In this document: positions 1-32,000 of the stretch, one piece after another
Position numbering within the stretch: the stretch's first letter is position 1
Layout: each line of letters starts with the position of its first letter
DNA from: an uncultured Polyangiaceae bacterium
Lineage (GTDB): Bacteria > Myxococcota_A > Polyangia > Polyangiales > Polyangiaceae
Direction of reading: 5' to 3'
DNA: 32,000 nucleotides
Assembly: GCA_964605685.1 (NCBI GenBank)
Contig: CAZSDX010000002.1
Span: 1 to 32,000, forward strand
Notes under the pieces: generated by a model
Seen by the model: the letters and a program-made list of their open reading frames with translations, nothing else
The model's database searches: none
What the model was told of the DNA's origin: nothing
Translations under genes and position numbers: made by a program

Positions 1-96
1 AGCCCGGGCGCGGCGGTAGGCCTCGGCCACCGAGGCGGCGGTGGCCGAGGGGAAATCCTGGATCAAGGTGCCGGTGGCAGGGTTGAGGATCTGCAT
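1..96 (-). CDS. aldehyde dehydrogenase family protein, first 32 codons only (gene runs off the left edge)
   Basis: The complement of 94-96 is ATG, with AAGGAG (complement of 103-108) 6 nt upstream. Translation MQILNPATGTLIQDFPSATAASVAEAYRRARA resembles the NPATGE-type N-terminus of ALDH enzymes. It starts 11 nt after the Fe-ADH stop on the same strand. It is absent from the ORF track because the window truncates it. Confidence 0.55.
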   Translation of the reverse strand, partial: MQILNPATGTLIQDFPSATAASVAEAYRRARA

Positions 97-107
97 GGTC
101 GTCTCCT

Positions 108-1271
108 TCAGAGGGCAGCGGCGAAGAGGGCCTCGAAATCCGCCGGGGTACAGGGGCGGGGGTTGGTCTGGTGGCAGCTATCGCGGGAGGCCACCTCCAC
201 CAGCGCCGGGATGTCCTCCCGGGTGATGGGGCGCCCCCCCTGGATCTGCCCGAGCTTCGCCGGGATGCCGATCTGCTCCTTGAGGGCGGCGAGCCAGCCG
301 ATGAAGGCGGCGGCCCTGGCCTCCTCCGAGCCCTCCTGGGGGGCCCCGGCCACCCGGCCCAGCTCCGCCATCTTCGCGGCGGCGACCTCCAGGTTGAAGC
401 GCATCACGTGGTCGATCATCACGCCGTTGGCCAGCCCGTGGTGCAGGTCCGCCACCGTGGAGAGCGCATGGGCGCAGGAGTGCACCGCCCCCAGATCCTT
501 CTGAAAGGCAACGGCGCCCATCATCGAGCTCATCAGCATGTCGCCCCGCGCCGCCAGGTTCTTGCCGTCGCGCACGGCGACCGGCAGCGCCCGGGCCGCG
601 ATCCGCACGCCCTCCACCGCGATGCCGTCGCAGAGCGGGTGGTAGGCCGGGCACAGGTAGGACTCGACGTTGTGGGTGAGGGCGTCCATGCCCGTGGCGG
701 CGGTGAGCGCGGGGGGCAGGTCCACGGTCAGCTCCGGGTCGGCGAAGACGACCCTCGCCAGCAGCTTCGGCGAGAAGAGGATCTTCTTGATGTGGGTCTC
801 GTCGTCGGACACCACGCTGGAGCGCCCCACCTCCGAGCCGGTCCCCGCCGTCGTCGGCAGCGCCACCCAGGGGGCAACCTCCCCGTCCATGGGCCTCACC
901 TGCGGGTGATCCCAGGCGTACTCCAGCGCCTTGCCCGGGTGCGTGGCCAGCAGCGCCACCGCCTTGGCGACGTCCAGCGCCGCCCCGCCTCCCAGGCCGA
1001 TCACCGCGTCGGCGTCGTGGGCCCGGAACGCCTCGGCCCCTCGGTCCGCCTGGCTGGCCAGCGGGTTCCCGGTGATGTCCGAGAAGACACCGACCTGAAG
1101 ACCGGAGAGCTCCGCCAGGAAGGACGGGAGCAGGGGCAAGGCGGCGATGCCGCGGTCGGTGACCAGCAGCGGGCGCCGGAAGCCCTGGGAGAGCAGGTAC
1201 TCGGCCACCAGCTTGCGGGCGCCGGGGCCAAAATGAATCGTGGTCGGGAAGCTGAATCGATCGATCCCCAT
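108..1271 (-). CDS. iron-containing (group III) alcohol dehydrogenase
   Basis: 387-aa ORF. It has GLGGGAALDVAKAVA (the Fe-ADH GGGS-x-D-x-AK-type motif) and a His-rich metal-ligand block, HSCAHALSTVADLHHGLANG. Length is typical of the family. Confidence 0.9.
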   Translation of the reverse strand: MGIDRFSFPTTIHFGPGARKLVAEYLLSQGFRRPLLVTDRGIAALPLLPSFLAELSGLQVGVFSDITGNPLASQADRGAEAFRAHDADAVIGLGGGAALDVAKAVALLATHPGKALEYAWDHPQVRPMDGEVAPWVALPTTAGTGSEVGRSSVVSDDETHIKKILFSPKLLARVVFADPELTVDLPPALTAATGMDALTHNVESYLCPAYHPLCDGIAVEGVRIAARALPVAVRDGKNLAARGDMLMSSMMGAVAFQKDLGAVHSCAHALSTVADLHHGLANGVMIDHVMRFNLEVAAAKMAELGRVAGAPQEGSEEARAAAFIGWLAALKEQIGIPAKLGQIQGGRPITREDIPALVEVASRDSCHQTNPRPCTPADFEALFAAAL

Positions 1272-1540
1272 GGGCCCGGGAGACGAGATCAGCGCAGGGC
1301 CCGCCGCAAGGGGGTTCCCCTTTCCACCTGGATCGGGCCGCGGCTACCAGGGGCACCCAGATAGGGTGCAACCGGAGGGCTCCTCTTTCGCATGATCTTC
1401 CCCGTCCTGCTGCGGGAGGACCCGGCGCACCGCTGCTTTCGTGGCCTGGTGGCAACCGGGGTACCGGGGACCGGGCGCCGGGGTAGGGAGTGCGCTGCCG
1501 CTGGCTTTCAGAGCGGCGATCCGTCAGTCTAACACGATAC

Positions 1541-3028
1541 ATGGAAGCTACGAGCAAGCCGTGGACAGGAAAGGCACAGAGGCGACGGGCGTGGTGGGCA
1601 CTGGCGGGGGTGCTACTCGCGGGGTGCGCGGCCCCGGCGAAGGCGCCACAGACACCGCCCCCGGCGGAGGCCCCGGCGGGGTCGGCGGCTCCGGCACCGA
1701 CGGAAGCGCCGCCCCAGCCACCGCCGGTGAGCACCTTCGTGGCGCCGCTGGCCAACCCGGTGACCATCCAGACGCCGGTGACGGACGTGGCCGGGCTGGC
1801 GCAGCGGCTGATGCCGACGGTGGTGAACATCACGACCTCGCACATTTCCCGGAGCAACCCCCACGAGGGGCTCCCCTTCGGGCCGCCGTTCCGGGGCTCG
1901 GAGCGCCGGTCCAAGTCGCTGGGGACCGGCTTCATCGTCGACCCGACGGGGCTGATCGTCACCAACGCCCACGTGGTCGCGGGGGCCGACGATATCCGGG
2001 TGCGCCTGGCCGACGACCGGGAGTTTGACGCCAAGGTCATCGGCAAGGACACCAAGCTGGACCTGGCCCTGCTCAAGCTGGAGAACGCCTCCGGGCTGGC
2101 GGCGGCGGTGATGGGCGACTCCGACGGGCTCCGGGTGGGGGACTGGGTGGTGGCCATCGGCAACCCCTTCGGCCTGGGGCACACGGTCACCATCGGGATC
2201 ACCAGCGCCAAGGGCCGCTCCATCGGCGCCGGCCCCTACGACGACTTCATCCAGACCGACGCCTCCATCAACCCAGGGAACTCCGGCGGGCCCCTGTTCA
2301 ACCTCAAGGGCGAGGTCGTCGGCATCCCCACCGCCATCCGGCAGAACGCCCAGGGGATCGGCTTCGCCGTGCCGGTCAACGCCCTCAAGGAGGTGCTCCC
2401 TCAGCTCCGCGACAAGGGCAGCGTCAGCCGGGGCAAACTGGGGGTCCGTATCCAGCCCCTCACCAGCGAGCTGGCCCAGGGTCTCGGCCTTGACAAACCA
2501 CGCGGCGCTCTGGTCTCCAACGTGGAGCCCAACAGCGCCGGCTCCAAGGCCGGGGTCCAGCCTGGCGACGTGATCACCCACGTCAACGGCCTGGTGGTCC
2601 ACCACGCCGACGATCTCCCCCGGATGGTGGCCCGCCACCAGCCCGGCGCGAGGATCAAGATCACCGTCTTCCGCGGGGGAAAGGCCTCCCAGCTCGACGC
2701 CGTGCTCGACCCGCTCCTCGATGACCCGGAGGATGACCCCGCCCCTTCCGGCCCCAGCAAACCAGGGCCCGAGCCGTCCAGCCGCCTCGGTATCCAGATC
2801 GACGACGCCCCCAGCGGAAACGGCGCCCGGGTCCGGGTCATCTCCCCCACCTCTCTCGCCGCCGGTCAGCTCCTGCCGGGGGACATCATCGTCGAGATCA
2901 ACAAGCAACCCGTCCGGAACTCCGCCGAGGCGATGAAGCTCACCGAGAACGTCGCCCCGGGCCAGGTGCTCCTCCTCAAGATCCGGCGCGGAACGGACCA
3001 TCGCTTCGTCGCCATCAAGGTGAAATGA
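1541..3028 (+). CDS. HtrA/DegP/DegQ-family periplasmic serine endoprotease with two PDZ domains (lipoprotein-type signal)
   Basis: Catalytic triad contexts are TNAHVV, DLALLKL and GNSGGPLFN. Two PDZ-like C-terminal segments are present (GALVSNVEPNSAGSKAGVQPGDVI and ARVRVISPTSLAAGQLLPGDIIVEIN). I prefer the ATG at 1541 (MEATSK...WWALAGVLLAGC, lipobox LAGC) over the ORF-track start at 1490. Confidence 0.9.
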   Translation: MEATSKPWTGKAQRRRAWWALAGVLLAGCAAPAKAPQTPPPAEAPAGSAAPAPTEAPPQPPPVSTFVAPLANPVTIQTPVTDVAGLAQRLMPTVVNITTSHISRSNPHEGLPFGPPFRGSERRSKSLGTGFIVDPTGLIVTNAHVVAGADDIRVRLADDREFDAKVIGKDTKLDLALLKLENASGLAAAVMGDSDGLRVGDWVVAIGNPFGLGHTVTIGITSAKGRSIGAGPYDDFIQTDASINPGNSGGPLFNLKGEVVGIPTAIRQNAQGIGFAVPVNALKEVLPQLRDKGSVSRGKLGVRIQPLTSELAQGLGLDKPRGALVSNVEPNSAGSKAGVQPGDVITHVNGLVVHHADDLPRMVARHQPGARIKITVFRGGKASQLDAVLDPLLDDPEDDPAPSGPSKPGPEPSSRLGIQIDDAPSGNGARVRVISPTSLAAGQLLPGDIIVEINKQPVRNSAEAMKLTENVAPGQVLLLKIRRGTDHRFVAIKVK

Positions 3029-5178
3029 CCCCAGCGCAGCCCCGGACAGAGGATCGGGGCCGGGGGCACAGGGGACGCGCCGCGCTCCTCTCGCTGGCGC
3101 TCGTCGCCGCCTGCTCCTCCCACGATCCCCCCGCGGAGGCTCCTCCCGCTTACCCGCGGCGCTCCTGCGAGACGTTCCTGTTTGCCCGGCCCGAGACGCC
3201 GGTCCAGCGGGTCTCCGTGCTGGGGAGCTGGGATGGGTGGGCGCTCCCCGGAACCCCCATGAGCCCCCACCCGACCCGGGCAGGCTGGTGGGCCATGGGT
3301 GTAAATCTACCCCCAGGGGAGTACGGCTACCTGCTGCAAGAAGACGGGGCGAGCCTGCTGGACCCGCAGAACCCGCTGACCACCTTCCGGGGGAGTGACG
3401 AGGTGTCGCTGCTGTCGGTGGAGGATTGCCGGGAGGCAGCGCTGGAGATCGAGGAGAGCCGAGGCGCGGCGCCGGGGGCGATCCGGCTTTCGGGGCGGTA
3501 CGTGGCGGCGGAGCAGGGAGGGCCGCTGCGGGAGGTCACCGCGCGGGTGGGCGACCAGGCGCTGCGCGTGGAGAAACTCGACCCGTCGACGGGGAGCTTC
3601 GAGGTGGCCGGGGAGGGGTTTCCGCGGGGACGTTACACGGTGGAGATCCTCGCGGGGGACGGGGCGGGGCGCGAGGCCCGGGCGCGCCCCGGGGTGTGGG
3701 TGGAGCCGGCGGCGGAGCGGTGGGGTGAGGGGCTGCTCTACCAGGTGGTGGTGGACCGGTACCGGGGCGATGGAGGGGTGGCGCTGGAGCCTCCGCCCAC
3801 GCCCGGGTCCAGGGCCGGCGGGACGCTGGACGGGCTACGGGCAGAGATCGAGCGAGGTACCTTCGAGGAGCTGGGGGTCACCGCCTTCTGGCTCTCGCCA
3901 GCCTACGTGAACCCGGAGGGCTCGTTCCCCGGGCGCGATGGCCGGATGTACGAGGGATACCATGGCTACTGGCCCCTCGACTCCCGCAAGGTTGACCCGA
4001 AGATCGGCGGCGCCGACGCGCTGCGGGCAGTGATCGACGCGGCGCACCGCCGGGGCATGAAGGTGCTGCTGGACGTGGTGCCCAACCACGTCTTCGTGGA
4101 CAACCCGCTGTTCCAGGCGCGGAAGGGTCAGGGGTGGTTCAACGAGGGGAACGCCTGCGTGTGTGGGCTCCCCGGGTGCGACTGGGGGACGAACATCCAG
4201 ACCTGCTGGTTCACGCCGTACCTGCCCGATGTTCGCTGGCAGAATCCGGAGGCCGCCCGGCTCCAGGTGGAGGACGTTCGCTGGTGGGTCGACACCTTCG
4301 GCGCCGACGGCGTGCGGGTGGATGCGGTCCCGATGATGCCGCGGGCCGCCACCCGCCGGATCACCCGCGCGCTACGCCAGGGAACCCCGCAGGATGACCC
4401 GCCCTTCGTCCTGGGGGAAGTGTTCACCGGCCCCGGTCCCGACGGGATCGCCCAGATCCGCTACTTCCTCGGACCGCACACCCTGGACAGCGCCTTCGAT
4501 TTCCCGCTGATGTGGGCGCTCCGGGACGCGGTGGCCACGGATCGGGCGGGCTTCGACGCGGTGGAGGGGATCCTGGCGGCGACGGACGCGGCCCTCGAAG
4601 GCTCCGGAGCGGTGCGAGCGCCGATGCTGGGGAACCACGACGTGACCCGGTTCCTGTCGGCGGCGGCGGGGGACGACGGCAACGACCCGTGGGCGGCTCC
4701 TCCGCCACGCCCCTCGGATCCAGGTGTCTTCGCGCGCCACCGTCTCGGCCTCGCCCTGGTGCTGACGCTGCCGGGGATGCCGGTGCTCTACTACGGTGAC
4801 GAGCTGGGGCTCCCTGGCGCCTCGGACCCGGACTGCCGCCGGGTGATGCCCGCCTACGAGGGGCTCCCTGCGGAGGAGGCCGCCTCCCTGGACCTGGCAC
4901 GGCGCCTGGGGTCACTCCGGCGGTGCTCGGCGGCGCTGCGGCGAGGGACCCGGGCGCCGCTGCTGGTGAGCCGCGACGGGTACGGCTTCCGGCGGGATGC
5001 CGACGGAGAGACCGCCGTGGTGCTGGTGGTCAAGGGGGAGGGACCGATCACCTTCCCGCTGCCGCCGGGGAGATTCCGGGACGCCCTGGACCCGGCGCAC
5101 CCGGAGGTGAGCGGCACGGTCCAGGTCGCGCCCTTCGCGCCTCGGGTCTTGCTCTCGACCTCGAACGGGTGTTTCTGA
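3025..5178 (+). CDS. GH13 alpha-amylase-family glycoside hydrolase, lipoprotein, with an N-terminal E-set/CBM48-like domain
   Basis: The four GH13 conserved regions are present: LLDVVPNHV, DGVRVDAVPMMP, VLGEVF and LGNHDVTRF, plus YYGDELG. Lipobox is LVAAC. Its ATG overlaps the htrA stop (ATGA at 3025-3028). Confidence 0.85.
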   Translation: MTPAQPRTEDRGRGHRGRAALLSLALVAACSSHDPPAEAPPAYPRRSCETFLFARPETPVQRVSVLGSWDGWALPGTPMSPHPTRAGWWAMGVNLPPGEYGYLLQEDGASLLDPQNPLTTFRGSDEVSLLSVEDCREAALEIEESRGAAPGAIRLSGRYVAAEQGGPLREVTARVGDQALRVEKLDPSTGSFEVAGEGFPRGRYTVEILAGDGAGREARARPGVWVEPAAERWGEGLLYQVVVDRYRGDGGVALEPPPTPGSRAGGTLDGLRAEIERGTFEELGVTAFWLSPAYVNPEGSFPGRDGRMYEGYHGYWPLDSRKVDPKIGGADALRAVIDAAHRRGMKVLLDVVPNHVFVDNPLFQARKGQGWFNEGNACVCGLPGCDWGTNIQTCWFTPYLPDVRWQNPEAARLQVEDVRWWVDTFGADGVRVDAVPMMPRAATRRITRALRQGTPQDDPPFVLGEVFTGPGPDGIAQIRYFLGPHTLDSAFDFPLMWALRDAVATDRAGFDAVEGILAATDAALEGSGAVRAPMLGNHDVTRFLSAAAGDDGNDPWAAPPPRPSDPGVFARHRLGLALVLTLPGMPVLYYGDELGLPGASDPDCRRVMPAYEGLPAEEAASLDLARRLGSLRRCSAALRRGTRAPLLVSRDGYGFRRDADGETAVVLVVKGEGPITFPLPPGRFRDALDPAHPEVSGTVQVAPFAPRVLLSTSNGCF

Positions 5179-5183
5179 GGCGG

Positions 5184-6290
5184 GTGGAGCGACCGTCCAC
5201 GTCCGTCGTCTGCTGGGAGCTGGCCCGGGTGTTCACCTGGCTGGGGATCACGTCCTTTGGCGGCCCTGCGGCCCACGTGGCGCTGATGGAGCGAGAGCTG
5301 GTGGAGCGCCGCCGCTGGCTGGATCGGGAGGAATTCCTCGATCTGATCGGGCTGACGCAGCTCATCCCGGGGCCCAACTCGACGGAGCTGGCCATCGCCA
5401 TCGGGCAGCGCAGGGCGGGCACCGCGGGGCTGCTGGTGGCGGGCGTGTGCTTCACGCTCCCGGCGGCGCTGCTGGTGGGGGCGCTGGCCCACGGGTACCT
5501 GCGCTTCCGGGGGCTCCCCGGGGTGGATGGTCCTTTCCGGCTGCTGAAGCCCGCGGTGGTTGCGGTGGTCGCCGACGCGATGCTCCGGCTCGCCCCGTCC
5601 GCCGCGCGGCAGCCCCGGCTGGCGGCGATCCTGGGGGCGGCGGCGGCGGCCTCACTGCTTGGCGCCAGCGAGCTGCCGGTGGTGGTGCTCGGGGGACTCA
5701 TCGCCCTCGGCACCTTCCGCGGTTTTGCCGGCTTCGCTGCGGCTCCGCTGCTCTCCGGCGCGGCCGCGCCGCCCTCGGTGGCCGGCCTCTTCGGCTACTT
5801 CTTCCAGGTGGGGTCGGTGCTCTACGGGAGCGGTTACGTGCTGCTGGCGTTCCTCCGCAGCGGTCTCGTGGAGGAGCGCCGCTGGATCACCGAGGCGCAG
5901 CTCCTCGACGCCATCGCCGTCGGCCAGTTCACCCCGGGCCCGGTCTTCACCACGGCGACCTTCCTCGGGTACCTGATCGGGGGAGCCCCCGGGGCGGCCG
6001 CCGCGACCCTTGGCATCTTTGCGCCCGCGTTCCTGCTGATCGCCCTGGTGGGGACGCTGCTGAGGGTACTTCTGCTCCGACCTTGGTTCCGCCCGTTCCT
6101 GGACGGGGTCAACGCGGCCTCCCTGGGGTTGCTGCTGGCGGTGGTGCTGAGGCTGGGGGAGGCGTCGCTGGCGGGGGCCCTGCCGGCAGCGGTGGGGGTG
6201 GTGTCGTTTGTGATCCTGGTGCGATGGAAGATCAACAGCGCCTGGGTGATGGGCGGCGCGGCGCTGCTGGGGTGGCTGCTGCGTTCCTGA
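5184..6290 (+). CDS. chrA: chromate transporter (CHR family, two-domain ChrA-like)
   Basis: There are two CHR repeats. The first is LGITSFGGPAAHVALMERELVERRRWLDREEFLDLIGLTQLIPGPNS. The second is QVGSVLYGSGYVLLAFLRSGLVEERRWITEAQLLDAIAVGQFTPGPVF. The ORF-track start at 4923 lies inside the GH13 gene. The first in-frame start after its stop is the GTG at 5184, so the start remains uncertain. Confidence 0.8.
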   Translation: MERPSTSVVCWELARVFTWLGITSFGGPAAHVALMERELVERRRWLDREEFLDLIGLTQLIPGPNSTELAIAIGQRRAGTAGLLVAGVCFTLPAALLVGALAHGYLRFRGLPGVDGPFRLLKPAVVAVVADAMLRLAPSAARQPRLAAILGAAAAASLLGASELPVVVLGGLIALGTFRGFAGFAAAPLLSGAAAPPSVAGLFGYFFQVGSVLYGSGYVLLAFLRSGLVEERRWITEAQLLDAIAVGQFTPGPVFTTATFLGYLIGGAPGAAAATLGIFAPAFLLIALVGTLLRVLLLRPWFRPFLDGVNAASLGLLLAVVLRLGEASLAGALPAAVGVVSFVILVRWKINSAWVMGGAALLGWLLRS

Positions 6291-6338
6291 TTTTTTGGCG
6301 CCGCCGGGTCGTGAGGGAAGGAACGCGCCCGGCAGGGA

Positions 6339-7073
6339 TCACTTGAGCCCGGGGAGGGTACCGGGGGTGGGAGGGGGCTCGTCGTACTTGAGGGATTTGT
6401 AAGTGATGATGCCGGTGACCGGATTCGCCTCGACGCCCTGGGAAGCGAGGGTGAAGGTGGAGCCGAACTTGCCGACGACGGTGACCTTGGCCTCCTTGTT
6501 GGGGACCGGGTTGGGCACATCGGAGCCCCACTTGTTCTTCACCAGCTCCTTGACGTTGGGCTTCTTGTAAGCCTGCACGGCGTCGTAGATGTCGGCGTAG
6601 TTACCGGCCCAGCCCATGACGGGGATGGACTGGTTCTCGGGGGCATTCTTCTCGTCGGCGATCCAGAAGGCGGGGACGGGGGGAGGATTCTTCTCGCAGT
6701 CGGGGCCGTCCTTCTTGCCGGTCTTGTGCACGGCGCAGGGGGGGGCCTCGTTGAGGTTGGTCTTGACGATGTAGCCGGAGACGGTGATGGACTCCTGCTC
6801 CAGGAGCTTCTCGCTGTGGATGCGGCTTCGGAAGTCGTGGATCAGCCCGGCGACCGTGTAAACCTCGCCGTTCTTCTTGGGCTTGCTGGAGAGGTTGGGC
6901 ACATCGGGGAGCTTGGCGGCCCGGCCACTGTAGGCGGGCTTGGGCTTGTATTCGTTCTCTTTCCCCCCGCCGCAGCCGGGGCCGACGGCCGCGAAGGAGA
7001 CGAGGGCGGTGGCGGCCAGGACAAGGCCAGCGGGGCCCGCGAGGTGGGCCAGGGGGGCGGTGGGGCGGGGCAT
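6339..7073 (-). CDS. hypothetical lipoprotein (Lys/Pro-rich)
   Basis: The internal ATG at 7073 gives MPRPTAPLAHLAGPAGLVLAATALVSFAAVGPGC, a signal peptide with a lipobox Cys. Upstream of it the ORF-track sequence looks non-coding. I recognise no family. Confidence 0.6.
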   Translation of the reverse strand: MPRPTAPLAHLAGPAGLVLAATALVSFAAVGPGCGGGKENEYKPKPAYSGRAAKLPDVPNLSSKPKKNGEVYTVAGLIHDFRSRIHSEKLLEQESITVSGYIVKTNLNEAPPCAVHKTGKKDGPDCEKNPPPVPAFWIADEKNAPENQSIPVMGWAGNYADIYDAVQAYKKPNVKELVKNKWGSDVPNPVPNKEAKVTVVGKFGSTFTLASQGVEANPVTGIITYKSLKYDEPPPTPGTLPGLK

Positions 7074-7215
7074 CGGTGCGGCAACACCGCTATCACGCGC
7101 GCGGAACGGACCGCAAGGGTGTCCTGAGCCGGCGGCTTTCCCGGCGGTCCGGGGTGCTTCTTTTCGTGGATCCGTGGCCACCGTGCTACCTTCCGAGGAG
7201 CCTCTCCAGGACGCC

Positions 7216-8016
7216 ATGCCGATCTTCCACCACAGCATCAAGCAGGTGCACCTCAAGATCGTCTATTACGGCCCGGGGCTCGGGGGGAAGACCACCAACC
7301 TGAAGTACATCCACGGGCACACCCGCAAGGATCTCCGCGGGCGGCTGCTCTCGCTGGCGACGGAGACCGAGCGTACCTTGTTCTTCGACCTGCTGCCCAT
7401 CGAACTGGGCGACTTCCGGGGTTACTCGATCCGGCTGCACCTGTGCACGGTGCCGGGGCAGATCGCTTACGATGAGACCCGGCGGCTGGTGCTGCGCCAC
7501 GTCGACGGCGTGGTCTTCGTCGCCGACTCCCAGGAGTCCATCCTCGACTCCAACCTGGAGAGCATGTCCAACCTCCACACCAACCTGGAGCTGCTCGGGG
7601 AAGACCCCCAGAGGCTCCCGCTGGTGGTGCAATACAACAAGCGTGACCTCCCCACGGCGCTCCCGGTGGAGTACCTCCGGGCGATGCTCGGCGTCCCCGA
7701 CGAGGTTCCCCAGCACGAGGCCATCGCCCGCGACGGCGTCGGCGTCTTCGACACCATGAAGACCATCGTCAAGCAGTGCATGCGCCTGCTCGACGAGCCC
7801 TCGAAATCCCCCAGCGGGCGCTCGCCCTCGATCCTCCCCGGGGCCCGCCCCTCCCTCATCCCGGGGGCACGCCCCCCCGCCGCCCCGGCCCCCCTCTGGC
7901 CCGAGGAGAACAGCGCCGAGATCGCCATCCCCACGGCCCCGGTGCCCAGGTTCCACGTCGAGGCCATCGACGACCCCTTCGCCGACGACGTCCCGGGCCC
8001 CTCCCGCCCCTCGTAA
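7216..8016 (+). CDS. MglA-family Ras-like small GTPase paralogue with a ~75-aa Pro-rich C-terminal extension
   Basis: From the ATG at 7216 the sequence is MPIFHHSIKQVHLKIVYYGPGLGGKTTN...LATETERTLFFD...LCTVPGQ...VVQYNKRDL...GVGVFDT. The P-loop, switch-1 Thr, the MglA-specific TVPGQ (in place of DxxGQ) and NKxD are all present. It is co-linear with Myxococcus MglA as I remember that sequence. Confidence 0.85.
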   Translation: MPIFHHSIKQVHLKIVYYGPGLGGKTTNLKYIHGHTRKDLRGRLLSLATETERTLFFDLLPIELGDFRGYSIRLHLCTVPGQIAYDETRRLVLRHVDGVVFVADSQESILDSNLESMSNLHTNLELLGEDPQRLPLVVQYNKRDLPTALPVEYLRAMLGVPDEVPQHEAIARDGVGVFDTMKTIVKQCMRLLDEPSKSPSGRSPSILPGARPSLIPGARPPAAPAPLWPEENSAEIAIPTAPVPRFHVEAIDDPFADDVPGPSRPS

Positions 8017-8017
8017 G

Positions 8018-10069
8018 CTACTTCTTGTCGCTCACCACGATCCTCGCGTCCTCCCGGAAGAACTGATCGAGCTGGTCGAGCGCGTCAGGACGCAGCCGCA
8101 GATCGTTGTGCACCGGGTTCTCCTTGGGCGCCCCCACCGGGTCCTTGTAGACCTCCGGCGAGACGCCGAAGTCGTAGAGCGCGAAGGCGGAGCCCCCGAC
8201 CACCGGACCCGCCACCTGCGGCAGCCCGAAGACCGGCGAGGGCGTCGGGGTGATCTGCGGCAGACCGAGGAGCCTCGCATGGAGGAAGGACCCGGAGTTG
8301 GGCACCTGCACGTCCCCGATGCCCGCCTGCTGGAGTACGAGGCGGCCAGACGGGCTCCCCGGGAGCGGATCCGCAAGCACGTACCGGGCCCAGAAGGCCG
8401 GATCGATACGGTCGAAGAGAGGCTGCATCGAGGCGGCGTACTTCCGCTGGGTGAAGGGAGCCTTCATGCCGCCGCTCAGCAGCGCCAGGAAGCTGCCGAA
8501 GGGGCGCGCCCGGAACATCATCTGCGTCAGGCTGGCGCCACCGACGTTGAGGGCGATCCGGTCCAGGTCCGGGTTGAAGGCGGCCAGGGTGCCCCCGAGG
8601 ATATGCCCCTGGCTTATCCCCAGGAAGTACACCCGCGCCGCGTCGAACACCGGGGCCCCCGCGTTGCTGTTCCCCTGCGCGTCCTTCGAGGCGCCGGGCT
8701 GCCCGTCGGCGGGGCGACGGAAAGCCTCCTTGGTCGGGAACACGGAGCGCATCGCCGCGGTGACCACGGTCCAGTTGGCCATCGCCTGGTGCAGCCGATC
8801 GGTGAACAGCAGCGCGTGGCTCGGCTTGCCCACCAGGGCTTCCGCCACACCCCCGATATCCTCGCTGGACATGCCCCACCAGTCGATGGAGACGAAGATC
8901 ATCCCCAGGGTGTTCGCCATCCTGGTGCATGCGTCGCCGACGACCTCATCGCGGGTGCCGAAGAAGCCATGGCCGAAGGCGAGGGGACGCCCCGGGGCGA
9001 AGCCGTCCCGCACCGACCGGGGGACGCGGGCCACGTACTCCACCTGGGCCTCTCCCTTCTGGGCGACGCCCCCGTCGGAGCCCCGGTGCAGCGGGGAACC
9101 AGGCTTGTCGTCCTCGGTGAACAGCGGCACCTTCACCTTGCCCCGGATCGTCCGCCACACCTCCGGATCATCGGGGAGCTCCTCCACGGAGTCGACGGTG
9201 ACCTCCGGCGTGTTCCCCTGGAGCCAGGCCAGGGTCAGCTCCCGCACCCTGCGCAGGTCGCGCCCCGTCAGCTCGTCGCTCCCGGTGGTGAAATCCCAGG
9301 CCATCTGGAGCTCGGCGCGGTCGACCCCGAGCCTGGTGAGCGGCGGGAAGACCTGCTCCTCGTGGCGGGCCAGGAGCTGCGCCAGCTCCGGATCGTTGTC
9401 CCGGTCGCGGATCCGGCGAAACCCCTCTGGAGTCTTCGCCAGCGCGCCGTCCGGGCCCTTCACCCGGCGCACCGCGGCCACGTAGCGGTTCTTCTCCTTG
9501 AGCCCGACCAGCGGGGTGATGACCAGCGCCTGGCGCTCCGGACGATCGTCACGGATGTCCACGTCGACGAAGTGGGGGATGAGCTCCCCGGTGGCGGCGT
9601 CGACCAGCAGCGTGGGGCTGTCGAGGGTGGCGCTCCGCTCGTAGGGGTCGAGGATCTTGACCAGCCCCTCCAGGCTCACCGGGCTCCCCAGCAGCGTCAG
9701 CAGCGTGGGCGTCTTCGAGGCCCCGTCCGACGGCATCCAGTCGCTCACGTCGGCGCTCAGATCCTTGTCGTTGAGCAGCTTCCCGGCGCCCGTCGGCGCG
9801 TAGCGTACCCCCGAGGGCATCGAGGCGTCCGGCTGATCGTGGAACGAGGACGGATACGGCAGGAAGCAATCCTCGCCGCCCAGCAGAGGCTGACACCCGG
9901 CGGGCAGCCCCAGCGAGGCCACGACGGGCCGGGCGGCGGGCGCCTCCTCGTCGCCGTCGCCGCATCCGGCCAGGGAAACCAGGGAGACCGCCGGGGTCAG
10001 CGGCAAGAACGCCGCCAGCAGCGCAAGAGCTGCGGGGCGCCAGGGGGAGAGAGGGGCTCGGTGGGTCAT
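8018..10069 (-). CDS. alpha/beta-hydrolase-fold lipoprotein (putative esterase/lipase), function unknown
   Basis: 683-aa ORF. The N-terminus ALALLAAFLPLTPAVSLVSLAGCGDGDEE carries lipobox LAGC. There is a GxSxG nucleophile-elbow candidate, FLGISQGHILGG, and a possible oxyanion region, FGHGFFG. Specific function is not recognisable. Confidence 0.65.
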   Translation of the reverse strand: MTHRAPLSPWRPAALALLAAFLPLTPAVSLVSLAGCGDGDEEAPAARPVVASLGLPAGCQPLLGGEDCFLPYPSSFHDQPDASMPSGVRYAPTGAGKLLNDKDLSADVSDWMPSDGASKTPTLLTLLGSPVSLEGLVKILDPYERSATLDSPTLLVDAATGELIPHFVDVDIRDDRPERQALVITPLVGLKEKNRYVAAVRRVKGPDGALAKTPEGFRRIRDRDNDPELAQLLARHEEQVFPPLTRLGVDRAELQMAWDFTTGSDELTGRDLRRVRELTLAWLQGNTPEVTVDSVEELPDDPEVWRTIRGKVKVPLFTEDDKPGSPLHRGSDGGVAQKGEAQVEYVARVPRSVRDGFAPGRPLAFGHGFFGTRDEVVGDACTRMANTLGMIFVSIDWWGMSSEDIGGVAEALVGKPSHALLFTDRLHQAMANWTVVTAAMRSVFPTKEAFRRPADGQPGASKDAQGNSNAGAPVFDAARVYFLGISQGHILGGTLAAFNPDLDRIALNVGGASLTQMMFRARPFGSFLALLSGGMKAPFTQRKYAASMQPLFDRIDPAFWARYVLADPLPGSPSGRLVLQQAGIGDVQVPNSGSFLHARLLGLPQITPTPSPVFGLPQVAGPVVGGSAFALYDFGVSPEVYKDPVGAPKENPVHNDLRLRPDALDQLDQFFREDARIVVSDKK

Positions 10070-10113
10070 GGTCGCTTGCCCTCCAGCGTAGTAGGAACTC
10101 CCCGAGGTTGCCC

Positions 10114-11247
10114 ATGTCCGAGACCCCTTCCCGTCCCGATTCTCCCGGCGCCGACGCGCGCCCTGGCCTGCCCCCGGTCGACGTCAACGAGTACGGAGGC
10201 AAGCGCAACGGCGAGCGACAGACCCTCAACCGCCGCCTGTTCTTCCAGCTCCTGGTGTTCCGCTCCGATCGAGACGGCAGCCACCTGGCCGCCGAGGTGA
10301 TCCAGCGGCTGCGGGCCGCGGAGGTCCCGGGGGTCGTCTACGCCGACACCATGGACCCGCGCGGCTTCGGGCTGCTCACCTGGAGCGAGGCGCCGGAGCA
10401 CTTCGTCCAGCGGGTCCGCCCCCTGTTCTCCACCGTCCTCAAGGACGCCGAGCTACGCCCCGACTTCGCCATGATTGGCCGCACCTACAGCTCGGGCCAC
10501 GAGCCGGACCTGGAGCACTGGCTCCTCAGGCGCCCGGTGGAGAACGTCACCAAGGCCGCGTACCCCTGGCACGTCTGGTACCCGCTGCGGCGCATCGGCC
10601 CCTTCAACCGGATCGACCCCCACGAGCAGGCGACCATCATGCGCGAGCATGCCGCCCTCGGCATGGCCTACGGCCAGCAGGAGCTGGCCCACGACGTCCG
10701 CCTCGCCTGCCACGGCCTCGACGCCTCGGACAACGAGTTCGTCATCGGCCTCGTTGGCCCCGAACTTCACCCCCTCTCTCACCTGGTCCAGGCGATGCGC
10801 AAGACCCGGCAGACCGCCGAATTCATCGCCCACATGGGCCCCTTCTTCGTCGGCCACGTCCTGGCGCGCACCGCCGGGTTATTTCATACCCCAACCGGCC
10901 CATCCGGGAGCGAGGGACCGGGAGGGGGGAGGTCCTTGGCGGCCCGCGCCGCCCTGTCCTCCTCGGGCGACACTCGCTCGTCGCGGTTGGTGTCCACCGC
11001 CTTCATCAGCAGGTCGACGGTGATGGGGGAGGCAGGCTCGCTGGTGCGGCGGGCCACCGCGAGGGCGATCTCCTCGCGGCCCAGCGACCCGTCCCTGTCC
11101 AGATCCATCCGCTCGAAGGGATCGAGCTGGGCCCAGAAGGAACGCGCAAAGGCGTCCAGCAGCGCCACCTTGGCCTCGCGCCCGCTCCCCGGCGGAGGGA
11201 TGCACTCCGGATGCTCCCGGGCGAAGCGCACCAGCGGCTCGATGTGA
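10114..11247 (+). CDS. chlorite dismutase-family (Cld/ChdC-like) protein; 3' end doubtful
   Basis: Family-like blocks are PWHVWYPLRR, ATIMREHAALGMAYG, GLDASDNEFVIGLVGPELHPLSHLVQAMRKTRQTAEF and GPFFVGHVL. The ATG at 10114 is preferred to the TTG at 10108. Homology-like sequence stops near 10870, but no stop codon occurs until 11247. The last ~120 codons are antisense to the next gene. Confidence 0.65.
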   Translation: MSETPSRPDSPGADARPGLPPVDVNEYGGKRNGERQTLNRRLFFQLLVFRSDRDGSHLAAEVIQRLRAAEVPGVVYADTMDPRGFGLLTWSEAPEHFVQRVRPLFSTVLKDAELRPDFAMIGRTYSSGHEPDLEHWLLRRPVENVTKAAYPWHVWYPLRRIGPFNRIDPHEQATIMREHAALGMAYGQQELAHDVRLACHGLDASDNEFVIGLVGPELHPLSHLVQAMRKTRQTAEFIAHMGPFFVGHVLARTAGLFHTPTGPSGSEGPGGGRSLAARAALSSSGDTRSSRLVSTAFISRSTVMGEAGSLVRRATARAISSRPSDPSLSRSIRSKGSSWAQKERAKASSSATLASRPLPGGGMHSGCSRAKRTSGSM

Positions 11248-12533
11248 TCCATCCCGAAGAACAGGTTGCGCACCAGGGCGACGCGGTAGCTCCGCTCCTC
11301 GTCCAGGGGCGCCCCGGCGACCTCGACGATACGGTGAGCGCCGAGGTCCATGCGGGTCCGGTCATCCACCTGGAGGAAGCCCCCGGAGACCCCCCGGGAT
11401 CGGGAAAAATCCACCGCCTCCCGGAGCACCGCGCCGGGGAGCCTCGCCACCACGATCTCGTTGTCGAAGGGTACCTCCGCCTTGAGGTCGCCGTAGGTGA
11501 AGCGCCGCTCGTAGTCGCGCCCCGCCCGGATGCCTCCGCCGTTGAAGAGGGCCACCTCCGCGTCCAGGGCGTCCCGGAGCCGGGAGCAGAGCAGCTCCCC
11601 CAGGGAGGTCTGCCGCTCCCGGGTGCCGACGGAGGAGAGCGTCTGCCCCGGGTCGAGCACCAGCAGCGTCGCGGCCTCCAGCTCCCGCACTGCCTTCATG
11701 TGGCCGTCGACGCGGGCCCGGAGCGGTGCATCCTCCTCGAAATCGGCCACGTCGAGCAGGCGCACCTGGACCTCCGGAAGATCCGGCGCCCCGGCCTCCG
11801 GAGCCTCCTCCGGCCACCGCAGGTCGACCACCGCCGCATGCACCGCGTCGGATCCGGCCTTGACCAGCCAGGTGGCCCCGATCTGCTCCAGGAAGACCGC
11901 ATGCTCGTGGCCCCCGATCAGCACCGGAAAGGGAGGGCTCGCCTGGGCCCGGATCAGGGCGCGATCCGAGGCGATATCCTGGTGGGTGAAGGGGATGACG
12001 CAGGCGCAGCCCTCCCGCTCCACGAGCCGGGCGGCGGTGCAGAGCGCGGTCTCGTTCGCCGGGAGCAGCGGGAACCCGCCGAAGGGTCGCCCGCGGTAGA
12101 TCGTCGGATCATGCATCACCACGCCCAGCAGGCCCACCCGCACCGGGCGCTTGTCGCCGCCGCCGAGGTGCAGGATCTGGGTCGCGGGGAGCGGCGGGTC
12201 GAAGCCGAGGTTGGTGGAGAGCCACGTCCCCCGGAACTCCCGGACTCGCTCCTGCAAGGCATCGATGGGCAGGTCATCCTCGTGGTTGCCGAAGATGACG
12301 TGGGTGATCGGCACCGCGTTCATGCAGTCGATCATGCCCCGCCCGAGATCGAGGCTGGACAGCAGGCTCGGGGAGACAAAATCACCCGCCAGCGACACCA
12401 GCAGCAGGTCCGCCGGATCCTCCTCCGCGGCCCGGAGCACCAGCGTCCTCAGCCGGGGGAAGTTTTCCAGGATGTACACGTCGTTGACGCAGATGATCCG
12501 GAGGGAAGGCCCCCGCGTCGTTGCGGTGCGCAT
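10884..12533 (-). CDS. calcineurin-like metallophosphoesterase / 5'-nucleotidase-family protein with a C-terminal EF-hand pair
   Basis: Metallophosphoesterase motifs are ICVNDVY, LAGDFVSPS, FGNHEDD and IGGHEH. The C-terminus carries a canonical EF-hand loop DLDRDGSLGREE and a second loop DTNRDERVSPEE. Confidence 0.8.
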   Translation of the reverse strand: MRTATTRGPSLRIICVNDVYILENFPRLRTLVLRAAEEDPADLLLVSLAGDFVSPSLLSSLDLGRGMIDCMNAVPITHVIFGNHEDDLPIDALQERVREFRGTWLSTNLGFDPPLPATQILHLGGGDKRPVRVGLLGVVMHDPTIYRGRPFGGFPLLPANETALCTAARLVEREGCACVIPFTHQDIASDRALIRAQASPPFPVLIGGHEHAVFLEQIGATWLVKAGSDAVHAAVVDLRWPEEAPEAGAPDLPEVQVRLLDVADFEEDAPLRARVDGHMKAVRELEAATLLVLDPGQTLSSVGTRERQTSLGELLCSRLRDALDAEVALFNGGGIRAGRDYERRFTYGDLKAEVPFDNEIVVARLPGAVLREAVDFSRSRGVSGGFLQVDDRTRMDLGAHRIVEVAGAPLDEERSYRVALVRNLFFGMDHIEPLVRFAREHPECIPPPGSGREAKVALLDAFARSFWAQLDPFERMDLDRDGSLGREEIALAVARRTSEPASPITVDLLMKAVDTNRDERVSPEEDRAARAAKDLPPPGPSLPDGPVGV

Positions 12534-12582
12534 GGCGGGAGTTTGGTCGGCGCGCTCCGTCGATACAAGAGGGTCCTCGCCC

Positions 12583-13533
12583 TCAGCGGGGACGCAGCCC
12601 TTGCAGGACCAGCTCCGGGCGATCCGTCTGGAGCACGTCCAGGCCGGTGGCCCACACCTCGTCGTAGAGCGCCACGTTTCCCTGAATTCCTGCGGAAAAA
12701 TCGATCAAAAAGGCGTCCGTGAAGGCCCGGTGCCCCGCCTCGTGGATCCTCGGCACCAGGGCCTTCAGATCGCCGTCGCCGCGGATCTCCACCAGCACCG
12801 GGGGGTGCGCCGCGAACCGCCCCAGCTCGTCCGCCAGCTCCTGCTCGCTGGCCACCCGGATCATCGTGTGCAACCTCGGCTCGATGGCCAGCGCCTGCTC
12901 GATCTTCTCCGGGCTGTCGGTGTCGAAGATCGCCCAGTCGAGCGTGTCCGTCGCCCGCACCACCTCCACCAGCCCCGCCACGTCCCCGGTCTTGTTCGCG
13001 TCCAGCAGCACGTGCACCCGCCCCCGCGCCGCCAGCAGGATCTCCTCGATGGTAGCGATGCGCTCGCAGGAGAAATCCCCGGGGAATTTCCCCGTCCTTA
13101 GCGGCAGCGCCCTCAGCTCCTCCAGCGTCATCTCGGCCACCTCGCCCTTGCCCTCGGCCACCCGCGCCACGTCCGTGTCGTGGACGTTGACCAGCACCCC
13201 GTCGGCGGTGCTCCGCGGATCCGTCTCGACGAACTCGATCCCCAGGGCGATCGCCGCCCGCACCGCCGACACGGTGTTCTCCGGGGTCAGCACGCCAAGG
13301 TCACCGCCGACCCCCCTGTGGCCGCAGACCATTTTTTGTCGGCAGCTCCGGTCCGTGGCGCAGGAGGCGGGCACCGGGCTGGCCCGCTCCGGGAGGGTCG
13401 CGGCGCGGCAGTCGTAGACCTCCGGCGGCGGAGGCCAAGGGGCGGCGGGCGGCGGGTCCGCGGGCGGCGGGTCCGCGGGCGAACAGGCGAGGAGCGGCAG
13501 GAGCGCGAGGAGCACCCCGGCGAGGCGGAACAT
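12583..13533 (-). CDS. glycerophosphodiester phosphodiesterase (GDPD) family lipoprotein
   Basis: GDPD motifs are VCGHRGV, PENT, EFVETD and NVHDTD. The ATG at 13533 gives MFRLAGVLLALLPLLAC (lipobox). The ORF-track extension to 13686 lacks a signal peptide. Confidence 0.8.
   Translation of the reverse strand: MFRLAGVLLALLPLLACSPADPPPADPPPAAPWPPPPEVYDCRAATLPERASPVPASCATDRSCRQKMVCGHRGVGGDLGVLTPENTVSAVRAAIALGIEFVETDPRSTADGVLVNVHDTDVARVAEGKGEVAEMTLEELRALPLRTGKFPGDFSCERIATIEEILLAARGRVHVLLDANKTGDVAGLVEVVRATDTLDWAIFDTDSPEKIEQALAIEPRLHTMIRVASEQELADELGRFAAHPPVLVEIRGDGDLKALVPRIHEAGHRAFTDAFLIDFSAGIQGNVALYDEVWATGLDVLQTDRPELVLQGLRPR
13448..13477. repeat. perfect 15-bp tandem duplication (GGCGGCGGGTCCGCG x2) inside the GDPD linker
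   Basis: Read directly from the sequence. On the minus strand it encodes ADPPP-ADPPP immediately after the lipobox Cys. Confidence 0.9.
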
Positions 13534-13861
13534 GACCGGACGATACCCGGGGGAACCCGTCCGCGCGAGGCCCGAGGGAGGGCCGTGCGGCGCTTCGGCG
13601 CCCTCATCAGGGGTCTGTCCGCCATTCTTCCGGGGGTCCGTCCGAGGCGGTTGGGGAAGGGGACGCCGGCGGAAGGGACCGCACATTTCTCGGCTCTTCG
13701 TTGGGGTCGAACGAGACTCCCAGGGGGCAACCCGGGCAGGTTGCGCCCGCTACCCACTCCTCCGCCAACAAGGGCGGACAGTCCCTAGACCCGACGTGGG
13801 TTTTACGTGACACCAACCCCCTGCCACTTCTCAACTATCCGGGGTGACTTGTGGGTCAGTG

Positions 13862-13997
13862 GGCCTTGTTCAGATCCCCGTCCACGAAGCTCGTCCACGT
13901 CCACGTCCACGAAGCTCGTCCACGGCCACGAAGCTCGTCCACGTCCACGTGGACGGGAACCGTGGCCGTGGACGTGGACGGCCTTGTGAACAAGGCC
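13862..13997. mobile_element. 136-bp MITE-like non-coding element: 11-bp perfect terminal inverted repeats, flanking 8-bp direct duplication, internal hexamer array
   Basis: GGCCTTGTTCA (13862-13872) is the exact reverse complement of TGAACAAGGCC (13987-13997). GGTCAGTG abuts both ends directly (13854-13861 and 13998-14005). The interior is 7x GTCCAC plus GGCCAC, then 3x GTGGAC plus GTGGCC, with a CACGTG centre at 13946-13951. An 18-nt unit, CCACGAAGCTCGTCCACG, occurs three times (13882, 13907, 13926). Confidence 0.55.
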
Positions 13998-14086
13998 GGT
14001 CAGTGCGAGGAACTTGGGGTTCAAAGCCTCTGATTCAGCAGGTTTTCCCAGCGAGCCGCTCGTTGTGGAGGGTGGCTGGCCTTGGG

Positions 14087-14167
14087 CTGCCCCGGATTTT
14101 GAGAAGCGGCGAGGGAAGTGGTGTCATGAAAGACCTCGCCCCGGTTCTGCCCCGAATTCTTGAGAAG
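14087..14167. repeat. pair of ~20-bp direct repeats, 60 bp apart, upstream of the ATPase gene (possible operator or promoter duplication)
   Basis: CTGCCCCGGATTTTGAGAAG (14087-14106) versus CTGCCCCGAATTCTTGAGAAG (14147-14167). They differ by one substitution and one 1-nt indel. Confidence 0.6.
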
Positions 14168-14279
14168 ATACCCGTGTTTTTCCGTAGGTGCCCCGCCATC
14201 GGAGCGGGCCACCCTCTGCTTGCGCTGGGGCGACGAGATGGCCCACAATCCAGCGCTCCGAGGGGCGAGAGAGACACCT

Positions 14280-15652
14280 ATGAGCAGCGAACCTATTCGA
14301 GAAAATCCCGGGGATCAGGGTCGACCTGGGCATCGCCCTGCCCCCCGCGCCCCCACGATCACGGAGCTCTCCGTCGCCGGGTTCAAGTCGATCCGAGACG
14401 AGATCAAGCTCTCCATCCGACCGTTGACGGTGTTGGCGGGGGCCAATAGCTCTGGAAAAACCAGCCTGCTCCAGCCGCTCTTGCTGCTGAAGCAGACCGT
14501 AGAGGCTCCCTACGACCCGGGGCCTTTGTTGCTGAACGGTCCTCACGTCGCCTTCCAGCAAGTCCGGGAGATCATCCCCCATTGCTGGAGAGAAGAGCGA
14601 TCCTCCGTGATGGATCTGGGCATCCGTGCGGACCCGTTCCACATCGCGGCGAGCTTCAGGCTCACGCCCGATGTACCTCCGGGGGTTGAGCTTCTTTACA
14701 AGGGAGAATTCGACGAGATCCTCCGACAGTTTCGGACGCAAGGGCTCGGGGAGAAGCTCGATCTGACCCCCAAGAAGAACCGATTTCTCTGGAATCTACC
14801 TGTCAACAGTGCCCAGTTCGCGGTGCTGGCTGCGCTCGGAGCCGTTTCCGCGGCGACCGACGCCGGGGCGATCTCGCGAGCCGGCGACACGGCGGAGCTG
14901 GCTGCGATGGCAAACCTGGCGTACCTGAACGAAATTCGTGGGGGAATACTTCCGTGGTGCCTCCACCTCCCGGGTCTCCGGGGGAGGCCAGAGCGGGCTT
15001 ACCCGCTCACCGTGGCGGGCCCCCTCTTTCCGGGCCCTTTCCCGTCCTATACCGCGAGCGTGATCGCCGGCTGGCAGCGCGGTCAGGCCCAGGAATTGAC
15101 GGCAACACGCGAAGATCTGGTGGCCCTCAGGCTGACCTCGACCGTCGAGGCCATCCAGATCAACGACACCCAGGTTTCGCTGCGGGTCGGGCGGCTGGTC
15201 ACCGGGAGGGGGGCCACAGAGCTTGTGGACATCTCGGACGTGGGTGTCGGGGTGTCCCAGGTGTTGCCGGTGATCGTGGCGCTCCACGCGGCGGCACCGG
15301 GAGCGCTGGTGTACATCGAGCAACCCGAACTCCATCTTCACCCCGGGGCTCAGCTGGCGCTGGCAGGGGTACTAGTGAGCGCGCTCAAGCGAGGGATCCG
15401 GCTGGTGATCGAGACCCATAGCAGCCTTCTCCTGACGGGCCTCCAGACCGAGGTGGCCGAGGGGAGGCTCGCCCCTGGAGATGTGAATCTCTCGTGGTCG
15501 AACGAGACGACGAAGGCTGGACGACGGTGCGACGCGCAGACTTGCAACAAGACGGAACGTTCGGAGAATGGCCCGTTGACTTCGACGAGGTGCAGCTCGA
15601 GGCGGGGCGTCGCTTCCTGGATGCCCTCGACCAAAAACATGGAGACGCCTGA
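14280..15652 (+). CDS. ABC/SMC-like AAA_15/AAA_21-type ATPase with a DUF3696-like C-terminal module; needs a -1 frame change near 15489-15505 (pseudogene or sequencing error)
   Basis: Walker A is LAGANSSGKTS, the Walker B/D-loop block is LVYIEQPELHLHP, and the H-loop is VIETHSS. After ...GDVNLSW the original frame degenerates. The -1 frame reads LVVERDDEGWTTVRRADLQQDGTFGEWPVDFDEVQLEAGRRFLDALDQKHGDA and stops at TGA 15650-15652. The span is 1373 nt (3n+2). The start at ATG 14280 is a best guess; 14160 and 14238 are alternatives. Confidence 0.7.
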
Positions 15653-16200
15653 TGCTCACCGGGCGGAGGCTGGTGATCGACACTTCGATAGCTCGTGCTG
15701 CAGGTCCGCCGGAGTCTCCGCACCCCCGGGGAACTCGCTGCCGCGAGTGCCTGGAGGTGGTGAAGAGCGCGGGGCATCGCCTTGTCTGGTCCAGCCAGAT
15801 AAAAAACGAATGGCTCAAGCAGCGGGAGGATGGCAGCCCTTTTGCTTCCAGATGGGCCCTCGATTGGTTGGCAACGATGGCCAAACGAGGCCGCCTCTAC
15901 CGCCCGGTGGAGGGGGAGTCCCTCGAAGCATCGCTGAGGGAGACCAGCGCCAGCCTCAAAGCCAAGCTCGCCATGATCGAGGATGTTCACCTGCTCGACG
16001 CAGCCCTGGCATCGGATCGGGTTGTGCTTTCCCTGGACGAGGAGGTTCGGGCTTGCTTGCGGTCGGCAGCGAGCGAGATCGAACCGTTGCGCAAGGTTGC
16101 CTGGGCCAACCCGCTCCGAGAGGAGGAGAACGTGGGGGAATGGCTCCGGGACGGCGCCAAGCCCAAACCCCTCCGACAGCTGGGAGCGCAACCCGGTTGA
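15652..16200 (+). CDS. PIN-like domain protein (putative nuclease partner of the upstream ATPase)
   Basis: 182-aa ORF whose ATG shares its A with the repaired ATPase stop (TGATG). It has LVIDTSIARAAG (beta1 Asp), IKNEWL, EDVHLLDAALASD and VVLSLDEE. These are spaced like the four acidic residues of PIN folds. The assignment was made by eye only. Confidence 0.55.
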   Translation: MLTGRRLVIDTSIARAAGPPESPHPRGTRCRECLEVVKSAGHRLVWSSQIKNEWLKQREDGSPFASRWALDWLATMAKRGRLYRPVEGESLEASLRETSASLKAKLAMIEDVHLLDAALASDRVVLSLDEEVRACLRSAASEIEPLRKVAWANPLREEENVGEWLRDGAKPKPLRQLGAQPG

Positions 16201-16231
16201 CACGGGACCACCAGGCAGCGGCTATGGCACG

Positions 16232-17767
16232 ATGGCGGCCATGAGCCTTTCGGGTTTGATCGGTGGTCGGCTGGTGGAGGTGAACGCCCCGGACGGCGTG
16301 CTTCGGGCGGTGTCGCCCTCGGATCTGGACGACGTGGTGGGGGAGATCCCCTTCGCCCGCTCCCTCGCCGGGGAAGCGGTGGCCGCCGCCCGCCAGGCGC
16401 AGCCAGGGTGGGACGCGCTGGGGGTGGAGGGGCGGGCGCCGTACCTGGCGCGGCTCCGGGGGCTGCTGGCGGAGCGCGAGGAGGAGATCGGCGCGCTCAT
16501 CGCCCGGGAGATGGGCAAGCCGCTGCGGGAAGGGAGGCTGGAGGCCCGGGCGATGGCCGCCAAGATCGACATCTCCCTGGGAGAAGGGCTGGCGCTGGTG
16601 CAGGACGTGGAGCTCGACGGAGGGAAGCTCGCCTGGCGTCACCGACCCCACGGGGTCCTGGCGGTGATCGGCCCGTTCAACTTCCCCCTGCACCTGGCCC
16701 ACGGGCACGTCGTCCCCGCGCTCCTCGCCGGGAACACCGTCATCTTCAAGCCCAGCGAGGTCACCCCCCACTGCGGCCTGCTCTACGCCCGGCTGCTGGC
16801 GGAGGCTGGCTTCCCCCCGGGGGTCGTCGGCGTGGTCCAGGGCGATGGCCCGGTGGGGGCCGCGCTGGCGGAGGACGACGGCGTCGACGGGGTGCTGTTC
16901 ACCGGATCCTACGAGGTAGGGGTGAGGATCCTCCAGGCCAGCGCGGCGCGCCCGGGGAAGATGCTGGCCCTGGAGTTGGGCGGCAAGAACGCCGCCGTCG
17001 TGCTCGCCGACGCCCCCCCGGAGAAGGCCCTGGTGGACGTGCTGCTCAGCGCGTTCTCCACCGCAGGGCAGCGCTGCACCTGCGCCAGCCGCCTGATCGT
17101 CGAGCGCTCCCTCGCCGAGCCCTTCATCGAGCGCCTCGCCGCCCAGGCGCAGCGGCTGGTCGTGGGCCACGCGCTGGACCCAGCGGCCTTCCTGGGGCCC
17201 CTGGCCACCGCGAGAGGGCTGGAGAAATTCGAGGCCATGCAGGCCGAGGCCGAGCGGGAAGGCTCCCGCTGCGTCCGGGCCCCGGCGGCGCCGGAGGTGC
17301 GCTGGCAAGGGCGCACCGTCCGGGGGTATTACGCGACCCCCCGCGTGCGGCGCGTGGGAAAAGTGGAGAAGACGAGCGCCTACCAGCGGGAGGAGATCTT
17401 CGGTCCGGACCTGGCGGTGTATGTGGCCGACGATCAGGACCACGCGATCGCGCTGGCGAACGACACGCCGTTCGGGCTGTCGGCGGGGGTGTGGACCCGA
17501 TCCCCGGAGCGCTTCGAGGAGTGCGCGAGGAGGCTGCGGGTGGGGTGCCTGACCTGGAACGCGCCGACGGTCGGCTCATCGAGCCGGCTGCCCTTCGGCG
17601 GGCTGGGGCGAAGCGGGAACCACCGGCCCGCGGGAGTGTTCTCGTCCAGGTACTGCGCTTACCCACTGGCGCTCTCCCGGGGGGAGGCGTCGGTGGACGA
17701 AAGGGGGCTCCCCCCGGGCTTCGGCTGGGGCGAGAAAAATCACAGCGCCGAGGGGGGGTTGGGGTAA
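16232..17767 (+). CDS. NAD-dependent aldehyde dehydrogenase, succinylglutamate-semialdehyde dehydrogenase (AstD)-like
   Basis: ALDH motifs are FKPSEVTP, LELGGKNA, catalytic-Cys block TAGQRCTCASR and EEIFGP. The C-terminus GNHRPAGVFSSRYCAYPLA resembles the AstD tail as I remember it. The start is ATG 16232 or 16241. Confidence 0.85.
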   Translation: MAAMSLSGLIGGRLVEVNAPDGVLRAVSPSDLDDVVGEIPFARSLAGEAVAAARQAQPGWDALGVEGRAPYLARLRGLLAEREEEIGALIAREMGKPLREGRLEARAMAAKIDISLGEGLALVQDVELDGGKLAWRHRPHGVLAVIGPFNFPLHLAHGHVVPALLAGNTVIFKPSEVTPHCGLLYARLLAEAGFPPGVVGVVQGDGPVGAALAEDDGVDGVLFTGSYEVGVRILQASAARPGKMLALELGGKNAAVVLADAPPEKALVDVLLSAFSTAGQRCTCASRLIVERSLAEPFIERLAAQAQRLVVGHALDPAAFLGPLATARGLEKFEAMQAEAEREGSRCVRAPAAPEVRWQGRTVRGYYATPRVRRVGKVEKTSAYQREEIFGPDLAVYVADDQDHAIALANDTPFGLSAGVWTRSPERFEECARRLRVGCLTWNAPTVGSSSRLPFGGLGRSGNHRPAGVFSSRYCAYPLALSRGEASVDERGLPPGFGWGEKNHSAEGGLG

Positions 17768-17810
17768 GCTCGGGGCGGCCCCTCCCGGGAGGGCATGCCA
17801 GAAATACGCC

Positions 17811-19964
17811 ATGGAGATCAAGCTCGCACAACGCCTCAGCCTCGGGCTCAACATCGTGATGACCCCGCAGTTGCAGCAGGCGATTCGCCTGCTGCAGCTC
17901 TCGCGGATCGAGCTGATCGACGAGGTCCGGAGGGAGCTGGAGGCCAACCCGGTGCTGGCAGACGACGACTCGGACCCGCGGGAGCGGAACGAGGTGGGAG
18001 GCCCCGGGGACTACGTGGGACGATCCAGCGACCAGGCGATGAGCGATCTGGACAACCACGCGGCGGATCGGGACATCAACGCGCGGCGGGAGGAGAAGAA
18101 GGCGCAGGAGGTCGACTGGGAGCAGTTTCTGGAGAACCGGACGCTCCAGCAACCGACCTACGCCACCCGGAGCGGCTTCGAGGAGCTGCCTCCCATCGAG
18201 CAGTCGCTGACCCGGGCAACCAGCCTGGCGGAGCACCTCCGGTGGCAGCTCCAGATGTCGGATTTCACCGAGGCAGAGCGGGCCTTCGCGGAGCTGGTGA
18301 TCTCGAACCTGGACGACAACGGGTTCCTGGATCTCAAGGGCTCGTACCAGGACGAGGCCGACGAGCTGATCAAGGAGATCGAGCGATCGCCAGCCTCGAA
18401 GTTCGCGGTGTTCAACCTGGGGGTGTTCCAGGAGAAGATGGGGAACCACGAGGGGGCGCGGCGGCAATTCATCCGGTTCCTCGGGGACGACTGCGGGGCG
18501 GACGAGCGGGCCGTGGTCGACCTGGTGCTGAAGATGGTGCGCCGCTGCAACAGCGGGGTCGAGGAGCTGATCCGCGACCTGGTGGCGCTCCCCGACAGCC
18601 AGCCCTGGGCCCGGGAGCTCCTGCCGAGGCTCAAGGCCAAGGACGCGCGGCTGAGGGACCTGCGGGAGGTGGCCGCCCAGGCGCAGCGGCAGGCCCCGAG
18701 GCTGGGCGACGGAGGCAAGCGGGTCCAGTCGCTGCTCGATGCGATGGATGGCCTGCTGCACCTCCAGCCACCTCCGATGCAGGAGCCCCTGGGGACGCTG
18801 TTTCACAGGGCCATGGCCCTGGCGCTGGACGCCCATTTCAGCGACGCCGCGGCGGTGCTGGAGCGGATCCCGGGGCTCGACGTGGGCCCGAGGGAGCGGG
18901 AGCGGGTGCTCCAGTACCTGGAGCGGCTGGCGGAGGCCCCGGAGGCGCCTGCTCAGGTACCCAGCGAGGGGGGAGACGACGAGGACAGGGAGGAAGAGCC
19001 GCCGGGGGTCAGGCTGACCATCGAGCAGATGGCGGAGCGCGCGGGACTGGACCCGGAGGACGCGCTGGAGGTGCTGCGGATGGTGCAGAACTTCGACCCC
19101 ATCGGGGTGGCCTCGCGGGACCTGCGGGAGTGCCTCCGGGTGCAGGCGGAGGCCTTCGGCTACGACGAGTTGGAACTGGCGATCATCGACCGGCACCTGT
19201 CGAACCTGGAGAAGCACAACTACGGCGCCATCGCCCGGGACCTGAAGGTGCCGCTGGAGGACGTGTACGAGGCGTGCAAGTGGATCCAGAAGCTGGAGAG
19301 CCGCCCCGCGCGGAACTTCACCGACACCGACGAGCGCAGCATCGGGATCACCCCGGACGTGTACATCGTCAAGGATGGGGACAAGTTCGTGGTGCTGGAC
19401 AACGACCGCGGGCTCCAGCGGCTCTACGTCAACGAGGCGCTCACCAAGAAGCTGCTCCACGACCCGAACGCCAAGGAGTGGGTGGGGGAGAAGCTGAAGA
19501 ACGCCCAGTGGCTGATCCGGGCCATCGAGCAGCGGCGCAAGACGATCATCCGGGTGACCGAGGCCATTGTCGAGCGGCAGCGAGAATTCTTCGAGAAGGG
19601 GGTCGCCCACCTCAAGCCGATGATCCTCCGGGACATCGCCGAGGAGGTGCGCATGCACGAGAGCACCATCTCCCGGGTGACCACCAACAAGTACGCCCAC
19701 ACCCCCCAGGGCCTCTTCGAGCTCAAGTACTTCTTCAACTCGGCGATCAAGCGCTCCGACGAGGACGACATCGCCTCCGAGAGCGTCAAGCAGGCGATCA
19801 AGCGGCTGATCGAGACCGAGGACAAGCAGAACCCCCTGTCGGACCAGGCCATCGTCGAGCGGCTGGAGAAGAACGACGGCATCAAGATCGCCCGGCGCAC
19901 CGTGGCCAAGTACCGGGAGATGATGGGGATTCTGGCTTCCAGCAGGCGCAAGAAGATGTTTTGA
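17811..19964 (+). CDS. rpoN: RNA polymerase sigma-54 factor, unusually long (717 aa)
   Basis: Region I is MEIKLAQRLSLGLNIVMTPQLQQAIRLLQLS, followed by an acidic region II. The core-binding block is FDPIGVASRDLRECL. The HTH is ESTISRVTTNKY and the RpoN box is ARRTVAKYRE. Confidence 0.95.
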   Translation: MEIKLAQRLSLGLNIVMTPQLQQAIRLLQLSRIELIDEVRRELEANPVLADDDSDPRERNEVGGPGDYVGRSSDQAMSDLDNHAADRDINARREEKKAQEVDWEQFLENRTLQQPTYATRSGFEELPPIEQSLTRATSLAEHLRWQLQMSDFTEAERAFAELVISNLDDNGFLDLKGSYQDEADELIKEIERSPASKFAVFNLGVFQEKMGNHEGARRQFIRFLGDDCGADERAVVDLVLKMVRRCNSGVEELIRDLVALPDSQPWARELLPRLKAKDARLRDLREVAAQAQRQAPRLGDGGKRVQSLLDAMDGLLHLQPPPMQEPLGTLFHRAMALALDAHFSDAAAVLERIPGLDVGPRERERVLQYLERLAEAPEAPAQVPSEGGDDEDREEEPPGVRLTIEQMAERAGLDPEDALEVLRMVQNFDPIGVASRDLRECLRVQAEAFGYDELELAIIDRHLSNLEKHNYGAIARDLKVPLEDVYEACKWIQKLESRPARNFTDTDERSIGITPDVYIVKDGDKFVVLDNDRGLQRLYVNEALTKKLLHDPNAKEWVGEKLKNAQWLIRAIEQRRKTIIRVTEAIVERQREFFEKGVAHLKPMILRDIAEEVRMHESTISRVTTNKYAHTPQGLFELKYFFNSAIKRSDEDDIASESVKQAIKRLIETEDKQNPLSDQAIVERLEKNDGIKIARRTVAKYREMMGILASSRRKKMF

Positions 19965-20018
19965 TAAAGGCACCCCCGGCGACCGAACCGGGCCACGGCG
20001 GCGCCCCGGGCGCCGCCC

Positions 20019-20024
20019 AGGAGG
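20019..20024 (+). promoter_or_regulatory. Shine-Dalgarno (AGGAGG) for hpf
   Basis: AGGAGG lies 7 nt upstream of ATG 20032. Confidence 0.5.
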
Positions 20025-20031
20025 AATCAGC

Positions 20032-20397
20032 ATGAACATCGCGATCACGTTCCGGCATCTGGAGGCCAGCGAGCCGATGAAGACGTACGCCAACGACAAG
20101 GTGGCCAAGCTGCAGAAGTTCCTCCGGCAGCCGATGCGCGCCAAGGTCACGCTGTCGCTGGAGAACAAGCAGCAGCGCTGCGAGGCCGAGCTCAACGCGG
20201 GCTCCTCGCACTTCGTCGCCAGCGAGTCCGGCGACGACATGTACGCCTCCATCGACCGGGTCATCGACAAGCTGGAGCGTCAGATCAACCACGAGCACGG
20301 CGCCAGCATCGCCCGCAAGCGGGGCGCAGAGAGCGCCGGGGCCTTCGCCGCCGCCAACACCGAGGGCACGGAGCTGCCCGAAGATCCATCGAACTGA
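20032..20397 (+). CDS. hpf: ribosome hibernation-promoting factor (short HPF/RaiA type)
   Basis: MNIAITFRHLEASEPMKTYANDKVAKLQKF is the classic sigma-54-modulation-protein N-terminus. The gene sits immediately after rpoN. Confidence 0.9.
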   Translation: MNIAITFRHLEASEPMKTYANDKVAKLQKFLRQPMRAKVTLSLENKQQRCEAELNAGSSHFVASESGDDMYASIDRVIDKLERQINHEHGASIARKRGAESAGAFAAANTEGTELPEDPSN

Positions 20398-20426
20398 CGC
20401 CCCCTCTCACCCACCACCCGGGCCCC

Positions 20427-20891
20427 GTGAAGCTGACCGAAATCGTCACGCCGGATCGCGTCGGTGTGCTCCCCCCCGACGCGAGGCTCGACAAGCGACA
20501 GACGCTCCACCACATCGCCACCCTGCTGGCCCGGGGGCTGGCGATCCCCCCGTCGCGCATCCTCGCCACCCTCGAGGAGCGGGAACAGCTCCAGTCCACC
20601 GGGATCGGGGACGGTGTCGCCATGCCCCACGGCACCCTCGACAGCGTCCAAGGGCAGGTCGGCGCCCTGCTGCTCTGCCCCGGAGGCGTCGACTTCGAGG
20701 CCATCGACGAGAAGCCTTCCCATATCCTCTTCGGCCTCGTCGGGCCGAAGAATGCGCTGGAGCACCTGAAGATCCTCGCCAGGATGTCCCGGGTGCTCCG
20801 CAACAGCAACTTCCGGGCGAGGCTGGTGAGCGAGCGCGACGCCGCCCTGGCCTACCAGCTCCTTCGCGCGGAGGACGAGTCCGTTGGCTGA
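20427..20891 (+). CDS. ptsN: PTS IIA-Ntr (nitrogen regulatory EIIA)
   Basis: Phosphorylatable-His context STGIGDGVAMPHG. The protein is 154 aa with a GTG start. The position after hpf matches the canonical rpoN operon. Confidence 0.9.
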   Translation: MKLTEIVTPDRVGVLPPDARLDKRQTLHHIATLLARGLAIPPSRILATLEEREQLQSTGIGDGVAMPHGTLDSVQGQVGALLLCPGGVDFEAIDEKPSHILFGLVGPKNALEHLKILARMSRVLRNSNFRARLVSERDAALAYQLLRAEDESVG

Positions 20892-21939
20892 CTGGCGGGG
20901 GGAGGGAGGTCCCACCATCACCGTCCAGGCGCTGCTTGCCGATCGCGCCCTCGGGGTGAGGCTGCGGCTGGTTGCCGGGGAGGCCGGTCAGGAGCGCCGG
21001 ATCTCCCACGCACGGATCCAGAAGCCGGGCCTGGCGCTCGTGGGGCACTTCCACGGAGTCGTACCGACCCGGGTCCAGATCCTCGGCGAGACCGAGATGT
21101 CGTACCTCAGGACCCTCAACGAGGCCGCGCTCCACAGCGCCCTCGGCGGCTTCTTCGCCCAGCATTTCTCCCTGGTGGTGGTCACCTCCGACGACGCGGT
21201 ACTGCTGCCCCAGCTCACCTCCCACGCCGCGCGCCACGGCGTGCCCCTCGCGGTGTCGCCGCTGCGCTCCAGCCACACCATCGCGGCGCTCCACGTGCTC
21301 CTCGACGAGCGCCTTGCCCCTCGCACCGTCGTCCACGGCGTGCTGATCGACGTGTTCGGCCAGGGGATCCTCCTCGCGGGCAAGAGCGGCATCGGCAAGA
21401 GCGAGTGCGCCCTGGAGCTCATCCTCCGGGGGCACCGGCTGGTGGCGGACGACGCGGTACACTGCGACTGGCAGCCACCCGGAGTGATCTTCGGGGCGCC
21501 GGCGGCGCTGCTGGCCCATCACATCGAGGTGCGCGGGCTCGGCGTGCTGGACGTACGAAGCCTCTTCGGGGTCGCTTCCACCCGGGAGCGGAAGCGGGTC
21601 CACCTGGTGATCCGCCTCCAGGAGTGGTCCGAGGACACGGAGTACGACCGGATGGGGATCGAGGACAGGTACCACGAGATCCTGGGGGTACCGATCCGGG
21701 AGATCGTGCTCCCGATCCGACCGGGTCGGAGCGTGGCCAGCATCATCGAGGTGGCCGCGCGCAACGAGCTGATGAGGCGCTCCGGGGTGCACTCGGCGCG
21801 CGACTTCTTCTCCCGGCTCAACCAGACTCTCCTGCACCTCCCACCCGAAGAAGCCGATCTGCTCATCCCTCCCACGGCGCCCGCCACGCCCCCGACCCCG
21901 CCGGTGACCCCGGTCAACCCCCCCCCCAAGGGAAGCTGA
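20884..21939 (+). CDS. hprK: HPr kinase/phosphorylase with a Pro-rich C-terminal tail
   Basis: P-loop and signature GILLAGKSGIGKSECALELILRGHRLVADDAV. The TTG start overlaps the ptsN end by 8 nt, so the start is somewhat uncertain. Confidence 0.88.
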   Translation: MADWRGEGGPTITVQALLADRALGVRLRLVAGEAGQERRISHARIQKPGLALVGHFHGVVPTRVQILGETEMSYLRTLNEAALHSALGGFFAQHFSLVVVTSDDAVLLPQLTSHAARHGVPLAVSPLRSSHTIAALHVLLDERLAPRTVVHGVLIDVFGQGILLAGKSGIGKSECALELILRGHRLVADDAVHCDWQPPGVIFGAPAALLAHHIEVRGLGVLDVRSLFGVASTRERKRVHLVIRLQEWSEDTEYDRMGIEDRYHEILGVPIREIVLPIRPGRSVASIIEVAARNELMRRSGVHSARDFFSRLNQTLLHLPPEEADLLIPPTAPATPPTPPVTPVNPPPKGS

Positions 21940-22856
21940 TGCAGCCCGCCCCCACCCTCGTCGTCGTCGTCACAGGCATGTCCGGAGCCGGCAAGTCGAC
22001 GGCCCTCCGGGCGCTGGAAGACATGCGCTTTTACTGCGTCGACAACCTCCCGACCCCCCTGGTCCGGGAGACCCTGGACATCTGCGCGGCGGGGGGGCTG
22101 GCCCGGGTGGCGTTGGGTCTGGACGTGCGGGTCCGGGGGTTCTTCGAGCAGGCCGGGTCCCTCCTCGACGAGATCCGCAAGCGGGACGGGCTGGAGCTCC
22201 ACGTGCTCTGCCTCGACGCCACCGACGAGGCGCTGCTCCGCCGCTACAGCGAGACGCGCCGCCCCCACCCGCTGTCCGTGGCCGAGGGGAACGACGGCAC
22301 CGCCGCCGCGGTCCTCGACGGAATCCGGAGCGAGCGGGAGCGCCTCGGACCCCTCCGGGCCCGGGCCACCCACGTCATCGACACCACCAGCCTCTCGGTC
22401 CACGACCTGCGCCGCAGCATCGTGGCGATGCTGGGGCCCGCGGGCCAGCTTCCCCGGATGTCCACGCGCCTCCTCTCCTTCGGCTTCAAGTACGGGATGC
22501 CGGTGGACGCGGACGTCGTCTTCGACGTTCGCTTCCTCGATAACCCGTACCACATCCCGGCGCTCCGCGAGCTCCCCGGGACCCACCCCAACGTCGCCGC
22601 CCACGTCCTCGGCCACCCGGACACCACCGAGTTCCTCGACCACGCCCGTGGCCTCCTCGGCTTCGCCCTGCCCCGCTACGAGCGCGAGGGGAAGGCTTAC
22701 CTCACCGTCGCCGTCGGCTGCACCGGCGGGCGCCACCGCAGCGTCGCCATCACCGAGCGCCTGGCGGACGAGCTCCGCTTCTCCACCGGCTTCCCCATCC
22801 GGGTCGTCCACCGCGACCTCCAGCGCGACCCCGGTCGCCCCGGCGAGGCCCCTTGA
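21939..22856 (+). CDS. rapZ: RNase adapter protein RapZ (YhbJ family P-loop protein)
   Basis: MQPAPTLVVVVTGMSGAGKSTALRALEDMRFYCVDNLP, and a C-terminal block VAVGCTGGRHRSVAI. The ATG shares one base with the hprK stop (TGATG, 21937-21941). The ORF-track extension back to 21405 is rejected. Confidence 0.9.
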   Translation: MQPAPTLVVVVTGMSGAGKSTALRALEDMRFYCVDNLPTPLVRETLDICAAGGLARVALGLDVRVRGFFEQAGSLLDEIRKRDGLELHVLCLDATDEALLRRYSETRRPHPLSVAEGNDGTAAAVLDGIRSERERLGPLRARATHVIDTTSLSVHDLRRSIVAMLGPAGQLPRMSTRLLSFGFKYGMPVDADVVFDVRFLDNPYHIPALRELPGTHPNVAAHVLGHPDTTEFLDHARGLLGFALPRYEREGKAYLTVAVGCTGGRHRSVAITERLADELRFSTGFPIRVVHRDLQRDPGRPGEAP

Positions 22857-23128
22857 GCAAGCGATCCTCCACCTTCGAGATCATCAACGAGCGGGGGCTC
22901 CACGCCAGGGCCGCCGCGGTCCTCACCCGCCTTGCGCAGAGGTACCCCTGCGAGATCACCCTCAGCAAGGACGACCAGCGGGCCAACGGCAAGAGCATCA
23001 TGGGGCTGCTGCTCCTCTGCGGCGCCAAGGGCACGCTCCTCCACGTCGAGGCGGAGGGGCCCCAGGCCGAGGAGGCGGTCCAGGCCATCGGCGACCTCAT
23101 CGCCCAGCGCTTCGGGGAAGATCGGTGA
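22853..23128 (+). CDS. ptsH: HPr-family phosphocarrier protein (HPr/NPr)
   Basis: His-15 context NERGLHARAAA and Ser-46 context NGKSIMGLL, the HprK target. The TTG start overlaps the rapZ stop by 4 nt. Confidence 0.88.
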   Translation: MSKRSSTFEIINERGLHARAAAVLTRLAQRYPCEITLSKDDQRANGKSIMGLLLLCGAKGTLLHVEAEGPQAEEAVQAIGDLIAQRFGEDR

Positions 23129-24912
23129 ACGACGGGGGCTCCAGCAGCCGCTTCCCGGCGGCCTCGGCGCACCTCCGCGGGATCGCCGCCGCCCCGGGGG
23201 TCGCCGTCGGCCCCGCCCTCGTCCTCGCCCCCCAGCAGATCTCTTACATCCGCCGCTCCCTCCGCTCCTCCGAGCTCGACGACGAGGTCGCTCGCTTCCA
23301 GAAGGCGGTCCTCGACGCCCAGGACGAGCTGCGCGCCATGGGCGAGCGCAGCACCGCCAGCCGCAGCGAGCAGAGCATCATCGAGGCTTACCTGCTCATG
23401 CTCGGCGACGAGACGCTGGCCTCCGACGTCGAGCTCCGGATCCGCCGCGACCGCCAGTGCGCCGAGTGGGCGGTCTCCCTCTCCATCGAGACCTTCGCCT
23501 CGACCCTCGCCGCCCAGAAGGACCCTTACCTCCGCGAGCGCAGCCACGACTTCGAGTTCATCGGCGAGCGCCTGCTCATGGCCCTCACCGGGGCCAGCTC
23601 CCGCCGGACGCTCCCGCGGCTCCAGGAGAGCGTCGTGCTGGTGGCCCACGAGCTCTCCCCTGCCGACCTCCTCGCCCTCGGCAAGGAGCACCTCCTCGCC
23701 ATCGCCACCGAGAGCGGCACCCGCACCAGCCACACCGCCATCGTTGCCCGCGCCCTCGAGATCCCCTCGGTGCTCGGGGTCGAGGGGCTCCTCTCCCACG
23801 TCTCTTCCGGCGATCAGCTGGTCGTCGACGGGCTCAGCGGCGCGGTCACCGTCCGCCCCACCGACGAGATGGTCTCCTCGGGGCGCCACCGCGGCCAGCG
23901 CCACGAGGCGCTGACCCGCCACCTCCTCCACGACGTACACCGCCAGACCTCCCTCGCCTCCGGCGAGCCCATCTGCTTGCTGGCCAACATCGAGTTCTCC
24001 CACGAGGCCGCCTTCGCCGTGACCCACGGCGCCGAGGGGATCGGCCTCTACCGTACCGAATTTCTCTACACCGACCGCACCTCCCTCCCCTCCGAGGACG
24101 ACCAGTTCGAGCAGTTCCGCGAAGTCCTCCGCGCCCTCGACGGTCGTCCCCTCGTCTTCCGCACCTTCGACATGGGCGGCGACAAGCCCATCGGCAACCT
24201 CACCCTCCCCCACCAGCCCAACCCCGCGCTCGGGCTCCGCGCCGTGCGCCTCGCCCTCGAGCACCCGGACCTCCTCCTCACCCAGCTCCGCGCCATGATC
24301 CGCGCCTCCGCCGAGGGGGACGTCCGGATCATGATCCCCATGGTGGCCTCCCTCCGCGAGTGGCACGAGGTCAAGAAACTCTTCGACCGCGCCTGCTCCG
24401 AGGTGGACGAGCGCCGGAAGCCCCGCGCCGCCCACATCCCCCTCGGCATCATGGTCGAGGTCCCCTCCGTCGCCCTGCTCATCGACCGCTTCGCCCCCCA
24501 CGCCGAATTCCTGAGCCTCGGCACCAACGACCTCACCCAGTACACCCTCGCCGTCGACCGCACCAGCCCCCAGCTCAACCGCCTCGCCTCCCACTTCGAC
24601 CCCGCGGTGCTCCGCCTGGTCCGCGGCGTCATCCTGGGCGCACGCGCCGCCAGCCGCCCCCTCACCATCTGCGGCGCCATGGCCGGCGACCCCCTGGCCG
24701 CCATCCTCCTCGTTGGCCTCGGGCTCCGCCAGTTCTCCATGGAACCCGCCGTCCTCCCCGAGCTCAAGGAGGCCCTCCGCCGCGTCACCCTCGCGGAAGC
24801 CGAGGAGGTGGCCAACGAGGTCATGGATCTGTCCTCCTCCGAGGACGTCGAGCACCTCCTCGCCTCCCACTTCGCCCACCGCCTCCTCGACCTCCTCAGC
24901 GGCGGCGCCTGA
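23125..24912 (+). CDS. ptsI: phosphoenolpyruvate-protein phosphotransferase (Enzyme I, no GAF domain)
   Basis: Phospho-His block ESGTRTSHTAIVARALEIPSV, PEP-utilising block GLYRTEFLY and GTNDLTQYTLAVDR. GTG 23125 overlaps the ptsH stop (GTGA). The ORF-track extension to 22648 is rejected. Confidence 0.9.
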   Translation: MNDGGSSSRFPAASAHLRGIAAAPGVAVGPALVLAPQQISYIRRSLRSSELDDEVARFQKAVLDAQDELRAMGERSTASRSEQSIIEAYLLMLGDETLASDVELRIRRDRQCAEWAVSLSIETFASTLAAQKDPYLRERSHDFEFIGERLLMALTGASSRRTLPRLQESVVLVAHELSPADLLALGKEHLLAIATESGTRTSHTAIVARALEIPSVLGVEGLLSHVSSGDQLVVDGLSGAVTVRPTDEMVSSGRHRGQRHEALTRHLLHDVHRQTSLASGEPICLLANIEFSHEAAFAVTHGAEGIGLYRTEFLYTDRTSLPSEDDQFEQFREVLRALDGRPLVFRTFDMGGDKPIGNLTLPHQPNPALGLRAVRLALEHPDLLLTQLRAMIRASAEGDVRIMIPMVASLREWHEVKKLFDRACSEVDERRKPRAAHIPLGIMVEVPSVALLIDRFAPHAEFLSLGTNDLTQYTLAVDRTSPQLNRLASHFDPAVLRLVRGVILGARAASRPLTICGAMAGDPLAAILLVGLGLRQFSMEPAVLPELKEALRRVTLAEAEEVANEVMDLSSSEDVEHLLASHFAHRLLDLLSGGA

Positions 24913-24920
24913 GGTCCCCG

Positions 24921-26261
24921 ATGAAGCGCGGTACGACGCGAGGAGCGACCCTGTTCGAGGCGAAGCGGAGGCAGGAAGGCGATCCGCTGGCCGAACGCAT
25001 GCGCCCGAGGACGCTGGGGGAGGTGCTGGGGCAGCGGCACCTGCTGGGCCCCGGCAAGCTGCTGGCGCGGGCCATCGCAGAGGACCGGGTGCCCTCGATG
25101 ATCCTCTGGGGCCCGCCGGGGTGCGGCAAGACCACGCTGGCGCGGGTGGTGGCAGAGACGACGCGAGCGCGGTTCGTCCCCTACAGCGCGGTGGGAGGAA
25201 GCATCCCGGAGCTGCGGGAGCTCCTCAAGGAAGCCCGGGAAGCCCGCGGTTACCGGAGCGAGCGGACCATCCTGTTCATCGACGAGATCCACCGCTTCCA
25301 CAAGGGGCAGCAGGACGCGCTCCTGCCCGCGGTGGAGGCCGGCGACGTCGTGCTCATCGGGGCGACCACGGAGAACCCCTCCTTCGCCATCAACGCGGCG
25401 CTCCTGTCCCGGTCGCGGGTGTTCCACCTGGAGGCCCTGGACGACGAGGAGGTGAAGGCCCTCTGCCGCCGGGCGCTCTCCGACGAGAGCGGCCTCGGGG
25501 GCCTGCACCTCGCGGCGACGGAGCCCGCCCTGGACGCCATCACCGCCATCGCCCAGGGAGACGGGCGCCGCGCCCTGGGCGTCCTGGAGGCCGCCGCCGC
25601 CCACGCCCGCAGCGTCGAGCCCGGGGCGACGGAGCTCCGCAGGGACCACGTGGAAGCCTCCGGCGAGGGCGTGACACTGATCCACGACAAGGACGGCGAG
25701 GAGCACTACAACCTGGCCTCGGCGCTCATCAAGGCGATGCGAGGGAGCGACCCGGACGCGGCGATCTACTACCTTTTCCGGCTGCTGGAGGCGGGGGATG
25801 ATCCGCTGTTCCTCGGGCGCCGGATGATCATCTTCGCCAGCGAGGACATCGGCAACGCGGACCCGAGGGCGCTCCAGGTGGCGGTGGCGGCGGATCAGGC
25901 CTTCCAGCGGATCGGCATGCCCGAGGGCGCCTACCCCCTGGCCCATGCCTGCCTCTACCTCGCCTGCGCCCCCAAGAGCGACGGGGTGAAGCGGGCGATG
26001 AAGGCGGTGCGGGAGGCGCTGGCGCTGGGGTCTCTACCGGTGCCCAAGAAGCTTCGCAACGCGCCGACCCGCCTGATGAAGGAGGAAGGGTACGGCGAGG
26101 GATACGCCTACGCCCACGCCCACGAGGGCCACGTGGTACCGGGGGAGGTGTACCTGCCGGATCGGCTCGAAGGGAGCGTGTTCTACGAGCCGACCGGGGA
26201 GGGCTTCGAGCGCTGGATCCGCGAGCGCCTGGCGGCGCTCCGGGGGGCTCAGAAGGTGTAG
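24921..26261 (+). CDS. rarA: replication-associated recombination protein A (MgsA/RarA AAA+ ATPase)
   Basis: LAERMRPRTLGEVLGQ, Walker A LWGPPGCGKTTLA, Walker B ILFIDEIHRFHKGQQD, GATTENPSF and the C-terminal MgsA domain YYLFRLLEAGDDPLFLGRR. The ATG lies 8 nt after the ptsI stop. Confidence 0.9.
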   Translation: MKRGTTRGATLFEAKRRQEGDPLAERMRPRTLGEVLGQRHLLGPGKLLARAIAEDRVPSMILWGPPGCGKTTLARVVAETTRARFVPYSAVGGSIPELRELLKEAREARGYRSERTILFIDEIHRFHKGQQDALLPAVEAGDVVLIGATTENPSFAINAALLSRSRVFHLEALDDEEVKALCRRALSDESGLGGLHLAATEPALDAITAIAQGDGRRALGVLEAAAAHARSVEPGATELRRDHVEASGEGVTLIHDKDGEEHYNLASALIKAMRGSDPDAAIYYLFRLLEAGDDPLFLGRRMIIFASEDIGNADPRALQVAVAADQAFQRIGMPEGAYPLAHACLYLACAPKSDGVKRAMKAVREALALGSLPVPKKLRNAPTRLMKEEGYGEGYAYAHAHEGHVVPGEVYLPDRLEGSVFYEPTGEGFERWIRERLAALRGAQKV

Positions 26262-27745
26262 GTTCCGTTGATGTTCAGGTAGTAGAACTGCTGGTTGTAG
26301 ACGCCGCCGGCGCTGGGCTGGCGCGACTCGCCCTTGCGGGTGAAGAAGACGTTCTTGCCGGTGGTGTCGCGCTCGAAGAAGTAGACGTGGTTGAAGCTGC
26401 CAGCGAGGGCGAACTTCGGGGTGATGTTCTGGCGGACGCCGGCGACCCAGTGAATCTTCCCGGAGTCGATGATGGTCGGGTCCAGGGTCGCATCCGGCAC
26501 GGCGGAGGCGTCGTAGAGGGCGCTGCCGAAGAGCTCGGTCTTCTCCGAGAGGAAGTAGCCCACGCCGAGCCGCACCGCCCAGCCGTCGACCCAGTTCCGC
26601 TCGATGACCTGGATCACCTTGTCGTTCCCCTTCACCTCGGAGCCGTCATCGTAAAGGTTGCACTTGGCGTCCTGGCCGGCGTTGACCAGACACTGGCGCT
26701 TGAAGTTGGACCAGGTGACGTACTCCCCGTCCAGCCGTAGCTCCACCGCCTCGCTCACCCGGTAGGCCATGCCCAGCCGGTAGACGTCCGGGTAGGTCTG
26801 GAGCAGCTCGATGTCCTCGGAGTCGTTGGCCCGGCGCTCCTGGCCAAACTGGCTGCGCAGCGTACCCTTGAGCCGCATCTGGCCAAAACCAGGCCGCACG
26901 CTGTAGGAGGCGCCGAAGGAGAGCTTGTCCGGGATCGCCTCGTAGTAGACGCCCACCGCAGCGGCTGCGTTGAAACCCCGGGCGTCGATGAGGGCGCGCC
27001 CTTCCAGGATGGTCCCGTCCTGGGAGGCGGTGTCATCCGAGCCGTTGGTGTTCCTCGCCCGGGCGGTCTCCACCGTGTGGTGCACCAGGCTGCCGTTCAC
27101 GCCGAAGGAGAGGCGCGTCCCCGGGATGTTCACCGACAGCGCCGCCGTGTTGTAGAGGGAGATGATCCGGCCGCTGATGTTGAACCAGCGCTGAGGGCCG
27201 TCGTTGCCACCGGGGGCCGTCGTGTTGGTGAAGTCGGTGTTCCGCGTCCAGCTCGCCAGACCGCCGAAGGGGATGTACACCCCGTACCCCAGCCGGATCG
27301 GCAGCTTGTCGTTCCCCAGGTCGGTGATGATGCCGGCGAAGGGCAGCGCCAGGATGTTGCTGATCTCCGCCTTTCCCGTGTTCGACTTCTCGTAGTCCTG
27401 GTACGCCTTCGAGTCCTTCGGGGCGTTCGCGAGCACCACCCCTGACAGATCCTTGCTGCTCCGCTCGTAGGAGGCTCGCCGGTAGATCACCGCCGCGTCG
27501 ATGGAGAGCTGCGTCCCCTTGGTGGCGCCGATCGCCGCCGGGTTGAAGTAGATCGAAAACGGGTTCTTTCCGACCGGCGTACCGTGATCCGCGCCGAATC
27601 GAGCACCGAGGAAGCCGCCGGCCTCCGCCGTCGCGGGGGCCAGGAGGGAAGCGCCGGCCGCGGTCAGGGCCAGAGCGGCAAGGATCGGGCGGTGGCGGCG
27701 CTGGCTCGGTGGAGCGAACGGCCATTTGACTGTTGTCGGGCTCAT
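26249..27745 (-). CDS. outer-membrane beta-barrel transport protein, FadL/OmpP1/TodX-like
   Basis: Signal peptide ILAALALTAAGASLLAPATAEA, an N-terminal NPA-containing hatch-like segment (FSIYFNPAAIGA), alternating beta-strand pattern and a terminal aromatic residue (...NINGTYTF). Its 3' end overlaps rarA by 13 nt in convergent orientation. Confidence 0.7.
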   Translation of the reverse strand: MSPTTVKWPFAPPSQRRHRPILAALALTAAGASLLAPATAEAGGFLGARFGADHGTPVGKNPFSIYFNPAAIGATKGTQLSIDAAVIYRRASYERSSKDLSGVVLANAPKDSKAYQDYEKSNTGKAEISNILALPFAGIITDLGNDKLPIRLGYGVYIPFGGLASWTRNTDFTNTTAPGGNDGPQRWFNISGRIISLYNTAALSVNIPGTRLSFGVNGSLVHHTVETARARNTNGSDDTASQDGTILEGRALIDARGFNAAAAVGVYYEAIPDKLSFGASYSVRPGFGQMRLKGTLRSQFGQERRANDSEDIELLQTYPDVYRLGMAYRVSEAVELRLDGEYVTWSNFKRQCLVNAGQDAKCNLYDDGSEVKGNDKVIQVIERNWVDGWAVRLGVGYFLSEKTELFGSALYDASAVPDATLDPTIIDSGKIHWVAGVRQNITPKFALAGSFNHVYFFERDTTGKNVFFTRKGESRQPSAGGVYNQQFYYLNINGTYTF

Positions 27746-27750
27746 GGAAG

Positions 27751-27765
27751 CCGGTAAGTTACCGG
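27751..27765. promoter_or_regulatory. perfect 7-1-7 palindrome CCGGTAAGTTACCGG in a 21-bp divergent spacer (candidate operator)
   Basis: Read directly from the sequence. It fills most of the gap between the annotated starts at 27745 (minus strand) and 27767 (plus strand). Confidence 0.25.
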
Positions 27766-27766
27766 C

Positions 27767-28411
27767 ATGTCCCGAGGCTCGCTATACCGCTCGTTTGCCC
27801 CTCTTCATTTTGCCACCATGACGCTCAGCGTCATCGCGCTCGGCTGCGTGGACCCTGTGGGGGATTTCGAGGAGTACCAGAAGATGGCGCGGAGCAAGTC
27901 GTCCGCGCCGCCGCCCTCGTGCCTGCCTGCGCCGGCGGAGGGGGATCTGGACATCTCGGGGGCCTTCATCGGCTACTGCAAGGTGAACTTCGCGGACGCC
28001 AGCCAGGCGCTGATGCTCAAGACCCAGTTCACCGTCAAGGATGGCGCGGTGGAGGCGGTCCTGACCCCGCTGCTGACCACCGCCACGACCCTCAACGACA
28101 CGGCGGGGGATCCGCCGGTGACCACCTCGGCGCCGCTGATCAGCAACCAGTTCACCATGAACTTCGGCCTGGTGAAGATCTCCGGCAAGGCCAACGCGAT
28201 CTCCGGGTCGGACATCGAGCTGGCGGACGCGACCTTCAAGGGCGTCTTGCTATCTACCGACAAGGTGCTGGCCGAGCTGGACGGCGGCCTCATCAAGCCC
28301 TTCGCTCTCGACCTCAACCCCGCCGGCGATGTGTGCGTCTTCGTTCGCTCTCCCGATGGCGTCACCCTGCCGCCCCGCCCGGACGCGGCCGACTTCGCCT
28401 GCGTCAAGTGA
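27767..28411 (+). CDS. hypothetical lipoprotein
   Basis: MSRGSLYRSFAPLHFATMTLSVIALGC carries lipobox ALGC. The protein is 214 aa. I recognise no family. Confidence 0.6.
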   Translation: MSRGSLYRSFAPLHFATMTLSVIALGCVDPVGDFEEYQKMARSKSSAPPPSCLPAPAEGDLDISGAFIGYCKVNFADASQALMLKTQFTVKDGAVEAVLTPLLTTATTLNDTAGDPPVTTSAPLISNQFTMNFGLVKISGKANAISGSDIELADATFKGVLLSTDKVLAELDGGLIKPFALDLNPAGDVCVFVRSPDGVTLPPRPDAADFACVK

Positions 28412-28493
28412 CGGAAAGAAAAGAGAGAGGCCAGAGCTTCCGGCCCCTCCGTCGCGCTTGACGTCCCGTGACAACCCGGACACAAAGCAATTT

Positions 28494-29546
28494 ATGACGA
28501 AGGTTCTGGTTTCGATGGGCTTGGCCTCCTTGCTTGCGCTGGGGGCCCTCCAGGGGTGCGGTGATGAAGACGATCCGGCGCCCGCTGGCGGCTCCGGCTC
28601 CGGCGGGAGCAGCGCGGGCTCCGGCGGCTCCGGCGGCTCCAGCGCGGGCTCCGGCGGCTCCAGCGCAGGCTCCGGCGGCGGCGGCGACGACCTCTACTGC
28701 GGCACCAAGGAGTCCGATCTCCCCTCCATCTCCTCCTGCGAGGACGCTGACGCAAGCGAATGTGCCAAGGCCATGTGCGCCACCACCAAGGCCAAGGACT
28801 GCAAGCAGATCCTTACGGATTGCTACAACGATCCGGGCTGCAACAAGGCGGTCGCCTGCGGCGCCGTCTGCCGCGAGAAGGATCCCAGCGCCGACGTCGT
28901 GGCCACCTGTACCCCCCTCGCGGGTGGCGGCCTCGCCAAGGCCCTCGCCTACAAGAGCTGCGCCGACGGCCTCGCGGCCTGCGGCGGCAACGACACCATC
29001 AAGCCCGACTTATCCCTGCGCCTCCTCCCGAGGCTTCCGGTCCGTGCTCGATCCGGATCTCTGGGCCACCCTCCCCTGGGCGGTGGCCCTCTCCCCGCTG
29101 CCCACCTTCCTGGGCGGCGGCCTCTCCTGGGCCCTCGCCTCCCTGGCGGGCCTGGCCGTCGTAGCCTCCCTCCCCGACGCATGCCCCCGGGACATGGCCC
29201 TCGTCGACGGCTTCTTCTGTCCGGATCTTCCCTACTCCTGCGTCCGGGACGCCGCGCGCTCCTACCGCTGCGCCGAGTACACCCGAGACGCGCGGTGCCG
29301 GGCGCCGCTCCAGCACCGCCGTTACTGCGTCGACCTCCACGAGTGGCCCAACCGGGTCGGCGAGGCGCCGGAGGTGTACGTGGACTGGCACGAGGCGAAG
29401 GCGAAGTGCGCCTCGGTCGGCAAGCGCCTGTGCAGCCGGGTGGAGTGGGTGTTCGCCTGCGAGGGAGAGAAGAGGCTGCCTTACTCGTGGGGGTACGTGC
29501 GGCAGCCGAGCCCGTGCAACATCGACCGGGCGGGGCTCGACTTTGA
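28494..29546 (+). CDS. Cys-rich lipoprotein with Gly/Ser linker; believable coding only to about 29010-29040, although the frame stays open to 29546
   Basis: ATG 28494 gives MTKVLVSMGLASLLALGALQGC (lipobox), then a G/S tract, then a Cys-rich domain (YCGTKE...SSCEDADASECAKAMC...DCKQILTDCYNDPGCNKAVACGAVC...). After ...ACGGNDTIKPD the translation becomes Pro/Arg/Leu-rich. Third-position GC falls, while the +1 frame takes over. Confidence 0.5.
   Translation: MTKVLVSMGLASLLALGALQGCGDEDDPAPAGGSGSGGSSAGSGGSGGSSAGSGGSSAGSGGGGDDLYCGTKESDLPSISSCEDADASECAKAMCATTKAKDCKQILTDCYNDPGCNKAVACGAVCREKDPSADVVATCTPLAGGGLAKALAYKSCADGLAACGGNDTIKPDLSLRLLPRLPVRARSGSLGHPPLGGGPLPAAHLPGRRPLLGPRLPGGPGRRSLPPRRMPPGHGPRRRLLLSGSSLLLRPGRRALLPLRRVHPRRAVPGAAPAPPLLRRPPRVAQPGRRGAGGVRGLARGEGEVRLGRQAPVQPGGVGVRLRGREEAALLVGVRAAAEPVQHRPGGARL
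28587..28685. repeat. imperfect ~21-bp tandem repeats encoding a (GGS/SAGSGG)n linker
   Basis: AGCGCGGGCTCCGGCGGCTCC-like units are repeated. They encode GGSGSGGSSAGSGGSGGSSAGSGGSSAGSGGGG. Confidence 0.8.
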
Positions 29547-29904
29547 CATCGACGCGCTGCTGGATCCGAAGGCACGGCAGGAGGAGCTTGATCGGCTCTG
29601 GCAGGGGGATCCCATCGGCTCGCACCCGGGATGCCGGAGCTCCTGGGGGGTGTTCGATCTGAACGGCAACGTGGACGAGTGGACCGACGACCAGGCAGAC
29701 AACCCGGAGTCGCCCCACATCTCGACGCTCAACGGGGCCTACTGGGGCAAGGTGCGGGCGACCTGCCGGATCACCACGACCAGCCACGGCCCGACCTTCA
29801 AGTTCTACCAGGTGGGCTTCCGCTGCTGCGCCGACCCGACCGACGGCCTCGTCGTCCCGGAGCCTCCGATCACCATCCTCCCGAAGATGACGACCCCGAA
29901 CTGA
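29044..29904 (+). CDS. formylglycine-generating-enzyme (FGE-sulfatase/SUMF1) domain protein with an N-terminal hydrophobic segment
   Basis: FGE-domain-like blocks are DLHEWPNRVGEAP, WHEAKAKCASVGKRLCSRVEWVFACEG, RLPYSWGY, GVFDLNGNVDEWT and QVGFRCCADP. GTG 29044 is the first start codon in this frame upstream of the hydrophobic segment LSWALASLAGLAVVA. The ORF-track N-terminus (28534-29043) is Pro/Ala-rich out-of-frame sequence. Confidence 0.75.
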   Translation: MLDPDLWATLPWAVALSPLPTFLGGGLSWALASLAGLAVVASLPDACPRDMALVDGFFCPDLPYSCVRDAARSYRCAEYTRDARCRAPLQHRRYCVDLHEWPNRVGEAPEVYVDWHEAKAKCASVGKRLCSRVEWVFACEGEKRLPYSWGYVRQPSPCNIDRAGLDFDIDALLDPKARQEELDRLWQGDPIGSHPGCRSSWGVFDLNGNVDEWTDDQADNPESPHISTLNGAYWGKVRATCRITTTSHGPTFKFYQVGFRCCADPTDGLVVPEPPITILPKMTTPN

Positions 29905-29962
29905 CGCCACCGGAGCGCGCCTCGGCGCCCGGCGAGGCGCGGCTTGTGGCAAGGTGGCGATC

Positions 29963-30577
29963 ATGAGGGACGCCAAGGATGCGCAGTACCGGCGCGAGGA
30001 TGGGGTGTGGTGCATCGACCTCCAGCTCCGGCAGGCGAAGCAGCTCTTCGACCTGCGGGATCCGACCCCCTTCAAGGAGCGAGATCTGGACCCGGGGGCG
30101 GTGGAATTCCTCCGCGAGGCCATGGCCGAGCTGCCGGATCGTGCCCCGGTCCGCCTCGACGTGTACATCCTGGACGAGCCGGAGCCCACGCTGGACGATG
30201 CGGTGATCCGCTCGGCGATCCACGCCTACTTTCACCACGCGCTCTGGCACCTGGGGGGGCAGCTGCGGGCGCACTTGAGGCAGGGGCAGGTGGCGCTCCT
30301 GGTGGGCGTCCTGGTGCTGAGCGCGATGCTCTCGGCGGCCAAGGCGATCCAGGTCGAGCCGGGGGGCTCCGCGTGGAAGGAGCTGCTCAAGGAGGGGCTC
30401 ACCATCGGCGCCTGGGTGGCGATCTGGCGTCCCATCGAGCACTTCCTCTACGACTGGTGGCCGTTCCTCGAGGAGCGCCGGCTGCTGCGGCGGCTGGCGA
30501 CCCTGGACGTGGAGATCCACTGGGGCAACCGCGGCGCCCTCTCGACCCGATCTCCCGGGCCGCCTCGCCGGAAATGA
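29963..30577 (+). CDS. hypothetical membrane protein (two predicted TM helices)
   Basis: ATG 29963 has an AAGGTGG-like SD at 29951-29957. Hydrophobic helices are VALLVGVLVLSAMLSAA and LTIGAWVAIWRPI. I recognise no family. Confidence 0.55.
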   Translation: MRDAKDAQYRREDGVWCIDLQLRQAKQLFDLRDPTPFKERDLDPGAVEFLREAMAELPDRAPVRLDVYILDEPEPTLDDAVIRSAIHAYFHHALWHLGGQLRAHLRQGQVALLVGVLVLSAMLSAAKAIQVEPGGSAWKELLKEGLTIGAWVAIWRPIEHFLYDWWPFLEERRLLRRLATLDVEIHWGNRGALSTRSPGPPRRK

Positions 30578-30580
30578 CGA

Positions 30581-32000
30581 TCAGGCGTCCGGGGGAGAGA
30601 CGTTGAGGACGCGGGTGAAGCCCGGGGGCTCCTCGTGGAGCCCGTCGAAATCGATCTCGAAGAAGCGCGTACCCGGGGCGGGGACGCCGAGGTTGGCCTG
30701 GTAGTGGGTCGTCCCGCTCATCACGCCACCCACCGGGGTCAGCTCCAGTACCTGCGGAACCCCTCCGTTGGCGCGGATCGTGAGCGTCCCGGGGGCCTGG
30801 GTGCGGACGGCGACCTGGAACCCCGGGGGAACCCAGGATCCAGGAGTTCCATAGTCCCACACGTGGATGTGAGGGACGATGGCCTCGTCGAGGCTGGCGG
30901 GCGGCTCCGCCCGGAGGCCCCGGTAAATGTTCCGAAGGTGCATGCGGAACAGGTCGTCGAACTCGCTGTCTCGCCCCGAGTCCTGGTCGTCCCCGAACCA
31001 CCAGAACCAGTCGCTCCCCTCGGCCATGTAGAGGGCCTCGAAGGCCTCGGGGGCGGACTCCGGCGTGGCCCCCTGGCGGTCGAGGAAATCCCGGGCCTCC
31101 CCCAGAAGATCCCAGGCGATGTTCTCCTCTTCTTCGCCGATCCAGGTGCCCAGGTCGACGCCGGGCCGCGACCCGGCCTCGTCGATCCAGGAGCCGGTGT
31201 AGAGCTCGTGGACCTGGCTCTGCTCCCCCAGCCCGTGGCTCTGGATCCCTCGCTCCGGGGAGCCCTCGATGTACTCGGAAAAAGTCACCGTCTCGATCTC
31301 GGCGTCCGCCGCCAGCGCCGCGTACAGCGCGTGGAGGAAGGGGCGCCCGTCGTCCCGGTAGCCTCCCCAGGCGTTCTCCCCGTCGACGATCACCGTGAGC
31401 ACCCGGTCCTCCGTGGTGCGGAAGCGGTCGGAGAAGCGCGCCTTGATCCGCTGGAGGAAATCCCGGGCCGCTCGCTCGTGATCGTCGTGGTGGTTGAAGA
31501 CGAAGCCGATGTCATCGGAGAGCCTCGTGTCCCGGAAGAACACGCTGACCTGGTGCTCCCCCTCCACCGCGCGGTAGGGGCGGCACAGCACGTCCGGATC
31601 CTCCACGTCGTAGCCGTGGCGCCCGGAGCGGGCCAGGACCCCCCGGTCCGTGGCGATCCACCGGAGCCGCTGCTGCCCGAACAGCGGGAGCACCGACTGG
31701 CTCACCGCCCCCTCCGCCGGCCACATCCCCCGGGGCCGCCGCCGGAACACCCCCCGGTAGTAGTCGACCGCCCGCCGCACCTGCGCCTCCGCGTCCTCGG
31801 GGTGGGCGAAGCGCCGCGGGTGGCGGGTCGTCGGGCGGTCGATGGTCGCCTGATCCGTGTCCATCAGCAGCGGCAAGATCGGGTGGAAGAACGGCGTCGT
31901 GGAGACCTCGATCTGACCCTCCTCCTGAAGCGCGCGGTGGATGGGTACCACCGCCCTCATCACCTTCAGCGTCTCCTCGTAGAGCCGGTCGAAATCCCTG
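30581..32000 (-). CDS. GH57-family glycoside hydrolase (alpha-amylase / glucanotransferase / branching-enzyme type), N-terminus outside the window
   Basis: GH57 blocks are EVSTTPFFHPILPLL, MWPAEGAVS, VIVDGENAWG and YTGSWI. The reading frame stays open past the ORF-track start (31963) to the window edge (...RDFDRLYEETLKVMRAVV...). Confidence 0.85.
   Translation of the reverse strand, partial: RDFDRLYEETLKVMRAVVPIHRALQEEGQIEVSTTPFFHPILPLLMDTDQATIDRPTTRHPRRFAHPEDAEAQVRRAVDYYRGVFRRRPRGMWPAEGAVSQSVLPLFGQQRLRWIATDRGVLARSGRHGYDVEDPDVLCRPYRAVEGEHQVSVFFRDTRLSDDIGFVFNHHDDHERAARDFLQRIKARFSDRFRTTEDRVLTVIVDGENAWGGYRDDGRPFLHALYAALAADAEIETVTFSEYIEGSPERGIQSHGLGEQSQVHELYTGSWIDEAGSRPGVDLGTWIGEEEENIAWDLLGEARDFLDRQGATPESAPEAFEALYMAEGSDWFWWFGDDQDSGRDSEFDDLFRMHLRNIYRGLRAEPPASLDEAIVPHIHVWDYGTPGSWVPPGFQVAVRTQAPGTLTIRANGGVPQVLELTPVGGVMSGTTHYQANLGVPAPGTRFFEIDFDGLHEEPPGFTRVLNVSPPDA

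Follow-up and report, generated by a model that had tools for sequence, protein, structure and literature searches.

Introduction

Menshen, reportedly described by Millman and colleagues in 2022, is made up of NsnA, NsnB and NsnC. According to structure prediction, NsnC attaches to the DUF3696 tails of NsnB through its PIN-like N-terminal domain, an inactive PIN that serves as an adaptor and is accompanied by a separate C-terminal toxin or nuclease domain (PMC12065111). NsnB has a degenerate Walker B motif (E-N) and GxG in place of SGG, all of the Menshen inPIN families lack the catalytic acidic residues, and the PIN-like fold is Rossmann-like (PMC12065111). A second relevant system is HEC-03 (Hma-embedded candidate 03; Payne et al., 2024, bioRxiv 10.1101/2024.01.29.577857), which is included in PADLOC-DB v2. 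It comprises an ABC ATPase annotated as ‘DUF3696 domain-containing’, followed by an overlapping gene for a 157-aa VapC-like PIN protein. In E. coli, HEC-03 reduced phage plaquing, required both of its genes and was toxic on induction; this activity was shown only for the P. cichorii system. The candidate was discovered in the setting of Hma loci (10.1101/2024.01.29.577857).

Here, we describe a gene pair in a stretch of DNA of 32,000 nucleotides, hereafter the window. Judging from sequence comparison, we consider it probable that these two genes form a HEC-03-type module complete in itself, in which an OLD/NsnB-like ABC ATPase with a DUF3696-like tail (gene 1) is coupled to a small PIN nuclease (gene 2). 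The features of the locus are as follows.

13862-13997: ‘MITE-like’ element upstream of the pair, with 11-bp perfect terminal inverted repeats and a flanking 8-bp direct repeat
14280..15497, + strand: gene 1, N-terminal 406 codons, predicted ABC ATPase (OLD/AAA_15-AAA_21 type, NsnB/HEC-03-like), from Pfam and PADLOC matches
14439..14462, + strand: Walker A motif GANSSGKT, residues 54-61, read from the sequence
15237..15260, + strand: putative signature-loop equivalent DVGVGVSQ, residues 320-327, from invariant residues and the description of NsnB
15306..15344, + strand: Walker B and D-loop block LVYIEQPELHLHP, residues 343-355, from invariant residues
15408..15425, + strand: H-loop IETHSS, residues 377-382, from invariant residues
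15496..15497, + strand: frameshift site, GG in place of the GGG of the closest relative, from a DNA alignment with locus L003
15498..15652, + strand (-1 frame): C-terminal tail of gene 1 (ERDDEGW...DQKHGDA, stop), DUF3696-like module, from alignment with relatives
15650..15654, + strand: TGATG stop/start overlap of gene 1 and gene 2, from the sequence and the junctions of relatives
15652..16200, + strand: gene 2, 182-aa single-domain PIN-fold protein, predicted metal-dependent ribonuclease effector, from the intact open reading frame, AlphaFold2, Foldseek and conservation
15679-15681 (D10), 15808-15810 (E53), 15982-15984 (D111), 16015-16017 (D122) and 16036-16038 (D129), + strand: acidic site of gene 2

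Gene 1 encodes a putative ABC ATPase with a DUF3696-like tail

Gene 1 spans positions 14280-15652 and starts with the ATG at 14280. The original prediction for this locus had proposed two same-strand genes overlapping by TGATG, the first of them a frameshifted AAA_15/AAA_21-type ATPase of about 457 aa with a Walker A motif, the LVYIEQPELHLHP block and an H-loop. Each of these elements was recovered at the positions given above. Restoring the one G lost at 15496-15497 yields a protein of 457 aa that aligns end to end, tail included, with 34 relatives, and full-length relatives with 36-63% identity were found in 44 loci. Pfam searches returned AAA_21 (2.8e-22) and AAA_15 (2e-18). The nucleotide-binding motifs are strongly conserved, with residues invariant among 26 relatives in Walker A (G54, N56, G59 and K60), in the signature loop (D320, G322, G324, S326 and Q327), in the Walker B/D-loop block (E347, Q348, P349, E350, H352, H354 and P355) and in the H-loop (E378, T379, H380 and S381). 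Two of the motifs are unusual, as the signature loop has GxG where classical ABC ATPases have SGG and E-Q (E347-Q348) replaces the canonical D-E of Walker B.

Among the PADLOC models, NsnB scored best (3.6e-47), together with the HEC-03 ATPase model (PDLC04148, 458 positions, labelled HEC-03B; 6.7e-35) and PDC-M55A (6.5e-35). These three models were matched by all 26 relatives that were searched, with best scores of 2e-64 for NsnB and 1.1e-42 for the HEC-03 ATPase model. Gene 1 also gave weaker matches to the AriA, GajA, Old, AbiLi and HEC-01A models; those to GajA, AriA and Old span the ATPase motifs only and lie far below the NsnB and HEC-03 scores. Going by its motifs and profile matches, gene 1 is an AAA_15/AAA_21 ABC ATPase of the defence-associated type. 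PDC-M55 itself was rejected as an identity for the locus, being a three-gene cassette despite the match of gene 1 to PDC-M55A.

The C-terminal tail can be aligned in all relatives, with W406, G413, G426, P432, D434 and F435 invariant. The proposal that gene 1 ends in a DUF3696-like module was borne out in part: 18 of 26 relatives match Pfam DUF3696 (PF12476) at E<=0.01 (best 2e-5), and a Pfam search with the repaired gene 1 product of the window gave no hit to PF12476 at E<=1. The tail is described as DUF3696-like at the level of the family, on the strength of these profile matches. By analogy with the AlphaFold 3 model of NsnB4-NsnC2 (PMC12065111), it may form a docking site for the PIN partner.

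Gene 2 encodes a predicted PIN-fold protein with a conserved acidic site

The AlphaFold2 model of the gene 2 product (pLDDT 95.2, pTM 0.90) consists of alternating strands and helices, and the top PDB ranks in a Foldseek search were PIN proteins, namely HARP (7og5), ZC3H12C (7ndj), Mtb VapC (7vwo_A), 5x3t, 2fe1 and 2lcq. The comparison with Mtb VapC 7vwo_A gave a probability of 1.00 and a TMt of 0.62, and 5x3t_B was also among the best matches, within a search in which all E-values were above 1e-3 and TM-scores lay at 0.4-0.6. A profile built from 64 relatives gave chance-level matches only against PDB sequences, so that gene 2 is assigned to the PIN proteins by its predicted fold together with its conserved site.

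Conservation of this site is close to complete. D10, E53 and D111 are each present in 64/64 relatives and D122 in 63/64, while D129 is D in 55/64 and E in five more (D or E in 60/64). In the model, strand 1 (residues 6-9) precedes D10, the helix 48-54 contains E53, D111 is where helices 102-110 and 112-119 meet, and D129 comes after the strand 124-126. Going by VapC structures, we take D10, E53, D111 and D129 to be the canonical PIN acidic positions. The C-terminal part of the protein carries a W-x-N-P ... W-L motif, in which W151, N153 and W164 are invariant. Gene 2 had been proposed from the outset to be PIN-like with an acidic site, and its product is now confidently predicted to adopt a PIN fold, in which the acidic site is conserved.

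The family is large, with 2232 clusters (formed at 50% identity) at E<=1e-3, and is uniform in length and architecture. Curated models nevertheless miss it. Gene 2 of the window scored above the threshold of no curated PIN model (best PIN_12, E 0.21, in Pfam; Mtu_PIN_fam, E 0.052, in NCBIfam), the best values among the 64 relatives were 0.0013 for PIN_3 and 0.013 for PIN_12, and neither gene 2 nor any of the 64 members matched HEC-03 (at E<=1) or the other PADLOC PIN models. As the family escapes the PIN models of both Pfam and PADLOC v2, current defence annotation pipelines would overlook it. PDC-M11 was also considered and rejected; PDC-M11A was matched weakly by 5/64 PIN relatives (best 5.6e-5).

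State of the copy in the window

The reading frame of gene 1 is broken after W406, leaving the C-terminal 51 residues (ERDDEGW...GDA) in the -1 frame. In a DNA alignment, the closest relative (L003) reads CTCTCGTGGGTCGAACG where the window reads CTCTCGT-GGTCGAACG, with one G missing from the GGG run. Past this point, frame 0 crosses gene 2 in the wrong reading frame and meets its stop codon at 16242-16244, so that the shifted ATPase frame forms an open reading frame of 694 aa (14160-16244) that spans gene 2. This matters for annotation, as an automatic caller might report the chimeric reading frame and miss the PIN gene. We rejected programmed frameshifting as an explanation: the site (CTC TCG TGG TCG) has no slippery heptamer, the open reading frames of the relatives are uninterrupted, and L003 differs by exactly one G. 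The frameshift is instead read, from these alignments, as a mutation or an assembly error.

If it is real, the frameshift removes the tail and carries ribosomes out of frame across the start of the PIN gene, and the copy would then probably be inactive. We therefore weighed the possibility that the locus is, in the present genome, a pseudogene, that is, a dead copy without current function. The missing G lies within the ATPase coding sequence, the shifted frame passes the start of gene 2 and runs on to 16244, and decay has also touched other copies, with both genes broken in Sorangium sp. So ce134 (L042) and PIN genes that look interrupted in L040 and L041. Against this, the loss of a single base in a G run is also typical of assembly or sequencing errors, gene 2 is undamaged and retains all of the conserved residues, and there is no other lesion across the 1.9 kb. 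In our judgement, the evidence is evenly balanced between a pseudogene and a live copy; provided that the loss of the G is not a sequencing error, the window probably holds a decaying, inactive system. This question concerns the state of the copy in the window and is compatible with the interpretation of the family as a HEC-03-type module.

Coupling, distribution and genomic context

The stop codon of gene 1 (TGA, 15650-15652) and the start codon of gene 2 (ATG, 15652-15654) have one base in common. The junctions in 33 relatives are similarly tight, mostly with overlaps of 1 nt or 4 nt or with gaps of 0-3 nt. The ATPase gene lies directly upstream of the PIN gene, on the same strand, in 44/45 loci, and this recurrence in independent loci means that the pairing is not a chance juxtaposition. 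The original prediction had asked whether the two families are conserved neighbours in unrelated genomes, and they proved to be strictly linked and translationally coupled there. The 45 loci span many bacterial phyla as well as Methanothrix archaea, and the taxa with the pair include environmental Chloroflexota, Latescibacterota, Cyanobacteria, Thiotrichales and Myxococcota. A scan of the genomes of 185,579 species, seeded by a pattern from a 4-sequence alignment and hence incomplete, accounted for 42 loci.

The pair has no constant companion. When flanking open reading frames within 4 kb were clustered for 38 loci including the window, no third gene was conserved across lineages. Common neighbours were seen only in six syntenic Latescibacterota genomes, and this synteny indicates that the pair is vertically kept there. 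L003 has an open reading frame overlapping the start of its ATPase gene, but the window lacks an equivalent.

The surroundings of the pair in the window are largely as the original prediction had described them. The flanks are housekeeping-like (GDPD, 5'-nucleotidase and sigma-54), with the upstream GDPD and 5'-nucleotidase genes on the opposite strand, and the MITE-like element just upstream is real as a structure. The lower-GC islet was borne out in part: GC content is 0.62-0.67 over 14001-16000, compared with about 0.70-0.73 nearby, but other parts of the window dip similarly (0.63-0.67). Around the pair, we found no sigma-70-like promoter and no convincing terminator, and the Rfam matches were chance microRNA matches to the upstream palindrome.

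Elsewhere, the pair often stands alone among housekeeping genes, as beside rpsB-tsf in Tolypothrix. These differing contexts among relatives support the view that the cassette is found in varied genomic settings, as is expected of a horizontally moving module. Evidence for a defence-island setting is weak, as most of 126 neighbouring open reading frames are metabolic; an HmaA-like helicase adjoins the pair in 2/37 loci (L012, 2.9e-172; L037, 6.6e-65). When gene 2 was searched by tblastn against 72,556 plasmids and 50,697 phage genomes, neither set gave a match, and a scan of IMG/VR returned no relatives, hence no copies on viral contigs.

A housekeeping role was considered in light of this distribution. 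The pair could, in principle, act in RNA processing or repair, with a PIN protein akin to protein-only RNase P (HARP) and the ATPase as its cofactor. HARP 7og5 was the best Foldseek match (E 2.9e-3) and is of similar protein size, many copies of the pair lie among housekeeping genes, and the arrangement is syntenic within Latescibacterota. However, the TM-scores to HARP were 0.40-0.46 with an rmsd of 6-8 A, below the TMt of the VapC chains. The sporadic spread of the pair, with its 42 loci from an incomplete scan scattered over distant phyla, is unlike that of an essential function, and several genomes, including that of the window, carry copies with frameshifts or interruptions. The ATPase, moreover, comes from the defence-associated OLD/NsnB clade. 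We regard the housekeeping explanation as very improbable. HARP or protein-only RNase P was likewise rejected as an identity for gene 2, the match being weak although top-ranked, and the sporadic distribution and obligate ATPase partner being inconsistent with it.

Proposed mechanism

If the locus is a HEC-03-type module, as we favour, its mode of action can be sketched by analogy with HEC-03, the NsnB-NsnC pair of Menshen, Septu and PARIS. The ATPase would oligomerise and hold the PIN protein on its C-terminal tails. As there is no separate sensor gene such as NsnA, the ATPase itself may be the sensor of infection. A phage cue, coupled to the binding or hydrolysis of ATP, could then release or activate the PIN protein, which would cleave RNA through the D10/E53/D111/D129 metal site and halt the infection, in all likelihood by sacrificing the cell.

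Comparison with known systems

The general logic of an OLD-type ABC ATPase controlling an associated nuclease is common to Septu (PtuAB), PARIS (AriAB), Gabija (GajAB) and AbiL/HEC-01. The effectors of Septu, PARIS, Gabija and AbiL, however, are of the HNH, TOPRIM or DUF4276 kind, whereas the effector fold here is predicted to be PIN, and gene 1 matches NsnB and HEC-03 far better than it matches the models of those systems.

VapBC resembles gene 2 in its PIN fold and four-position acidic site, and Mtb VapC is among the best structural matches. The resemblance raises the possibility that the pair is an addiction or stress module like a toxin-antitoxin system, with the PIN protein as a VapC-like toxin, the ATPase as a large antitoxin or regulator, and phage defence not the main role. 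The intact acidic site in a PIN fold would suit such a toxin, the tight translational coupling is as in toxin-antitoxin operons, and HEC-03 is toxic when induced. The way in which copies are inserted singly amid housekeeping genes, are spread patchily over the taxa and have decayed repeatedly also points in this direction, and Pfam labels AAA_21 as a putative AbiEii or type IV toxin-antitoxin toxin. Yet VapBC has a small DNA-binding VapB immediately upstream of the toxin, whereas the upstream partner of gene 2 is a 457-aa ATPase in all 44 linked loci and no VapB-type antitoxin is present. Both the partner and the gene order are those of ATPase-effector defence systems, and the only tested relative of this architecture, HEC-03, defended against phage. 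On balance, we think a toxin-antitoxin role unlikely. The two readings overlap, abortive-infection systems often being toxin-antitoxin-like, and they differ in emphasis more than in mechanism.

Menshen is nearer still. Of the defence models, NsnB gives gene 1 its highest score, and both proteins have a degenerate Walker B, GxG and a tail that is DUF3696 in NsnB and, at the level of the family, DUF3696-like in gene 1. In both systems, the gene downstream of the ATPase begins with a PIN-fold domain, for which docking to the DUF3696 tails is predicted in the case of NsnC (PMC12065111). The locus could accordingly be a Menshen system or its remnant, an NsnB-NsnC pair minus the NsnA sensor. Menshen has NsnA (ParB-DUF262 plus ParBDB) upstream of NsnB, but no ParB-DUF262 gene adjoins the pair in the window, and the 38 loci have no upstream or downstream gene in common from one lineage to the next. 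Gene 2, unlike NsnC, is wholly PIN, a single domain of 182 aa without a C-terminal effector, and retains the catalytic acidic residues that are absent from all Menshen inPIN families. The NsnC models were matched by 0/64 members of its family, and more than 2000 clusters of uniform length and architecture are not a set of remnants. The Menshen explanation is thus already largely refuted, and we give it hardly any weight.

The HEC-03-type reading leaves room for an evolutionary relationship with Menshen. Tentatively, and with more doubt than confidence, the gene 2 family may represent a sensor-less, possibly ancestral form of the DUF3696-ATPase/PIN partnership, with the PIN protein acting as both docking domain and effector; Menshen would then be derived through inactivation of the PIN to an adaptor, acquisition of a new toxin domain and recruitment of NsnA. 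Were the sensor-less reading true, the ATPase alone would have to sense infection, and the family would offer a minimal model for the triggering of NsnB-type ATPases. The PIN of gene 2, in keeping the catalytic residues lost in Menshen, makes a useful comparison for the evolution of the partnership and for sensing without a separate sensor.

The closest counterpart is HEC-03. The original prediction held that no named system pairs this type of ATPase with a PIN protein, and this proved incorrect, as HEC-03 does so and needs both genes (10.1101/2024.01.29.577857). Like the pair in the window, HEC-03 begins with the gene for an ABC ATPase of about 460 aa, and a small PIN gene comes next on that strand, overlapping it (322707-324092 and 324079-324552 in the reference locus). 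Its ATPase is homologous to gene 1 and has the same unusual motifs, EQPE.HLHP at Walker B (MEQPEIHLHP, as in gene 1) and DVG.GVSQ at the signature loop (DVGFGVSQ). BLASTP of gene 1 against the P. cichorii protein gave 47% identity from Walker B to the H-loop (6e-20) and 36% over Walker A (5e-9). The two ATPases nevertheless belong to different sequence families that can be aligned only around the nucleotide-binding motifs.

The PIN proteins are related more distantly. An hhalign comparison of the two families gave 92.7% and E 4.3e-7 over 90 columns, confident over the N-terminal half only, while the comparison of single sequences was insignificant (E 0.011, 3.9%). In a global alignment, D10, E53, D111 and D129 of gene 2 fall against position 5, E52, D110 and D129 of the HEC-03 PIN, position 5 being E in the tested protein and D in the family consensus. 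Secondary-structure elements come in the same order, and Foldseek matches of the HEC-03 PIN model to PDB PIN proteins are as strong as those of gene 2 and involve partly the same chains. The differences are that the HEC-03 PIN is about 160 aa, compared with about 180 aa in the gene 2 family, and has no aligned counterpart of the W-x-N-P ... W-L motif; that HEC-03 occurs in Pseudomonas and Burkholderia, the gene 2 family in other, environmental taxa; and that HEC-03 was found in Hma loci, whereas the gene 2 family rarely adjoins the Hma helicase.

Annotation tools place the locus only in part: NsnB and HEC-03 models recognise the ATPase, but no PADLOC model recognises the PIN partner. From these sequence relationships, the cassette appears to be a divergent variant of the HEC-03-like kind that Pfam and PADLOC v2 miss. 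Control of a PIN protein by a DUF3696-tailed ABC ATPase is already known, having been tested for HEC-03 and modelled for Menshen, and the pair does not constitute a new category. It does make a genuine, if modest, addition in the form of a sister family of PIN proteins of about 180 aa, strictly coupled to NsnB-like ATPases and widespread in environmental bacteria and some archaea.

Reading frame and identity of the ATPase gene

The original observation is borne out: the locus pairs an ABC ATPase gene (gene 1) with a small downstream gene (gene 2), whose junction was read directly from the sequence:

14280, + strand: ATG start of gene 1, single frame as far as W406 (15495-15497)
14439-14462, + strand: Walker A GANSSGKT
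15237-15260, + strand: DVGVGVSQ loop
15306-15344, + strand: LVYIEQPELHLHP
15408-15425, + strand: IETHSS
15650-15654, + strand: TGATG, one base shared by the gene 1 stop and the gene 2 ATG
15652-16200, + strand: gene 2, 182 aa, intact ORF

Past W406, the homologous reading of gene 1 moves to the -1 frame (ERDDEGWTTVRRADLQQDGTFGEWPVDFDEV...DQKHGDA, stop TGA at 15650-15652), and the original frame stays open to 16244, crossing gene 2. Where its closest relative, L003 (nucleotide identity 74-78%), has CTCTCGTGGGTCGAACG in the aligned DNA, the window has CTCTCGT-GGTCGAACG, with one G missing from a GGG run at 15496-15497. Restoring this G yields a 457-aa protein with ...NLSWVERDDEGW..., agreeing with ...NLSWVERNEEGW... 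of L003, and the repaired protein aligned end to end with 34 relatives. A programmed frameshift was rejected: no slippery heptamer was found at the site and the ORF is uninterrupted in all 34 aligned relatives, and the break is therefore put down to either a mutation or an error in assembly. It takes away exactly the tail of the ATPase and ends the coupling to gene 2; if the frameshift is real, the window copy is probably inactive.

The frameshift leaves the frame of gene 1 open over the whole of gene 2, giving a 694-aa ORF (14160-16244). An automatic gene caller could annotate this chimera and overlook the PIN gene, and such a call might be the reason that a word-seeded search of the protein collection returned no exact copy of gene 2.

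Gene 1 belongs to the NsnB/HEC-03 type of ABC ATPase. It matched AAA_21 (2.8e-22) and AAA_15 (2e-18) in Pfam, the identity given in the original prediction, and its best PADLOC-DB model was NsnB of the NsnA-NsnB-NsnC defence system Menshen (3.6e-47, 160 bits), followed by PDC-M55A (6.5e-35) and the ATPase of the phage-defence pair HEC-03 (6.7e-35); AriA, HEC-01A, GajA, Old and AbiLi models matched far more weakly. All 26 relatives scanned matched the NsnB, HEC-03 and PDC-M55A models (best 2e-64, 1.1e-42 and 6.3e-40, respectively). Invariant in the family are E347-Q348-P349-E350, at the D-E position of classical ABC ATPases, and G322-x-G324, which replaces the SGG signature. The DUF3696-like tail proposed at first reading holds for the family, with PF12476 (DUF3696) matching 18 of the 26 relatives (best 2e-5), but not for the window's own, more divergent tail, which had no PF12476 match in Pfam at E<=1.

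PIN fold and acidic site of gene 2

Structural modelling gives gene 2 a PIN fold, and alignment of its family shows that the acidic site is conserved. Profile matches were weak for the window protein (PIN_12, E 0.21; Mtu_PIN_fam, E 0.052) and sub-threshold throughout for its 64 aligned relatives (PIN_12, PIN_3, PIN_10 and Zc3h12a); no PADLOC model matched gene 2 as a PIN partner, and no sequence relatives of the family were found in the PDB. The PADLOC candidate model PDC-M11A, whose system is described in the supplement by family numbers only, weakly matched 5/64 relatives (best E 5.6e-5).

The AlphaFold2 model from the 64-sequence alignment (pLDDT 95.2, pTM 0.90) has alternating strands and helices. 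Its top Foldseek PDB matches were almost all PIN proteins, namely HARP (7og5), ZC3H12C (7ndj), M. tuberculosis VapC (7vwo_A, probability 1.00, TMt 0.62; 5x3t_B), PAE0151 and Nob1, each a weak match (E-values 3e-3 to 5e-2, TM-scores 0.4-0.6). D10, E53 and D111 are invariant across the 64 sequences, D122 is conserved in 63, position 116 is E or D throughout and position 129 carries D (55 sequences), E (5) or N (4); W54, W72, W151, N153 and W164 are likewise invariant. In the model D10 follows strand 1, E53 lies within helix 48-54, D111 falls where helix 102-110 meets helix 112-119, and D129 comes after strand 124-126; these four we take, from VapC structures, to be the canonical PIN catalytic positions. 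The modelled fold and the conserved acidic site agree with the original proposal.

Relatives numbered 3 in a single-protein word-seeded search and 211 in a profile search; exhaustive searching with HMMER reached 2232 clusters at E<=1e-3, 556 of them at <=1e-30. Almost all of the best 150 are stand-alone proteins with lengths around 170-190 aa. The family is large, yet without annotation in current Pfam and PADLOC v2 models.

A conserved two-gene unit

The first three gene 2 relatives each lay directly 3' of an AAA_15/AAA_21 gene (421-442 aa), in unrelated surroundings. A genome scan for further relatives gave 42 loci, from Latescibacterota, Chloroflexota, Cyanobacteria, Thiotrichales (Parabeggiatoa, Thiomargarita), Spirochaetia, Acidobacteriota, Planctomycetota, Poribacteria, Acetothermia and Sorangium among the bacteria and Methanothrix/Methanosarcinales among the archaea. 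In 44/45 loci, tblastn with repaired gene 1 located a relative immediately upstream on the same strand, at 36-63% identity and over its full length where contig and gene were intact; the remaining locus has only a PIN fragment. In most loci the two genes overlap by 1 or 4 nt at the stop/start junction or are separated by 0-3 nt; the translational coupling noted in the window is therefore a family trait. When the ORFs lying up to 4 kb from the pair were clustered over 38 loci, the window included, neighbours were shared solely in six syntenic Latescibacterota genomes and no third gene was conserved across lineages. The original reading of the pair as a mobile cassette holds.

Copies elsewhere also look damaged. 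The tblastn matches to ATPase and PIN are both split, in different frames, in Sorangium sp. So ce134 (CP150314.1), and two Latescibacterota copies look interrupted, with the PIN match split by about 180 nt in one (L040) and by about 1 kb in the other (L041), where the ATPase is reduced to its C-terminus. This suggests that the cassette decays recurrently and independently. A housekeeping role for the pair is unlikely because its distribution is sporadic and copies have decayed.

Genomic context

As a defence-island setting, the surroundings of the pair are weak. Nearest neighbours were mostly metabolic (126 ORFs, 37 loci), and defence-like ones were few: an HmaA-like helicase at two loci, caspase/CHAT proteins at two Parabeggiatoa loci, mad2 three times and PDC-S02 twice. 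The helicase, of SNF2 type, lies just upstream of the pair in two Latescibacterota genomes (L012, 2098-5571, PADLOC HmaA 2.9e-172; L037, 4063-6315, 6.6e-65), and Hma loci are where HEC-03 first came to light (bioRxiv 10.1101/2024.01.29.577857). The Tolypothrix pair is flanked by a glycosyltransferase gene and rpsB-tsf. With gene 2 as query, tblastn against 72,556 plasmids and 50,697 phage genomes gave no copy, and a scan of IMG/VR viral contigs gave none either. With guilt-by-association for defence this weak, a toxin-antitoxin-like reading of the pair stays a reasonable rival or complement to defence.

On metagenome contig ERZ27251176 k141_291796 (L049, 10550-12321), VWA and AAA_5 (MoxR-like) genes precede the pair and same-strand N6_N4 DNA methyltransferase and Thg1-like genes directly follow it; in that organism the pair may thus sit within a more extensive defence-type cluster.

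In the window, GDPD and metallophosphatase/5'-nucleotidase genes lie upstream on the opposite strand. The latter (10884-12533, - strand) has a C-terminal EF-hand pair, an uncommon combination (Pfam Metallophos, 5_nucleotid_C, EF-hand_7). Downstream is a gene that we take, from its ELGGKN and GQRC motifs, to be a putative aldehyde dehydrogenase, and beyond it the sigma-54 (RpoN) gene (17811-19964). At 717 aa its product far exceeds typical RpoN proteins, with an unmatched stretch of ~350 residues from the activator-interacting domain (7-49) to the best-matched core-binding part (402-542).

The lower-GC islet is present (0.62-0.67 over 14001-16000 vs about 0.70-0.73 either side) but not peculiar, as like dips occur elsewhere in the window. 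The MITE-like element was confirmed as an imperfect 136-bp palindrome (13862-13997) with MITE anatomy: perfect 11-bp terminal inverted repeats (GGCCTTGTTCA ... TGAACAAGGCC), internal CGTCCACG repeats and a bordering 8-bp direct repeat, GGTCAGTG (13854-13861 and 13998-14005), that looks like a target-site duplication. The predicted fold is a long hairpin (-53.7 kcal/mol, z = -7.8), and the window contains a single copy of the element.

Comparison with known systems

The ABC ATPase NsnB carries a DUF3696 tail and has E-N for D-E and GxG for SGG (Li et al., PMC12065111), and the gene 1 family likewise departs from both classical motifs. The N-terminus of NsnC is an inactive PIN-like domain, which AlphaFold 3 puts between two NsnB tails (PMC12065111). 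Unlike Menshen, the gene 1/gene 2 family lacks NsnA (no NsnA-like gene lies near the pair in the window), retains the catalytic residues of its PIN and carries no toxin domain of its own at the C-terminus. The Menshen survey took the NsnA DUF262 domain as its seed (PMC12065111), so NsnA-less pairs would escape collection.

The original prediction that no named system pairs such an ATPase with a PIN partner was wrong. In HEC-03 the ABC ATPase is partnered by a PIN-domain protein 'similar to VapC'; in E. coli the system lowered plaquing of several phages, required both genes and was toxic when induced (Payne et al., bioRxiv 10.1101/2024.01.29.577857). The tested Pseudomonas cichorii ATPase is tabulated as a 'DUF3696 domain-containing protein' (322707-324092), overlapped by the gene for a 157-aa hypothetical protein (324079-324552; bioRxiv 10.1101/2024.01.29.577857), the same architecture as here. 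This ATPase has exactly MEQPEIHLHP and DVGFGVSQ, motifs shared with the gene 1 family, and is 47% identical to gene 1 from Walker B to the H-loop (6e-20) and 36% in the Walker A region (5e-9), although its inserts between the Walker A and Walker B regions are not alignable with gene 1.

For the partner, 669 HEC-03 PIN proteins were collected, mostly from Pseudomonas, Burkholderia and metagenomes, and 36 were aligned. Profile-profile comparison with the gene 2 family gave 92.7% probability (E 4.3e-7) over the N-terminal 90 columns, and global alignment (E 2.8e-6, 76%) paired D10 with position 5 of the HEC-03 family (D in its consensus but E in the tested protein), E53 with E52, D111 with D110 and D129 with D129. 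The AlphaFold2 model of the HEC-03 PIN (pLDDT 93.6) agrees in the order of its secondary-structure elements and has PIN matches of equal strength in the PDB, with VapC chain 7vwo_A common to both.

Homology, modelled fold, acidic-site conservation and gene linkage are shown here; the mechanism we infer by analogy with HEC-03, the Menshen model and the ATPase-nuclease control of Septu, PARIS and Gabija (reviewed in PMC12065111). An ATPase oligomer would carry PIN proteins on its tails and itself sense the infection cue, ATP binding or hydrolysis would free or activate the PIN protein, and the latter would then cleave RNA. The ATPase and PIN combination is already named, and the window copy adds a one-base frameshift to it. 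We place the locus with ABC-ATPase/PIN defence pairs of the HEC-03 type, as a divergent variant that is also related to the NsnB-NsnC core of Menshen.
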